64,000 nt of DNA, taken from contig WGCW01000044.1 in the NCBI GenBank assembly GCA_015493585.1, positions 2,788 through 66,787 on the forward strand. Direction: 5' to 3'. A program made the translations under genes and the position numbers. This DNA is from Acidobacteriota bacterium (GTDB taxonomy: Bacteria > Acidobacteriota > Thermoanaerobaculia > Thermoanaerobaculales > Sulfomarinibacteraceae). How positions within the stretch are numbered: the stretch's first letter is position 1; each line of letters opens with the position of its first letter. Under the pieces are notes generated by a model, which saw only the letters and a list, made by a program, of their open reading frames with translations, made no database searches and was not told the DNA's origin. Below are positions 1 through 64,000 of this stretch, piece after piece.

Positions 1-6
1 GGGTTC

Positions 7-777
7 ATGGCAGACGTCAGTAATCAGGTTCCCGAAACCAACGAAGGGGATAATTTCTGCGTTGCCCAGGTGACGGTCGGGAGCGGAGGCGTCACGCACT
101 GGCTGATCGCTGGAGCAGCTTCAACCGCCGGAGGCGGCAACAACTGGAAGACCCAGATTTCCATCGTCAACCCCGATACGGCCACCCACACGGCCAACCT
201 GTACTACGTGGCCAAGGGCGCTCCTTGGCCGGGCGTGCTGCTGTCCGGCCCGATCACCCTTGGCCCCAACCAGGCGCGTTTCATCGATGACGTCCTCGCG
301 TCTCTTCGTCCGACGAGCGGCATGCTGTACGTCATCACCGATGCCCCAGGTCCGGTCGTGACGACACGGACGTTCAACGAGGTCAGCGGGGCGGGCCGTT
401 TTGGCCAGGGGATCACGGCGGAGCCGATTGGATCGTCCTGCGTGCCGGAGCTGATCCTCCCGATGGTGCACTCGGTTCCCAACCAGTACTACACGAATCT
501 GGGGCTGGTCCAGGCCGGTGCGGGCTCTTTCTCGGTCGATGTGACGATCTACGCTTCAGATGGGACAGCGCTGGCGAGCACGACCTACACCCAGACGGCG
601 GCCTTCAACCAACTGACCAACATCTTCGATCACATGGGCATCGGCTCGATGGCGGTCACTGGCGGATGGATTCGGATTCGCCTGACCAACGGCTGTCCGG
701 CGCACTGGACCGCGTACGCCTCGATCGTTGACGAGTCGACGGGCGATCCCACCTACGTCGCACCGGTTGTGCCGTAG
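7..777 (+). CDS. C-terminal part of a large secreted/surface protein (end of a CARDB-like repeat plus a conserved beta-rich C-terminal domain); 5' end lies upstream of the window
   Basis: ADVSNQVPETNEGDN resembles the CARDB terminal motif (D.N.V.E.NE.NN). It is followed by WKTQISIVNP...RTFN...FGQG...YTNLGL...AYASIVDESTGDP. The frame is open from the window edge. Confidence 0.65.
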   Translation: MADVSNQVPETNEGDNFCVAQVTVGSGGVTHWLIAGAASTAGGGNNWKTQISIVNPDTATHTANLYYVAKGAPWPGVLLSGPITLGPNQARFIDDVLASLRPTSGMLYVITDAPGPVVTTRTFNEVSGAGRFGQGITAEPIGSSCVPELILPMVHSVPNQYYTNLGLVQAGAGSFSVDVTIYASDGTALASTTYTQTAAFNQLTNIFDHMGIGSMAVTGGWIRIRLTNGCPAHWTAYASIVDESTGDPTYVAPVVP

Positions 778-1130
778 GTTTTCGCCCCCTGAGGCTACGG
801 ATGAGAGGGTTGCCTTCGTCAGGGCGTTTTGGGAACTGAAGCGGCGGAACGGTTGCTCCTGTGAGTGCCGTTCTTAATGGTGAGCCATGACATCCTCCGG
901 AGGACGAGGAGGGCAAGGTTTTGCCGGATGCCATGATCGTGCGGCGGTTATCTTCCGTACTCATGCCGGTTCCATGGAGTGCGGCCATGTTACGGCGGGG
1001 CGTAGATTGATCACAACCATTGCCTTGAAGAAGATGCTTGTGCCTCTTTTCATTGAATCATTGAACGCCGCGAAAATGAGCAGAGCTGTGCCGCGATGAT
1101 CTGGGATCCGGGCTGATACAATCGGGGAGA

Positions 1131-3545
1131 ATGATGTTTTCTTCTCACGGTTTCCGGTTGACAGGCGCCAGCGTGCTTGCGGTCATCGTGCTGGGAGCGT
1201 CTGTCGCCTGGGCCGGGCCGTGGAGCCACCTCCCTCAAGCTATCGCCCGCCTGGCAGCTCATCCCGGCGACCGCAAGGCCCGGCAGGTACTGAGCGCCGT
1301 AGAGCTTTCCCTTGTGAGGGAAGCGCAACGGGACCACCTCGCAGCGGTTCGCTCGCTGCAAAATACCTACGACGAGCTGGTGATGTCGCTTCCCGGCGGA
1401 AACCGCCGGATCACCGCGCTCCATGCGAAGGTAGCCGGTGCGCTCGTTGGGGCTGGAGACCGTGCGTTTGCCGCGCACGATGTGGCGAAAGCCGGGCGTG
1501 CGTGGACGCTCGCGGCTCAGATCGGTGGTGATGGCGCAGCCCTCCAGCGGCTACGCACGTTGCTCGTTCCTCCAGCACATCCGAAGCCTGGCCAATCGTG
1601 GGAGTCCCCCATTGATGGCACGACGTTCATTTGGCAGCCGAAGATGCGCTTCCTCATGGGGTGCACTCCCCGGGACCATGACTGTATGCCCGATGAGAAG
1701 TACCTGCGCTGGGTGACCTCACCCGGCTTTTGGATCGGCCGGACCGAAGTCACAAACGAGCAGTACGCGCGCTGCGTGCACGCTGGCGTGTGCTCGCCGC
1801 CCGCGGACCCGTCCCGCCTCGACGACCTCACGGCTGCGACGCTCCCGGTCGTTGGAGTGACGTGGGACCAGGCAGTCACGTACGTGCAGTGGGCGGGACA
1901 ACGGCTGCCGACTGAAGCCGAGTGGGAGCGCGCCGCCCGGGGGCGGCACCCCAACTGGCGGTTTCCGTGGGGCCGGTCCAAGGAACGGCAACGGGCCAAC
2001 GTGGAGGGCGTAGAAGGCACCGACGTTTTTCCCGGGCTGGCTCCCGTTGCGTCATTCCCGGCGACAGGATGGGGACTCTACGATATGGCGGGCAACGTCT
2101 GGGAGTGGTGCCAGGATCCGTATCACAAGAATCTGATACAGGCTCCGCGCGATGGATCGGCCTGGCTCGAAGGCGGGATTGGCCACGTCGTTCGCGGTGG
2201 CTCGTGGCGGCGGACGATCCGGCTCGCACGGGTCTCGGCGCGCTCCTGGCACGAGGCCTGGTATTACGCTGATGATCTTGGTTTTCGTGGCGTCATCAGC
2301 GGGAGCGTTCCAGACGCCGATGTTCTGGCGACGGCGAAAACAGCCTATGCCCTCCGGGTTCCTCCCGGGCACGACCTCGACAATGCCAGTCTCGATACCG
2401 CTGACCAGCGCTACTTGCAGCGGCGGGCGGTGACCTGGCTGCTGGTCGAGGGGAGGCCGTGGGAGGCGCTCCCCAAGGTTGCTGCTCTCCTGGGACGGGA
2501 TCCTGACGACCCAATCTCAAAGGATCTACTCGATCACCTGGCCACGCGGCTGGCCCGTGAGGCGGCTCACGAGAGTCCGGACGCCCTTCAACGCGCCGTC
2601 GAGAGCTGCCAACACGTCATGCGGCGGGCGCAGCTCACGGCACGGCGTCTCCCAATGCTCAACGCCCGCCTCGCTCAGGCGCTCAAGACAGCAGGACAGG
2701 AACGGCGGCAAACGGGAGACACCCGGGGCGCAGCTGCGTGCTTCAAACTCGCGCTGCACCTGGTGCCTCATGATCAGGAGGTGGCACGGCTCCTCCGGGA
2801 TGTGACGCCACGGCTCGGAACGATCTGCCGCTGGCCCGGCGATGGGCGAATGATGATCTGGATCCCACACGGTTCGTTCCTGATGGGCCGTGGCCGGGGC
2901 GACGACGAAGCCATGACGGATGAAGAACCTGCCAGGACTGTACGGGTGCACGGATTCTGGATGGACCGTACCGAGGTCACCAACGCCGCGTACAAGGTGT
3001 GCGTCAAAGATGGTGTCTGCACGCCCCCAAAACGCAGGAAATGGTACGACAATCCGGAAGACGCGGATCATCCGGTGGTCGGCGTGACCTGGTTCCAGGC
3101 GTGGACCTACGCTCATTGGGCGGGGAAGCGTCTCCCAACCGAGGCTGAATGGGAGTACGCCGCACGGGCCGGGTCGACGAGCCGCTACCCATGGGGCAAT
3201 GACTGGAAAAACGGGATGGGCAACGCGTTTGGTGCGGTTGGCAAGGATTTCTGGGGGGGGACAGCGCCAGTTGGGAGTTTCCCCCCGAACCGTTGGGGTC
3301 TGGTAGATATGATTGGGAACGCGCTCGAATGGGTCGAGGACGTCTTCCACGACAGCTATCAGAACGGTCCCGACAATTGGCGGGCCTGGAATCAACTGAC
3401 CGGGCCGCAGCGGGCAAGGCAACGGGTCCTTCGTGGTGGCGGATACAACGATTTTGCCCCAAAGTTGCGGGTTTCGGCACGGGCGCATCAAAAGCCGGAC
3501 GAGTGGACGAACGCCTCCGGTTTCAGATGCGCCGCCGACCAGTAG
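1131..3545 (+). CDS. Exported protein with TPR-like helical regions and two FGE-sulfatase (SUMF1/CLec-fold) domains
   Basis: N-terminal signal peptide; two copies of F.MG...TEVTN..Y...PVVGVTW..A..Y..WAG.RLPTEAEWE.AAR...DM.GN..EW..D...RGG....GFR. Confidence 0.85.
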   Translation: MMFSSHGFRLTGASVLAVIVLGASVAWAGPWSHLPQAIARLAAHPGDRKARQVLSAVELSLVREAQRDHLAAVRSLQNTYDELVMSLPGGNRRITALHAKVAGALVGAGDRAFAAHDVAKAGRAWTLAAQIGGDGAALQRLRTLLVPPAHPKPGQSWESPIDGTTFIWQPKMRFLMGCTPRDHDCMPDEKYLRWVTSPGFWIGRTEVTNEQYARCVHAGVCSPPADPSRLDDLTAATLPVVGVTWDQAVTYVQWAGQRLPTEAEWERAARGRHPNWRFPWGRSKERQRANVEGVEGTDVFPGLAPVASFPATGWGLYDMAGNVWEWCQDPYHKNLIQAPRDGSAWLEGGIGHVVRGGSWRRTIRLARVSARSWHEAWYYADDLGFRGVISGSVPDADVLATAKTAYALRVPPGHDLDNASLDTADQRYLQRRAVTWLLVEGRPWEALPKVAALLGRDPDDPISKDLLDHLATRLAREAAHESPDALQRAVESCQHVMRRAQLTARRLPMLNARLAQALKTAGQERRQTGDTRGAAACFKLALHLVPHDQEVARLLRDVTPRLGTICRWPGDGRMMIWIPHGSFLMGRGRGDDEAMTDEEPARTVRVHGFWMDRTEVTNAAYKVCVKDGVCTPPKRRKWYDNPEDADHPVVGVTWFQAWTYAHWAGKRLPTEAEWEYAARAGSTSRYPWGNDWKNGMGNAFGAVGKDFWGGTAPVGSFPPNRWGLVDMIGNALEWVEDVFHDSYQNGPDNWRAWNQLTGPQRARQRVLRGGGYNDFAPKLRVSARAHQKPDEWTNASGFRCAADQ

Positions 3546-3603
3546 ACTCGCGGACGCCGATTCCTGACCGCGACCACAGGAGATCGCGAGTGAATGATGC
3601 GCG

Positions 3604-4746
3604 CTATAAGCCGGCCTTTTCCAAAATGCGATCGAGAGCTGCCATCTCGCCCTTCGTCACGTAGAAGTGCGGGGAAAACCTGACGTACCCCTGGCGAACC
3701 GAGCAGATTACGTGCCGGTCGCGCAGACGTTCCACCGCGTCTTGGGGTGCGACTTTTGGGGGACGGCCCGCGACAATCCCGGCTATTGGGTGACCGGAGC
3801 CCGGAGAGTAGAGCTCCCAACCATGCGCGAGCAAAATCCGGGTCAGAAGGCGGGAGAGCATCTCGATCCTGCCGGAGATGATGCCTGGCCCGACCTGGGT
3901 CAGGAGATCAAGGGCGGCCGCCAACCCTGCCAGGCCGATCCCGTTAGGCGAGCCGGGCTCGAAACGCCTTCCATCCTGGAAGAACGAGAGGCGATGGAGG
4001 AAGTAATCGTTCCGTTCAAGCTCGACGTTCCGCCACCCTGACATCACTGGTTCAAGCCGGGTGCGGATCTCCGGGCTCAATGCCATCAGCCCCTGGCCTT
4101 CCGGTCCCAGGAGCCACTTGTGCCCATCGGCAATGACGGCGCCTGCACCGAGCCGCCGCATATTGATCTCGATGGCGCCAAGCCCTTGAATGGCATCGAT
4201 GACGAGGAGGATCCCTCGCGCCGCACACAGTGCCGCCAGCTCCTCCAGGGGCGCAACCCACCCTGTGTGAAAGGCGACCCAGGACACGGCCAGCACCCTG
4301 GTCGAAGCCGTGATCAACGGCTCGACCGCTTCAGTTCGGATTCTTCCGTCTGGTTGCGCGTACCGTACGATGCGAACACCCAGGCGTTTGAGGTGCAGCC
4401 ACGGAGCCACGTTCGCGGCGAACTCCTCCTCCCCGATCAGCACCTCGTCTCCGGCACCGAGCCCGAGCCCTTCCGCCACCAAGCTGAGCCCCACCGATGT
4501 GCTTGTGACGAGCGAGATATCTTCCGCCGCGCAGCCGATGAGCTGAGCGCCGAGATGGCGGCAGGTCATCGCATGCTGACGCCACGCGTCAAGCGGCGTT
4601 CCTCCGCCAAGCTCCTGCTCCTCGATCCGGTGCCGCATCGCCTCAGCGACCGGCCGCGGCAACGGTGCGAGCGCGGCGTGATCCAGGTACAGGAACCGTT
4701 CCCTGACCGGAAAGCTCTCCAGCCATGCGCCGATCTCGAAGCTCAT
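3604..4746 (-). CDS. Class V PLP-dependent aminotransferase / cysteine desulfurase-like enzyme
   Basis: YLDHAA, DAIQGLG, DGHKWLLGPEG (PLP lysine), RFSPHFY. Confidence 0.85.
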   Translation of the reverse strand: MSFEIGAWLESFPVRERFLYLDHAALAPLPRPVAEAMRHRIEEQELGGGTPLDAWRQHAMTCRHLGAQLIGCAAEDISLVTSTSVGLSLVAEGLGLGAGDEVLIGEEEFAANVAPWLHLKRLGVRIVRYAQPDGRIRTEAVEPLITASTRVLAVSWVAFHTGWVAPLEELAALCAARGILLVIDAIQGLGAIEINMRRLGAGAVIADGHKWLLGPEGQGLMALSPEIRTRLEPVMSGWRNVELERNDYFLHRLSFFQDGRRFEPGSPNGIGLAGLAAALDLLTQVGPGIISGRIEMLSRLLTRILLAHGWELYSPGSGHPIAGIVAGRPPKVAPQDAVERLRDRHVICSVRQGYVRFSPHFYVTKGEMAALDRILEKAGL

Positions 4747-4842
4747 ACCCGCATCATACCCGAGCCCCTGGACGCCGGCTGCCGGCGGGTGAGCCTCGAC
4801 GCCTGGCGTCTTTCACCTGACGATGCCGATGTATCGAGTACG

Positions 4843-4870
4843 AAAAAGGCCGCTTCCGAAGAGGCGACCT
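4843..4870 (-). terminator. Probable intrinsic terminator downstream of tRNA-Arg
   Basis: Minus strand AGGTCGCCTC-TTCG-GAAGCGGCCT-TTTT: imperfect stem, UUCG loop, short U-tract. Confidence 0.55.
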
Positions 4871-4886
4871 AAGTACTTGAAAACAA

Positions 4887-4963
4887 TGGCGCGCCGGAAG
4901 GGACTCGAACCCCTAACCCCCTGATCCGTAGTCAGGTGCTCTATCCAATTGAGCCACCGGCGC
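4887..4963 (-). tRNA. tRNA-Arg (anticodon ACG)
   Basis: Reverse complement GCGCCGG-TGGCTCAATTGGATAGAGCA-CCTGA-CTACGGA-TCAGG-GGGTT-AGGGGTTCGAGTCCCTT-CCGGCGC-GCCA; 77 nt cloverleaf with encoded CCA. Confidence 0.97.
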
Positions 4964-5251
4964 AGCCGGAGGGAAACAAAATATGCCACAGGTTCCTGAG
5001 GATTGCAACAATCGCGGCGCTTTCTTGCTCTTCACCTTCCGTTTCGGGGAAGCGGTGGAGGATGAACCCGTTGTGCGCGGAAGTGTGCGGGTCAGTGACG
5101 TTTGTCAGACCGCAACTGAGGCGGTCATAAAGCAAGGTGTCCGTGTCAAGGCGATGGGAGCACCGGCCCATCTGTAGTGACAGCGATCGCCGGGGGATCT
5201 GATGGCTGAGGTGGGCTGGCGCTTGGAAGGGATCCCTGATACAACCTGAAC

Positions 5252-8200
5252 ATGCGTGTGCGCCACTTTTTCCGCTCGCCTGGCCTGCCGCCGAACCGGA
5301 CCGCGCCGCTGCTGGAACGGGTGCGCCGGGAGGTGATCACAGGTCTTGAAGGGATCGAGACCGAAGTCTGTTTCAACGTTGCGCTCGACCGGGAGCTGAG
5401 CGCCGGGGAAACCGCCGTGCTCAGGTGGTTGCTGTCGGAGACGTTCGATCCCGCCGGGTTCGCATCCACGAGCTTCCTCGATTCGGCCCGTGGCCCCGTG
5501 CTCGAGGTCGGACCGAGGATGACGTTCACGACCGCATGGTCGACCAACGCCGTCTCGATCTGCCACGCCTGCGGGCTCGATGCGGTCCGCAGGATCGAGC
5601 GTTCCCGGCGGTACCTGCTGGCCGGGGTGACATCGCTCGATGCGGAGCAGGAACGCAGGTTCTTCGAACTCGTGCATGACCGGATGACCGAATGCCCCTA
5701 CCCGGAACCACTGACATCGTTCGAGACCGGCATCGAACCAGAGCCCGTGCACGTGGTTCCCGTCCTCGAGGAGGGACGGGCGGCGCTCGAGCGGCTCAAC
5801 CGGATGATGGGGCTGGCGTTCGACGAGGCCGATCTTTCCTACTACACCACGCTCTTTGCCGAAAAGCTGCGCCGGAACCCAACGGACGTTGAGCTTTTTG
5901 ACATCGCCCAGTCCAACAGTGAGCACTCCCGCCACTGGTTCTTCAAGGGCCGTCTCCTCATCGATGGTGAGGAGATGCCGCACTCACTGATGCAGGTCGT
6001 CAAGGCGCCACTCGACGCCAATCCGAACAACAGCGTCATCGCGTTTGCCGATAACTCGAGCTCGATCCGCGGGTTCACAACGCCGGCAGTGATCCCGGAG
6101 CGCCCGGGCCAGCCGGGTCCACTGATCTCCCGCACGCTCGACCTCGATGTCATCTTCACCGCGGAGACCCACAACTTCCCCTCCGGCGTTGCACCGTTTC
6201 CTGGAGCTGAGACGGGATCCGGCGGACGGATCCGGGACACTCATGCCGCCGGGCGCGGGTCGCTCGTCGTGGCGGGCACCGCCGGCTATTGCGTCGGCAA
6301 TCTCCAGATCCCTGGAGAACCGGTGCCGTGGGAGGACCAGACATTCGAGTATCCGCAAACCCTGGCCTCCCCGCTCGAGATCGAGATCGAGGCGTCCAAC
6401 GGCGCGTCGGACTACGGCAACAAGTTCGGCGAGCCGCTGATCGCCGGATTCACCCGGTCGTACGGGCTGAGGCTGCCGTCCGGAGAACGTCGCGAGTGGA
6501 TCAAGCCGATCATGTTTTCGGGGGGCATCGGGCTCATTGATCACCGGCATTCCCATAAGGACGATCCCGAGCCAGGCATGCTGGTCGTCAAGGTTGGCGG
6601 ACCGGCGTACCGGATTGGGATGGGCGGTGGCGCCGCATCCTCGATGGTCCAGGGGGAGAATGCGGACGAGCTCGATTTCAACGCCGTCCAGCGCGGCGAT
6701 GCCGAGATGGAGCAGAAGCTCAACCGCGTGATTCGCGCCTGCTCGGAGCTTGGGGACGCCAATCCGATCGTCTCGATTCACGACCAGGGAGCCGGTGGCA
6801 ACTGTAACGTTCTCAAGGAGATCGTCGCTCCAGCCGGGGCGCGCATTGAGATCCGTTCCATCCCAGTCGGTGATGAAACGCTCTCCGTGCTGGAGATCTG
6901 GGGGGCCGAGTATCAAGAGAACGATGCGCTGCTCATCCGCCCCGGGCATGCGGAGCTCTTCCGCGCCCTGTGCGAGCGCGAGCAGGTCCCGTTCGCGTTC
7001 GTTGGAACGGTCACCGGGGACGGCCGGATCGTTGTCCACGATGAACGGGACGATACGGCGCCGGTCGATCTCGATCTCGAGGATGTGCTCGGCGACATGC
7101 CCCGCAAGACGTTCAACCTCGAACGGATCGAGCCCGAGCTCCAACCGGTGCGTCTCCCCGGCGGGACCGGTATCCGTGAGGCGCTCGACCGGGTGCTGCG
7201 GGTGCTGGCGGTCGGCTCAAAGCGGTTCTTGACGACCAAAGTCGACCGCGCGGTGACGGGGCTCGTGGCCCGCCAGCAGTGTGCTGGCCCGCTCCAGCTC
7301 ACCGTGTCCGATGTCGCCGTTATCGCGAGCAGCCACAACGCAATCACCGGAGGGGCGACGGCGATCGGCGAGCAACCGCTGAAGGGCTTGATCGATCCGG
7401 CCGCGATGGCCCGCATGAGCGTCGGCGAGGCGTTGACCAACCTGGTGTGGGCGCGCGTGACCGCGCTCGAAGACGTCCGTTGCTCGGCCAACTGGATGTG
7501 GGCGGCCAAGCTCCCCGGGGAGGGCGCGCGCCTGTGGGACGCCGCCGTCGCCATGCGGGACCTGATGCTTGAGCTGGGGATTGCCGTCGACGGCGGGAAG
7601 GACAGCCTCTCGATGGCCGCCCTGGCCCCGGCACCGGGCGGAGGAACCGAAACGGTCAAGGCGCCGGGAGCGCTGGTCATTTCGGCGTACTGCACCTGCC
7701 CCGACATCACGGCGACGGTGACGCCGGATTTGGAGCTGCCCGGGAGCGGCCGGCTGATCCTGATCGATCTCGGATCGGGCCGGAACCGCCTCGGCGGCTC
7801 GGCGCTCGCCCAAGCTTTCGGGCAGACCGGCAACGAGGTTCCTGATGTTGACGATCCATCGCTCTTGGCGCGTAGCTTCAACGCTGTGCAGGAGCTTGTG
7901 GCAAAGGGTCTCATCACCGCCGGCCACGACCGTTCGGACGGCGGTCTGATCACGACCCTGCTCGAGATGGCGTTTGCCGGCAACTGCGGGCTGGCCGCCG
8001 ACATTCCAAGCGCAGGCGCCGGCCCGCTCGCTGCCCTCTTTGCCGAAGAGCTGGGGTTCGTGCTCGAAGTCTCCCAGGAGCATCTGGAAGAAGTAGGCGA
8101 TATTCTCAAGGCCCACGATGTTCCGGCGGTGGCCATCGGCGCCACCCTCGAGGAGCCACGGATCCGGGTCCGGGCCGATGGGGAGCTCATCCTCGACGAG

Positions 8201-9172
8201 GACATGCGCACCCTGCGCGATGCATGGGAGGCGACCTCCTTTGCCCTCGAACGGTTGCAGGCGGACCCGGCGTGCGTCGAGCAGGAACGGTCCGGGCTTG
8301 CCTCGCGCACGGCCCCGGCGTTTTCACTCTCCTTCCAGCCGCAGCCCACGGCTCCCGCTCTCCTTGCCAGACGTGGCAGCTGTCCGGTCGCCGTCCTGCG
8401 GGAGGAGGGCTCCAACTCCGACCGTGAGATGGCAGCCGCCCTGGCGGCCGCCGGTTTCGAGCCGTGGGACGTGACGATGTCCGACCTCCTCGCCGGCCGG
8501 ATCACGCTCGATCGCTTCCGGGGGCTCGTCGCCGTCGGCGGCTTCTCCTACGCCGATGTCCTGGACTCGGCCAAGGGGTGGGCCGGCGTCATCCGCTTCA
8601 ACGAGGCGTTGCGCGAGGAGTTCAGCGCCTTTGCTGACCGGGACGACACCTTCATGCTCGGCGTCTGTAACGGCTGCCAGCTCTTTGCGCTCCTCGGTCT
8701 CGTGCCGTGGCGTGGGATCCCGGACACCGTGCAACCCCGCTTCATCCAGAACACTTCCGGACGCTTCGAGTCGCGCTTTGCCACCGTCCGCATCTTGGAG
8801 AGCCCGTCGATCTTTTTGCGCGGGATGGAAGGCTCCGTGCTCGGTATTTGGCTGCAGCACGGCGAGGGCCGGGCACACTTCCCAGATCACACCATCCTTG
8901 ACAGAGTCGAAGCCGAAAAGCTGGCCCCCGTCCGGTACGCGAACGATGCGGGCGAGCCAACCGCTGACTATCCGTTCAACCCGAACGGATCGCCGCACGG
9001 CATCGCTGCGCTGACCTCTCCGGACGGCCGCATCCTGGCGATCATGCCGCATCCCGAGCGGACCTTCCTGACGTGGCAGTGGGGATGGATGCCGCCACAC
9101 TGGCGCCGGGAGCTCGAGGCCTCTCCCTGGCTCAGGTTCTTCCAGAACGCGCGTGCCTGGTGCGGAAGATGA
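5252..9172 (+). CDS. purL: Phosphoribosylformylglycinamidine synthase, large fused form (PurL)
   Basis: 1306 aa; NSEHSRHWFF, ETHNFPS..APFPGAETG.GGRIRD, IHDQGAGG, DGGKDSLSM, HDRSDGG; C-terminal glutaminase GGFSYAD/GVCNGCQ/MPHPER. Confidence 0.97.
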   Translation: MRVRHFFRSPGLPPNRTAPLLERVRREVITGLEGIETEVCFNVALDRELSAGETAVLRWLLSETFDPAGFASTSFLDSARGPVLEVGPRMTFTTAWSTNAVSICHACGLDAVRRIERSRRYLLAGVTSLDAEQERRFFELVHDRMTECPYPEPLTSFETGIEPEPVHVVPVLEEGRAALERLNRMMGLAFDEADLSYYTTLFAEKLRRNPTDVELFDIAQSNSEHSRHWFFKGRLLIDGEEMPHSLMQVVKAPLDANPNNSVIAFADNSSSIRGFTTPAVIPERPGQPGPLISRTLDLDVIFTAETHNFPSGVAPFPGAETGSGGRIRDTHAAGRGSLVVAGTAGYCVGNLQIPGEPVPWEDQTFEYPQTLASPLEIEIEASNGASDYGNKFGEPLIAGFTRSYGLRLPSGERREWIKPIMFSGGIGLIDHRHSHKDDPEPGMLVVKVGGPAYRIGMGGGAASSMVQGENADELDFNAVQRGDAEMEQKLNRVIRACSELGDANPIVSIHDQGAGGNCNVLKEIVAPAGARIEIRSIPVGDETLSVLEIWGAEYQENDALLIRPGHAELFRALCEREQVPFAFVGTVTGDGRIVVHDERDDTAPVDLDLEDVLGDMPRKTFNLERIEPELQPVRLPGGTGIREALDRVLRVLAVGSKRFLTTKVDRAVTGLVARQQCAGPLQLTVSDVAVIASSHNAITGGATAIGEQPLKGLIDPAAMARMSVGEALTNLVWARVTALEDVRCSANWMWAAKLPGEGARLWDAAVAMRDLMLELGIAVDGGKDSLSMAALAPAPGGGTETVKAPGALVISAYCTCPDITATVTPDLELPGSGRLILIDLGSGRNRLGGSALAQAFGQTGNEVPDVDDPSLLARSFNAVQELVAKGLITAGHDRSDGGLITTLLEMAFAGNCGLAADIPSAGAGPLAALFAEELGFVLEVSQEHLEEVGDILKAHDVPAVAIGATLEEPRIRVRADGELILDEDMRTLRDAWEATSFALERLQADPACVEQERSGLASRTAPAFSLSFQPQPTAPALLARRGSCPVAVLREEGSNSDREMAAALAAAGFEPWDVTMSDLLAGRITLDRFRGLVAVGGFSYADVLDSAKGWAGVIRFNEALREEFSAFADRDDTFMLGVCNGCQLFALLGLVPWRGIPDTVQPRFIQNTSGRFESRFATVRILESPSIFLRGMEGSVLGIWLQHGEGRAHFPDHTILDRVEAEKLAPVRYANDAGEPTADYPFNPNGSPHGIAALTSPDGRILAIMPHPERTFLTWQWGWMPPHWRRELEASPWLRFFQNARAWCGR

Positions 9173-9242
9173 CGCGGGAGGGGGATTCGTGCGATCATGT
9201 GAAAAACCGGACGATGCGTTCCGGCATTTCGACATGAGGTGA

Positions 9243-10538
9243 ATGACGGTGGAGAGCAACGGCTTTGGCTGGGAACGGCGCAGTGGGCCCCGAGTGCCGC
9301 TCTCGGGCGAGCTCGTGATCTTCGTCGAGAGTACCGGCCAGTTCCTCGAACGGCATGGAAAAGATATTTCCGAGGGGGGGATGTTCCTCGAAAGCCCTGC
9401 GCCTCCTCCTCCAGGAACCCGTCTGCGCTTCCTGATTCAACCATCTGGAGGTTCGGGGCTGATCCGGGGGCTTGCCGAGGTCGCCTGGCGGCGTCAGGAG
9501 GCCGAGGGACCGGACCGCCCGGCCGGCATGGGCCTGCGCTTCCTCAGCATGAACCCCGAGGGCCAGGCGTTGATCCGCCGGCTGGTCGCCGAGCGCGCTG
9601 GGACTCCTCCTCCGGCGATACAGCCAGAACCTGAGCTCGAAGAACCATTTCCCGTCGAGCCTGAGCCGGTTCCTCCCTCGTCCCACCCCGCCGAGGATGT
9701 CTTCGAAGAGGCTCCATCACAGTCCGCACCAGAACCCGCCGTCGAAGAGGAGGAGCCTGAGGAGCCGGAGACGCTCCTCGATCGGCCGCTCCCCGAGATC
9801 GGCCGGCCGTTCGGGTACGACGAGCATCAAGCCTCCCGGCGCCGCAGGAAGGTCCGGCTCATGACAGCCATGATCATCCTCGGCATCGTCGTCTTGGCCG
9901 GTCTCGCGGCGTGGTACATGGGGTGGTTGGGCTCCACTGGTGTAGCGCTCAGAACCGTGACGGCACACCGGGAGGTTGCGCAGCGGGGATCGAACATGAC
10001 AGGCGTGACGACGGCGGAGCGGATGCCGCCGGCATCCGCCACACCTGCAGCAGCCCCGGCGGCTGGCCCAACCGCCTCTGCCCCGGCGGCCGCGGCCCCA
10101 ACATCGACACCAATGCCCACCGCAACGGCCACACGAGGGCCGAACCCATCGCCAACCCCGGCCCGTGTTCCCACGCCGCCGCCTCCCCCGCCGCCGGCAC
10201 ATGCAATTCGCTCGATCCGGTGGGCCCGGTTTTCGGGGGGCACGACCGTTCGCATCGTCCCGGCAGGCGCGTTGACGCCGGGGCAGGTGCATCTCGTTCG
10301 GCTCGACGATCCTCCCCGTGTGCTCGTGCGCATCCGCGGCATCCGGTCGCCCTACCCAAAGCCGGTGATCCAGGTTGGAACTTCGGAGCTTCAGAGGATG
10401 CGCGTTTGGCTGCACCGAGAGCTCTCGCCCCCCGAGCTCTACGTCGTACTCGATCTGAAACGGGCGGGCCTTGGTGTGACGGAGCACCTGAAGCGGAGCA
10501 CGATCATCGTCACGCTGAGCCGGCCGCGCGCCCGCTAG
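9243..10538 (+). CDS. PilZ-domain membrane protein with Pro/Ala-rich linker and C-terminal AMIN-like domain
   Basis: RRSGPR (RxxxR) and DISEGG (DxSxxG) c-di-GMP motifs; one TM helix (LMTAMIILGIVVLAGLAAWY); C-terminal LDDPPRVLVRI resembles AMIN. Confidence 0.75.
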   Translation: MTVESNGFGWERRSGPRVPLSGELVIFVESTGQFLERHGKDISEGGMFLESPAPPPPGTRLRFLIQPSGGSGLIRGLAEVAWRRQEAEGPDRPAGMGLRFLSMNPEGQALIRRLVAERAGTPPPAIQPEPELEEPFPVEPEPVPPSSHPAEDVFEEAPSQSAPEPAVEEEEPEEPETLLDRPLPEIGRPFGYDEHQASRRRRKVRLMTAMIILGIVVLAGLAAWYMGWLGSTGVALRTVTAHREVAQRGSNMTGVTTAERMPPASATPAAAPAAGPTASAPAAAAPTSTPMPTATATRGPNPSPTPARVPTPPPPPPPAHAIRSIRWARFSGGTTVRIVPAGALTPGQVHLVRLDDPPRVLVRIRGIRSPYPKPVIQVGTSELQRMRVWLHRELSPPELYVVLDLKRAGLGVTEHLKRSTIIVTLSRPRAR

Positions 10539-10607
10539 CCGGCGCGTGCGCACCACGTGTTCCGCTGGCCGCATGGTAGAATCTGCGCCGCTGGGAGTGG
10601 AGGACGT

Positions 10608-11927
10608 ATGCCACAGTTGAACCCCGGGGAGCTCGAAATCGACCTGTTTTGTAAGGGTCTGAAGATTGATCCATCGTGCCGGCTCGACCGGGATGCGCGC
10701 CTGTTTGCGAGGACCCGTGCCGGTCTGGGGTCCGGGCTTGAGATCGTCATTCCGGGGGATCTCAAAGATATCTGGATGAACGTTCCGGTCGAGGAGGATT
10801 TCTGCGCCCTGTCTCCCTACGTCATGCGGTTTACCGAGATGCTCGGCTACCACGTCGTCGACACCCGGTCCGGCCAGACGTACAGCGTCGAGATCCCAGA
10901 GACGCCGTCGTGGTACGAACGGAAGACATCGTCCGGTGTTCCCATGTCTCGCATCGGCGTGCTGCAGGGCACGTACCTCGGCATCTACATCTCGGAGGCG
11001 TGCATGTTCTGGACGCCTCAGGAGAACGCGAACTGCAAGTTCTGCACGTCCGGCGTCAACGTCGGCGTCAACGAGCTGACGCGGAAGCGGGTTCGTGACG
11101 TCGTCGAGGTCGCCCGTGCGGCCAAGGAAGAGTCCGGTGTCACGTTCACCCACTTCAACGCCGGGTATCAATGGGAAGACATGCCGGAGCACACGCGGGC
11201 GCACGGTCTCAACCGTGCGGCGCCGTTCGTCAAGGCGGTCCGCGAGGAGGTTGGCGGCTTCATCGGCGTCCAGGTCGCACCGGTCTTACCCCGTGATCAC
11301 TGGAAATACGACTGGTTGACCGAGCTGGGCACTGACCACTTCTCGTTCTGCTACGAGTTCCACAACCCGGAGTACTTCAAGAAGTTCTGTCCGGGCAAGT
11401 ACGGACACTTGGGGCAAGATGCCTTCTTCCGCGCCCTGGAGTACACGTCCAAGCTCCTCGGCAAAGGGAAGGTCTCCGGAGAGATCATCGCGGGCCTCGA
11501 ACCGATCGAGGACACGCTCAAGGCGATCGACTACATCACGTCGGCCGGTGCCTTCCCGACGGTCTGCATTTTCAGGCCGTTGATCGGCGCCGATCTCGAA
11601 CACTATCCCTCTCCTTCGTACGAGGACATGCGGCGCGTCTTCGAGCACATGTGGCGTGCGATGGTCCGGAACAAGATTCCGATCGAAATCGTCCCGAACA
11701 TCGAGGTCAGCTTGGTCGTCCAGCCCGGCGATGCCGCCTATCTCGTGCCCAGGGACCGCACGTGGAAGGCGTACCGGCGGCGGAATGCCATGCTGAGAAA
11801 ACTCGCCAAGCCGGTGGTCTGGTGGAAGATGAAGCCACATCCGGTCAAGGCCTCCGCTACTGACCATCCGAAGCTTCCGCCGGCTCCATCTGCCGCGCCG
11901 AAACCCGGGTCCGAGGCAGCGGCGTGA
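10608..11927 (+). CDS. Radical SAM protein (biotin-synthase-related / MSMEG_0568-like), CX10CX2C motif
   Basis: CMFWTPQENANCKFC; later FCPGK, IIAGLE, FRPLIG. ATG at 10608 follows GGAGG (track start 10557 is probably too long). Confidence 0.8.
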   Translation: MPQLNPGELEIDLFCKGLKIDPSCRLDRDARLFARTRAGLGSGLEIVIPGDLKDIWMNVPVEEDFCALSPYVMRFTEMLGYHVVDTRSGQTYSVEIPETPSWYERKTSSGVPMSRIGVLQGTYLGIYISEACMFWTPQENANCKFCTSGVNVGVNELTRKRVRDVVEVARAAKEESGVTFTHFNAGYQWEDMPEHTRAHGLNRAAPFVKAVREEVGGFIGVQVAPVLPRDHWKYDWLTELGTDHFSFCYEFHNPEYFKKFCPGKYGHLGQDAFFRALEYTSKLLGKGKVSGEIIAGLEPIEDTLKAIDYITSAGAFPTVCIFRPLIGADLEHYPSPSYEDMRRVFEHMWRAMVRNKIPIEIVPNIEVSLVVQPGDAAYLVPRDRTWKAYRRRNAMLRKLAKPVVWWKMKPHPVKASATDHPKLPPAPSAAPKPGSEAAA

Positions 11928-12355
11928 TCGTCAACATCACGGACGAGGGTGTCGAAGACGCGATGGCCACTGCCGCCGCGTTACCTGGCGGGCTGGACGT
12001 CTGGCGCCGTTTGCGCGATGGATCCGAACCTTTTCTGATCATTCCGGGCCGGACCGGCCTCGAGTGGGGCGTCGACAACCGGATCAAGGACGCGCCGAAC
12101 CGGGCACGGCTCAAGCTGTTCGTTCCGGAAGGCCGGGCCGGCCTCGTCGTCCTTGTGGCGTTCAAGATTTCGCAGATCGCTTGGTCCCGCGACCGGTACG
12201 CCTACGGTGTGTGGGAAATCCCCGTTTCCGGTGGGAAGGCCACCCCAGATCCCGCCCATCTCGAGGCGTGGATTGCGTTTCAGCTGGCCGGCTTCCATCC
12301 GGAGCGCCGCCCGGAAACCTTGATCCGTCAGATCAGCTACGATATCCCCGATTGA
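11924..12355 (+). CDS. Hypothetical protein translationally coupled to the radical SAM gene
   Basis: GTGA start/stop overlap at 11924-11927; coding-like codon usage; 143 aa. Confidence 0.7.
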   Translation: MIVNITDEGVEDAMATAAALPGGLDVWRRLRDGSEPFLIIPGRTGLEWGVDNRIKDAPNRARLKLFVPEGRAGLVVLVAFKISQIAWSRDRYAYGVWEIPVSGGKATPDPAHLEAWIAFQLAGFHPERRPETLIRQISYDIPD

Positions 12356-12377
12356 GATCAAGAACCGCCGCTGGCCG

Positions 12378-13736
12378 TCATCCGGCTGACGATGGCCGCA
12401 GCAGGCCGGCAAGATCGGACACGCGGGCGATGGGGATCGTGCCGGCGTTCGTGTCCGCCGTGCCCTGCCGGGCGGGGATCGCGAAGCGTCCAAACCCCAT
12501 TGCGGCCGCTTCACGCAGCCGGTCTTCAGCGCGGCTGACGGCGCGCACCTCTCCCAGCAGCCCGATCTCGCCGAAGATGGCCAGGTCCTCGGGGAGAGGA
12601 CGATCCGCTGCAGACGACAGCAGCGCCGCCGTCACGGCGAGGTCGAGCGCGGGCTCCCGCAGCGACAACCCGCCGACGATGTTGACGAAGACATCCCGCT
12701 CGCCGAACGCAGCCCCCGTGGTGCGCTCCGCCACGGCGAGGAGCAGCGCCAGCCGGGATGGATCAAATCCCTGTGCGACACGGCGCGGGGTCCCCAGGCG
12801 TGACGGCGTCACCAGCGCCTGGACCTCGACGAGCAACGGTGAGGTTCCCTCGATCGCGACGGCGACGGCCGATCCGGGCGCACCGGCTTGCCGGTCGTCG
12901 AGCAGCCAGGCCGAGGGGTTGTGGACCTCCTCGAGGCCGTGACCGGTCATCGAGAAGAGGGCGAGCTCTGCGACCGTGCCGAAACGGTTCTTGCCCGCCC
13001 GGAGGATGCGCAGATCGTGACCCGGTTCCCCGTCCATCGAGAGCACGACGTCGACGAGGTGCTCGAGCAGCTTGGGACCGGCGATCATCCCCGCCTTGGT
13101 AACGTGGCCGGCGAGCAGAACGGGGACATCCGTTGTTTTCGCCAGCTCCTGGAAACGGGCGGCGGCCTGACGGACCTGGCCGACGGAGCCCGCCGGGGCG
13201 TCGATCTCGTCGACCGTCATCGTCTGAATCGAGTCGACGATGACGGCGGCCGGGCTCATGCCGTCGAGCCGTCCGAGCACCGCCGAGCAGGAGGTCTCCG
13301 GCAGGAGGAGCACCTCAGGGTGATCAACGCCGAGACGCCGCGCGCGCATGGCCACCTGTTGGGCCGACTCCTCGCCGCTGACGTAGAGGACCGGTGAGCT
13401 GGAGCCGGCAAGCTGGCCCGCCATCTGAAGCATGAACGTTGACTTGCCGATGCCCGGTGCTCCGGCCAGCAGCACGATCGAGCCCGCAACGAGCCCGCCG
13501 CCCAACACGCGATCCAGGCCTTCGATGTGCGTTGGCCTGCGGACCTGGACCTGGGCTGCAGCTTGATTGACCGGAATGGGCGTGACCGCATCCCGGCGGG
13601 TCCGCGAGGCCCGCCCTTTCTTCGAAGGCTCTGGAGCTGCTGCGAAGCTGTTCCAGGCGCCGCACCCAGGGCAGCGTCCAAGCCACTTTCGCGACTCGTA
13701 GCCGCACTCGGTGCAGAAGTAGAGCTCCCGGCTCAC
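12378..13736 (-). CDS. radA: DNA repair protein RadA/Sms
   Basis: CTECG...WLGRCPGCGAWNS zinc finger; GAPGIGKST Walker A; KNRFG motif; Lon-like C-terminus. Confidence 0.97.
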   Translation of the reverse strand: MSRELYFCTECGYESRKWLGRCPGCGAWNSFAAAPEPSKKGRASRTRRDAVTPIPVNQAAAQVQVRRPTHIEGLDRVLGGGLVAGSIVLLAGAPGIGKSTFMLQMAGQLAGSSSPVLYVSGEESAQQVAMRARRLGVDHPEVLLLPETSCSAVLGRLDGMSPAAVIVDSIQTMTVDEIDAPAGSVGQVRQAAARFQELAKTTDVPVLLAGHVTKAGMIAGPKLLEHLVDVVLSMDGEPGHDLRILRAGKNRFGTVAELALFSMTGHGLEEVHNPSAWLLDDRQAGAPGSAVAVAIEGTSPLLVEVQALVTPSRLGTPRRVAQGFDPSRLALLLAVAERTTGAAFGERDVFVNIVGGLSLREPALDLAVTAALLSSAADRPLPEDLAIFGEIGLLGEVRAVSRAEDRLREAAAMGFGRFAIPARQGTADTNAGTIPIARVSDLAGLLRPSSAG

Positions 13737-13742
13737 CCGGCG

Positions 13743-15227
13743 TCAGAAGCCCTTGCCCGCCAGGCCAAGCATGTACTTCATGTCTTCATCGGTCCAGGTC
13801 AATCCGGCGCCAAGCAAGATACTCGAGTGCGCGGCGTACGTCGGATCGTCCCAGCCAGCCGTCAGGAACATGTTCCGGTTGAGGTAGAACCGGCTCTCGA
13901 ACCGGATGTGTGGCGAGTTGCTCTCCTTGCGGCTAAAGTCCCACGCTTCGAGGCTGAGCCGCATCGGGTGGTGGAGCACGGTGATGTTCTGATCGATGCC
14001 AACCCCGCCACGCGACTCGAAAAGACCTGCACGAACGATGGTGTTGGGGAGTAAACGGTACCCCATTTGCGCGTTGAACGCACTGGAGTACTCGTCCTGT
14101 TTGGTCGTCGTCCTGGTGTAGGTCTCGCTATGGCCGTTGCCGTAATCCGTCGTGACCGTTTCCACCTTCGTCTTGAGCCGTCCAAACGGCGGATCAACGT
14201 ACTCGATCCGGAAGAATCGCCGTTGATCGGTCCACAGATCGAAGCCGAAGGTCGAACGCGATTCGCTGACGTTCGGCAACGATTCTCCAGACAGCGTCAT
14301 GTTGAGGTGATAGCGTTGGAAACGTCCAACGGTATTCTGGAACGTCTTGACACCGCCCTGAATCGACTTCAACGTATCGTTGACATTGTCCACGGTGGTA
14401 TCGTCGTTGATCAGCTTGCCGATGCTCCCCTGTCCTTTGGCGATCTTGGTCGTGATGGTGTTGAGGTTGTTCGCCGTCACCTTGAGCCGGGCCGTCAGGT
14501 CACGGATATTGTCGATCGAATCGTGCACGCCGGGACGGTTCTCCTCGACGGTCCGGTCGAGGGCGTCGGCGAGCTTGGCGATCTTGTCGGCCAGCCTTGG
14601 CAGCTCCTGTTTGAGCTCAGCCGAAAAGTCGCGGAAGTTCGCGGTCGTCGCGCCGACGTTGGCCTGATTGGCCTTGATCAGATCCTTGAGCGAGGCGGTG
14701 AGCTCCCGGACATTGTCGATGATCTCATCGAGCTTTTCGGCGCCCTGCTGGCCGCCGATCGACTGCCGGAGGGCAAAGGTGACCTGTTTGACATCGTCGC
14801 CGATCGCTGAGGCCTTTTGCAGCACGTCATCGAAGCTGGGAGCCGCCACACCGTTGAGCGGCGTCCCGGGCTGAAGCAACGGTGCGTTTGGATTGCCCGG
14901 CAAGACCTCGACGTACTTGTCACCGAGCATGCCCAGACTGACGATCCTGGCAGACGCGCCTTGGTGTAACCGGACATCAGGATCGAGCGAGAGAATCAGC
15001 TCGGCCCGGCCGTCCTTGAGGAAGATCCTCGTGACCTTGCCCACGCGGACCCCTGCGATGCGGACGTCGGATTTCTTGTCGACGCCCGCGACCGATGGAA
15101 AGTAGGCGCTGACGACCTGCCGGTGCCCCCGTTCTCCAATCGGAATGTCCTGAATCTTGATGATGAAGATTCCAAGGATGATCAAGCCGATAAGCATGAA
15201 GAGGCCAATTTTTGCAGCTGGAGTCAT
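13743..15227 (-). CDS. mlaD: MlaD/MCE-family lipid transport protein with long helical region and beta-rich C-terminus
   Basis: N-terminal TM; VRIAGVRVGKV and LGDKYVEVLPG MCE motifs; GSIGKLIND. Confidence 0.85.
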   Translation of the reverse strand: MTPAAKIGLFMLIGLIILGIFIIKIQDIPIGERGHRQVVSAYFPSVAGVDKKSDVRIAGVRVGKVTRIFLKDGRAELILSLDPDVRLHQGASARIVSLGMLGDKYVEVLPGNPNAPLLQPGTPLNGVAAPSFDDVLQKASAIGDDVKQVTFALRQSIGGQQGAEKLDEIIDNVRELTASLKDLIKANQANVGATTANFRDFSAELKQELPRLADKIAKLADALDRTVEENRPGVHDSIDNIRDLTARLKVTANNLNTITTKIAKGQGSIGKLINDDTTVDNVNDTLKSIQGGVKTFQNTVGRFQRYHLNMTLSGESLPNVSESRSTFGFDLWTDQRRFFRIEYVDPPFGRLKTKVETVTTDYGNGHSETYTRTTTKQDEYSSAFNAQMGYRLLPNTIVRAGLFESRGGVGIDQNITVLHHPMRLSLEAWDFSRKESNSPHIRFESRFYLNRNMFLTAGWDDPTYAAHSSILLGAGLTWTDEDMKYMLGLAGKGF

Positions 15228-16006
15228 ACGAAGTCCTCCTCATCTGCGGGGATCTCCCCGTTGAGAAATGCCTGGACGTATGGATCTGGATTCTGCCGGA
15301 ACTCGTCCGGCGAGCCCTCGGCGATGATGACCCCGTGACGAATCATCGCGAGGCGGTCCGCAATGCCAAACGCGAGGTTGAGATCGTGCGTGATCGTTAC
15401 CGCCGTGACACCAAGCTGGTCGTGCATGTGCCTGATGACGCGGGCGATCGCCGCCGTATTGATCGGATCGAGCCCCGTGGTCGGCTCATCGAAGAGGAGG
15501 ATCTCAGGTTTCAGAGCGATCGCCCTGGCGAATCCAACCCTCCGGCGCATGCCTCCTGAGAGCTCTGCTGGGAACTTGTCCTCGATCCCCTCCATACGCA
15601 CGAGACTCAAGCACTCGTGAACCCTGTCAGCAACCTCGTCCTCGGACCAGCGCGTGTGCCGGCGGATGGGGAAGGCGATATTGTCGAACACGTTCATCGA
15701 GTCAAAGAGCGCACCCTCCTGGAAGCTCATTCCGATGTGTTTGCGGAGCTCGAGGCATTCGGAGGCCGGCGCGATCGTGATGTCGATGCCTTCGACGATG
15801 ACGTTGCCTTCATCCGGCTGGAGCAAGCCGATCAGGTGTTTGAGGAAGACGCTCTTCCCGGCGCCAGAGGCACCAAGGATGACGAGCGACTCTCCCGGAT
15901 AGATGTCGAGATCGATGTCGCGCAGCACATGCTTCTCGCCGAACGATTTCTTCAACCCAATCACGCTGATGATCGGTTTCGGCGTTGTGGATGCCTGTAC
16001 GGCCAT
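15224..16006 (-). CDS. mlaF: MlaF-family ABC ATPase
   Basis: GASGAGKS, FQEGALFDSMNV, LSGGMRRRV, FDEPTTGLDP; lies between mlaE and mlaD. Confidence 0.9.
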   Translation of the reverse strand: MAVQASTTPKPIISVIGLKKSFGEKHVLRDIDLDIYPGESLVILGASGAGKSVFLKHLIGLLQPDEGNVIVEGIDITIAPASECLELRKHIGMSFQEGALFDSMNVFDNIAFPIRRHTRWSEDEVADRVHECLSLVRMEGIEDKFPAELSGGMRRRVGFARAIALKPEILLFDEPTTGLDPINTAAIARVIRHMHDQLGVTAVTITHDLNLAFGIADRLAMIRHGVIIAEGSPDEFRQNPDPYVQAFLNGEIPADEEDFV

Positions 16007-16015
16007 CGTTCCCCC

Positions 16016-16786
16016 TTAGAACAGGATCTTGGTCAGGAAGAAATCTGACAAGAGAATCGAAAGCGAGCCCATGACGACGGCGTTGGTGGTCGACCGGCCC
16101 ACCCCCTCCGCACCCCCGCTCGTGTAGAACCCCTTCGTGCACCCGGTGACGGCCAGGATCAGGCCGAAGAATGCCGCCTTGATCAGGCCGGAGGTAACGT
16201 CGTTGACCTCCAGGTACTGGAACGTGCTGTGCCAGTACTGCACGGTATTGGCGTGGAAGAGACCGACGGCAACGAGCCATCCGCCAACGATGCCGATGGC
16301 GTCACCAACCAACACCAGGAGCGGGAGCATGAAAAAGCTCGCGCCGACCCGGGGGACGATCAGGTAGTGAATCGGCTCGGTCGCCATCGCGTAGAGGGCA
16401 TCGACCTGTTCGGTGACACGCATCGTCCCCAGCTCGGCCGCAAGCGATGATCCGATTCTCCCGGCGACCATCAGGCCGACGAGCACCGGCCCAAGCTCGC
16501 GGGTCATCGACAGGGCGACGACCGAACCGACAAACCCTTCGGCATGGAAGCGTTCGAATCCCCGGTACGTCTGCAGGGCGAGGACCATCCCCGTGAACAT
16601 CGTCGTCAGGAAGATGACGGGAATGGAGTCATATCCAACACGGACCATCTGCCGGAGCCACTCGGCAAAATCGAACGGCCGCCGCACCGACCACAGGAGT
16701 GTTTGGGCCAGGATATTGAAAAAACGCCCGATCTCCTCGAGGACGTCGATGAACCAGCGTCCTAGGCTGTCCAGCCATCCCATCAT
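16016..16786 (-). CDS. mlaE: MlaE-family ABC permease
   Basis: RELGPVL.GLMVAGRIGS..AAELGTMRVTEQVDAL, GAEGVGRSTT; start placed at MMGWLDSLG (16786). Confidence 0.92.
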   Translation of the reverse strand: MMGWLDSLGRWFIDVLEEIGRFFNILAQTLLWSVRRPFDFAEWLRQMVRVGYDSIPVIFLTTMFTGMVLALQTYRGFERFHAEGFVGSVVALSMTRELGPVLVGLMVAGRIGSSLAAELGTMRVTEQVDALYAMATEPIHYLIVPRVGASFFMLPLLVLVGDAIGIVGGWLVAVGLFHANTVQYWHSTFQYLEVNDVTSGLIKAAFFGLILAVTGCTKGFYTSGGAEGVGRSTTNAVVMGSLSILLSDFFLTKILF

Positions 16787-16802
16787 CGTGCTGTTCTCCC
16801 GT

Positions 16803-18188
16803 TCACCACGGTTCTCCCTCGCTCTCCTGCGGCATCGCAGCGTTTTCGAAACGCGTGTACTCGTGCTGAAAGACCAGGTCGATCTCACCGATCGGACCGT
16901 TGCGCTGTTTGGCAATGATCAACTGGGCCAAGCGCCGTTGCTCGACGTCCTGATCGTAGACCGACGGCCGGACGATGAACATCACGACGTCCGCATCCTG
17001 CTCGATGCTCCCGGATTCCCTGAGGTCAGAGAGTTGCGGCCGATGGTCGCCACCGCGCCGGTCGGGCTGGCGGGAAAGCTGTGAGAGCACCAGCAGCGGA
17101 ACGTCGAGCTCTTTGGCTACCGCCTTAAGCCCCCGTGAAATGGAGGAGACTTCTTCGTTCCGGTTCGAGAATCTGCCGCCGGCTGACATCAACTGAAGGT
17201 AGTCAACCATCACGAGGTCGAGCCCCCGCTCCATCTTCAGACGTCTGGCCTTTGCGGAAAGCTCGAGCACGGTGATCCCCGGCGTGTCGTCGATCCAGAT
17301 GTTCGCCTCTTCCAGCGCCTGGGCGGCCATCACCAGCTTCGTCCAGTCAGCCTTGGCCAGGTATCCCGAGGTAATCCGCTTCTGATCGACCCTGGCCTCC
17401 GCGGCGAGCATCCGCCGCACCAGCTGGTCCGCCGACATCTCAAGGGAGAAGATCGCTACCTTCTGCTTTCCCTTGAGCGCCGCGTGTGTACAGATGTTGA
17501 CGCCGAGCGACGTCTTGCCCATCGACGGCCGGGCCGCCAGGATGATCAAATCCTTCTTTTGCAGCCCCGAGGTCAGCTCGTTGACACGTTGAAAGCCGGT
17601 ATCGAGGCCGGTCAGGGTCGAGTGGGTGTCCCGAGCCTCCTTGAGCATCTGGATTTCACGCTGCGTCAATTCCCGGATAGGGACGAGACCGCCAGCCAGC
17701 GTATCTTCGGCAATCTGGTAGACCTCACGCTGAGCCGACTCAACGGCATCCTTTGCCTCCCCCTGATCGAGCGTACAGGTGGTCAGGATCTTCTGAGCTG
17801 CCGTAATCAACCGGCGTTTGACCGCCTTGTCGTGGACGATGCCGGCGTAATGCCGGACGTTCGCCACATCCGGCAAGGCATCGACCAGCGAGGAGAGGTA
17901 CGAGACGCCGCCGGCACGTTCGATCGTCCCCTCTTCCCTCATGAAATTGGTCACCGTCAAGAGATCGGCGCTCTGGCTGCGTTGATGCAACGTTTGGCAC
18001 GCTTCGTAGACGAGCCGGTGACTGTCGAGGTAAAACTCGTCCACTCGAAGCACTTCAAGGATGCTCAGCAACGCACCCGGATCCAGCAAAATGGCGCCGA
18101 GCACCGCCCGTTCCGCCTCCGGGTCGTGGGGAAGACGGGATACCTCAGTCTCTGGTGGAAGATGCGCCGGTGGAGCGATGACGTTCAT
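16803..18188 (-). CDS. dnaB: Replicative DNA helicase DnaB
   Basis: PHDPEAERAVLG, AARPSMGKT, DYLQLM, SDLRESGSIEQDAD, AKQRNGP; start at 18188 overlaps the aroB stop (ATGA); no intein. Confidence 0.97.
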   Translation of the reverse strand: MNVIAPPAHLPPETEVSRLPHDPEAERAVLGAILLDPGALLSILEVLRVDEFYLDSHRLVYEACQTLHQRSQSADLLTVTNFMREEGTIERAGGVSYLSSLVDALPDVANVRHYAGIVHDKAVKRRLITAAQKILTTCTLDQGEAKDAVESAQREVYQIAEDTLAGGLVPIRELTQREIQMLKEARDTHSTLTGLDTGFQRVNELTSGLQKKDLIILAARPSMGKTSLGVNICTHAALKGKQKVAIFSLEMSADQLVRRMLAAEARVDQKRITSGYLAKADWTKLVMAAQALEEANIWIDDTPGITVLELSAKARRLKMERGLDLVMVDYLQLMSAGGRFSNRNEEVSSISRGLKAVAKELDVPLLVLSQLSRQPDRRGGDHRPQLSDLRESGSIEQDADVVMFIVRPSVYDQDVEQRRLAQLIIAKQRNGPIGEIDLVFQHEYTRFENAAMPQESEGEPW

Positions 18189-19291
18189 AGGCGACTCATT
18201 GTACCATCCGGCCCCCGGTCCATTGACGCGTGCTGGAGCCGGAAAATGACCCGGTGCAGCTCCTCGATCGACACACGTTGATCGGGGATGACCCCATCCG
18301 TCGTCGGCAACACCCATGCGACACCGCCGGCATCAGCCTTCTTGTCGCGTGCGACAAGCTCAACGAGGCTGTCCGGATCGAGATCATCGAGCGGCGGAAG
18401 GGGACCGGCAGCGTCGAGTGCTCGTGCGAGCCTCCGCCAAGCCTCGTCCGTCATCAGGCCACGTTCGAGCGCCAGGAGCGCGGCTGCCCGGATCCCCCAG
18501 GCAACGGCCTCACCGTGGAGGAACCGCCGGTATCCCGTGGCGGTTTCCAGCGCGTGGCCAAGGGTATGCCCGAGGTTGAGGACGCGCCGCAGCCCCCGTT
18601 CCCGTTCATCCTCCCCGACCACGCGAGCTTTGACGCGAACGGCCCGGGCAATCATCCGTTCCCACTGGAGCGCGTCAGCCCGTGCGAACGGCCCCCGTGG
18701 CATCAGGTCCAACATCTCGTGATCACCGATCCATGCGGTCTTGACCGCTTCGGCCAATCCGGCGCGGAGCTCACGTGGGGGGAGCGTTTCCAGCGTGTTG
18801 ACATCGGCGACGACGAGGCTGGGCGCCCAGAACGCCCCGATGAGGTTCTTGCCCGCGTCGAGGTTGATCCCCGTCTTGCCCCCGACCGAGGCGTCGATCA
18901 TCGCCAGGAGCGTTGTTGGGACCGCAATCCAGCGAATGCCCCGCAGATAGACGGCGGCGGCAAACCCGGCGAGATCTGTTGTCACACCGCCGCCAACCGC
19001 CATCACCGTGTCGCGCCGCTGCCAGCCGAGTGAGAGCAACCACCGGCAGATCGCTTCGACCTGCGGCCATCTCTTGAAACGTTCCCCATCGGGCAGCTCG
19101 TAGATGCCAACGGCTCCCAACGAGGCCGCCGCTCGCCGGCCCCACAACGGTGCCACCGTTGTGTTCGAGATTGCTGCGATCCTCATCTCCCCGTCCACGG
19201 AACGTACCAGCTCTGGCAGGGCCTGCAGGAGATCGAAACCGATCCGCACCTCGTAGTGTCCTCGTTCCCCGGTGACGGTGATGCGTTCCAT
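18185..19291 (-). CDS. aroB: 3-dehydroquinate synthase
   Basis: GGGVTTDLAGFAAA.YLRGI, PTTLLAMIDASVGGKTGIN, LNLGHTLGHALE, HGEAV. Confidence 0.95.
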   Translation of the reverse strand: MERITVTGERGHYEVRIGFDLLQALPELVRSVDGEMRIAAISNTTVAPLWGRRAAASLGAVGIYELPDGERFKRWPQVEAICRWLLSLGWQRRDTVMAVGGGVTTDLAGFAAAVYLRGIRWIAVPTTLLAMIDASVGGKTGINLDAGKNLIGAFWAPSLVVADVNTLETLPPRELRAGLAEAVKTAWIGDHEMLDLMPRGPFARADALQWERMIARAVRVKARVVGEDERERGLRRVLNLGHTLGHALETATGYRRFLHGEAVAWGIRAAALLALERGLMTDEAWRRLARALDAAGPLPPLDDLDPDSLVELVARDKKADAGGVAWVLPTTDGVIPDQRVSIEELHRVIFRLQHASMDRGPDGTMSRL

Positions 19292-19333
19292 GCGCTCATC
19301 CTACCCCAGCGGCTCAAGCGGGTGGCGTATGCC

Positions 19334-19358
19334 AAAAAAACGGGGCCCGAAGGCCCCG
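19334..19358 (-). terminator. Intrinsic terminator of the TonB-dependent receptor gene
   Basis: Minus strand CGGGGCC-TTCG-GGCCCCG-TTTTTTT about 20 nt after the stop. Confidence 0.9.
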
Positions 19359-19379
19359 GTAGATGCGTTGGGAAAGTCT

Positions 19380-22259
19380 CTAGAACCGGATCTTTGCGGC
19401 GATTTGGAACTGCCGGGGGCTGCCCGAGTGGTTGAGCTTGCCGAAGTAGGGATCCAGGTAGGTGTTCGTCGCCGGGTTGTGGTTCCACCATTCGTAGCGG
19501 ACCAGCTGGGTGTTCGTTGTATACCAGTTCTCGCTGTCGAACACGTTGAACATTTCGAAGATCAGTTGGAGCTCGTAGTCTCCAGCCAGCTTGAAGTTCT
19601 TGGTCAGGCGCATGTCGACGTTGTGGAACCACGGCTGCCGGAAAGTGTTCCGGCGGTAGTGCTTGTACACACCGGGAGCGATCTCCCAGGTGGCACGGTC
19701 ACGGTAGTACCCGTCCTTGTTGAGATCCCGGCCGTCCGTTGCGGTGAACGGAAATCCCGAGCGGATCCGCACGATCGTCGAGAAGATAAAACCGTAGGGC
19801 AGTTGGAAGGTAGCCGAAGCGACGAAGCGGTGCTTGACGTCAAAGTTGGACGGACCCCAATCGGCACCGATGTTGTACTGATCCTCGGCGAGGCCAGAGC
19901 TCGACGACGAGACCGAACGCTCATTCGAGTCCTCATCGCGGGAACGTGAGTAGGTGTAGGAGGCGTTGAGCATCCAGCCGTTGGAGAACCGCTTGTTGGC
20001 CTTGATAATGATCGCCTTGTAGTTGGCCTTCGCGTCGGACTTGAACATCAGGATTTTCGTGAAGTCTGGGTAGTTGGGGTGCGCGTACGACGAAATGTAC
20101 GTCGGACGCCCGTCGATCGTTGTCCCACCGTCCGGAGCGATGTTCTGGTCCTGCTTGCGTTCGAGCTTCCGCGTCTTCGAGTAGACGAGATCGACGCCGA
20201 GTGAAAAGTCCGGAGCGACTTCGGCCTCATACCCTAGCGATGCGCGCCAGGTCTCTGGATTTTCAAAGTTCGGGTCGTAGACGAAGATGGAGGGCCTGGA
20301 CACGGGCAGATCGCCGAGCGAACCAAACCGGTTCGGCCACTGGGGACACTCGTCATAACGGCAGTTGAGATCGGCCCGGACGACCCGGACGCCGTTCGTC
20401 AGCATAGCGTTGGCATCGAGCAGGGTCGGGACGTTGTCGTAGAACATGCCAATACCGCCGCGCAGGACCTGCTTCCCATCGCCATTGATATCCCACGCAA
20501 ACCCCGCACGCGGCGCGATGTTATTCGTATCGTCGGGGATCTGGCCGGTCAGCGGGAAGTTCGGATTGGTTTCCTTCGGATCCGGATGATCCTCGAGATC
20601 GTAGCGGACACCGTAAGTCAGAGTCACATTTGGCGTTACCTGCCACTCGTCCTGCACGTACGCCCCGTAGTACTTCGTGTTGAACTCGACGGTGCCGTTG
20701 TACGGCGAAAACGCCTGTGTGTACCGGTAGACGTTGTCGTTAAAGAAATCGTTCCAAGAACGGAAGTAGTACTGTCCGCCCCCGAAGCGGAAGAAGCCGT
20801 CATCGTACCTGACGAAGTTGTAGTTGATCCCGGCTTTCAATGTGTGTTGGCCAACGTAGTAGGTGAAGTTGTCCTTGATCTGCGTCCGGTTCTCATTCAG
20901 GTAGTTCGGGAGGAAGTTGTTCTGTCCGAACGTAGCATCGTAATGGCTCCCAATCCGGACCTCCGGGATTGACGTTACGTTGGCCTCGCGCGGCCGCTTC
21001 TCCCACGCGTACTGAACGATCAGCTCGTTGAACGTGTTGTCACCAAGAACCGAGTTGAGGTTGGCAACGGCGGAGTTGAAGAAGTTTCTCTCGTATCCGT
21101 TGTTCGACCAGCCGGACGTGTCATAGTTGTTCGTCAGGTTCTCGCCATCCTCGTAGTTGTAGTTGTCCCGGAAGGTCAACAGGTGATTGTTGCTGATCTG
21201 CCAATCGAGCTTGATGAGGATGGCGTCAGCATCATTCGTCTGTTTGACGTTGCCGATTTCCTTCGAATAGTTGAGCCCGGTCAGGGCTTCCCAGTCCGCG
21301 ACGCGCCCGGACGGGAAATGCCGGAAATAGCGCAGGGTTGGCTGATCGAGCCGCTGGCCGTCATAGGAAAAGAAGTAGTGCAGCTTGTCCTTGATGATCG
21401 GGCCGCCGACGGCCGCACCGAACTGACGCCGGACGAAGTTGGACCCGCCCCGGTGGTCGGCGTAATCACCGACGAAGCTCTCGGGCCGGTAGTAGAAGAA
21501 CGCCTCGCCCTTGAGCTGGTTGGTTCCAGACTTCGTGATCGCGTTGATGACGCCGCCCGATGCGTTGTACTGCACACTGTAGGCCGACGACACGACCTGG
21601 AACTCCTTGATCGCCGCCTGAGAAAACGTGAATGGGGGACGGGTGCCACCGCGCTCCTCGCCGAAGAACGACGACTGATCATTGGCGCCGTCAACGTTGA
21701 ACGAGTTGTGAATACCTTTGGCGCCCTCGATGTGGGTTCTTCCAACACTGTCGGGAACCGCCGCCGGAGTCAGGGCGATGAAGTCGAGGAAATTACGGCC
21801 GTTGAGGGGCAAATTCTCGATCTGGTTACTTGTCACGGTTGACGTAATATTGGCGCTCGATGTGTCAACGACGGGCGCCTGGGCCGTGACAACGATCTCC
21901 TCCTTGACGGAGGAAATCTTGAGCTTGAAATCGATGCTGACCGCAGATCCGAGGGATACGGCCACACCCTTCTTGATCTCGGACTTGAAGCCGTTCATGT
22001 CGACCCGGATGTCGTAGGTCCCGGATGGCAGGAAGTCCAGCCGGTACAGGCCATCTTTGCTGGTGACCGTCCGCCGGAAAAAGCCGGTCGCTTCATTGGT
22101 TGCCGTCACGGTTGCGCCCGGGAGCGCCCCTCCATTCGGATCCGTCACCAGCCCTTGCAACTGGCCGGTCGCGGAGTTGGACTGGGCATGACCCGCCAAC
22201 GGGACCAGCACAAATGCAACGGCAATCAGCCACACAAGACTCCTCTTCATATGAAACAT
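19380..22259 (-). CDS. TonB-dependent receptor, Oar-like, with N-terminal carboxypeptidase-regulatory-like domain
   Basis: Signal peptide; G.V.DPNGGALPGATVT; LPLNGRNF; GGVINAITKSGTN; YVQDEWQV; C-terminal PRQFQIAAKIRF with terminal Phe. Confidence 0.92.
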   Translation of the reverse strand: MFHMKRSLVWLIAVAFVLVPLAGHAQSNSATGQLQGLVTDPNGGALPGATVTATNEATGFFRRTVTSKDGLYRLDFLPSGTYDIRVDMNGFKSEIKKGVAVSLGSAVSIDFKLKISSVKEEIVVTAQAPVVDTSSANITSTVTSNQIENLPLNGRNFLDFIALTPAAVPDSVGRTHIEGAKGIHNSFNVDGANDQSSFFGEERGGTRPPFTFSQAAIKEFQVVSSAYSVQYNASGGVINAITKSGTNQLKGEAFFYYRPESFVGDYADHRGGSNFVRRQFGAAVGGPIIKDKLHYFFSYDGQRLDQPTLRYFRHFPSGRVADWEALTGLNYSKEIGNVKQTNDADAILIKLDWQISNNHLLTFRDNYNYEDGENLTNNYDTSGWSNNGYERNFFNSAVANLNSVLGDNTFNELIVQYAWEKRPREANVTSIPEVRIGSHYDATFGQNNFLPNYLNENRTQIKDNFTYYVGQHTLKAGINYNFVRYDDGFFRFGGGQYYFRSWNDFFNDNVYRYTQAFSPYNGTVEFNTKYYGAYVQDEWQVTPNVTLTYGVRYDLEDHPDPKETNPNFPLTGQIPDDTNNIAPRAGFAWDINGDGKQVLRGGIGMFYDNVPTLLDANAMLTNGVRVVRADLNCRYDECPQWPNRFGSLGDLPVSRPSIFVYDPNFENPETWRASLGYEAEVAPDFSLGVDLVYSKTRKLERKQDQNIAPDGGTTIDGRPTYISSYAHPNYPDFTKILMFKSDAKANYKAIIIKANKRFSNGWMLNASYTYSRSRDEDSNERSVSSSSSGLAEDQYNIGADWGPSNFDVKHRFVASATFQLPYGFIFSTIVRIRSGFPFTATDGRDLNKDGYYRDRATWEIAPGVYKHYRRNTFRQPWFHNVDMRLTKNFKLAGDYELQLIFEMFNVFDSENWYTTNTQLVRYEWWNHNPATNTYLDPYFGKLNHSGSPRQFQIAAKIRF

Positions 22260-22342
22260 CCTTCTTCCTCCTCCCTTGGGGAATTCCAGAATCGATTTAC
22301 CGTCTCAAGCTCCGTCCGATGATGTCGTCCCACGGGCATACT

Positions 22343-22855
22343 TTAGCGGCGATCGAGGCGGTTGACAAGGGGTGCGCGTGCCCCGGGAGAATCTTCTGGG
22401 CGCCAGGTCATAATCAGCGCGTCCTCACCGTCCCCGTAGTACCCGGGGCGACGCCCAACCTCCTGGAAATGGAGCTCTTGATACAGCGCAATCGCACCGG
22501 TATTGGAGACTCGCACCTCAAGCGTGACGCTTTCACCGGCAAACACTTCTGCATGCCTCTTGGCAAGTTCAATCAGAAACGCTGCGAGACCCCTGCGCCG
22601 GAATTCGGGCCGTGTCGCGATTTTGAGGATGTGGAGATCGAGGTATTGCCACGCGGCGAGTAGATAGGCGAGAATCTCTCCCCCCTCGCTGGTGAGCACG
22701 CGGTGAAAGCGGCCCGGCGCATAGACCTCGGCCAAGAGAAGGTGGCCGGGCCAGGGATCCGAAAAACAGATCTGTTCGAGCCGTTCCAGCGTGCGAACAT
22801 CACCGGGTGCTGGAGCCCGCACGGAGAACCGGGGTGTGGGCTGCCTCTCAGCCAC
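22343..22855 (-). CDS. rimI: Ribosomal protein alanine N-acetyltransferase RimI
   Basis: LEQICFSDPW, RRRGLA, TLEVRVSNTGAIALY, GRRPGYY..GEDALIM; downstream of tsaB; GTG start at 22855. Confidence 0.88.
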   Translation of the reverse strand: MAERQPTPRFSVRAPAPGDVRTLERLEQICFSDPWPGHLLLAEVYAPGRFHRVLTSEGGEILAYLLAAWQYLDLHILKIATRPEFRRRGLAAFLIELAKRHAEVFAGESVTLEVRVSNTGAIALYQELHFQEVGRRPGYYGDGEDALIMTWRPEDSPGARAPLVNRLDRR

Positions 22856-23474
22856 GCGGACCTCCCGCAACCGGGGGGCCCTCCACGTACCACGGTTCTG
22901 CCGGCTGGCCCGGTGCATCGCGGGCGCGCAACCGCAGGAGCGCCTCGGCGCTCGAAAGGGGGGCTTCCCCCCGGCGTGCGGGTCCAAGATCAACATCGGG
23001 TGGCGCCAGCCAGGGACCGTACGCCGCTGCATCCTGAACCTTCATGATTGTGACCGGAGCATCAGGGATGGGGACCCCATCGAGACCAAGGTGCATAGGA
23101 CGCGCATAGATTTCACCTCTGCGTCCCGGCATGGCCGTCCACACCGTTTTGCCTGTCATGGTCCGCGCGGCCTGCACACTGAGGCTGTCGTAGGCTGTTA
23201 CTGCGATGCCGGCCGCCGTGGCCAGACCGAAAGCCGTCGCAAGCCCCGCCCGGATTCCGGTGAATGAGCCGGGGCCGCGGCTGACAACGACACTATCGAG
23301 GGCGTCCGGATCCAGACCTGCATCCTCGAAGAGCAGGTCTACGGCAGCTATCAGGAGCGCTGAACGTGGCGCTCCACCCGCAAGCCGGACGAAGGATGGT
23401 GCTGGCCACTGACCGGCGATCAGGGCAACCTCCAACGTCGGGCTACACGTGAAAAGAGCGAGCACCACCGGCAT
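22848..23474 (-). CDS. tsaB: tRNA threonylcarbamoyladenosine biosynthesis protein TsaB
   Basis: VVSRGPGSFTGIRAGL, RRGEIY; canonical tsaB-rimI order. Confidence 0.9.
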   Translation of the reverse strand: MPVVLALFTCSPTLEVALIAGQWPAPSFVRLAGGAPRSALLIAAVDLLFEDAGLDPDALDSVVVSRGPGSFTGIRAGLATAFGLATAAGIAVTAYDSLSVQAARTMTGKTVWTAMPGRRGEIYARPMHLGLDGVPIPDAPVTIMKVQDAAAYGPWLAPPDVDLGPARRGEAPLSSAEALLRLRARDAPGQPAEPWYVEGPPVAGGPRG

Positions 23475-23517
23475 GTCTGGAGTGTATCAAAGGCACCCGA
23501 CCGGCGCCTCACTGGTG

Positions 23518-25344
23518 CTAGCTCGAGGCCTCGGCCTCGGGGATGTGGAGCACGTCCCCCGGGTGGATTCGGGAGGTCCGAAGTTTGTTGGCATGACGGA
23601 GCGCCCGGACAGTCGTCCGGAAGCGGCGGGCGATCTCGAAAAGTGTGTCTCCGCGGTGGACCGTGTACACGTTCCCGGATGATGTGGCGGTCGCAACGCG
23701 GCGTACACGCGTATGGCGGGACCGGAAACGTGTCGGAATGACGAGACGTTGACGGGGATGAATCAGCGAGCGGCGGCTCAGCCGATTGGCGGCACGCAGC
23801 CGGCTGACGGGCACGTCAAAGGCGCGAGCAATGTCCCACAGGGTGTCGTGCGCCTGAACGACGTAGATCTTTTCGCCGGGCCGCACCCGGATCTTCCGGC
23901 GTGAACGAGCTGCCGTGCGCCGCGTGAAGAGACCGAGCCGGGGCACGATGAGGTTCTGACCAGGGTGAATGAGATTTCGCCTCAGGCCGTTAGCTTGGCG
24001 GATCGAAGCGACGGTGGAGCCGTACCGTCTGGCGATCGTATACAGCGAATCGCCGCGGACCACCGTATGGATGAGCCGTGGAGCCCACCGCTTTCTCGGG
24101 ACGGAGTGCAGCAGCGCCTCTGCCTTGGCGCGCATGCCACGTGGGAGACGCAGCCGGGTGACCTGACGGGCCGGCGTCAGGTCGCGCCGAATGGCCGGAT
24201 TGAGTTTGCGGAGCTCGTCGAGCGGGATATGGAGTCGCGATGAGAGGAACTGGAGATCGACGGCGTCGGGAACGTCAATCGTGTCAAAGGCCCATGGTGC
24301 GGACGCTGGGGGAGCCAGGCCAAACCGGGCCGGGTCCTTCGCAACGATGACGGACGCGATGAACGCGGGGACGTAGTTCCGCGTTTCCCGTGGGAGATAC
24401 CGGCGAATCTTCCAGAAGTCGGTGCTGTGGGCCCTCCGGATCGCGCGCCGCACGTTCCCGGCCCCGGAGTTGTAGGCCGCCAGCGCCAGGTACCAGTCGC
24501 CGAACTGGCTATACAGATCGGACAAGTGGGCGATCGCCGCGTCCGTAGAGCGCTCGGGGTCCCGCCGCTCGTCGATCAGCGGAGAAACGCGCAGGCCGTA
24601 GAGCCGCCCCGTCGAGGCGATGAACTGCCACATCCCTGTGGCCCGGGCGTGAGATCTCGCGACCGGCGAGAAAGCTGATTCGATCAACGGAAGATAGGCG
24701 AGATCCTGCGGAAGGCCGGCCGCCTTCAATCGGGCACGGATCATCGGGAGGTACGCAGCACCCCGCTGGAGGCCCTTTACGATCCTCGAACGGTACTCGT
24801 TGGGATCGGTGAACATGTCGAGGTAATGCTGAACCGCGGGATTGATGACCAGCGGAAGGTCGCTCGAGGGCAGTGTCTCAGCACGGTTGGACGGCACCGG
24901 CGACGCGATGTCGGGGAGATCCGCCTGAATGATCTTCGCCATGCCGCCCGAGTCATCCGCCGTTTCGCTGTCCGGACGGCTCTCGAGCTGATCATCCAAC
25001 GATGCAGATTCTTCCAAAACCTGCGCGGCATACGTCATGTAGCGGGGGTTGACGGGATACCCGGCGGGAGGCTGAAAAATAACGGCCAGCGCCTGGTCGC
25101 TTGACGCCAGCGCGCAGGTGGTATCACCGGCTGCCGCGGCGCGGCGAGCCGCAGCGAGGAGCTGCTCGCACCGGCTCCGCGCACTGGCCTCCCACGTTGA
25201 GAACGTCTGGCGGGCCGGAGCTGCCGGGTGCGCGGCACCCCGCCGTTGTACGGGCTTCACCGATGTGCAGGCCCAGGAGATGATGAGACCGGCGGCGATG
25301 AGGCCCAACGGCCGCCAACGCCGGAGCTGGACCGGAAATCTCAC
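23518..25344 (-). CDS. mltD: MltD-like lytic transglycosylase lipoprotein with LysM repeats
   Basis: Lipobox-like SWAC; LPLIESAF, GMWQFI, LAAYNSG, ETRNYVP; LysM repeats (HTVVRGDSLYTIA, YVVQAHDTLWDIA, YTVHRGDTLFEIA). Confidence 0.9.
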   Translation of the reverse strand: MRFPVQLRRWRPLGLIAAGLIISWACTSVKPVQRRGAAHPAAPARQTFSTWEASARSRCEQLLAAARRAAAAGDTTCALASSDQALAVIFQPPAGYPVNPRYMTYAAQVLEESASLDDQLESRPDSETADDSGGMAKIIQADLPDIASPVPSNRAETLPSSDLPLVINPAVQHYLDMFTDPNEYRSRIVKGLQRGAAYLPMIRARLKAAGLPQDLAYLPLIESAFSPVARSHARATGMWQFIASTGRLYGLRVSPLIDERRDPERSTDAAIAHLSDLYSQFGDWYLALAAYNSGAGNVRRAIRRAHSTDFWKIRRYLPRETRNYVPAFIASVIVAKDPARFGLAPPASAPWAFDTIDVPDAVDLQFLSSRLHIPLDELRKLNPAIRRDLTPARQVTRLRLPRGMRAKAEALLHSVPRKRWAPRLIHTVVRGDSLYTIARRYGSTVASIRQANGLRRNLIHPGQNLIVPRLGLFTRRTAARSRRKIRVRPGEKIYVVQAHDTLWDIARAFDVPVSRLRAANRLSRRSLIHPRQRLVIPTRFRSRHTRVRRVATATSSGNVYTVHRGDTLFEIARRFRTTVRALRHANKLRTSRIHPGDVLHIPEAEASS

Positions 25345-26762
25345 GAAGAGCGCTCCAGCTTGATGGTCAGGAAAACAGCAAGCTCCTCCAGAGCTTTCGC
25401 CTTCTCGACCGGGATCTTCAGGGGTTCGAGCGTGCCGATTGTTTGACCATCACGGCCCTTGAGACGTACGGCGACCTCGATGTTCTGGAGCTTCTTGAAA
25501 ATGTCCGGCCCGAAACGCTCTGCGATCTTTCGCCGAATGGTCCGGGATCGCTCCAGCTCCCCGGCCAGCAGCGAATCCAGATCGACATCGGGAGCGCGGA
25601 ACGATGCTGGGCCCCCCTTCATCGTCGCTTGGCGGCGGAGCGTGTCGAGCTCTGCAAGGATGTCCATCTGATTGGAGACCTTGACACGCTTCATGGGAGG
25701 TGGCGCCACAGCCTCTGCGGCCGGTTCGTCAGGTTCGACCGGTTCGCTCAAGACTTCAGGTTCCTCGGCGGACCCAGGCGCCCCGGAGGGTGCTGGTTGG
25801 GATAGCACCTCCGGGGTTGCCACTTCAGCCGAGGCAGCGGTAGTCGCGTTTTCATCCACGGCCGCCGCTGGGGCAGCCGTGGGGTTCGCCTCGGTTAGCG
25901 CCTCAGGAACGGCTTCCACCGGAGCGCCGGAATCCGTGGGCGGCGCTTCGGCAGAACCAGACGACGTGGGAACGGCGCGGAGGCGGGCTCCAGCTGCCGG
26001 GCTCGCCCCCGGCGTCTCGGCCGCTGCGGCGGTGTGTGCCGGAGATTCGACAGCATCGGCAACGGCGTGGGCCAAGGAAGCCGCAGATACAGGGCGCGCC
26101 GCCGGAGGCTCAGAGAGGCGGGGACGCGTTTGCCGGGGGGGCGCCATCGCGGGTTTCTTCTGTTCGGGAGTCGTCAGGCGGCTCCGGAGCTTCTTCAAGG
26201 TCAGCTTTGTGACCTCTTTCAGCGTTTCGAACACGCCGGTTCCATTGATCGCAGACGCTTCGAAGTACGGGTGAGCACCGTCCGGATTAAGATCCGCCTG
26301 AAGCTCCTCGATCGTCAGGATGTTTTTCAGGTCACGCTTGTTGTACTGGAACACGAGCGGGATGTCGTCGAGCTTGAGGCCAAGCTCCTGCAGGTTGGTT
26401 TTCAGGTTGGCGAGGCTCTCCTGATTAGCTTCGCGCATGGGCCGCTGGGAGTCGGCTACGAACACGACTCCATCGACCCCTTTGAGCACGAGCTTCCGCG
26501 TCGTGTTGTAAAAGACCTGACCCGGAACCGTATAGAGCTGAAGGCGCGTCTTGAACCCTCCGATCGTTCCCACCTCGATCGGCAACAGGTCGAAGAAGAG
26601 GGTGCGATCGGATTCTGTCTCCAAGGAGACCATCTCGCCACGTGAGCTTGGTGATGTTTTCGCGTAGATGAAGCTGAGGTTCGTCGTCTTTCCGCACAAA
26701 CCCGGACCGTAATAAACGATCTTTGCGGCCATTTGCATGGTGGCCCAGTTGAAGAAAACCAT
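25341..26762 (-). CDS. MglA-family small GTPase with about 280 aa C-terminal extension
   Basis: KIVYYGPGLCGKTTNL, RTLFFDLLP, LYTVPGQVFY, FVADSQ, QYNKRDL; then an Ala/Pro/Glu-rich linker and a terminal folded domain. Confidence 0.88.
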   Translation of the reverse strand: MVFFNWATMQMAAKIVYYGPGLCGKTTNLSFIYAKTSPSSRGEMVSLETESDRTLFFDLLPIEVGTIGGFKTRLQLYTVPGQVFYNTTRKLVLKGVDGVVFVADSQRPMREANQESLANLKTNLQELGLKLDDIPLVFQYNKRDLKNILTIEELQADLNPDGAHPYFEASAINGTGVFETLKEVTKLTLKKLRSRLTTPEQKKPAMAPPRQTRPRLSEPPAARPVSAASLAHAVADAVESPAHTAAAAETPGASPAAGARLRAVPTSSGSAEAPPTDSGAPVEAVPEALTEANPTAAPAAAVDENATTAASAEVATPEVLSQPAPSGAPGSAEEPEVLSEPVEPDEPAAEAVAPPPMKRVKVSNQMDILAELDTLRRQATMKGGPASFRAPDVDLDSLLAGELERSRTIRRKIAERFGPDIFKKLQNIEVAVRLKGRDGQTIGTLEPLKIPVEKAKALEELAVFLTIKLERSS

Positions 26763-26803
26763 CCTACTCCCCCGGCGCTCTACGCCAGTTCATACGCTTA
26801 TGC

Positions 26804-26833
26804 AACGTAACACAGGCAGCTCAAATAGGTCAA
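26804..26833 (-). promoter_or_regulatory. Candidate sigma70 promoter of the mglA-like operon
   Basis: Minus strand TTGACC-N18-TACGTT with TG extended -10. Confidence 0.4.
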
Positions 26834-26930
26834 TCGGCGAAAGTCCGGAAGTTGTTGCGCTGTGCGCCGCTTCTTTGCGAGACCGGGAGGAAGAGGCATG
26901 AAACGCAGAGGCGCCAGGGGGCGCAGGCGC

Positions 26931-27549
26931 AGCCATCCCTCCCCTGTCATCCTGAGTCGCATCCCGGAGATGAAGCCATCCCTCCCCTGTCATCCTGAGT
27001 CGCACGCCGGAGGCATGCGGCGAAGGATCTGGGCGGAGGCGGCTCGTCACTGCGCATCTCACGCCACGCCACTCAAAACCGTCACGACCGCAGACGAACC
27101 ACTCTCTTTCCCCGCTCTCCCGGCGTTCTCATCGAGAAACTCCCTTGGGCGGCGGCAAGAGGGCATGTCTGTTTCCACGTCCGTAGCAGTTATTCAACAC
27201 TGTCCCCATCTCGTGATGAGCCATCGGGGGAACCTAACCGCAGAGAGCGCAAAGAGAACGGAGCTGCCTTCGACCTCGTACCCCGGGTTCTGTGCGTGGA
27301 TGGTCTATTCAACCCTGGCGCCAGTTCAGGTTTTTGGGCGAGGTCCTCAAGCCCGTCTTGGCCACAGAGGCGACACGGTATGGCCGGTGCATGCGAGCCC
27401 CCCGCCCAGATCCTTCGCCTCCGGCTCAGGATGACATGTGGGGGATATGACGGCTCAGGATGACATGTGGGGGATATGACGGCTCAGGATGACCAGGGAA
27501 GGGGGCATGGCTCAGGATGACCAGGGAAGGGGCATGGCCCAGGATGACA
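26931..27549. repeat. Inverted-repeat-bounded REP/REPIN-like element with tandemly amplified arms
   Basis: Left: 31-bp direct repeat AGCCATCCCTCCCCTGTCATCCTGAGTCGCA (26931-26961, 26974-27004) and GGCGAAGGATCTGGGCGG (27019-27036). Right: its exact reverse complement (27402-27419) and five tandem 27-29 bp units with core GGCYCAGGATGAC (27422-27549). Confidence 0.85.
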
Positions 27550-27755
27550 CGAGGAGCAGTCATACTGAGGAGGCGAAACCTTTCCTCTACCGTCGTTCTG
27601 AGCACCCACATGCCCCAGTGTGGGGTACCGAGACGGTGGACGAACAGGGATTCGGATGCAGTTTCTCGATGTTTTGTATGATCAGTACGTTACGTTTCTT
27701 TCTTCGACGCGACGTAATTGCTGTTAGTTGAGAGGAGGCGAAGGTTTTCCCCCAG

Positions 27756-27992
27756 TGTCATTCTGAGGAGGCGTAGCCGACGAAGAATCTGGGCGGGTGG
27801 GCGATGCTACGGATTGCACGTGGCGCCACCCAAGACCGTCACGATCGCTCACGCACGAACATCTCCTCCGCGGTCCCGGCGTTCTCAGCGAGAAATCTCC
27901 TAGATGGGTGGGGGAAAACACACGGCAGCCGCACGCTGATATTCAACACTGTCCCCATCTCGTGAAGATCTGTCTGGAGAATCTAACCGCGC
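27756..27992 (+). repeat. Diverged second copy of the left part of the 26988-27245 element
   Basis: TGTCATTCTGAG...CGAAGAATCTGGGCGG start; collinear identical blocks ACCGTCACGA, TCCCGGCGTTCTCA and TATTCAACACTGTCCCCATCTCGTGA (27191-27216 = 27940-27965). Confidence 0.8.
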
Positions 27993-28429
27993 AGGGGGCG
28001 GGGTAGGCAGAGAGAAAAGGAGCTCAGAGGCACAAGGGAGCAGAGACAGTCTGCCAGGCGGCCGATCGTGCGGGCCGCTCCGCGTGGTATCGCCGCTTCG
28101 CCCGCTTTGCAGGGCAAACCTGCGATTCCGGGGATTTCTTGTGGTGAAGCCGAAGCTAGCGCCTGCGTCTCTCTCGATCCGCGTCGGCTTTCCCGAGAGC
28201 GCGACGCCCTCTCGGAGAGGTTGTTGCACCGTGCCGTTGGGAGAGGAGAGGCCATTGAGTGGCCTGCGGCCATTCCTTTAATTCTGCGGCGCCATGGCGA
28301 GTAGTGGATGGCGGATCGCTCTGCTGGCCGCGTTTGAGACGTCAGTCCTGCTCAACTGATCTTGCTGAGCGCGCGGCGCACCGTGCCTGGGAAGTGATAC
28401 GCTCAGAGAGACGAGAGAGGAGGTGTATC

Positions 28430-29656
28430 GTGTCACTCGACAAGCTCAACGCAGCATTGACCACCGAGATCAAAGCCCTGCAACGCGAAGGACGGGCGAA
28501 GGACCCTGAACGTGTGATCACGGGGTATCTCGAGCCGGAGGGGGACCGTGGTCCCCGGTACCGTCTCCAGGGCGCCGATCAGCTCTTCATTCGCATGAAC
28601 TCCAACAGCTACCTGTCTCTGTCCAACCATCCCAAACTCCTCGAGGCCGCCGACCGGGCCACCCGCGAGTTTGGCGTCGGCCCCGGAGCGGTCCGGTTCA
28701 TCGACGGGACCTTCAAACACCACATTGAGCTCGAGAACCGGATCGCCGCGTTTCTCGGACGGCCGGCGGCCCGCATCTTCAACTCCGCGTACACGGCGAA
28801 CCTCGGGCTCGCGATGACCTTGGGGTCACCGGAGACCTACTGGATCGGGGATCAGCTCAACCACAACAGCATTATCCGGGCGATGCGGATCGCCGGCGTC
28901 CCCAAGGAAAACAAGGCGATCTTTGCCCACAATGACATGGACGAGCTTGGCCGCTGCCTGGACAACGTCCCGGCCGGGATCAAGCGCGTGGTCGTCATCT
29001 TCGACGGGATTTTCTCGATGCGCGGTGACAATGCACCACTTGACGAGATCGTTCGCCGGTGCGAGCCATACCGTGATCGCTTCCCCGAGGGGCTTGTCAC
29101 CGTGATCGATGACAGCCACGGCATCGGGGCGTACGGCGCAAGCGGACGCGGTACCGAGGAGTTCACCGGCGCCCGTGCGGATATCGTCGTTGGCACCTTT
29201 GGCAAGGCGTTCGGCGTCAACGGAGGCTTCATCGCCTCGAGCGCCGAAGTCGTTGAGGCCGTTCGTCAGAAGGCGGACACCTACATCTACACGAATCCGT
29301 TGGGCGTTGCCGACTGTGCGGCGGCTCTCGTAGCGCTCGATATCGCTGATAGTCCCGAGGGCGCACGCCGCCTTGCTCACCTCAAGGACCGCATCGCCCA
29401 GTTCAGATCCGGCATCGAGCGTCTTGGGTGGGAGTCGATCCCAGGGCCGCATCCGGTTGTGCCGCTGCTCGTTCGCGACACCGCGAGGACGCGCGCACTG
29501 GTGCGCCACTTCTATGACAATGGCGTCCTCGTCGTTGGCTTGGCGTACCCGGTCGTCCCGCGTGGAGACGAGACTATCCGGTTCCAGATCAACGCAGCAC
29601 ACACCGAGGCCGACGTCGACCAGGCGCTTGCGGCGCTCGAATCGTTCACCGGTTGA
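28430..29656 (+). CDS. kbl: Class I/II PLP-dependent acyltransferase, 2-amino-3-ketobutyrate CoA ligase (Kbl)/BioF family
   Basis: NSNSYLSLS, GAVRFIDGT, DQLNHNSII, DGIFSMRGD, DDSHG, GTFGKAFG, IRFQINAAHT; GTG start after GAGGAGG. Confidence 0.8.
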   Translation: MSLDKLNAALTTEIKALQREGRAKDPERVITGYLEPEGDRGPRYRLQGADQLFIRMNSNSYLSLSNHPKLLEAADRATREFGVGPGAVRFIDGTFKHHIELENRIAAFLGRPAARIFNSAYTANLGLAMTLGSPETYWIGDQLNHNSIIRAMRIAGVPKENKAIFAHNDMDELGRCLDNVPAGIKRVVVIFDGIFSMRGDNAPLDEIVRRCEPYRDRFPEGLVTVIDDSHGIGAYGASGRGTEEFTGARADIVVGTFGKAFGVNGGFIASSAEVVEAVRQKADTYIYTNPLGVADCAAALVALDIADSPEGARRLAHLKDRIAQFRSGIERLGWESIPGPHPVVPLLVRDTARTRALVRHFYDNGVLVVGLAYPVVPRGDETIRFQINAAHTEADVDQALAALESFTG

Positions 29657-29668
29657 GAGGGGAGGCCC

Positions 29669-29839
29669 ATGGCGCGACGAGGCGTATACAAGATCGACAA
29701 ACGTCAGAGAGAGCTTGCAAAGCAGAAAAAACGGCGTGAGAAGCTCGAACGCAAACACAACAAGAACACCGCTCGCGACGAAGATCCCCCGGATTCAGAA
29801 GAGGATCAAAGCCCCTCCGGCCCCACTGAGCCAGGCTGA
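29669..29839 (+). CDS. Small basic/acidic protein, 56 aa (not in ORF track)
   Basis: GGGAGG RBS; MARRGVYKIDKRQRELAKQKKRREKLERKHNKNTARDEDPPDSEEDQSPSGPTEPG*. Confidence 0.65.
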   Translation: MARRGVYKIDKRQRELAKQKKRREKLERKHNKNTARDEDPPDSEEDQSPSGPTEPG

Positions 29840-29944
29840 CGCCCGGGCGGATTCCAGGTTGGTGGCGCCTGACGGGCCGGCACCCGGTTGGGCCAGTCTT
29901 CGTGGCGCCTCCGGGTCCATGGGCCGGTGCTCCTGACACACATT

Positions 29945-29966
29945 GGGCGGGCCTTAAGGCCCGCCC
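29945..29966. repeat. Perfect 22-bp palindrome between convergent genes (REP-like or bidirectional terminator)
   Basis: GGGCGGGCCTTAAGGCCCGCCC; no U-tract. Confidence 0.6.
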
Positions 29967-29989
29967 GGGCACACAAGCCCGCCTGTTTC

Positions 29990-30580
29990 TTACCAGCAAC
30001 CGGCGGTGTAGCCACGCATGTGCGAACCGTTCCAGCCATGCATCCCCCGGAGGGAGCCGCCGCGATCGTTCCAGTTCCAGACGTGACCACCGGACCTCCA
30101 GTCGCGGTTGGCAGCCCGCTCCCATGGGCAGGACCACCCGCCATACCAGCGGGCGTTCCCCATGAGCCACGCCGAGGGGGCGGCGCCCCGGGCACGCTGC
30201 TCGGGCGTCAGGATTTTTCCTACCTGAGCGCTGGCGTCGAACCACGCATCGTCCAGGCGATTTTCCAGCGTGCGGATGTCGGCGCGCAGCGAGCGTGCAC
30301 GGTCCAGATCGGGGTTCGGTGATTTCATGATGGCCTCAAGCTCCACGCGCTTTGCCTCGATTGTGCGCTCCACCGGCAGTGTCTTCTGCTCCAGGTTCGA
30401 GCGGATCCGCTCCAGTTGCTGGAGCTGGCCACTGGTCAGATTGCCCGTGGGTGCCATCATGCTCCCCCGGGCCGCCTGCCGATGGTGTCCGGCTCCCCCC
30501 GCCATGGCAAGGGCTGAGATCCCAACGACGGCTCCGATGACGGCCAGTACTGTCCATAACCTCGTATTGCTGCGGTGCAT
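29990..30580 (-). CDS. Periplasmic ZraP/Spy/CpxP-family protein (heavy-metal sensor/chaperone)
   Basis: Signal peptide; NLTSGQ...ILTPEQR (LTxxQ motifs); His/Met/Gly/Cys-rich termini; AAAGGAGG RBS. Confidence 0.8.
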   Translation of the reverse strand: MHRSNTRLWTVLAVIGAVVGISALAMAGGAGHHRQAARGSMMAPTGNLTSGQLQQLERIRSNLEQKTLPVERTIEAKRVELEAIMKSPNPDLDRARSLRADIRTLENRLDDAWFDASAQVGKILTPEQRARGAAPSAWLMGNARWYGGWSCPWERAANRDWRSGGHVWNWNDRGGSLRGMHGWNGSHMRGYTAGCW

Positions 30581-30613
30581 GTTCTGTGACCTCCTTTCAT
30601 TGGTCACTTGATC

Positions 30614-30642
30614 AGACGGTCGAGTATTACGAAACGTGACGG
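30614..30642 (-). promoter_or_regulatory. Candidate ECF-sigma promoter upstream of the ZraP-like gene
   Basis: Coding strand CCGTCACG-N16-CGTCT; identical boxes and spacing at 32057-32085. Confidence 0.7.
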
Positions 30643-30677
30643 GGATGCCCGAAGATCCGTGTCCGATCCATCCTGGT

Positions 30678-31499
30678 TCACTTCCAACCGCACCGGTCGC
30701 CCCAGCAGGAACCCTCCGGTGGCGGAGAGCTCTTCAATGATTCGGGCGAGGTGCGGCTTATCCAGCGGCCCCGTTCGCCGCACATCTCGATGGCTCGTTG
30801 GACCATGGGGCGCTGTGACGCGTGGACCCGTGGCGCTACCTGCTCGAGGACCTGCCGCTCGTACCCGTTAAAGAGCTCGAGCTTCTTGAGGAACAACCGA
30901 AGCCGGCCTTCGGGGAGGGTTCTCGCGTTCTCCAGCGCCAGGGAGCCGTCGCGCAGCAGACGGCGGATGAGACCGGGGTCGATGCGGCCCTCGGTGCCGG
31001 CCATCTCCACGAGTTCTCCGAGCCGGCGGTCGGCAAAGGTCAGCCGAAGCTCCGCACGGTGACCTGGGCTGGCCGTCAACCCGACAGCAACCTTTTCCTT
31101 GGCGAGCTTGACCGGGTAGAACAGATCTCCCGGGACGGTGTCAGCCGAGGCTCCCCCTAGGACGACGAGAACCATCACAGCAGCGAGGCCCACAACGAGC
31201 CGACGCAGAGGCCGCGAGAGACGGAAGGGGAGGATACGCCCCCCGGGAGAGCCATCGGATGATGGGGATTGGCCGAAGGCTGCGCGCCCCGCCATGACGG
31301 TGCCCGCTTCGACCAGGAGGCGGCGGGTTGTAGAGGGGTCTGGCTCCGCCCTGGGAAGTTGCTGCAAAAAGGTGGCGGTCTTAAGCAGCGGTTCCAGCTC
31401 CTCCCGATTGCCTGGGTGGCGTTCGAGACATTCGGCCACCGTGGTCCCGGTGAGGATCTCGTCCAGGCACCGGTCGAGGATCGTTTCCAGCTCGTTCAT
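30678..31499 (-). CDS. Membrane anti-sigma factor (DUF5667-like periplasmic domain)
   Basis: LDRCLDEI...ECLERHP...ELEPLL N-terminus; one TM; PGDLFYPVKLAKE...A.RRL.E motif; coupled to the ECF gene (ATGA). Confidence 0.75.
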   Translation of the reverse strand: MNELETILDRCLDEILTGTTVAECLERHPGNREELEPLLKTATFLQQLPRAEPDPSTTRRLLVEAGTVMAGRAAFGQSPSSDGSPGGRILPFRLSRPLRRLVVGLAAVMVLVVLGGASADTVPGDLFYPVKLAKEKVAVGLTASPGHRAELRLTFADRRLGELVEMAGTEGRIDPGLIRRLLRDGSLALENARTLPEGRLRLFLKKLELFNGYERQVLEQVAPRVHASQRPMVQRAIEMCGERGRWISRTSPESLKSSPPPEGSCWGDRCGWK

Positions 31500-32041
31500 C
31501 GTTCTGCCCTCCTCAACGTCAGATGGGCTCGCAGGGCACGCAGCGCCCGGACCTGTTGCGCCCGGACCGCCTCTGCCGATTTGCCAAGGATCTCGCCGAT
31601 CTCAGAGCCGCTGTAGCCCTCGATGAAGCGTAAGTGAAGCAGTTCCTGCTGTTCCTCGTTGAGCCCTTCCATGGCACGTTCGAGGTCGATCCTGAGATCC
31701 GCTCCGCTCGCAAAGGAACCGGTCGCGGAACTTCTGGCATGGCCATCCGCATCCAACGGCACCTCGTCGCGGACGGCGCGACGCCGGTGGCGATCCGTCA
31801 GCAGGTTGGCGGCGATCCGGTACAGCCAGGCCGGAAAGAATCCCTTCTGGCTGGGCAGAGCCTTGACAGCCCTCAGGCAGACCTCGCTGGCCAGGTCTTC
31901 GGCCTCATCCATTGGGGCCCGCCGCAACATGTAGCGGTAGACCTGGGGATGAAAAGCCTCACAGATCTCTGCCAACGCCAGTGTATTGCCTCGCTTCGCT
32001 GCTTGCACCGTTTCCTCCACGTGCGCTTTGTCCACGTGCAC
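31496..32041 (-). CDS. ECF-family RNA polymerase sigma factor
   Basis: AEDLASEV, FPAWLYRIAANL..D..R, LRFIEGYSGSEIGEILGKS. Confidence 0.9.
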   Translation of the reverse strand: MHVDKAHVEETVQAAKRGNTLALAEICEAFHPQVYRYMLRRAPMDEAEDLASEVCLRAVKALPSQKGFFPAWLYRIAANLLTDRHRRRAVRDEVPLDADGHARSSATGSFASGADLRIDLERAMEGLNEEQQELLHLRFIEGYSGSEIGEILGKSAEAVRAQQVRALRALRAHLTLRRAER

Positions 32042-32056
32042 GCTCCTTTCTCGTCA

Positions 32057-32085
32057 AGACGTGCCGGGCCGGCCATCCGTGACGG
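32057..32085 (-). promoter_or_regulatory. Candidate autoregulatory ECF promoter upstream of the sigma gene
   Basis: Coding strand CCGTCACG-N16-CGTCT immediately upstream of the AAAGGAG RBS. Confidence 0.7.
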
Positions 32086-32142
32086 TGCCTCCGCCACGTA
32101 GGGGGGCGGGAGGGCCTGGCCCGGCGGTGTCTCAGCTTCGGC

Positions 32143-32508
32143 TCATTCCGGCCTGTCCGGGTCGGCCGACCGGATAGCACCGGCATCCCGGTCGCCGGTG
32201 CGGATACGCACGGCCTCCATGAGATCGAGGACGAAGATCTTACCGTCACCGCGCCGGCCGCTGTGCGCTGCGGTGGCGATGGCCTCAACAATGGCTCCGG
32301 TCTGGCCATCCAGAGCCGCAATTTCCAGGCGCACCTTGCCGGTGAACTCCGTCAGCTCCTCCCGGGCCGTCTGGGTGTCGCGCCCCTTTCCTTGGCCGAA
32401 TCCTCGTACCTGCGAGACCGACATGCCGGGGAAGCGAGGCAGGTGAAGCAAGGCGTGCTCCACCCTGGTCAAAGCGTGGGGTTGAATGTAGGCGATGATG
32501 AGCTTCAT
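32143..32508 (-). CDS. P-II family signal transduction protein (efflux-associated type)
   Basis: MKLIIAYIQP, VRGFGQGKG, KVRLEI, GRRGDGKIFV, RIRTG; no GlnB T-loop Tyr; starts 2 nt after the czcA stop. Confidence 0.88.
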   Translation of the reverse strand: MKLIIAYIQPHALTRVEHALLHLPRFPGMSVSQVRGFGQGKGRDTQTAREELTEFTGKVRLEIAALDGQTGAIVEAIATAAHSGRRGDGKIFVLDLMEAVRIRTGDRDAGAIRSADPDRPE

Positions 32509-32510
32509 GA

Positions 32511-35626
<3,116 letters not shown>

Positions 35627-35627
<1 letters not shown>

Positions 35628-36838
35628 TATTCCTCCTCGCCGAGCTCGTCCTTGAGGAGCTCTCCCTTGAGCGTGAATGCCCCGCGAGCGGCGATCCGGT
35701 CACCCTCGTCCAGTCCTTCAGCGATCTCCAGCTGGCCATCAAAGGTGCGGGAAACGGTGACGGGCACCGGCTGGAAGCGTCCTGGGCTCTTCTCCCGGAA
35801 CACCACAGCGCGCCCCTCCACCTTCTGAACGGCCTCCCGGGGGACGGTCAGCGCCTCCTTGGCAGCCGGTACGGATACCGTGGCCCGTACGAACATCCCT
35901 GGAAGAAGCCGTCCGTTGGGGTTAGTCAGGCGGACGCGGACCCGAGCCGCCCGGGTTTGGGGTTCAACCTCGCCGATGAAGTCGATCTTGCCGTCGAATG
36001 TCTCGGTGGGAATGGCCTCGGCGACGATCCTTACGGTCTGACCCTTTCGGATCCCTGCGAGGTCCTTCTCGTACACATCGAGCCATGCCCAGAGGCGTGT
36101 GAGATCTGAGATGACGACGAGGGTCTGCAGGCGGTCGACGACCTCGCCGCGGGCGACCTCCAGGCGCGTCACGGTTCCCGTCATCGGCGACCGCACGGCC
36201 AGCTCCGGAGAAACAATCCCGTGCAGCGAGGTGCCGTCCCGTAGGCTCTGCCCGAGGTGGCGGATCTCCCGCTCACTCATGTCGAACAGATGCAGGCGGT
36301 TCTCGGCAAAAGCCAGCGCTGCCTCGGCCCGTCGCAGGGCCCCCTCACGTTGGAGGAATTCGCCCTGGGAAATGGCCTTCTTCTCAACGAGCCGGCGCGC
36401 GCGGTCGGCGGACTGCTTGACCACCCGGTACTCGGCCAGGCGGGAGAGGTACTCAGCCTGTGCCTCGCCGAGCTCCGGGCTATCCAGCACGCACACGGCG
36501 TCGCCCCGGCGGACGGAGCTTCCGAAATCCTTGAGGAGCTCGAGCACCCGGCCGGAGATCCGTGAGGAGATGCGGGCCGTGCGGGTCTCGTCGTAGGCAG
36601 CAGATCCGGTCAGCTCGACCTGGCGGAGGGGACGGGTTCTGGCAACAGTGACGACCTCGATGCCGGCTGCCCGCATCTGCCGGGCGTCAAGCTCGACGGC
36701 CCTGGGGCCGGCGTTCTCAACGTGCTGAGGCTTCGAGGTTGGTGGGGGCGTCTTGGAGCAGGCCGTGCCAAGGCCGATGGCCAGGGCGAACAAGCCGATC
36801 CAAAGCGGACGAAGGATCGTGACGGTGGACGTGCTCAT
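35627..36838 (-). CDS. czcB: RND membrane fusion protein CzcB
   Basis: Lipobox GTAC; LDSPELGEAQAEYL, VRSPMTG, DVYEKDL, LLPGMFV. Confidence 0.9.
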
Positions 36839-38130
36839 GATGCGTTCTCCTTGGAAGTCATGGGAGGAAGGCTCGACGGAGGTGCGGCCAGCTTGAGCCG
36901 CCCCGTCAGCAGGTCGATCTCCACCCTGAGCAGGTGAAGCTCGAGCCGCGCCTGGAGATCCTCCAGCTCGGCGTCTTGGGCGTTCCGGCGGGCATCCAGC
37001 AGATCGAGGATCGAGGTTTCGCCTTCGCGGTACGAGAGCTCGGCGAGCCGTGTCGCCTCCCGCGCTGCCGGCAGGATCGTGCCGGTGAACCGGAGAGCGA
37101 TGCGACGGGCCGCTTCGTACCGGGCTGCCGCCGCATCGAGGCGGGAGAGCAGGGCACGCCGGCGTTCTTCAACCCTTGCGAGTGCTCTGCGATGCTCCGC
37201 GGCGGCCGCAGCGACGGCTGGCCGGTTCCGGTTCCATAGCGGCACCTTGAAGGCCACGGAGAGTGAGACGGAGCGGCTGTCATAGTCGTTGGCCCGGGCA
37301 ACCCGCGTGACGAAGCTCGGCAGGGCCATGGAACGCTCGACAGCGGTCTGTGCCGCGGCGGCCCTTGCCCGCATGAGCGCAGCGGTCAACTCGGGGTTGG
37401 CGATGATCACGCTGGAGGCTAGCGCGGAAGCATCGATGCCAGGAGGGGTGTGGCTCAGGGATGACCGTAAGGTGAAATGGGTGGGGAGACGCCCCTTCGA
37501 GAGACGGACGAGGATAGCGGCGAAAGCATCCCGCCCGGCCCGGGCCAGATCTGCCTCGCGCCGGGTTCGGCCGAGCTCGACCTCCATTCGGAGCCTTTCC
37601 AGCTCGCGAGCTTCTCCCAGCTTTACCCGCAGTGCCGTGAACTCAGCGAGCCTCTGCACCATCTCGACCTGGGCCTCCAGCAGCTCCACACGGCGCTGGG
37701 CGGCGGCGAGCTTGAGGAGGATCGCCCGGATCCTGGCGATGGTCCGCGCGCGGGTATTGGTTAGGTCGGCGGCCGCCACCGCGATCCTCGCCCTGGCGGC
37801 CGTGGTTGCCTTGCCGTACCTCCAGGGTGCCGGAAGCTCAAGCTCCAAGCCGGCGCTCCATTCGAAATCCGATGCAGGGCCGAAGCGGTCCTCTCCGTGG
37901 CCTCCGCCAAGATCCAGGGTCGGATCGGGAAGGCGGCGGACAGCGCTCAACCGGGCCTCGGCAGCATTGACAGCGGCAGCAGCCGCCTCGATCGAAGGGA
38001 ACCCTTCGAGGATGGTGGCCTCAACTTCGGACGGACTGAGTGAGGGGACGGGCGTTCCGGCGAGGGTAGCCGGAACCGCTCCCGCAAGGGTCAAGAAAAG
38101 AATGATCGTCAATCGTGAAACAGTCGTCAT
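36835..38130 (-). CDS. czcC: TolC-family outer membrane factor CzcC
   Basis: Signal peptide; PLWNRNR, YREGETSILDLLDARR; coupled to czcB. Confidence 0.88.
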   Translation of the reverse strand: MTTVSRLTIILFLTLAGAVPATLAGTPVPSLSPSEVEATILEGFPSIEAAAAAVNAAEARLSAVRRLPDPTLDLGGGHGEDRFGPASDFEWSAGLELELPAPWRYGKATTAARARIAVAAADLTNTRARTIARIRAILLKLAAAQRRVELLEAQVEMVQRLAEFTALRVKLGEARELERLRMEVELGRTRREADLARAGRDAFAAILVRLSKGRLPTHFTLRSSLSHTPPGIDASALASSVIIANPELTAALMRARAAAAQTAVERSMALPSFVTRVARANDYDSRSVSLSVAFKVPLWNRNRPAVAAAAAEHRRALARVEERRRALLSRLDAAAARYEAARRIALRFTGTILPAAREATRLAELSYREGETSILDLLDARRNAQDAELEDLQARLELHLLRVEIDLLTGRLKLAAPPSSLPPMTSKENAS

Positions 38131-38208
38131 GATCCCTCCGTGGGGGTGTCTCTGTCCGGTGCAACTGGACCGGTGTTGGATTTCGAAAAGGGGTGTGGAG
38201 TGGGATCA
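38130..38208 (-). promoter_or_regulatory. Predicted SD-sequestering mRNA hairpin between the leader ORF and czcC
   Basis: mRNA UGAUCCCACUCC (leader stop and following nt, 38208-38197) is complementary, with a 2-nt bulge, to GGAGGGAUCA (czcC SD and A of AUG, 38139-38130). Confidence 0.6.
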
Positions 38209-38511
38209 GGCGGCGCGGGGAGGCTCGCTGAGCACCGGGAGGGAGAACCCCTCTGGTGCTGGAGGAATGGGCATCTCGACCGTTCGTACGGGAGTGCTGA
38301 CCCAGGCCGTCGTGGCCTCGACGGGAACCCAACTGGCGTGACAGATGCAGTCGCAGTACGTTGCTGCCTCAACCGTAGACGAGGCCGTCAAGCTCGCCTG
38401 GAGGGAGAGCTCTCCGCCAGGGCCCGCATGCGCACACGGAACCGCCACGCCAGTCATTGTGACCAGGAGCAGGAGTGCCGCAGCGGCCCGGATCCAGGGG
38501 TACGTTCTCAT
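38206..38511 (-). CDS. Small secreted Cys-motif leader protein (CutF/CruR/CzcI-like)
   Basis: Signal peptide; CDCICH; Pro-rich tail ending LSEPPRAA*; first gene of the czc operon. Confidence 0.7.
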   Translation of the reverse strand: MRTYPWIRAAAALLLLVTMTGVAVPCAHAGPGGELSLQASLTASSTVEAATYCDCICHASWVPVEATTAWVSTPVRTVEMPIPPAPEGFSLPVLSEPPRAA

Positions 38512-38520
38512 CGTATGAGC

Positions 38521-38549
38521 AAACTAGCAAAGATTGATGGGCGTGTCAA
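38521..38549 (-). promoter_or_regulatory. Sigma70 promoter of the leader-czcCBA operon
   Basis: Minus strand TTGACA-N17-TAGTTT with TGn extension; the -10 ends 9 nt before the ATG, so the mRNA is near-leaderless with no SD. Confidence 0.7.
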
Positions 38550-38756
38550 GCGTGCCTCGCGCGCCTTACGACCACATGCGAATGCCGTGTGTTTCACAGC
38601 CTGCCAGGGACCCAGCCAGTACAATGGTTACCGCATCCCGGGACGTTCCCCGGTGGCTCGGTCCGGTTAGGGCCAACACCATCCTTCGGTCGGCCTGTCT
38701 TCAAGCTCGTCCTCTCTCGGGGAAGAAAACCCGTCACGGTGCTGCGAGGCGTGCAT

Positions 38757-39548
38757 TCAAAACCAGAGCCGGATGCCGCCGACCAATGCGGTGTCCACGG
38801 GATCCCGGCCCTCCTTACGCCCGAGGCCGGCCGTCGCACCATAGCGGCGGAACCAAGTGACGCCGAGGTAGGGTGCCACCTCCCGGCGGATCTCGTAGCG
38901 CAGCCTCAGGCCCAGCCCCAGGGAGTTGAAACCGGTGCCAACCTCCATCTCGCCCACGGTCTGAAAGGCGTACAGGGCCTCCATGCGGAACTGGAGGACG
39001 AGCCGCTGGGTGATCAGCAGGTCGTACGTGGCCTGGAGGTCGGCCGAAACATCGGCATCCTGGCTGATCCGCAGGTTGGCGTCGATCTCGAAGGCGTAGG
39101 GGGCAAGCCCCTGGATGCCGATGACCGCCATGACGCGGTCGGCGCCGGGGCCAGGGCCCCAGCGGCGCTGGTAGCCCAGACCGCCCTGGATGTCCCAGAA
39201 GGGCGAGATCAGGCGGCCGTAGAGCAGGTCCAGCCGTTCGATCTCGCCCCCGCCACCTGCGGTGAGAGCCTGACCCTCGCTCTCGATCCAGAACCTGTCG
39301 AGATCGCCACCAATCCAGCCGAGGAAATCCCACCCCACGGCGCTGGGTCCATCGCCATTGCGGTACTCCAACTGATCGAAGAGGAAGAAACTGTTGACCT
39401 GGCTGTCGTGGATAGGCGCCGGCCATCCCTCCGGGGAGCCACTGGGGTTGGACCCGGTCTGTGCGAAGCCCTTCCCGGACGGAATGAGCAGGCCCATTAC
39501 GAGGAGCAGGAGCAAGCCCGGGCCGCACGTGGTCAGCCGGTGCCTCAT
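38757..39548 (-). CDS. copB: Copper resistance outer membrane protein CopB/PcoB
   Basis: FDQLEYR, WIGGDLDRFW, GIQGLAPYAFE, YDLLITQRLVLQ, LRLRYEIRREVAPYLGV, GIRLWF; ATGA overlap with copA. Confidence 0.92.
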   Translation of the reverse strand: MRHRLTTCGPGLLLLLVMGLLIPSGKGFAQTGSNPSGSPEGWPAPIHDSQVNSFFLFDQLEYRNGDGPSAVGWDFLGWIGGDLDRFWIESEGQALTAGGGGEIERLDLLYGRLISPFWDIQGGLGYQRRWGPGPGADRVMAVIGIQGLAPYAFEIDANLRISQDADVSADLQATYDLLITQRLVLQFRMEALYAFQTVGEMEVGTGFNSLGLGLRLRYEIRREVAPYLGVTWFRRYGATAGLGRKEGRDPVDTALVGGIRLWF

Positions 39549-41383
39549 GACACCCTCACGACGCGGAACATACCCGCGTCCATGTGGTAGAGCAGGTGGC
39601 AGTGGAAGGCCCACCGGCCCGGAGCGTCCACCGAGATCAACACGCTGAGCCGCTCTGCAGGCTTGACGCTAACGGTGTGTTTACGCGGGATGCGGCGGCC
39701 GTGACCGTTCTCAAGCTCCATCCACATGCCGTGGAGGTGGATGGGATGCTCCATCATGGTGTCGTTGACCATGACCAGCCGCAAACGTTCGCCGTTGTTG
39801 AACTCAATCGGGTGATCGGTCTCGGAAAACTTCTTGCCGTCGAAGCCCCAGATGTACCGTTCCATGTTTCCGGTCAGATGCAGCTCGATCTCACGGTTCA
39901 CGGGACGTCCGTCGAAATCGTCGTCGAGGCGCTTGAGGTCCGTATACGCGAAGACGCGGTGACCCACGTCGGCAAGTCCGATCCCCGGCTCGCCGAGGCG
40001 GTTCCTCAGCAGCGTGGGAACCGAGCTGTTCTCGGGGCCGTGATGGTCGGGTCCGTGGCGGCCAACCACCGGGCCGTACCATACGCCCATCCCCGGCATG
40101 GGCCGTTCCTTCTTCATGGCCATGCCGGACATGGCCTTCCCGCCGCCTTCCGGAGCGCCCATGGCCATACCGGGCATCTCCATACCCATATCCACCATGG
40201 TCAGCACGGGCCGCTTTCTCAACGGCGGCACCGCAGCGCTCATGCCGGGACGTGGCGCAAGCGTACCGCGGGCGAAGCCGCTGCGGTCCATGGATTCCGC
40301 GAACACCGTGTAGGCCTTATCCTCCGGCTCGACGATGACGTCGTAGGTTTCGGCGACCGGTAACTGCATCTCGGCCACGGTGACCGGCTCCACATTCTGG
40401 CCGTCGGCGGCCACCACGGTCATGGGCAGGCCGGGGATCCGGAAGTTGAAATAGCTTTGCGTCGCCGCGTTGATGATCCGGAGGCGGACCCGTTCACCGG
40501 GCCGGAACAGCCCGGTCCAGTTATCCCCGGGCGCCCGGCCGTTGACCAGGTAGGTGTAGGTGTACGCCGTAATGTCGGCGATATCCGTCGGACTCATGCG
40601 CATCCTGCCCCACGTCAGGCGATCCTTCACGGTTGCACCACGACCGTTTTTCGAGGCGTCGTGGAAGAAATCCTCCAGGGTACGCTTCTGAAAGTTGTAG
40701 TAGCTGCCCATCTTCTTGAGCTTGGCCAGCACCTTGTAGGGGTTCTCGAAGGTCCAGTCGGAAAGCATGATGACAAGATCGCGGTCGTAGGAGAAGGGCT
40801 CCGACCCCGAAGGCTCCACGACCAGGGGTCCGAAATGGCCGAGCTGCTCCTGGAGCCCGCTGTGGCTGTGGTACCAGTAGGTGCCGTTCTGCCGTACCGG
40901 GTAGTGGTAGGTGAAGGTCTCACCGGGGGGAATGCCCGGATACGCGACGCCGGGCACGCCGTCCATATCGAACGGCAGGATGATCCCGTGCCAGTGGATC
41001 GACGTCGCCTCGTTCAGATCGTTGCGGACCCGGATGGTGACGTCCTCGCCCTCGTACAGGCGGATCAGCGGCCCGGGGACCTGGCCGTTGACGGCGATGG
41101 CCCGGCTGGGCCGGCCGCCCACGGTCACATCCATGGAGCCAACGACCAGGTCGATGGGATCGCCGGGCCTCCGGCGGCTCAGGCTCCCATCCGCGCCGTT
41201 CATTTCCCTGGCATCGGCGGGCAGCAGGCCGTCCAGGGTCAGAGCTAGGCCCGTCGCGCCCGCAAGCCGTAAGAACCGCCGCCGGTTCAGGAGAAAGGTG
41301 TCCGACCGATCGTCATCTCGACCGGTTTCGTCGCGTCCATCCGCCGGCGATCCTACGAGAGAAGTTTTGCATCCACGTGACAC
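39545..41383 (-). CDS. copA: Copper resistance multicopper oxidase CopA/PcoA (Tat-exported)
   Basis: NRRRFL Tat motif; HWHG, WYHSH, HPIHLHG, HCHLLYHM; Met-rich insert; exact start uncertain. Confidence 0.93.
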   Translation of the reverse strand: MSRGCKTSLVGSPADGRDETGRDDDRSDTFLLNRRRFLRLAGATGLALTLDGLLPADAREMNGADGSLSRRRPGDPIDLVVGSMDVTVGGRPSRAIAVNGQVPGPLIRLYEGEDVTIRVRNDLNEATSIHWHGIILPFDMDGVPGVAYPGIPPGETFTYHYPVRQNGTYWYHSHSGLQEQLGHFGPLVVEPSGSEPFSYDRDLVIMLSDWTFENPYKVLAKLKKMGSYYNFQKRTLEDFFHDASKNGRGATVKDRLTWGRMRMSPTDIADITAYTYTYLVNGRAPGDNWTGLFRPGERVRLRIINAATQSYFNFRIPGLPMTVVAADGQNVEPVTVAEMQLPVAETYDVIVEPEDKAYTVFAESMDRSGFARGTLAPRPGMSAAVPPLRKRPVLTMVDMGMEMPGMAMGAPEGGGKAMSGMAMKKERPMPGMGVWYGPVVGRHGPDHHGPENSSVPTLLRNRLGEPGIGLADVGHRVFAYTDLKRLDDDFDGRPVNREIELHLTGNMERYIWGFDGKKFSETDHPIEFNNGERLRLVMVNDTMMEHPIHLHGMWMELENGHGRRIPRKHTVSVKPAERLSVLISVDAPGRWAFHCHLLYHMDAGMFRVVRVS

Positions 41384-41459
41384 ACCTTGATCGTATCACA
41401 TGGAAACCCCGTGCACCCACCTTCGACAGTTAGGCCGTGCGCGGGGCGCACGTCACGGT

Positions 41460-43445
41460 TTCGAGGACGATGGCGGTGGGCGCATCGCCAAAAAGATGGC
41501 CGGCTACCACCGGTTCCACGCCGTACGGGTGGCGGTGGGTGAGACGCTGAGGGCGGCAGGGTAATCGGGATCCCTGCGTGAGCTGCTCTCAGTGGAAGCG
41601 GGGAGCGTTGTCTTCACCACCATCCACAAGTTCTTCCCCGACGAGAAGGGCGATCTGCCCGGGCCACGCGGAGCGCGGCAGGCAGGCCGCCATCCGACGC
41701 TCTCCGAGCGGCGTCATATCGTGGTCATCGCCGACGAGGCGCACCACAGCCAGTACGACTTCATCGACGGCTTCGCGCGGCACATGCGTGACGCCCTGCC
41801 GAACGCCTCCTTCATCGGCTTCACGGGCACCCCTATCGAGAAGGCCGACGCCAACACGCGGGCGGTGTTCGGCGATTACATCAGCATTTACGACATCCAG
41901 CGCGCGGTCGAGGACGGCGCCACGGTGCCGATCTACTACGAGAGCCGGCTCGCCAAGCTGGCGCTGGACGCAGCGGAGCGGCCCAGGATCGACCCCGACT
42001 TCGAGGAGGTGACCGAGGGCGAGGAGATCGAGCGCAAGGAGAAGCTCAAGACCAAGTGGGCACAGCTCGAGGCCGTGGTGGGCGCGCCGAAGCGGCTCGC
42101 GCTGGTGGCGCGCGACATCGTCGAGCACTTCGAGAGGCGCCTGGAGGTCATGGACGGCAAGGCCATGGTCGTGTGCATGAGCCGGCGCATCTGTGTGGAG
42201 CTCTACGGCGAGATCGTGAAGCTCCGGCCGGAGTGGGCGAGCGAGGCGGACGAAGAGGGCACGATCAAGGTCGTCATGACCGGCTCGGCCTCCGATCCCC
42301 CGGCGTGGCAGCGGCACATCCGCAACAAGCCCCGGCGCGAGGCATTGGCCAACCGCTTCCGGGACCCCGCTGATCCGCTGCGCATGGTGCTCGTGCGCGA
42401 CATGTGGCTCACCGGCTTCGACTGCCCGAGTCTGCACACCATGTACGGGGACAAGCCCATGCGCGGCCACGGACTGATGCAGGCCATCGCGCGGGTGAAC
42501 CGGGTGTTCAGGGATAAGCCCGGCGGCTTGGTAGTGGATTACATCGGCCTGGCCCCAGAGCTGAAGGCGGCGCTGGCGACGTACACCGAGAGCGGCGGAA
42601 CTGGCCGGACCGCCCTCGACCAGGAGAACGGCAAGGACCGCTGCATCCGGGCGGTCCGCGAGCTCTCCCAGGCCTTCGCCCTGGCGGTGCCCCACGAGGA
42701 CGCGCTGCGCATCCGTGACGACGTGGCCTTCTTCCAGGCGGTGCAGTCGGTACTTGCCAAGCGCGCGCCGGCCGAGGCCCGCCCCGAGGAGGAACTCGAT
42801 CAAGCGGTGCGCCAGATCATCTCGCGCGCCGTGGCCCCGGAAGGCGTCGTGGACATTTTCGCTGGCGCCGGTCTCGAGAAGCCGGACATCTCGATCCTGT
42901 CGGAGGAGTTTCTTGCCGAGGTGCGTGGCATGCCGCAGCGGAACCTGGCCGTGGAGCTCTTGCAGAAGCTCCTCAAGGGCGAGATCAAGACGCGCCGCCG
43001 CAAGAACGTGGTCCAGGCCCGCTCCTTCGCCGAGATGCTCGAGCACACGATCCGCAAGTACCAGAACCGTGCGGTCGAGGCGGCGCAGGTGATCGAAGAG
43101 CTGATCCAGCTCGCCCGGGAGATGCGCGAGGCGGACGCGCGCGGCGTCGAGCTCGGCCTGACCGAAGACGAGGTCGCGTTCTACGATGCCTTGGAGACGA
43201 ACGACAGCGCCGTCAAGGTGCTCGGCGACGAAACGCTTCGCGGCATCGCCCGGGAGCTCGTGGAGACCGTGCGCAACAACGTCACCATCGACTGGACCCT
43301 GCGCGAGAACGTGCGCGCACGGCTGCGCGTGCTGGTCAAGCGCACCCTGCGTAAGTACGGATACCCACCCGACAAGCAGGAGAAAGCGACGCAAACGGTG
43401 CTGGAGCAGGCAGAGGTGTTGTCGGCCGAATGGGCGCCGGCGTGA
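41460..43445 (+). pseudogene. hsdR: Type I restriction enzyme R subunit (HsdR) remnant
   Basis: FEDD...[12 protein letters not shown] then in-frame TAA at 41562; resumes [41 protein letters not shown]. Nuclease domain and Walker A absent; no hsdM/hsdS. Confidence 0.85.
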
Positions 43446-43514
43446 GGCAGGCGTCGCACAACAGCATGCCGTGACAGAGCAGAGCATACTGCTGAGTTCT
43501 CCGGATGTCGTAGA

Positions 43515-43695
43515 GACGGTGAGGGCATAGTTTTGGGGACGAAGCGGGAACCGGCCCATCGGGCGGCAGGTGCGTGAGGAGCGCGTCAACGTCGGCCTTC
43601 TCGGTACCCCGGGGGTGGCGGTTGCAGTGGCAGAGGGCGAGACGCGTGACCCAGGCGACGGAGGCCTGCTCCGCCCGCTCCGGAGTTCGCTCTCT
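43515..43695 (-). pseudogene. Degenerate N-terminal fragment of an integron-type integrase
   Basis: ERAEQASVAWVTRLALCHCNRHPRGTEKADVDALLTHL..DGPVPASS, then shifted-frame PQNYAL; resembles IntI RTEQAY..W...FH..RHP.....EV.AFL.HLA....V.ASTQNQAL. Confidence 0.6.
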
Positions 43696-43733
43696 ACGTT
43701 GAAAACTTTGCGAACTCCTCAACTGTCCACCGC

Positions 43734-45659
43734 GTGCATGATTCGCTCACCACTGACATGACGTTCCCACTGGAGCGCTCAGGTTTCGCAGTGCGGACAG
43801 TGGACACCTCCGTGTCTTGGGGCGGCGATGCCGTCGAAGAAGTGAGGCAGCGGCTTCTCCGGGAGTCCAGCCTGGAGCGTCTCAGCGAGGCCACCGGCAT
43901 TTTTGACGAACGGGGAGATGACGGATATGATCAGAGGTCGATGACTGAAAGGGATACGGTGCGGCTTCATCCAGCGTTGCTGGAACGGCTCGTGGCCATC
44001 GCGCGCCGGATGGAGGAGGTGCGCAGGCCCCGGGAAGCGGCTGATCTCCTCGAGATCGCGGCGGTTCTGTCCCCTCAGGGTGCCCATCTGCTCGACGAAG
44101 CGGAGAAGCTCCGGACGGAACCGGAGGAGGACCTGGAGCGAGAGCTCAAGCGGCGGAACCTCGAGTCCTCCCACGCGATTGGGATGGGGCACATTTTTCA
44201 GACCCGAGGCGATCTCGACCGCGCCATGGAGATGTTCGATTTTGCCAAGCTTCGAACGCGCTACAACTACCTTGGGTATGCGGCGGCCGGCTACCTGCAC
44301 CTTCGCAACGACAACCCGGCCGAGGCGCTCCGGGAATTCTCTCAGGCCCGCCGCCTCAATCCTCTGGACCTCCGCCTGGCGATCGAGGCATCCCGGGCGG
44401 CGATGCAGATCGAGAGTTACGAAGTCGCTCTGGAGCATGCGGTCGATGCCTTGTTGCTCTCGCAGTGGGAGACCGACCGCGAGCAACAGCGGGACCGGCG
44501 GCGGGTGACAACGCTTGCGCGCCTGAGCGGGACGGACGATTCCAAGCTCGACGCGCTCATTGCCGAACGGGCGAAGGCCCTCCAGAAGGCCTGCGATCAT
44601 GTGGCGTTGAGTCAAGCCAGGATCTTCTCGGCCCGCCACATCAAGCGGCGCCGCAAGACCGTCAGCCGGGAACCGGCAGCGCGCGAAGATCTCATCGTGC
44701 GCGCCGCTGAGCTCCGGCAAATGGCGCTCCTCGACCACTTCAACGACGATCAGTTGATCTCGCTTGCCCACTTGGTGCATCCCGCCACCTTCGAGCAGGC
44801 CCAGGTCATCTTCCGCGAGGATCTCGAGGGGCGCGACCTCTTCCTGGTGCGTGAAGGCACCGTCCACATGACGCGCCGGACACCGGCAGGCACCCAGATC
44901 CTGGCTGCGCTCGGCCCCGGTTCGCTCTTCGGCGAGGTCGCCTTCCTCGATGAGGAGCCACGCTCGGCGACGGCGATCGGGACGAACGGAGGCTCTCTCT
45001 TTATGATCCTGGCCGGTGAGCTCGATGCGGCCATCGCGTCGGACCGGGAGCTGGCGGTCAGCCTCTTATGGGCGTTTTGGAAGACGCTGACCGAGAAGGT
45101 CCGTGCCGCCAACCTCGAGATGGGCGAGCTGTGGGAGACGAACGACGAGGCGCAACGCCGGGAGATCGAGCGCGAGCCGGGCGAGGCCGTCGACATTGGG
45201 ACCGAGGAGAAGCTCGACCTCCTGCGAAGCCAGGGGCTCACCGGCCAGGAGCTCCGGCTGCTCGCATCATTCGCCCACGAGCGCCGGTACCAACCGGAAT
45301 CGGTGATCTTCACCGAAGGGGAGCGTGGCGATAGCCTCTACATCGTCGTCGACGGCGCCGTCCGGATTTCCAGGCTCGTCCCCGGAGTGGGCGAGGAATG
45401 CCTGACCATTCTCCGCCGGGGCGATATCTTTGGCGAGATGGCCCTCGTCGATGGGCAGCCGCGTTCTGCAGACGCCCGGGCACACACCGAAGGGTGCACC
45501 ATCTTCTCAATCAGCCGGTCGGCGCTTCACGACGCGCTGGCGATGGATCCCGATGCCTCGGTTCAGTTCCTGTCGTTGCTGTGCAGGATCCTCTGCCGCC
45601 GCCTGCGTGCGATGAACGACCGGCTCGTCGCCTGGAGGGTGATGGCCGCCCATCAGTAA
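43734..45659 (+). CDS. TPR protein with two cyclic-nucleotide-binding domains
   Basis: TPR-like helices; two phosphate-binding cassettes FGEVAFLDEEPRSATA and FGEMALVDGQPRSADA; no HTH. True start may be the ATG at 43941. Confidence 0.82.
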   Translation: MHDSLTTDMTFPLERSGFAVRTVDTSVSWGGDAVEEVRQRLLRESSLERLSEATGIFDERGDDGYDQRSMTERDTVRLHPALLERLVAIARRMEEVRRPREAADLLEIAAVLSPQGAHLLDEAEKLRTEPEEDLERELKRRNLESSHAIGMGHIFQTRGDLDRAMEMFDFAKLRTRYNYLGYAAAGYLHLRNDNPAEALREFSQARRLNPLDLRLAIEASRAAMQIESYEVALEHAVDALLLSQWETDREQQRDRRRVTTLARLSGTDDSKLDALIAERAKALQKACDHVALSQARIFSARHIKRRRKTVSREPAAREDLIVRAAELRQMALLDHFNDDQLISLAHLVHPATFEQAQVIFREDLEGRDLFLVREGTVHMTRRTPAGTQILAALGPGSLFGEVAFLDEEPRSATAIGTNGGSLFMILAGELDAAIASDRELAVSLLWAFWKTLTEKVRAANLEMGELWETNDEAQRREIEREPGEAVDIGTEEKLDLLRSQGLTGQELRLLASFAHERRYQPESVIFTEGERGDSLYIVVDGAVRISRLVPGVGEECLTILRRGDIFGEMALVDGQPRSADARAHTEGCTIFSISRSALHDALAMDPDASVQFLSLLCRILCRRLRAMNDRLVAWRVMAAHQ

Positions 45660-45701
45660 CGCCCGGCAGCTCAGCCCCTTCGTCTACGGCCGCCACGAGG
45701 C

Positions 45702-45934
45702 TCTATGAGGTTGTTGCGCTGTGCGGAACTCGTGTGATCCCAGCGGATACGACCACGATGGAAGCACGCTCACCCCAACGCCAAGGCAACCGGTCGCGGG
45801 GAGAGCGCCCGAGGGAGCGCGGACTTCAGTCCGCATCGCGCGCTCAACGCGTTCTGGTACAAAAAGATGCGGACTGAAGTCCGCGCTCCAAAGCTCCCTC
45901 CGGCCGACGGGGCACAGCGCAACAACCTCTCTAT
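45702..45934. mobile_element. MITE: 18-bp terminal inverted repeats, 5-bp TCTAT target duplication, internal REP doublet
   Basis: TCTAT-[GAGGTTGTTGCGCTGTGC 45707-45724 ... GCACAGCGCAACAACCTC 45912-45929]-TCTAT; inner perfect 24-bp IR GGAGCGCGGACTTCAGTCCGCATC (45814-45837 / 45866-45889). Confidence 0.8.
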
Positions 45935-45978
45935 GAAGATCTGCGGCTGCCAGATCTTGGAATGAGTACAATACGCGG

Positions 45979-46653
45979 GTGGAGATTCTTCGCTATTTCG
46001 TGTCGACCGGGTGGGTGTCGAAGGTCGTTCTCCTCACCCTCCTTCTGTTTTCCCTCGGATCATGGTCGGTCATCCTCGCCAAGTGGCGCGAGCTTGCGGC
46101 TGCGCGCTCCGCGTCGGATGGCTTCATCAAAATGTTTCGTAAGGCGGGCCGTCTCAACGAAGTGGCCGAGGCGGCACCATCGTTTCGGGCATCCCCGCTC
46201 GTGGCGATGTTTCAGGCTGGGTACGCGGAGCTCGAAGCTCAGGTCCGGGTTGCGCGGCGGCGAGGCGATACCGAAGGCAACATTCATGTGCGGAGCTTAG
46301 ATGGCGTTGCCAGAGCGGTCGAACGGGCGATCGGTGCGGAGCAGGAACGGCTGCAACGAGCTTTAGCGTTTCTCGCGACCACGGCCAGCGTCACGCCGTT
46401 CATCGGACTTTTTGGAACAGTCTGGGGCATCATGATCACGTTTCGGGCGATCGGCGCGACAGGATCGACGTCGATCGTCACAGTTGCGCCCGGCATTGCC
46501 GAGGCGCTCGTCAACACCGCCGCAGGCCTGGTCGCTGCCATTCCGGCGGTCATCGCTTACAACCACCTGCTCAGCAAGGTCCGTCACCTGCGAAGGCGGA
46601 TGGATGACTTTTTGCTCGAGCTCGTCAACCTGATCGAACGCAACTTTTCGTAG
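45979..46653 (+). CDS. tolQ: TolQ/ExbB/MotA proton channel
   Basis: LATTASVTPFIGLFGTVWGIM, VAPGIAEAL, GLVAAIPAVIAYN. Confidence 0.92.
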   Translation: MEILRYFVSTGWVSKVVLLTLLLFSLGSWSVILAKWRELAAARSASDGFIKMFRKAGRLNEVAEAAPSFRASPLVAMFQAGYAELEAQVRVARRRGDTEGNIHVRSLDGVARAVERAIGAEQERLQRALAFLATTASVTPFIGLFGTVWGIMITFRAIGATGSTSIVTVAPGIAEALVNTAAGLVAAIPAVIAYNHLLSKVRHLRRRMDDFLLELVNLIERNFS

Positions 46654-46657
46654 TGCG

Positions 46658-47080
46658 ATGGAGTGGAAACCTTCTTCCGGTGAAGACATGGGCAGCATGG
46701 CGGATATCAACGTCACACCGTTGGTCGATGTCATGCTCGTGCTGTTGATCATCTTCATCATCACGGCGCCAATGCTCGTCCAGGGGGTCAAGGTCAACCT
46801 GCCCAAGCAGAACGCTGCCAGCATTGCCTCGAAACAGCAGGAACCGATCGTGCTGACCCTGACGGCCGATCGTTTGATCTATCTCGGCGATCAACCGGTT
46901 CACCTCAAGCTCCTGCCGCAACGGCTCGGAGCCGCGCTGGGAGGCCAGCCGCGGCCGGTCTACCTCAAGGCGGACGCAAAGCTCCCGTACGGTTTCGTCG
47001 TCAAGGTCCTGGCCGTGCTCGACAAGGTCGGCGTCGAACATGTCGGCATGGTGACGCAGCCCGAGGGGAGGGGTCCATGA
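46658..47080 (+). CDS. tolR: TolR/ExbD
   Basis: DINVTPLVDVMLVLLIIFIITAP, KAD..LPYG. Confidence 0.92.
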   Translation: MEWKPSSGEDMGSMADINVTPLVDVMLVLLIIFIITAPMLVQGVKVNLPKQNAASIASKQQEPIVLTLTADRLIYLGDQPVHLKLLPQRLGAALGGQPRPVYLKADAKLPYGFVVKVLAVLDKVGVEHVGMVTQPEGRGP

Positions 47081-47136
47081 GCGGGGAGGAGACTCGCGGA
47101 TGGGAGCGGGACGCCGATGATCCCAGGAGCGCCTAG

Positions 47137-47865
47137 ATGGACCCGGTTTCCCGCGTCCTCGAAGATCGCGCCCGCTTCAAGAGACCGTGGCTCCCGTGGA
47201 TCGCCATCGCGGTCGCGTTCCACGTCCTCATCGGCGCGACGGTAATTCTTGCAGCCCGCCTGTCTCCCCGGCAGGTCATGACCTTGCCCTCGGTCTCAGT
47301 CCAGCTCGTCCACCTGCCGAAACGCCACGGTCCGTCCCAACCGGGCCGTGTTCCGGTCCCAACGGCTGCGCCCGCGCCGGCGGCAACGCCAGCTCCGACG
47401 GCTCAGCCGAAGCCAACCCCGGCGCCACACGCGACGCGTCCGCCGGAGAAGGCCCCAAGACCCCCCAGTAAGAACGCCATGCCGGCGATCGGTGCGACGC
47501 CCGGCGCAGCGACGCCAGCGCCAGCGGCCGCCGGTGGGAGCGGCCTGCACCTGGCCGGATCTGGGGCAAGCGGTCAACCCGCCATTCCCTCCGACTTCCA
47601 GTTCACGTACTATGTACAGAGGATGCTGGCGCTGATCGAGGGCCACTGGTACAAGCCTCCCGCACCGCCTGGCACGCGTGCCGTCGTTCGTTTCCAGATT
47701 CTCAGGAGCGGCCAACTCGCCGGCATCGAGATTGAGAAGAGCTCCGGCTCTCCGAGCTTCGACAGAGCAGCCTTGCGAGCGATGTACGCGACAAATCCGC
47801 TTCCGCCGCTGCCGCCCGGATATGGGCCATCATCGTTGACCGTTCACCTTGCCTTTTCGGAGTGA
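47137..47865 (+). CDS. TonB/TolA-family energy transducer
   Basis: TM with His (AVAFHVL); Pro-rich linker; KSSGSPSFDRAALRA...PLPPLP. Confidence 0.85.
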   Translation: MDPVSRVLEDRARFKRPWLPWIAIAVAFHVLIGATVILAARLSPRQVMTLPSVSVQLVHLPKRHGPSQPGRVPVPTAAPAPAATPAPTAQPKPTPAPHATRPPEKAPRPPSKNAMPAIGATPGAATPAPAAAGGSGLHLAGSGASGQPAIPSDFQFTYYVQRMLALIEGHWYKPPAPPGTRAVVRFQILRSGQLAGIEIEKSSGSPSFDRAALRAMYATNPLPPLPPGYGPSSLTVHLAFSE

Positions 47866-49157
47866 CCATGCACCGTCTCAGCGTCTGGATGACCGCTACT
47901 CTCATATTGATCGCGGGCTTTCTCCCCGCCCAAAACGAGCTCTACCTCCAGATCACCCAGTCCCGTCTGGCCCGGGTTTCGGTGGCTGCCCCACCCCTGC
48001 TGGTGCTGCCAGGAACCCCGGCGGAGCAGGCCGGACTCTTCCAGAGCACGCTGGACGGGGATCTCGCGGCATCGGCCCCGATTTCCGTTCTCGATCCGAA
48101 GCTCTACGCGCTGGTCAAACCCGATCCGCGCCCCAAGATTCTCCATGAACGATGGAGGTCGATCGGCGCGCAGTTCCTTCTGACGGGCACGATTTCCAAG
48201 GCCGGAGGACAGCTCGTCGTTGAGGCGCGTCTCGTGGACCTCGCATCGGGGGAGTTTGCCTTCGCCAAACGGTACCGTGCCGGTCTGGCCTCCGCCAAGT
48301 TGATGGCCCACACACTTGCGAACGATCTCGTCAAGGTATTCACGGGCAGGCCCGGCCCATTCCTGTCCCGGATTGCCTTTGTCTCAGACCGCACCGGGCA
48401 CCCGGAGCTCTGGGAGATGGCATGGGATGGAACCGGAGCGCGCCAGTTGACGAAGCACGGGAGCATCGCGATTGGACCTGCCTGGTCCCCCGATGGATCG
48501 AGAATCGCTTTCACCTCATTTCTACGGGGCGGTCCCGCCCTCTACCTGCTGACCCCGAGCGAGGGATACCTCAAGCCACTCTGGAGCCAGGGAGGCGTGA
48601 ACTCGTCGCCCAGCTTCTCGCCCGACGGGAAGAAAATCGCCTTTGCTTCGAGCCGGGATGGCAACGTCGACATCTGGGTGATCCCAACGGCTGGCGGAAC
48701 CCCTCAGAGGCTGACCACGGCCAGCGCCATCGACACCCAACCGGCGTGGTCTCCCAACGGACGCCAGATCGCGTTCACGTCGGCCCGGTCCGGCTCACCG
48801 CAGATCTACATCATGGATGCCGACGGTTCCAACGTCAGGCGCCTGACCTTCAATGGCGGCTATTACGACGAAGCCGCCTGGTTCCCGGACGGTTCCCGCC
48901 TGATCTGCACCACCCGCACAGGCGGACGTTTCCAGCTCGCGACGATCGACGTTGCGACGACCCAGGTGACGATCCTGCCCGGCCCCGGGAATAACGAGTC
49001 CCCGTGCTTCTCACCGGACGGCTCGATGATCGCCTTCGTCTCTGATCGCACGGGAACCCAGCAGATTTACACGACCGATCCGAAGGGCCGTCCCAAACAG
49101 TTGACCTCGAAGGGCACCAACTATGGACCAACGTGGACGGGAGCCGGGGGAGAGTAA
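47862..49157 (+). CDS. tolB: Tol-Pal beta-propeller protein TolB
   Basis: TolB N-domain (AHTLAND, SRIAFVS) plus PD40 repeats (PAWSPDG, PSFSPDG, PAWSPNG). Confidence 0.92.
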   Translation: MTMHRLSVWMTATLILIAGFLPAQNELYLQITQSRLARVSVAAPPLLVLPGTPAEQAGLFQSTLDGDLAASAPISVLDPKLYALVKPDPRPKILHERWRSIGAQFLLTGTISKAGGQLVVEARLVDLASGEFAFAKRYRAGLASAKLMAHTLANDLVKVFTGRPGPFLSRIAFVSDRTGHPELWEMAWDGTGARQLTKHGSIAIGPAWSPDGSRIAFTSFLRGGPALYLLTPSEGYLKPLWSQGGVNSSPSFSPDGKKIAFASSRDGNVDIWVIPTAGGTPQRLTTASAIDTQPAWSPNGRQIAFTSARSGSPQIYIMDADGSNVRRLTFNGGYYDEAAWFPDGSRLICTTRTGGRFQLATIDVATTQVTILPGPGNNESPCFSPDGSMIAFVSDRTGTQQIYTTDPKGRPKQLTSKGTNYGPTWTGAGGE

Positions 49158-49191
49158 GATACCAACGCCGTGAGTGTGCAAGGAGGACGTG

Positions 49192-49626
49192 ATGGGTGAT
49201 CGCAAGTACCGCCACCGGGGCTACATGGATGACGACGATGAGCGTGAGCGGCCGAGGAAGCGGGGACCTTCCGGGCAGGGCCGCCTGGAGGGAGCCCCGA
49301 GGGGAAGAGGCGTTGGCCTCCCCGGCGATGTCGTTTTTGCCTGTGCCCGGTGTGGCACGAAGATCAAGCAGCTTGGCGTGATCGCACCCGATGCCCGATG
49401 CCCAAAATGCGGCGAGCCGCTCCACACATGCACGAACTGCGCCTCCTTCGACACCAGCGCCCGGTTCGAATGCCGCAAGCCGGTCAAGGTGCGCGTTGAG
49501 AGCAAGTCGAAAGCAAACGATTGCCCCTACTTCCGCCCGAAAGCGGTGCGGGACCTCTCCTCTCGCGGCCCGTCCTCACCTGACGATGCCCGGGCCGCCT
49601 TCGACGCGCTGTTCAAGAAGGATTAA
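49192..49626 (+). CDS. Cys-rich (Zn-ribbon) hypothetical protein
   Basis: AGGAGG RBS; CARC, CPKC, CTNC and two further Cys; ends ARAAFDALFKKD. Confidence 0.75.
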   Translation: MGDRKYRHRGYMDDDDERERPRKRGPSGQGRLEGAPRGRGVGLPGDVVFACARCGTKIKQLGVIAPDARCPKCGEPLHTCTNCASFDTSARFECRKPVKVRVESKSKANDCPYFRPKAVRDLSSRGPSSPDDARAAFDALFKKD

Positions 49627-50969
49627 TGGACGTTGATCACCGATCGAGAAAGGACACGCAACAGATGACCTCTCAAGTTGGTCTGTTCCACCCCTCGCGC
49701 CGGCCTTACCGGTTTACCGTTCTGCTCTTCGTCAGCCTGCTGACGTACGGGAGCTACTTTGCGTACGACTCGCTCGGAGCCATCGCTCCAACCCTGCTCA
49801 AGGCGCTCGGCGTTGATCGCGGCGCGATCGGGGCGACCTACACGCTCTACAGCGTTGCCGCTATCGTGTCGGTCTTCCTCGGTGGCATGCTGATCGACCG
49901 GATCGGGACGCGTGCAGCGACGTTCATCTTCGCGTCGCTCGTTGTCTTCGGCGCAACGGTTGTCGCGCTCGCTCCAGGGATCTGGTGGATCTATGTCGGC
50001 CGCTTCATCTTCGGCGCAGGATCTGAGTCGCTCGTCGTTGCTCAGAGCGCGATCCTCGCCCGCTGGTTCAAAGGCAAGGAGTTGGCGCTCTCGTTCGGGA
50101 TCGCGCTGACCATCAGCCGTCTCGGCACGCTGTTCTCCTTCAACACCGAAGAGCTGATCGCGAAGTACTTCCACAACTACAAGGCCGCGTTGTGGGCCGC
50201 GGTTCTGCTCTGTCTCCTCTCGCTTGGTGCCGCGCTGATCTACTGGTGGATGGACGCCCGTGCCGAGAGGGTCTTGAAGCTCGAGGAGGGCGAGGCCGAG
50301 GACAAGGTCGTGCTCTCGGACATCAAGAGGTTCCCGAGGTCGTTCTGGTACGTCGCGCTCCTGTGTGTCACCTTCTACTCCGCGATCTTCCCCTTCACAG
50401 CGCTTTCGACCGACTTCTTCCACGACAAGTGGGGGCTTCCGCTGGCTGCGGGAGGTACGGGCTCGTTCTTCTCACAGGTCTTCTCGAACTTCCTCCACAT
50501 GTTCTCGACGGCCGGCGGCACGACGAGCATCATCATCTTCGCCTCAATGATCTTCGCACCGTTTGCCGGTCAGCTGGTCGATAAGATCGGTCATCGCGCC
50601 ACTCTGATGGTCTTCGGAGCGTTGTTGATGATCCCCAGTTACCTGCTGATGGCGTTCACGCACATCCCGCCGCGCTGGCCGATGATCATGCTCGGCGCCG
50701 CATTCGTGCTGGTTCCTGCAGCGATGTGGCCGTCCGTGCCGCTGATCGTCCCCAAGGAGCTGACCGGCTCCGCGTTTGGGCTGATCACGATGATCCAAAA
50801 CATCGGCCTGGCCCTGTTCCCATTCTTCAACGGAAAGCTGCGGGACATCACCCACACGTACACGGCGAGCATGATGATGTTCGCATGCCTCGGTGTGGCC
50901 GGTCTCATTTTTGCCTACCTCCTCAAGCGGGCTGACACACACGAGGGAGGCGCACTGGAAAGGCCGTAG
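49626..50969 (+). CDS. MFS transporter, MFSD1-like
   Basis: About 12 hydrophobic segments; GSYFAYD, GRFIFGAGSESLVVAQ, WFKGKELA, MIQNIGL; start may be the second Met (MTSQVG). Confidence 0.88.
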   Translation: MDVDHRSRKDTQQMTSQVGLFHPSRRPYRFTVLLFVSLLTYGSYFAYDSLGAIAPTLLKALGVDRGAIGATYTLYSVAAIVSVFLGGMLIDRIGTRAATFIFASLVVFGATVVALAPGIWWIYVGRFIFGAGSESLVVAQSAILARWFKGKELALSFGIALTISRLGTLFSFNTEELIAKYFHNYKAALWAAVLLCLLSLGAALIYWWMDARAERVLKLEEGEAEDKVVLSDIKRFPRSFWYVALLCVTFYSAIFPFTALSTDFFHDKWGLPLAAGGTGSFFSQVFSNFLHMFSTAGGTTSIIIFASMIFAPFAGQLVDKIGHRATLMVFGALLMIPSYLLMAFTHIPPRWPMIMLGAAFVLVPAAMWPSVPLIVPKELTGSAFGLITMIQNIGLALFPFFNGKLRDITHTYTASMMMFACLGVAGLIFAYLLKRADTHEGGALERP

Positions 50970-51027
50970 GGAACCCGGCGGTATCGCTCTGACTGACGGG
51001 CTTCGAGACGCTTGAGGGACGGGCAGC

Positions 51028-51378
51028 TCAGCTCGCCGGGGCTTCCGGCGTGTCCCCGGAAGCTGGCGCGAGCAGGACGGCGGTGCCGTAGGCGAGGAGC
51101 TCAGCGGCACCTTGCATGGTTTCGGAGGTCATGAAACGGACGCTGACAACGGCGTCCGCACCGAGCTCCTTGGCCTCATCGATCATCCGGTCGAGCGCCT
51201 GCTCCCGGACCTCGGCGAGCATTTTGGTGTACTCCTTGACCTCGCCGCCGACGATGTTCCGCATCAACGCCATGATGTCCTTACCGATGTTTCTGGCACG
51301 GACCGCGTTGCCACGGACGAGGCCCAGCGTCCGGACGATCTTCCGGCCCGCGATGGTTTCGGTCGTCGTGATGATCAT
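51028..51378 (-). CDS. ybjQ: YbjQ/UPF0145 family (putative heavy-metal-binding) protein
   Basis: MIITTTETIAG...LGLVRG...IVGGEVKEYT...AKELGADAVVSVRF...ELLAYGTAV. Confidence 0.9.
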   Translation of the reverse strand: MIITTTETIAGRKIVRTLGLVRGNAVRARNIGKDIMALMRNIVGGEVKEYTKMLAEVREQALDRMIDEAKELGADAVVSVRFMTSETMQGAAELLAYGTAVLLAPASGDTPEAPAS

Positions 51379-51818
51379 TTCATGATTCTCCTGTACCTGT
51401 CGGTCTTGAGGTCCCTCAGCCGGTCCAACAGCGCCGAGAGCAACAGCAGCGCTCCTGCGGCGATACCGCCAAAAGTCATGATGCGGACGATCGCCCCTTG
51501 AGATCCCCGCCAGGCTTCCCACAATGCGTAGCCGAGCACGAAGATCACCCAGGGGATCGCCAGCCACCAACCCAGCAGCCGGAACGTCAGACTGGCTCCG
51601 GTCCGCGGCCGTTCGTCCCACTCCTCATCGGAGGGGACTGGCAAGCCGGTCGTCATGGCAGCGTTTCGAATCCGCCGCAGATCCTCGTACAGCGCCCGGC
51701 AGTGGGGACACCGCTCGAGATGGAGGCGGACCTTCTGCTCATCGGCCTGGGTCAGCTCACCGTCGAGGAAGGCGGTGATCAGCCTCTCATCAAAGCCCAT
51801 CGGGCACCGGTCACGCAT
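51375..51818 (-). CDS. Zinc-finger (ZAS, zf-HC2) anti-sigma factor with two TM helices
   Basis: AFLDGEL, HLERCPHC (HxxxCxxC); overlaps the sigma gene stop. Confidence 0.85.
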   Translation of the reverse strand: MRDRCPMGFDERLITAFLDGELTQADEQKVRLHLERCPHCRALYEDLRRIRNAAMTTGLPVPSDEEWDERPRTGASLTFRLLGWWLAIPWVIFVLGYALWEAWRGSQGAIVRIMTFGGIAAGALLLLSALLDRLRDLKTDRYRRIMK

Positions 51819-52437
51819 CGGCCGCCTCCTCCCCCGCCAGCCCGGTCTGCATGCTGGCGTGAACGGCCTGCCGGACCATCAACCGCCCACGGTGGAGGCG
51901 GGACATCACTGTTCCTCTTGGTAACCGGAGGATCCGCGCGATTTCGGCGTACGCCAGGCCGTGATAGTCCCGCAGGACGAGCACCTCCCGGTAATGGACG
52001 GGAAGCTCCTGGACGGCGCGCCAGACAACTGACTGAAGCTGCCACCGGGAGGCCGTGGCTTCCGGTCCGGGGCCGGCTGCCGGGAGATCGTTTCCCCGTG
52101 CCTCGGTCAGCTCCTCCAACGACGATGCGCGGCGCACCCGTGCGCGGCGGAGCCGGTCCCGGGCCAAGTTACGGACGATCCGGTACAGCCATGGGCGAAC
52201 CGGGCGCCGGGGATCGAAGCGGCGCAGTGAACGAAAGAACCGGAGCATCGTATCCTGGGCCAGGTCGGCAGCGTCCTCCCGGTTCCCGGTCAGCTGCAAC
52301 GCGAGGACGTACGCGAGCTTTCGGCAGAACGCTCCGAGCTCCTCGAGCGCGGCGGCATCACCGCTTTTCGCACGGACGATCAACCGCATCTCATCGGAGG
52401 GCACATCCGCGGCAGGGAGGCTCATCGTCATGCTCAC
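51811..52437 (-). CDS. ECF-family RNA polymerase sigma factor
   Basis: DAADLAQD, RPWLYRIVRNLARD, LAYAEIARIL..PRGTVMSRLHRGR. Confidence 0.92.
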   Translation of the reverse strand: MSMTMSLPAADVPSDEMRLIVRAKSGDAAALEELGAFCRKLAYVLALQLTGNREDAADLAQDTMLRFFRSLRRFDPRRPVRPWLYRIVRNLARDRLRRARVRRASSLEELTEARGNDLPAAGPGPEATASRWQLQSVVWRAVQELPVHYREVLVLRDYHGLAYAEIARILRLPRGTVMSRLHRGRLMVRQAVHASMQTGLAGEEAADA

Positions 52438-52528
52438 GCATCATTCTACGCCTGCGCGCCTCTTCTATTCCCGGTCTCCCGATCTTTGGGGGATACGCAT
52501 GGCGAAATGGTGTATACTCCGCACCGGT

Positions 52529-52552
52529 GCCCCGCGGGCGGGGCGTTTTTTT
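52529..52552 (+). terminator. Terminator-like hairpin plus U7 just upstream of the phosphoesterase start
   Basis: GCCCCG-CGGG-CGGGGC-G-TTTTTTT. Confidence 0.45.
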
Positions 52553-52572
52553 CGATGCGTTCTCGATCTTCC

Positions 52573-53424
52573 ATGATTTCACGCCGCCGTTTCTTGAGGC
52601 TTGGCTCGGCCGGGGCCGTGACGGTTCTTGGCCTAACCGGCAGTAGCTTTGCCGAGGTGCAGGGCCTCCCTGGGCTTCGCCGGATCACGCTGAAGCTGCC
52701 CGCGCTGCCCCCGGCCTGGGATGGGCTGCGGATCCTTCAGGTTTCCGACGTCCATGCTGGCCCGTACATGTCTGTGAAACGGATGCAGAGGATCCGAAAG
52801 CTGATCGAACGGATCCCCGCCGATCTGATCGTTTTCACCGGCGACCAGATGGACCGCCGGCCTTCGGACGCCCCCGCCTTCGTCGAGGGATTTTCTGGGA
52901 TCTCGGCCCCTCTTGGCGTCTACGGAATCCTCGGAAACCATGATCACTTCATCGATCCGGCACGTTCTGAGTGGGCCCTCCGGGCTGCCGGCATCCGGCC
53001 GCTCATCAACGAGACCAGGGTGCTCAGACGTGCGGGTCAGGGGCTAGCCCTGATCGGCCTTGAAGATCTCAATGCGTCGGGGAGCCGCGCGCCTGATTTC
53101 TCACTCCTTGGCCGGTACGGATCGAGCTTCAGAATCTGTCTGATCCACCAGCCGCGGGCCTGGCACGAGGCGTTGAAAGCGGGCGCCCACCTGACTCTCT
53201 CAGGTCACACTCACGGCGGCCAGATCGCCCTTCCGTCGCGTCACGTCAATATGGCGCGGTTGCAGACCCGGTACATCGCTGGACCCTACCGGCGCGATGA
53301 TGCCTTCCTCTACGTGTCGCGGGGGATCGGGGTTGGTGCGCTCCCAATCCGCGTCGGCGCTCCCCCGGAGATCGACCTCATCACGCTGCGAACCACCGCG
53401 ATCTCTGTCCGCGCTGCGGCATAA
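52573..53424 (+). CDS. Tat-signal metallophosphoesterase (YkuE/YaeI-like)
   Basis: MISRRRFL; SDVH, TGD, GNHD, SGHTHGGQ, SRGIG. Confidence 0.88.
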   Translation: MISRRRFLRLGSAGAVTVLGLTGSSFAEVQGLPGLRRITLKLPALPPAWDGLRILQVSDVHAGPYMSVKRMQRIRKLIERIPADLIVFTGDQMDRRPSDAPAFVEGFSGISAPLGVYGILGNHDHFIDPARSEWALRAAGIRPLINETRVLRRAGQGLALIGLEDLNASGSRAPDFSLLGRYGSSFRICLIHQPRAWHEALKAGAHLTLSGHTHGGQIALPSRHVNMARLQTRYIAGPYRRDDAFLYVSRGIGVGALPIRVGAPPEIDLITLRTTAISVRAAA

Positions 53425-53494
53425 CACCAGACAAAACCGATCGGCTGAAAATGCGTCCCCGGCATCCCTCAGCCATCGAGGGTAGAATGGCTCC

Positions 53495-54385
53495 ATGCAG
53501 CAGCGATTGGCGGGTCTCGTCAGGAGCCTCCGTCCTCAGCAATGGGTGAAGAACGGGTTCGTGCTCGTACCGCTGGTCTTCTCCGACCATGCCGGGGATG
53601 TTCCGGCGATCGGGCGGGTCGTGCTCGCGGTTGCGGCATTTTGCGCCGCCTCGTCGGCGATGTACCTCGTCAACGACCTCCTCGATGCCCCTCGCGACCG
53701 GGTCCATCCCGTCAAGCGGCTGCGGCCGATCGCATCGGGACTGGTGCCCTTTTCATGGGCGCTCCTCTCAGCCGGCACACTGACCGGCATCGCCGTGGCG
53801 ATCAGCTTCGCCGTTGGCCGCCCCTTCCTGCTCGTACTCGGCGCCTACGTCGTGCTGACCCTCCTGTACTCGGCGGGCCTCAAACGGGCCGTCTTCGTCG
53901 ACGTGCTGGTGGTCGCGGCCGGGTTCGTCCTCCGGGTCGTCGGTGGTGCGGTGGTTATCCCGGTCCCTGTCTCGAGCTGGCTCCTGCTGTGCGCGTACCT
54001 GCTTGCCCTGTATCTGGCGCTGGGAAAGCGGCGAGCCGAGCTGGTGCTCCTCGGTGAGGGCGCCGGCGATCACCGGGCCGTCCTCGGACACTACTCGTTG
54101 CCGCTGGTCGATCAATCGATCTCCGTCATCCTCGGCGCTACCGTCGTGGCCTACGCCGTCTACACCGTTGCGCCGGAAACGGTCGCCAAGGTTGGCTCGA
54201 GCGGCCTGATGACGACGGTGCCGATCGTCATCTACGGCCTCTTCCGCTACCTGTACCTGCTGCACCGCCAGGACCTCGGCGGGAACCCTGCCAAGACGCT
54301 GCTGACAGATCTTCCTCTCGCGGCATGCGTGATCCTCTGGCTAGCCGTGGCTGCCGTGGTGATCTCGTTCGGTCCAATGAGATAG
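53495..54385 (+). CDS. UbiA-family decaprenyl-phosphate phosphoribosyltransferase-like protein
   Basis: RPQQWVKN, YLVNDLLD...DRVHPVKRLRPIASG, GKRRAEL, YGLFRYLYL. Confidence 0.85.
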   Translation: MQQRLAGLVRSLRPQQWVKNGFVLVPLVFSDHAGDVPAIGRVVLAVAAFCAASSAMYLVNDLLDAPRDRVHPVKRLRPIASGLVPFSWALLSAGTLTGIAVAISFAVGRPFLLVLGAYVVLTLLYSAGLKRAVFVDVLVVAAGFVLRVVGGAVVIPVPVSSWLLLCAYLLALYLALGKRRAELVLLGEGAGDHRAVLGHYSLPLVDQSISVILGATVVAYAVYTVAPETVAKVGSSGLMTTVPIVIYGLFRYLYLLHRQDLGGNPAKTLLTDLPLAACVILWLAVAAVVISFGPMR

Positions 54386-54404
54386 CGTTGCCTGCGCGTT
54401 TCGT

Positions 54405-55781
54405 CTACGCGAAGGACGCTGCGACCTGGGCGGCGGTTTCTCTCGCCTGGCGGATGCAGTCGTTCGTGGAGACACCCCGGTAGAACGAGCCGGTCAGGAA
54501 GACCCCGGCGGCCCGCGCGGCGGCGGTTGCTGCCGAGACGCGCTCGAGATGACCGATCGTGTACTGGGCGATGCCGCGGGGATGGCGAACGATCCACGTC
54601 CGGGCGGGGGTGGCGGCCCTGCCGAAGAGCTGAGCGAGCACCGTGCCGGTTCTCGTACGGATGGCCTCGTCATCGAGATTGATGCTGCCTGGATCGCGGG
54701 CGCCGCCCAGCATGGTTCGAAGGAGCAGATGATCCGGCGGCGCCTGCCCCGGGAAGATGTCGTGGCAGTAGAGACATCCCAGGATCCCGAGCGGCTCAGT
54801 CCCGGGCACGAGGAACCCGAAGCCGGAGACCGGCCGTCCAAACGCCATGATGCCCTCGTAGGAATCCATGACGACGGTGACCGGGGCAGTTGGGATGGCC
54901 CGGAGCGGCTCGACGGCGGCCGGCGCAAGTTCCGCGAGGATGGCAGCCGCAGCGTAGGCGGGGGTGGCGACGATGACGGCATCTGCTGTGATCTTGGCGC
55001 CTTCTCCATGCAGGACAAACCCGTCATCCCGGCGGCTCATCGACCGGATTGGAGCTTTGAGGGCCAGCCGTTCGCCGAGATGAGCGGCAATTGCCTTGGG
55101 GAGCGCTCCCATGCCCTCACGAAACGTCGTCAGCGTCCCGCCGGGACCGCTCGGACCACCGGAGGAGGCACCCGTCCGGCGGGCGGCCCGGGCCTTCGCG
55201 ATCATCGCCCGCGTCAGGGAGCCGTACTCAGCTTCCATCGCCGCCATCTTCGGAAAGGTCGCGGCGAGGGAAAGCTGCCTCGAATCACCGGCATACACCC
55301 CTGTCACCATGGCATCGACGAGGATGCGCGCGGCCCCCTCCCCGATCCGCCTCCGCGCAAAGTCGAACACCGACTCGTCCCTGCCGGGATGCTTTCGCGC
55401 GAACGGCTCACCCAAGAGTCTGAGCCGGGCGCCCAACCCAAGGACGTTTGATGCCATGAACGCGAGCGGCGAGAGCGGAATCCGGCGCAGCCGGCCCTTG
55501 CGGACGATGAACCGGTCCGACGACGTGTCCGACGCCCGGATCAGATGAGCCCCGAGACCGGCGGCCTCCGCCAGCTCCAGCGTGTCCGGCGCATTGTCGA
55601 GGAAACCCTGCGGCCCCCACTCGAGGATGTGACCATCCGCGGAGACCGACCACATCTTTCCCCCCGGCCGGTCCGATGCCTCCAAGACGATGACATCGCT
55701 GATCCCGTGATCGTGCTCCAGCCAAAACGCAGCAGCCAGTCCTGCGATCCCTCCCCCGATGACGGCAACGCGGTGTTTCAC
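54405..55781 (-). CDS. hemG: Protoporphyrinogen/coproporphyrinogen oxidase (HemY-type)
   Basis: IGGGIAGL FAD motif, LEWGPQGF, GVYAGD, GFGFLVP, IAQYTIGH, GVSTNDCI. Confidence 0.9.
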   Translation of the reverse strand: MKHRVAVIGGGIAGLAAAFWLEHDHGISDVIVLEASDRPGGKMWSVSADGHILEWGPQGFLDNAPDTLELAEAAGLGAHLIRASDTSSDRFIVRKGRLRRIPLSPLAFMASNVLGLGARLRLLGEPFARKHPGRDESVFDFARRRIGEGAARILVDAMVTGVYAGDSRQLSLAATFPKMAAMEAEYGSLTRAMIAKARAARRTGASSGGPSGPGGTLTTFREGMGALPKAIAAHLGERLALKAPIRSMSRRDDGFVLHGEGAKITADAVIVATPAYAAAAILAELAPAAVEPLRAIPTAPVTVVMDSYEGIMAFGRPVSGFGFLVPGTEPLGILGCLYCHDIFPGQAPPDHLLLRTMLGGARDPGSINLDDEAIRTRTGTVLAQLFGRAATPARTWIVRHPRGIAQYTIGHLERVSAATAAARAAGVFLTGSFYRGVSTNDCIRQARETAAQVAASFA

Positions 55782-55808
55782 GACGTCTCGACCCTCCAGC
55801 CATCAAGA

Positions 55809-56804
55809 TCATACCGGTTCGGCGGGCACGGGTGCGGTTTCCCCTTCTCCGGAGGTATTGCGGGCGAGGTCCTGAAGCCCATCACCGATCAGCGCCAGGG
55901 CGATAACGAGGGATGCGATGGCAAGCCCGGGGAACGTCGAGAGCCACCACCCCTGGAGCAGGACCTTGTGCCCCTCGGCAACCAGCGAGCCCCAGGTTGG
56001 TGTCGAGGGAGGGATACCCAGGCCGAGGTAGGAGAGCGTCGCTTCAGCGAGCACGAGGTCGCCCAGGCGCAGGGCGGCATCCTGAGCGACCGGCCCAACG
56101 AGGTTCGGGGCGTAGTGCAGCTCCCAGATCCGCCACCACGGGCTCCCAGCCACCCGCGCCGCCTGGACGAACTCCCGCTGCCTGAGGGAGAGCACCTGCC
56201 CGCGGACCAGGCGCGCCAACCCCATCCAGGAGCTCAGCCCAAGGACAAGGATCAGCGCCGGCGGGCCCGGCCTGAAGAGCGCAACCGCCAAGATGAGCAG
56301 GAAAAGAATCGGGAAGGCGAGGAAGGCGTCGACCAGCCGCATCAGGAGTGAATCGGCCAGCGGGCCGAACGTCGCCGCGGCCAGTCCGATGCTTCCCCCC
56401 ACGATCAGGGCAATCAGCAGGGCGAGCGAGGCAACGGCCAGCGAGATCCGCCCGCCGGTCAACGATTCGCGCAACAGATCACGCCCGAACCGGTCACTGC
56501 CCAGCCAGTACCGGTGCGTCGCAAGCTTAGCGATCCGGCCGCGCGGAATGTCGATCCGGCGTTCGCCGGGGCCACGTACCACGATATGGCCGGCATCGCG
56601 CGCAACACGTGGCGAGATGTAGACGGCGCCATCGGTCAGGAGCACGACGGTCACCCGGCTTCCCGGGGGAAGCAGGGCGGCGCGGGCCGGATCCATGCCG
56701 GGGAGCGGGCGGATCAGCCACGGCCCAGCGATGCACGCGATGATCATCAGGACGATCACAGCGGCCCCGGTCCTCAGCCGCGGTGGGGCGGTCCGCACGC
56801 TCAT
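55809..56804 (-). CDS. Peptide/nickel ABC transporter permease (DppC/OppC-type)
   Basis: WLGSDRFGRDL, GGRISL, ARLVRGQVLSLRQREFVQAA, EATLSYLGLG, LIGDGL; start at 56804 (ATGA overlap). Confidence 0.9.
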   Translation of the reverse strand: MSVRTAPPRLRTGAAVIVLMIIACIAGPWLIRPLPGMDPARAALLPPGSRVTVVLLTDGAVYISPRVARDAGHIVVRGPGERRIDIPRGRIAKLATHRYWLGSDRFGRDLLRESLTGGRISLAVASLALLIALIVGGSIGLAAATFGPLADSLLMRLVDAFLAFPILFLLILAVALFRPGPPALILVLGLSSWMGLARLVRGQVLSLRQREFVQAARVAGSPWWRIWELHYAPNLVGPVAQDAALRLGDLVLAEATLSYLGLGIPPSTPTWGSLVAEGHKVLLQGWWLSTFPGLAIASLVIALALIGDGLQDLARNTSGEGETAPVPAEPV

Positions 56805-57769
56805 CGCGGGCTCCGGGCCCGGGGATCGACGATCAGGTAGAGCACGTCCGACACGAGGTTGCCGAGGATCACCGCGCCCGCTCCCAGCAGCGTCACTGCA
56901 AGAATGAGCGGAACATCCCGGGCCCACGCGGCGGTCCACAGAACGCGGCCGATTCCGGGCCACGCGAAGATGACTTCAATGACCAGTGAACCGGATACGA
57001 GGAAGGGGATCGCCAGACCAAGGAGCGTCACGAGCGGCAGGAGTGCGGGCCGCAGGGCGTGAACGAGCAGCACCCTGCGCCGGGAAAGACCCCTCGCTCG
57101 AGCGGCGAGAAGGTAGGGCGCCTCGTGCAGGTCGAGCAGCGCCGCCCGGAGGTAGCGGGCAGTCCCAGCGGCTCCAACAACTCCCAGAACACCGGCTGGC
57201 AGGATGAGGTGCCTGATGAGATCGGCGAAGCGGACACTGGAGCTCGCGCCGATGGCACCGACGGAATGCATGTGTGAGGCCGGGAGCCATCCGAGGATGA
57301 CGGAGAAGAACAGGATGGCCAGCCCCGCCAGCCAGAACGATGGCATGCCGTACAGCCCAAGGCTGAAAACCGTGCAGATCCGGTCGAACCAGCTCCGTGG
57401 GCGGGCAACGGCGATCAACGCCAGGAGGATTCCGAGGGCGAAATCGAGCGTCAGTGCCGTTCCAGCGAGCAGCAGCGTCGGTGGCAGGGCCCTCGCAACC
57501 ACGCGGCTAACCGGCTGGCGGTAGAGGAACGATACGCCGAGATCGCCGCGGGCCAGCGCGGCCAGCCAGCGGACGTACTGTTCGCCCAGGGGCCGGTCGA
57601 GGCCAAACTGCTCCTCGATATGCGCCCGCGCCTGTGGTCCAAGCTGCGGATTGTCGATCAGGTCGGCGACCGTGCCGGGAACGGCGTGGACCGCGAGGAA
57701 GGTCAGGGTCACGACCAGCCAGAGCAGGGGAACCGCAATCGCCAGGCGCCGGAGGATCAAACGTGCCAT
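56801..57769 (-). CDS. Peptide/nickel ABC transporter permease (DppB/OppB-type)
   Basis: FGLDRPL.EQY, GDLGVS, HLILP, ARARGL, IEVIFAWPGIG, VDPR. Confidence 0.9.
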   Translation of the reverse strand: MARLILRRLAIAVPLLWLVVTLTFLAVHAVPGTVADLIDNPQLGPQARAHIEEQFGLDRPLGEQYVRWLAALARGDLGVSFLYRQPVSRVVARALPPTLLLAGTALTLDFALGILLALIAVARPRSWFDRICTVFSLGLYGMPSFWLAGLAILFFSVILGWLPASHMHSVGAIGASSSVRFADLIRHLILPAGVLGVVGAAGTARYLRAALLDLHEAPYLLAARARGLSRRRVLLVHALRPALLPLVTLLGLAIPFLVSGSLVIEVIFAWPGIGRVLWTAAWARDVPLILAVTLLGAGAVILGNLVSDVLYLIVDPRARSPR

Positions 57770-57832
57770 CGGACTATCTGCTCCTGCAAGCGCCGGACTG
57801 GATGGGCGCTCCGAACGGCCGGATTGGCCCGG

Positions 57833-59458
57833 TCACCGGCGGGGGCTCGAGACGGTCCACTCATCGACGTTGAAGTACGCGGTGGCATCGTTGATGATGG
57901 CGTGCTGAATCCTCCGGTTGATCCCGTCGAGCCGCTCCCCCTCGTAGAGGAACGTATACGGCTGGTCGCGATGAACTAGCTCCTGGAAACGATCGAGCAG
58001 CGGCTTTTGGGCCGCCGCGGTCTCCAGAGCCGGAAGCCGGTCGATCAACCGGTCGACTTCGGGATTGGCATAGCCAACGTAGTTGTAGGTCGGCGCTCCC
58101 GGCGGCGCCGAATGCCAGAGCGGCGCCGGGTCAACCTGCGTCCCCTCGCGCCAGGCACTGACGTACGCGTCGAAGGTGCCGTGCTCGAGGCGGGAGAGCA
58201 TCGTGCCCCACTCAATGAAGCGGATGTCGACCTTGATCCCGACCCTCCTGAGCTGACCCGCAACCATCTGGCAGATGTCTTCACGCATCTCGTTACCGGC
58301 GTTCGTCATCAGCTCGAAGGCGAACGGTTTCCCATCACGATCGAGGATGCCGTCGCCGTTCGTGTCCGTCCATCCGGCCGAGGTCAGCAACGTGCGCGCC
58401 CGCGCCGGATCGTAGGGGTACGGAACGAGGGCATGGTCGTACGCCCACATCGTCGAGAGCACCGGGCCGGTGGCCAGGCGGCCGTACCCGCGCACCACTG
58501 TGTCGAGGATCGTTTGCCGGTCCAAAGCGAGCGTCAGGGCTCGCCGGACGCGCGCATCGTCAAAGGGTGCCTTCCTGCAGTTCCACCCGATATATCCGTA
58601 GCTGCGGTCGGGAAAGTGGATCAGCCTGACACGCGGATCATTCCGGAGCTGTCCAGCCTGCCGGGGAGGAATGCCCTGCATGAAATCGATCTCTCCCGTA
58701 CGAAGCTGGGTCAGCAGATTCCCTTGATCGGGAACGATGCGCCAGATCAACCGGTCGAGAAACGGCCGTCCCTTCTTCCAGTACAGCGGGTTGCGTTTGA
58801 GCACGAACTGCTGTTGCGGCGTTGCCGAGTCCAGCATGAACGGGCCGGCTGAGAGTGCGAGCTTCCGCCAGTCCTGCCGGTCCCACGTCCCATAGGGAAT
58901 CGAGCTCCACGCATGGGCGGGAATGATCGGACCATCGTTGGCATCCATGAGCTCATACGGGTAGCGGTGCGTGAAATGAAAGCGGACCGTGTGAGCATCG
59001 GGAGCATCGACCGAGCGGATCTTCCGCTTCAGGTTCTCGATCTCCCATCCGATCTCTGGATTGGTCCTCGTCCGGTAGCTGAAGAGCACATCGGCAGACG
59101 TGACGGGGACACCATCGCTCCAATGCGCGCCAGACCTCAGATGAAACGTCAACGTCAGGTGGTCGGGCGAGAACTTCCACGAGCTCGCCAGATTGGGCGT
59201 GAAGGATGGTGGATGGGTACGGTAGTCGACCTGTTCGATCGCCAGCGTCGGGTAGAGCAAGCTCAAGACGTCGTCACCAAGGGCAGTCTCGTTGAGATAC
59301 GGGTTCCAGTTGTGGATGCCGGAAAGCGTGCCAATAACAACGGTACCGCCATGCGCCGGAGCCGTGACCTGGCCCGGCTTCGTTGTGGGAGCAGAGGGGC
59401 CACACGCGGCGGCAAAGGCGATGACTGCTCCTAAAATGGCGAACGGCGCACGTTTCAT
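57833..59458 (-). CDS. ABC transporter substrate-binding lipoprotein (family 5, DppA/OppA)
   Basis: Lipobox AAAC; WSDGVPVTSADVLFS, GPF, DARVRRAL, GWTDTNGDGILDRDG. Confidence 0.9.
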   Translation of the reverse strand: MKRAPFAILGAVIAFAAACGPSAPTTKPGQVTAPAHGGTVVIGTLSGIHNWNPYLNETALGDDVLSLLYPTLAIEQVDYRTHPPSFTPNLASSWKFSPDHLTLTFHLRSGAHWSDGVPVTSADVLFSYRTRTNPEIGWEIENLKRKIRSVDAPDAHTVRFHFTHRYPYELMDANDGPIIPAHAWSSIPYGTWDRQDWRKLALSAGPFMLDSATPQQQFVLKRNPLYWKKGRPFLDRLIWRIVPDQGNLLTQLRTGEIDFMQGIPPRQAGQLRNDPRVRLIHFPDRSYGYIGWNCRKAPFDDARVRRALTLALDRQTILDTVVRGYGRLATGPVLSTMWAYDHALVPYPYDPARARTLLTSAGWTDTNGDGILDRDGKPFAFELMTNAGNEMREDICQMVAGQLRRVGIKVDIRFIEWGTMLSRLEHGTFDAYVSAWREGTQVDPAPLWHSAPPGAPTYNYVGYANPEVDRLIDRLPALETAAAQKPLLDRFQELVHRDQPYTFLYEGERLDGINRRIQHAIINDATAYFNVDEWTVSSPRR

Positions 59459-59468
59459 TCGGCCCATT

Positions 59469-60860
59469 TTATCCAGAGCCCCCACGGGTTACGGGAATGG
59501 CGTAGCGCTTGAGCTTCTCGTACAGGGTCGACCGGGAGATACCCAGGACCGTTGCGGTGCGTTTGATGTTCCCGCCGGTCGCGTGGAGCACGCGAGCGAT
59601 GTGCTCCCGCTCGACATCTGCGAGCGGACGCAGGACGGTTTCGTTCCCGCCCGCGAGATTCTTCGGAAGGTGCCGGACCGTGATCTGGCCGCGTCCCGCG
59701 AGAATGATCGCCCGCTCCAGGACATTTCTCAGCTCACGGACGTTCCCCGGCCAGGAGTAGCGGCGCAACAGATCCCGGGCGCGGGCGCTGATGCCGGTGA
59801 CGGCACATCCGGTCAACGGGTTCAAAGTGGCGATGAAGTAGGCGGTCAGATCGTCCAGATCCTCCACGCGTTCGCGGAGAGGTGGGATGACGACCGGAAA
59901 CACATTGAGACGGTAGAACAGATCCCTCCGGAACGTCCCATGCCCGGTCATCTCCTCCAGATCGCGGTGGGTCGCAGCGATGATCCGGACATCAACCGGA
60001 AGCTGGCGCACCCCGCCCACTCTCCGGAACGTCCGGTCCTCCAGCGCCTTGAGGACCTTGGCCTGGGTCTGGAGGTCGAGGTCTGCGACTTCATCGAGGA
60101 AGAGTGTGCCCCCGTTGGCCACCTCCATCAGTCCGGGCTTACGGGCGTGGGCGCCCGTGAACGCGCCGCGTTCGTGCCCAAAGATTTCGGATTCGGCGAG
60201 CTGAGGCTGAATGCTCGCGCAGTTGACATCGACAAACGGTCCGGCCGCGCGTTTCGAGAGCCGGTGGATCTCACGCGCCAGCATCCCCTTCCCCGTGCCG
60301 GACTCGCCGCGCAGCAGGACGGAGGCTCCCGTGGGAGCGACCCGAACGACCTGATCACGAACTTCGGCCATGGCGTGGCTGGAGCCGACAATATGGGGCA
60401 TGCCGCCGGAGTCCGACGCGCGTTTGTTGGCGATGGCATTTTTGTACGTCTCGACGTGCTGGCGGTTTCGATGCTCCTGGAGCTCACGCTTGATGATGTT
60501 GAGGAACAGTGCGGGTTCGACTGGCTTGGGAACGAAGTTGTCAGCCCCCCGCCTCATGCTCTCAACGACGGTCTCGACGTCGGACAGGCCCGTCATGACG
60601 ATGACCGAAATAATCTCGCCCATCTCCCGGATTTCATCCAAAAGCTCGAAGCCGCTGCCGTCGGGCAGCGTCAGGTCCAGGAGCACAAGATCCGGGACCC
60701 GCTGCGCCAGGACGGCACGGGCCTCGGCCAAAGAATGCGCCGTTGCCACCGTGGCGGCGCGGCTCGCAAGAATCTCCTCGATCACCGAGCACAGATCGGG
60801 ATCGTCATCGACGATGAGGATGTCGCCCTGCCGTTCAGCGGTTGCCCCAGCTGCGGTCAT
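59469..60860 (-). CDS. NtrC-family sigma54-dependent response regulator
   Basis: Receiver (IVDDD, LLDLTLPD, VPKP); GESGTGKG, GAFTGA, WPGNVREL; Fis HTH. Confidence 0.93.
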   Translation of the reverse strand: MTAAGATAERQGDILIVDDDPDLCSVIEEILASRAATVATAHSLAEARAVLAQRVPDLVLLDLTLPDGSGFELLDEIREMGEIISVIVMTGLSDVETVVESMRRGADNFVPKPVEPALFLNIIKRELQEHRNRQHVETYKNAIANKRASDSGGMPHIVGSSHAMAEVRDQVVRVAPTGASVLLRGESGTGKGMLAREIHRLSKRAAGPFVDVNCASIQPQLAESEIFGHERGAFTGAHARKPGLMEVANGGTLFLDEVADLDLQTQAKVLKALEDRTFRRVGGVRQLPVDVRIIAATHRDLEEMTGHGTFRRDLFYRLNVFPVVIPPLRERVEDLDDLTAYFIATLNPLTGCAVTGISARARDLLRRYSWPGNVRELRNVLERAIILAGRGQITVRHLPKNLAGGNETVLRPLADVEREHIARVLHATGGNIKRTATVLGISRSTLYEKLKRYAIPVTRGGSG

Positions 60861-61013
60861 ACCGTTTGAGTATACCGCGTGTGGAGCAGCCCAGCCGGGT
60901 GCACCCGCGTTCTCCCAACGCACATCGTGGGATTCCCCCGACCCCGTTGCGGGGACACAAAAGAGCCGCTTCCGGGGGATGGGGAAGCGGCTCACCGGGA
61001 GGGAAAACTCAGC

Positions 61014-62492
61014 TCAGCGGGTCAGGGACTGTGAGAAATCAATCATCCGCCGGGCCGAGCGGGACTGGCCTGAGGTATCGGTGACGGTCAACATGACCTT
61101 GAACTGCGATCCGTCGAGCGGGAAGGTGTGGTCAATGACGATGTCCTTGCGACCGCTGATGATGGTGCCGTCATCGAAGTCCCATTCGTAGGAGACGATG
61201 CCGTGATCGTCGGTCGAACCCCGTGCATCTACGGTGCAGGTGCGCCCATCGCACGTATAGGTAAACGTTGCATGGGGCGGCTGGTCCACCACGGCCTGAA
61301 TGTACCCGGTGTACAGGAGGCCGGTCGGAGAACCATTGGCATCTTCGGGAATGACCTGGCTGGCGGAGTTCAGGATGTCCCACGTGAGCTTCTGGACGGA
61401 CGCGTGTGGAAATTCGTTCAGCTCCATCGCTGCTGTGCCCGCGACCGCCGGCGCTGCGAACGATGTTCCACTCATCACGGCCGTCTGGGTATCGGTCCGT
61501 CCCCATGCAGTCTTGATGTTCTGCCCGGGTGCAAATGCATCGACACAGGTGCCAACATCGGAAAAGTACGCCCGCTGATCGTCGATCGTCGACGCACCAA
61601 CGGTGAAGGCGTCCGGAACGCGCGCCGGAGAAATCAGGCAGGCGTCGGAAGCCCCGTTTCCGGCGGCAACCGTCGTGAAGACGCCGGCCCGGATCAGTCC
61701 TTCGACGGCATCATCGAGCGCCCGGTTTGGAGCCGCAGTGATGCTGATGTTGGCGACGGCCGGTGCCTGGAAGTTCCCGGCGACCCAGTCAATCCCAGCA
61801 ATCAAATCGGAGACGGTGCCCCTTCCATTTCTGCCAAGGACGCGGACCGGGTGGATCGTGGCGTCTTTGGCAACTCCGTAGAGCGTTCCGGCCGCGACGG
61901 CCGCGACGGCGGTCCCATGACCGTACCCGTCTTCCGTCCCAAGACCATCATGGATGGTGGTAAAGGCGTGAACGGTATCGACACGTCCAGCTAGGTCGAC
62001 GTGTGTGCTCCGGACGCCGGAATCAATGATGTAGATGTTGACCCCTGCTCCGGTCTGATTGTAGGTGTACTTCCCATCAAGATCGTTTGTTGTCTGGTCG
62101 ATCCGGTCAAGCCCCCACGAGGGTGCCGGGGATTCAACAGCCGCGGCCGATGTCACCCCGTCCTGGATGACGTAGGCAACATGTGGGTCGTCGGCCATCC
62201 GTTCGGCGCTCAAGGCGCTCATCGTCACGGCAAAGCCCTGAATCGCGTGGGTGTAGGACCGGGCGGGGCGCCCGTGATACCGGGCGGCGAGCTTCCGGGC
62301 GAGATCTGGAACGGTTGCACCGTGCTGGCCCAGCATCCCTTGCGGTTGCAGTGCATCCGCCTTGAGGACAACGATGTAGCGGCCGGGAATCGCCCGGTCA
62401 ACCTCAATCACTTTTGCCTGCGCCGTCGCGGCAAAGGCCAAGGCTCCCATCATGATGATCCCTGCGATTCTTGAAACGCTGTGCTTTTTCAT
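61014..62492 (-). CDS. Secreted S8 serine protease (aqualysin/proteinase K-like) with I9 propeptide and PKD domain
   Basis: YIVVLK propeptide; WGLDRIDQ; IDSG (D), GHGT (H), AAGN, SGTS (S); C-terminal DARGSTD...YEWDFDDG. Confidence 0.92.
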   Translation of the reverse strand: MKKHSVSRIAGIIMMGALAFAATAQAKVIEVDRAIPGRYIVVLKADALQPQGMLGQHGATVPDLARKLAARYHGRPARSYTHAIQGFAVTMSALSAERMADDPHVAYVIQDGVTSAAAVESPAPSWGLDRIDQTTNDLDGKYTYNQTGAGVNIYIIDSGVRSTHVDLAGRVDTVHAFTTIHDGLGTEDGYGHGTAVAAVAAGTLYGVAKDATIHPVRVLGRNGRGTVSDLIAGIDWVAGNFQAPAVANISITAAPNRALDDAVEGLIRAGVFTTVAAGNGASDACLISPARVPDAFTVGASTIDDQRAYFSDVGTCVDAFAPGQNIKTAWGRTDTQTAVMSGTSFAAPAVAGTAAMELNEFPHASVQKLTWDILNSASQVIPEDANGSPTGLLYTGYIQAVVDQPPHATFTYTCDGRTCTVDARGSTDDHGIVSYEWDFDDGTIISGRKDIVIDHTFPLDGSQFKVMLTVTDTSGQSRSARRMIDFSQSLTR

Positions 62493-62537
62493 GGCCCGTT
62501 CCCCCTTTCGTCGATTTCCCTCTCGACCTTGGAAAAA

Positions 62538-62552
62538 GCAAGGGACGTGCCA
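62538..62552 (-). promoter_or_regulatory. Sigma54 -24/-12 promoter of the S8 protease gene
   Basis: Minus strand TGGCACG-TCCC-TTGC, consensus match, about 45 nt upstream of the ATG. Confidence 0.85.
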
Positions 62553-62569
62553 AGCCTCCGGAATGGATA

Positions 62570-62582
62570 TAACTAATTGATA
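62570..62582 (-). promoter_or_regulatory. IHF-binding site
   Basis: Minus strand TATCAATTAGTTA matches WATCAANNNNTTR within an AT-rich tract. Confidence 0.7.
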
Positions 62583-62628
62583 TACCGTATGTTATAGTTG
62601 TTCTATCTTGACTGTTGGACTCGTATCA

Positions 62629-62725
62629 TGACCGGAATCTGGACAGTGCTTCAGGGGGTTTTTGCAACAAACCCACGCGCGGCCAGCGTTTCGGCCTGTT
62701 GTCTTTGATGTCCGGTTACCGGTCA
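62629..62725. promoter_or_regulatory. Two candidate enhancer (bEBP UAS) sites
   Basis: 17-bp quasi-palindromes TGACCGGAATCTGGACA (62629-62645) and TGTCCGGTTACCGGTCA (62709-62725); 14/17 identical in inverted orientation. Confidence 0.55.
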
Positions 62726-62769
62726 GGAGCCCTTCGATCCGGTCAGCAGCACCCCGGCAAGAGTTTCCT

Positions 62770-63069
62770 TCAGGTGAGCAGAACAAACCGGAGCTGGCTG
62801 AGGAACACCTTGAGGGCCCAGATCAGCAGAATGACGAAGATGGGAGAGAGATCCACCGGTATCGTTCTGTGGAACAGCTTCCACTGCAACCGGCGGAACG
62901 GACGAAGCAGCGGATCGGTGATGATCCGGAGCGTCCTGACGATCGGGTTGTACGGGTTGGGCTCAACCCATGAGATCAGCGCCTGAATGATGACGACCCA
63001 CATCGTCAAGCTCAAAAGGAGCTGGAGCACGGCGAGCAGAGGAAACACGAAGAGCCGGATGAAGCTCAT
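62770..63069 (-). CDS. yggT: YggT-family membrane protein
   Basis: ALISWVEPNPYNPIVR.L..ITDPLLRPFRR...VDLSPI. Confidence 0.92.
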   Translation of the reverse strand: MSFIRLFVFPLLAVLQLLLSLTMWVVIIQALISWVEPNPYNPIVRTLRIITDPLLRPFRRLQWKLFHRTIPVDLSPIFVILLIWALKVFLSQLRFVLLT

Positions 63070-63755
63070 GCAGCCCCCCGTGGCCCAAAGATCGCCGTTC
63101 CCACCCGAACGTGCGTGGCACCCTCTTCGATGGCAACCTCGAAATCGTGGCTCATCCCCATCGAGAGCCAGGGAAGCGGGATCCCGAGTTGCTGGCGGAG
63201 CCCGCGGGCCAGTGTGGCGAGCCGCTGGAAGAAGGGGCGGACCGCGGCGGGATCGGGGTCGAACGGCGGCACCGTCATCAAACCCCGTAGCTCGAGCTGC
63301 GGCTGGGCGAGCACCTGCCGGGCCAGCGCAGCAGCCCCCGGCGGGGCGATACCGGCCTTCTGCGGCTCGCCACCGACGTTGACTTCGAGGAGAACCGGCA
63401 GCCGGCGCCCGGGCCAGTGTGTTTCAAGCAACGTGACCAGCCGGTCGACGAGCTCGGGACGGTCGATGGTTTCGACAATGTCGAAGACCTCAAGCGCGAG
63501 CCTCGCCTTGTTGCGTTGCAGCGGACCGATGAGGTGCCATGTGGCGGGGGGTACCCCACGCTTCTTGGCTGCCGCTTCACCAACCCGGTTCTCCCCAAGA
63601 TCGGTGATGCCGGCCTGCACCGCCTGAGCAACGGCCTCGGCCGGGTGGGTCTTGCCAACGGCGATGAGTGTGACCTGTGCCGGATCCCGTCCCGCACGTT
63701 CAGCGGCTTCGGCCATCCTGCGCCGGACCTCCAGGATGCGTGCCTCGATCCCCAT
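63066..63755 (-). CDS. yggS: PLP homeostasis protein YggS/PLPBP
   Basis: LIAVGKT, GENRV, WHLIGPLQRNK, GLMTVPP, LSMGMSHDFEVAIEEGATHVRVGTAIFG. Confidence 0.95.
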   Translation of the reverse strand: MGIEARILEVRRRMAEAAERAGRDPAQVTLIAVGKTHPAEAVAQAVQAGITDLGENRVGEAAAKKRGVPPATWHLIGPLQRNKARLALEVFDIVETIDRPELVDRLVTLLETHWPGRRLPVLLEVNVGGEPQKAGIAPPGAAALARQVLAQPQLELRGLMTVPPFDPDPAAVRPFFQRLATLARGLRQQLGIPLPWLSMGMSHDFEVAIEEGATHVRVGTAIFGPRGAA

Positions 63756-63777
63756 GATTCCTCAAATGCCTGGGCGG

Positions 63778-64000
63778 TCAGCCGGCTGCCGCATCGTCCG
63801 GGAAAAGCTCTTCAAGATTGGGGAGCACCAGGATCCGGTGACAGTGCTCGCAGGTAATGATCTCCTCGGCGCGGCGGACCCGTTGCTGAACGTGAGGCCT
63901 CAGCTCGAAATGGCACAGCGAGCATGATCCATCGATGACCACGGAGATCGCCTTGCCCTGCCTGCTCTTGAGCAGCCGGAGAAAGCGCGAGCGGTTGGCT
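63778..64000 (-). CDS. C-terminus of a C4 zinc-ribbon (zf-RING_7/CT398-like) protein; partial, not in ORF track
   Basis: Manual translation ...RFLRLLKSRQGKAISVVIDGSCSLCHFELRP...EEIITCEHCHRIL...AAG*. Confidence 0.85.
   Translation of the reverse strand, partial: ANRSRFLRLLKSRQGKAISVVIDGSCSLCHFELRPHVQQRVRRAEEIITCEHCHRILVLPNLEELFPDDAAAG

Follow-up and report, generated by a model that had tools for sequence, protein, structure and literature searches.

Genes and sequence features of the locus

The locus lies in a window of 64 kb, the whole stretch of acidobacterial DNA analysed here and the frame for all coordinates, and carries on its minus strand a tripartite metal efflux pump preceded by a small open reading frame. 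The pump genes encode a CzcC/CusC-like outer-membrane factor (hereafter OEP; 36835..38130, minus strand, 431 aa; PF02321, E 1.5e-35), a CzcB-like periplasmic adaptor (35627..36838, minus strand, 403 aa; PF16576, E 2.8e-51; TIGR01730, 169 bits against a cut-off of 94.9) and a heavy-metal RND permease (32511..35627, minus strand, 1038 aa; PF00873; TIGR00914, 1195 bits against a cut-off of 701). The presence in one operon of an OEP, an adaptor and a permease of the CusA/CzcA family marks the system as a heavy-metal-efflux RND pump of the CzcCBA/ZneCBA type. The best relative of the permease in the PDB is ZneA (717.8 bits, as compared with 593.8 bits for CusA), which places it nearer to ZneA/CzcA than to CusA. 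In RND permeases for divalent cations, transmembrane helix 4 bears the signature D-x5-D-x6-E, where CusA has A-x5-D-x6-E; the translation of the permease contains DFGLVVDGSVVMIEN, which fits the divalent-cation signature and predicts that subtype.

A P-II-like gene (32143..32541, minus strand; PF00543) lies 3' of the RND gene, as one also does after the pump of a same-genus relative (L020:6314-6679). Further downstream, on the same strand as the pump, come an ECF sigma factor (31496-32041; 87 bits by TIGR02937, whose cut-off is 42.9), a DUF5667/anti-sigma-like gene (30678-31499; a weak anti-sigma match at E 2.9e-4, below the cut-off) and a Metal_resist gene of CnrX/ZraP-like character (29990-30607; PF13801, E 3.5e-14; a weak ZraP match). 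Among the ORFs of the module that were scanned there is no two-component, MerR or ArsR gene, and in the scanned neighbourhoods of four relatives, a same-genus genome among them, neither a regulator nor the ECF trio adjoins the cassette. A preliminary description of this DNA had stated that the module holds no CzcRS/CusRS or MerR/ArsR regulator, which is right for the ORFs scanned but passes over the trio just downstream.

The small reading frame, which we call the leader ORF (P0001; 38206..38511, minus strand), starts at the ATG at 38511 and encodes 101 amino acids followed by UGA. Its first landmark is a hydrophobic segment, conserved at the protein level, that is a candidate signal peptide or signal anchor (codons 5-24; 38440..38499, minus strand); by inspection, the N-terminus has positive residues at R2 and R8, hydrophobic residues from 9 to 24, and AHA preceding G30. 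A candidate metal-binding motif, CDCICH, occupies codons 53-58 (38338..38355, minus strand), and EPPR, a candidate ribosome pause site, codons 96-99 (38215..38226, minus strand), such that the protein ends SEPPRAA, within a tail whose conserved pattern is PEGxxLPxxSEPPRAA in translation and alignment. The first description had reported this frame with its CDCICH motif and its EPPRAA tail, and both are confirmed in the translation. An AlphaFold2 model of the product (mean pLDDT 54, pTM 0.21) has one helix, at residues 5-20, and no secondary structure beyond residue 20.

Ahead of the leader ORF stands a promoter-like block, TTGACA-N17-TAGTTT (38521..38549, minus strand; TTGACA at 38549-38544, TAGTTT at 38526-38521), which ends 9 nt before the ATG. 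It is the single match to TTGACA-N16-18-TANNNT on either strand of the window, where 0.13 would be expected and 13 of 100 shuffles hold at least one. Its -10 element, preceded by an extended -10 TGn, agrees with TATAAT at only three of six positions, which is why a consensus promoter scan of 37900-39000 missed the block and called no promoter at all; the earlier label of a near-consensus sigma70 promoter was an overstatement, although the block itself is real. It is kept entire in six of seven distinct loci, the sequence farther upstream not being kept, and its 14-mer TGNTAGTTTGCTCA recurs exactly in the window and in four distinct relatives. To judge from these letters, the conserved block looks sigma-70-like with an extended -10, and not ECF-like. 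Because it abuts the start codon of the leader, the mRNA is predicted to be nearly leaderless, with a 5' leader of ~0-5 nt.

Conservation and distribution of the leader family

Searches with P0001 returned two matches from a word index, four at E<=0.001 among 1.84 billion representatives, and 16 by profile. The relatives number 18, each of ~100 aa (98-105 aa across the family), and all that carry an organism label belong to one acidobacterial family. Leader matches occur in six of 36 same-family genomes and in none of 24 sister-family genomes; the six include that of G033, which we judge spurious (E 0.0087, two internal stops). No convincing paralogue was found in the genome of the window itself, where the second match (E 0.047) also has two internal stops.

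The association with the pump is strict. In all seven distinct DNA loci the leader lies directly upstream of the OEP gene, at a distance of 73-81 nt, and in the five of 41 searched genomes that have an OEP homologue of at least 59% identity the leader is present every time. Upstream of a 42% identical OEP homologue in a sister-family genome (G045), no leader of the P0001 family was recognised. No CutF-like ORF was seen upstream of the multicopper oxidase gene.

In the 19-row alignment the invariant columns are L15, G21, P25, C26, C53, C55, C57, H58, P97, P98 and R99, so that the Cys motif and PPR, as well as the Pro25-Cys26 pair that ends the hydrophobic N-terminus, are present in every row. 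In every one of the 19 rows exactly 39 residues intervene between the last Cys of the motif and the first Pro, and 43 if one counts from the first Cys, even in a family member of just 27% identity; the spacer between the two motifs varies freely in sequence and is constant in length. PPR is followed by exactly two residues and a UGA stop in every row, which puts PP five residues from the C-terminus, and the pause-motif variants all conform to (G/S/D)(E/D/K)PPR. By the E. coli-derived table of Pro-Pro contexts in the supplement of Qi et al. (2018), the SEPPR of P0001 and DKPPR rate as weak, GEPPR, which is usual in the family, as medium, and GDPPR as strong. By inspection the N-terminus opens with a positively charged n-region and continues with 16 hydrophobic residues, and in most members positions -3 and -1 hold small residues. 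The number of cysteines per protein ranges from four to eight, most members having extra ones.

The nucleotide sequences bear the mark of coding selection. Differences at codon positions 1, 2 and 3 number 476, 406 and 723, and the invariant prolines are encoded synonymously in different loci (CCT CCC, CCT CCG, CCG CCC, CCG CCT). Codon differences in region 1-27 are 110 synonymous versus 139 non-synonymous, as compared with 65 versus 249 in the linker that follows: the linkers evolve fast, and the N-terminus, Cys motif and tail are constrained. The leader ORF is a genuine, conserved gene under protein-level selection. Its N-terminal segment and Pro-Cys pair are conserved above what is usual for a disposable signal peptide, and a stable membrane-anchored protein would fit this as well.

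Predicted pairing of the stop codon with the Shine-Dalgarno sequence

That the stop codon and the nucleotides after it are complementary to the Shine-Dalgarno sequence (SD) and start of the czcC-like gene, as had been proposed, is borne out. The 5' arm UGAUCCCACUCC (38197..38208, minus strand) contains the stop codon and a C/U-rich, anti-SD-like stretch, and the 3' arm GGAGGGAUCA (38130..38139, minus strand) contains the SD of the outer-membrane gene and the first base of its AUG; they pair as UGAUCCC/GGGAUCA, with seven Watson-Crick pairs, and then, past a 2-nt bulge, as UCC/GGA. Within the intergenic loop, an inner GC-rich hairpin (CCGGU, 8-nt loop, ACCGG; 38156..38173, minus strand) appears in both the MFE and the centroid fold; other loci have a hairpin at the equivalent place but of different sequence, with a both-side change at one pair in two of seven rows.

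The arm-SD helix is present in the MFE fold of the studied locus and in that of five of the seven loci overall, and the pairing can form in six of seven, one of its pairs passing through C-G, U.G and U-A among the loci. Across the seven loci, 92.9% of its cells are paired, versus 41.8-55.7% in slid controls, and the SD-pairing arm is the best-conserved portion of the intergenic region. The covariation term is 0.21 kcal/mol, with a both-side change in just one pair of the outer helix. The fold z-scores of the studied locus are +0.93, +0.03 and -0.62, and those across loci run from -2.09 to +0.93, mostly near zero; we have accordingly discarded thermodynamic significance as evidence. When the intergenic region of the studied locus was dinucleotide-shuffled 1000 times, 62 of the shuffles gave a post-stop segment that pairs with the SD equally well, the corresponding figure across loci being 0.7-16%. 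Six other segments of the studied locus pair with the SD as well as the arm does, and in three of the seven loci between 21 and 118 competing segments in the ORF and intergenic region are as good or better. The homologues uphold the invariant motifs and the fixed spacing; the case for the pairing is modest, the helix being statistically unexceptional.

The preliminary description further supposed that a ribosome stalled at EPP would sit beside the anti-SD arm and free the SD. Counted out on the sequence, a ribosome with Pro97 in its P site would leave the helix to begin at ~+15, just outside the ribosome, and would do no more than abut it. In an occupancy model that includes 120 nt of the upstream ORF, the SD of the studied locus stays paired in every state because it has many alternative C-rich partners. 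In the later model, which covers only RNA downstream of the ribosome, the probability of an unpaired SD is lower in the helix-intact state with Pro97 in the P site than with a terminating ribosome in six of seven loci (it is unchanged in L007); the terminating state reaches 0.07-0.53, a partial opening. The modelled opening is modest, most of it being contributed by the next codon and by termination.

A search of 37900-38900 against Rfam gave no match at E<=1, neither NiCo/czcD nor any other known riboswitch or leader, and the whole window at gathering scores yielded one tRNA and nothing else.

Relation to known leader peptides

The closest precedent is CutF of Rhodobacter capsulatus, encoded in the cutFOG operon, for which control of cutO has been demonstrated, as set out by Ozturk et al. 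(2023; PMC9973294; preprint 10.1101/2025.02.05.636593). CutF and the leader are both small exported proteins (export being predicted here) whose N-terminus is hydrophobic and which carry a Cys motif and, near the stop, a Pro motif; the CxxxC pair of CutF is contained in the CxCxC of the leader. In both systems ~40-45 residues, a fixed number, separate the two motifs and the intergenic region is short, and the SD-shielding helix of CutF has a candidate counterpart here. The leader family also falls within the rule by which Ozturk et al. (2023) define ‘CutF-like’ proteins from size, PP position and intergenic length. The differences are several: CutF has PPP where the leader has EPPR; its spacing is 45 residues, and that of the leader 39 or 43, counted from the last or the first Cys; it controls a multicopper oxidase, whereas the leader precedes a ZneA/CzcA-like RND pump; it belongs to DUF2946, whereas the leader has no Pfam match; and the leader's mRNA is predicted to be nearly leaderless, in a host from the Acidobacteriota.

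CruR of Bordetella pertussis is likewise an upstream ORF at the head of a metal-homeostasis operon; a Cys motif and a C-terminal Pro-Pro arrest motif are kept a conserved distance apart, the product is poorly structured, and the sequence around its 3' end is C-rich. The predicted disorder of P0001 parallels that given for CruR in PMC9426467. CruR differs in having CXXC and RAPP with 45 intervening residues, and in controlling an uptake receptor where the leader precedes an efflux pump. As described by Roy et al. (2022; PMC9426467), copper relieves the arrest of CruR and triggers Rho termination, Rho acting on unstructured RNA (a ‘C>G bubble’), independently of the signal peptide and not via mRNA structure. 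The initial account, which had CruR act through mRNA structure, was mistaken on this point.

It had named CutF and CruR (DUF2946) as the known parallels; a kinship of the leader with DUF2946 is detected by neither Pfam nor profile-profile comparison. At E<=0.01 P0001 matches no Pfam family, and NCBIfam assigns none to the leader ORF and its relatives; PF11162 (DUF2946), DUF6660 and DUF6769 match none of the 19 leader rows at E<=10. One row matches DUF411 at E 0.0025, which we judge to be chance. A DUF2946 profile search, with 113 matches, did not retrieve the leader family, and a six-frame PF11162 search of the window's own genome gave a best E of 0.22, at other places. Aligned by hhalign with the 113 DUF2946 proteins, the 19-row leader alignment reaches a probability of 42% over 27 hydrophobic N-terminal columns only (35% with four sequences), and no collinear whole-length profile-profile match was found. 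In motifs, too, the leader departs from DUF2946/CruR proteins: it has CxCxCH and no CXXC there, its Arg follows the prolines where RAPP or RGPP would place it before them, and its Cys-Pro ruler of 39/43 residues differs in value from their ~45, although both hold to a fixed ruler. Profiles and motifs set the leader family apart from DUF2946; with the published CutF-like class, which was gathered by iterative jackhmmer from CutF seeds and falls into 29 clusters, the comparison was by its written rule. The nearest named clusters to the leader in the ESM Atlas are all labelled ‘DUF2946 domain-containing protein’ (0.94-0.95), which we take as a lead only.

Canonical DUF2946 proteins occur in four of 201 Acidobacteriota genomes, and in none of the window's own family. 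These four share the three-part layout of the leader but are longer (120-140 aa), with HxH after the N-terminal segment, CxxC (as HCxxC or ECxxC, mid-protein) and R(A/G)PP; they end GRAPPLV, GRAPPTIL, ARAPPTDRS and SRGPPAGHSNPLFV, each at the stop.

Other systems bear comparison in part. With ApdA, ApdP and SecM (PMC12992588; PMC10951233) the leader would share a pause within a few codons of the stop in a Sec-targeted upstream ORF, with a stalled ribosome opening the downstream RBS; those proteins, however, monitor the secretion machinery and arrest at RAPP or GIRAGP, EPPR being only a candidate arrest motif. CzcI of Cupriavidus metallidurans, for which a regulatory role has been proposed, is encoded by a small gene immediately 5' of czcC, but lacks a C-terminal proline motif according to PMC9973294.

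A candidate metal switch and its alternatives

By analogy with CutF and cutO, we put at about even the prospect that the leader ORF heads, as a cis-acting leader, a self-contained cassette of four genes (leader, outer-membrane factor, adaptor and RND permease), with the same metal-gated logic in a different sequence family and ahead of an RND pump of the divalent-cation type. The layout, the synteny and the invariant motifs speak for a CutF/CruR-like leader, as first proposed; the lack of a detectable tie to DUF2946, the statistically unexceptional helix and the ECF trio weigh against parts of that proposal.

As a mechanism, the hydrophobic N-terminus would target the nascent leader peptide to the Sec translocon, and with the ribosome at Pro-Pro-Arg the Cys3-His motif would lie at a distance of roughly the length of the exit tunnel. 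A thiophilic metal (Zn, Cd, Co or Cu), once bound, might then alter the dwell of the ribosome at the pause and the stop codon. A ribosome so held would occupy or unwind the stop-proximal arm and free the SD, and may also shield the C-rich stretch from Rho, whereby synthesis of the pump would rise with metal. The leader is in this sense a plausible candidate for a built-in metal switch of the pump, in which metal gating and periplasmic sensing are purely what we infer. We entertain only tentatively, and on balance doubt, the fuller reading of a family unrelated to DUF2946 and convergent in layout, in which a co-translationally exported Cys3-His sensor on a nearly leaderless mRNA, with its EPPR pause two codons before a helix-embedded stop, gates a Czc/Zne-type pump.

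The alternative that survives best is that the leader product is a stable accessory protein of the pump, anchored in the membrane or periplasmic, which binds metal and serves as a chaperone or modulator much as CusF or CzcI do; its expression would be translationally coupled to that of the outer-membrane gene, and PPR would be a structural or interaction motif. The strong conservation of the N-terminal segment with its invariant Pro25-Cys26, the additional cysteines of most members, the weak to medium rating predicted for the Pro-Pro context and the precedent of CzcI upstream of czcC (PMC9973294) would all suit such a protein. The lack of a predicted fold past the N-terminal helix, the linkers that are free in sequence but strictly fixed in length, and the position of PPR two codons from the stop in all 19 rows are awkward for a folded binding protein and hard to explain by it, being typical of nascent-chain sensors, and we consider this alternative unlikely.

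Less probable again is a CruR-like transcriptional output, in which the paused or terminating ribosome would govern whether Rho can reach a stretch rich in C and poor in G, running from the 3' end of the leader ORF into the intergenic region's first half, and regulate read-through in place of SD unmasking. The composition would accommodate it: C exceeds G in seven of seven loci, the first 45 nt of the intergenic region having 36-49% C and 11-24% G (44% and 11% in the studied locus) and the last 90 nt of the leader ORF 36-47% C, and the ‘C>G bubble’ of CruR provides a precedent (PMC9426467). The intergenic region here is nonetheless short and predicted to be structured, where that of CruR spans 162 nt and must be unstructured (PMC9973294), and the conservation of the SD-pairing arm above the rest of the region also argues against Rho as the output.

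That the ECF sigma factor with its anti-sigma-like and CnrX/ZraP-like partners, a CnrYXH-like trio, is the main transcriptional control here, the leader contributing little, seems to us very improbable: the trio does lie immediately downstream on the same strand, with a sigma match above its cut-off, but it is absent beside the cassette in the four relatives examined, the conserved block before the leader is sigma-70-like with an extended -10, and inspection by eye ahead of the leader and of the sigma gene turned up no ECF-type promoter motif convincingly common to both. Control by an ECF factor and a leader mechanism are not mutually exclusive, and can coexist.

Implications

Metal efflux pumps are usually described as being under the control of two-component systems, MerR/ArsR regulators or ECF sigma factors. 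Nascent peptides as metal sensors are known only from CutF, for a copper oxidase (PMC9973294), and CruR, for a copper uptake receptor (PMC9426467). In the survey of PMC9973294 the gene most often found after a CutF-like ORF encodes an outer-membrane efflux component (CusC/CzcC/SilC); the placement of such ORFs before RND outer-membrane genes is thus already known from bioinformatics, and what would be different here, as read from sequence, is the family and its motifs. An experimental test of a CutF-like leader on an RND pump was not found in the CutF, CruR and DUF2946 literature searched.

The leader family offers a clean test case, with its fixed Cys-Pro spacing, a PPR two codons from the stop, a stop codon inside the putative SD-masking arm and a promoter-like block at the start codon, and it comes from a phylum in which canonical DUF2946 is rare. 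If the reading of the leader as a metal-gated switch is true, the mechanism would extend to divalent-metal RND pumps and to motifs beyond RAPP and PPP, and current Pfam models would miss part of this class of metal-sensing leaders. Should the reading as a separate, convergent family hold, this would be the first tripartite metal pump to be controlled without a protein regulator, and the sensor design would have arisen more than once.

Leader gene and pump cassette

The 101-aa leader ORF (minus strand, 38206-38511, ATG at 38511), which reads MRTYPWIRAAAALLLLVTMTGVAVPCAHAG...YCDCICHASW...PEGFSLPVLSEPPRAA and then stop, lies 75 nt upstream of a gene for an outer-membrane efflux protein (431 aa, start GGAGGGAUC-AUG), followed on the same strand by an adaptor gene (403 aa) and then an RND permease gene (1038 aa). 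With 1195 bits against TIGR00914 the permease passes the CusA/CzcA family threshold, and it is closer to ZneA, a zinc pump (717.8 bits), than to CusA (593.8 bits); its DFGLVVDGSVVMIEN stretch fits the divalent-cation signature. Relatives of the leader, all of about 100 aa, were found by a word-index search (2), an exhaustive HMMER search of 1.84 billion representatives (4 at E<=0.001, two of them full-length) and a profile search (16). Among the HMMER hits is P0009 (165 aa, E 2.9e-5), a protein with three tandem repeats whose unit contains DCLCHASWP, resembling the leader-family DCHCVCHASWIP motif.

In the six loci compared, differences within the leader number 476/406/723 at codon positions 1/2/3. 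Constraint at the protein level is seen in the hydrophobic N-terminus, the Cys motif and the last 16 residues, and the two linkers vary freely (synonymous versus non-synonymous changes 65 vs 249 and 48 vs 218). By this coding signature, together with its relatives and invariant motifs, the leader ORF is a gene. The family is, on present genome searches, narrow: its relatives' genomes belong to the Acidobacteriota class Thermoanaerobaculia, with matches in 6 of the 36 genomes searched from the window's own taxonomic family and in none of 24 from its sister family. One of those six, in genome G033, is considered spurious.

Seven DNA loci are distinct: the window, L007, L010, L011, L012, L013 (identical to L016) and L014 (identical to L015). 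In all seven the outer-membrane gene begins 73-81 nt 3' of the leader ORF, and in a search of 41 genomes with the outer-membrane protein, all five whose homologue is 59% identical or more also carry the leader. Upstream of a sister-family homologue at 42% identity (genome G045, L032:2600-3500) no recognisable leader of the present family was found; overlapping ORFs of 135 and 177 aa occur there. The cassette flanks are otherwise unrelated among relatives, one having a divergent RecQ gene upstream and a same-genus relative a P-type ATPase downstream, and neither copAB nor the ECF sigma gene trio that adjoins the pump in the window was seen in the 4 relatives' neighbourhoods scanned. The conserved unit is therefore the leader plus CBA, sometimes with a P-II-like gene, which directly follows the RND permease gene in the window (32143-32541, minus strand) and in the same-genus relative (L020:6314-6679).

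Just upstream of the leader in the window stand genes for a copA-type multicopper oxidase and copB (38757-41383, minus strand). The oxidase is of the copper-resistance type (TIGR01480, 797 bits), with a twin-arginine-like N-terminus, RRRFLRL, and no CutF/CopL-like small ORF was found before its gene in the window. Beyond it, a plus-strand ORF (41592-43445) aligns to no more than the C-terminal two-thirds of a type I restriction R subunit, with a SWI2/SNF2 profile match that starts at profile position 92. This ORF resembles a truncated remnant of hsdR and, next to the metal-resistance block, may mark an insertion boundary. Elsewhere in the 64-kb window, a tRNA gene (4890-4963, minus strand) is the sole Rfam match at gathering score.

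The 245-nt gap between the copA/copB block and the leader holds a promoter-like block, for which a near-consensus sigma70 promoter had been proposed. Its perfect -35 (TTGACA, 38549-38544), 17-nt spacer and TAGTTT (38526-38521) end 9 nt before the ATG on the minus strand, a pattern with a single occurrence in the 64 kb where 0.13 would be expected. The arrangement cTTGgAAT...TTTGCTAGTTTGCTCA plus 3 nt plus ATG is kept in 6 of the 7 distinct loci, a 14-mer that takes in the extended -10 TG is shared without mismatch by the window and 4 distinct relatives, and the sequence further upstream is not alignable among loci. The proposed position and -35 stand, but the -10 keeps only 3 of 6 consensus positions, because of which a consensus promoter scan called nothing at the block. 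No purine-rich SD precedes the leader ATG; if the block is a promoter, the mRNA would start 0-5 nt before the AUG.

Leader peptide anatomy

Across the leader alignment (19 rows from 18 proteins), L15, G21, P25, C26, C53, C55, C57, H58, P97, P98 and R99 are invariant. In all 19 rows, too, exactly 39 residues separate the last Cys from the first Pro, and exactly two residues follow PPR before the stop; a member at 27% identity keeps the 39-residue spacing with an entirely different spacer. Proline codons vary synonymously among loci, which argues that the peptide, and not an RNA word alone, is under selection, while GAGCCUCCCCGC, which itself contains CCUCC, is identical in 4 of the 7 loci. The sole structure that AlphaFold2 predicts from the family alignment is a helix at the N-terminus (mean pLDDT 54, pTM 0.21).

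Stop/SD helix and ribosome geometry

The preliminary description held that the leader stop codon and following bases are complementary to the SD and start of the outer-membrane gene. Such pairing does occur, taking in the SD and the first start-codon base: the window arm reads UGAUCCC-AC-UCC, and UGAUUCCUC opens the 5' arm in four relatives (L010, L011, L012, L014). RNAalifold finds this helix again, with a GC-rich hairpin inside it; helix cells are paired in 92.9% of cases, a share that drops to 41.8-55.7% on sliding the 3' partners by 1-3 columns, and one position reads C-G in the window, U.G in four loci and U-A in L010. The helix appears in the MFE fold of 5/7 loci; in L013 the SD pairs with another CU-rich stretch, and from the MFE fold of L007 the helix is absent. 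The statistics are less favourable. The covariation term is just 0.21 kcal/mol, the observed covariation score is reached by 12/500 column shuffles on a measure inflated by sequence relatedness, and fold z-scores run from -2.09 to +0.93. With a C-rich intergenic region facing a G-rich SD, shuffling yields an equally good post-stop pairing window 7 to 158 times in 1000, depending on locus; in 3/7 loci other windows pair better with the SD. Judged over seven distinct intergenic sequences, all close kin, the helix appears real and conserved but is, alone, not strong statistical evidence. Seen from the plus strand, the inner hairpin (38156-38173) precedes a T-rich run and received a terminator-like flag; it does not lie at the end of any credible plus-strand gene.

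Judging by the sequence and a standard ribosome footprint, a ribosome holding Pro97 in its P site and Pro98 in its A site would have the stop codon at +15, just beyond it; once Pro98 has moved to the P site it would cover three arm bases, and on termination the entire arm. When folding is restricted to RNA downstream of the ribosome, the modelled mean unpaired probability of GGAGG in the window is 0.15 without a ribosome and 0.05, 0.33 and 0.42 across these three states. From the helix-intact state to termination it rises in 5/6 other loci, reaching 0.07-0.53, and is unchanged in L007. Leader translation should therefore transiently expose the SD, an effect predicted to be partial. As to pause strength, ratings derived from E. 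coli place GEPPR as medium, SEPPR (the window's own context) and DKPPR as weak, and GDPPR as strong (Qi et al. 2018), a range that would fit a conditional pause better than constitutive arrest. The CutF motif alone likewise gave no stalling in a reporter (PMC9973294).

Relation to CutF, CruR and DUF2946

CutF of Rhodobacter capsulatus is a small protein with a Sec signal, a CxxxC motif and a proline-rich end, whose stalling is lengthened by copper such that a stem-loop over the cutO SD melts; the accompanying survey filtered 5,334 'CutF-like' proteins of under 150 aa with a signal peptide and PP in the last 15 residues, and outer-membrane efflux genes (CusC/CzcC/SilC) are reported there as their most frequent downstream neighbours (PMC9973294). 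The general idea of the preliminary description was thus already published as a bioinformatic observation, and the leader family fits this rule in its size and terminal PP, with a hydrophobic N-terminus that may be a signal peptide. CruR of Bordetella pertussis carries CXXC and RAPP with 45 intervening residues, and its output is Rho termination on unstructured C-rich RNA, independent of the signal peptide (PMC9426467); in vitro arrest at RAPP was shown later (PMC12992588). As these proteins are described, they share with the leader a fixed spacer of free sequence from a metal-type motif to a terminal Pro-Pro in a disordered small protein, although the Cys-Pro distance of the leader is shorter than that of CutF.

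Pfam gave no DUF2946 match for 19 leader-family rows at E<=10, a DUF2946 profile search did not retrieve the family, and hhalign against 113 DUF2946 proteins gave 42% probability, confined to the hydrophobic N-terminus. By none of these sequence tests is the leader family a detectable member of DUF2946. In a protein-language-model search the nearest named clusters are 'DUF2946 domain-containing' (0.94-0.95, 103-129/256 shared features), which is a lead, not a test. Canonical DUF2946 proteins occur in 4/201 genomes of the phylum (L023-L026; G159, G227, G110, G124), with HCxxC or ECxxC mid-protein and R(A/G)PP followed by 2-9 end residues; their tails (GRAPPLV, GRAPPTIL or ARAPPTDRS before the stop, or SRGPP...) differ clearly from the EPPRxx tail of the leader family.

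Proposed mechanism and alternatives

Comparison among relatives gives the leader ORF good support; the key steps in the preliminary description, a pause, gating by metal and opening of the helix, are plausible but unproven. We think there is about as much reason to accept as to doubt that the leader is a cis-acting, metal-responsive peptide, in which a pause at PPR would prolong the presence of the ribosome at the helix, and pause and termination beside the SD-masking arm would set translation of the pump. Sensing may or may not be periplasmic: 39 to 43 residues would span no more than the distance between the peptidyl-transferase centre and roughly the tunnel exit or translocon entrance, less than in CutF, and CruR senses cytoplasmic copper.

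Less probable, though to be taken seriously, is that the leader ORF encodes a stable accessory protein, anchored and metal-binding, and is simply coupled in translation to the outer-membrane gene; in favour of this are the invariant Pro-Cys and an N-terminus conserved to an unusual degree. It is rather unlikely that the same sensor acts through a Rho-dependent output, with which a C>G stretch in 7/7 loci would agree. Least likely is dominant ECF-sigma control in the window's own genome, a reading compatible with the others, where genes for an ECF sigma factor (31496-32041), a DUF5667/anti-sigma-like protein (30678-31499) and a Metal_resist/LTXXQ (CnrX/ZraP-like) protein (29990-30607) lie downstream of the pump on the minus strand, in an arrangement similar to CnrYXH. 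The earlier statement that no regulator is present thus holds only for the types it named (CzcRS/CusRS, MerR/ArsR).

Under the cis-acting reading, and so far as sequence comparison goes, the leader family is distinct in sequence, motif set and target within a published concept, and a cluster with the same motifs may already lie within the CutF survey.
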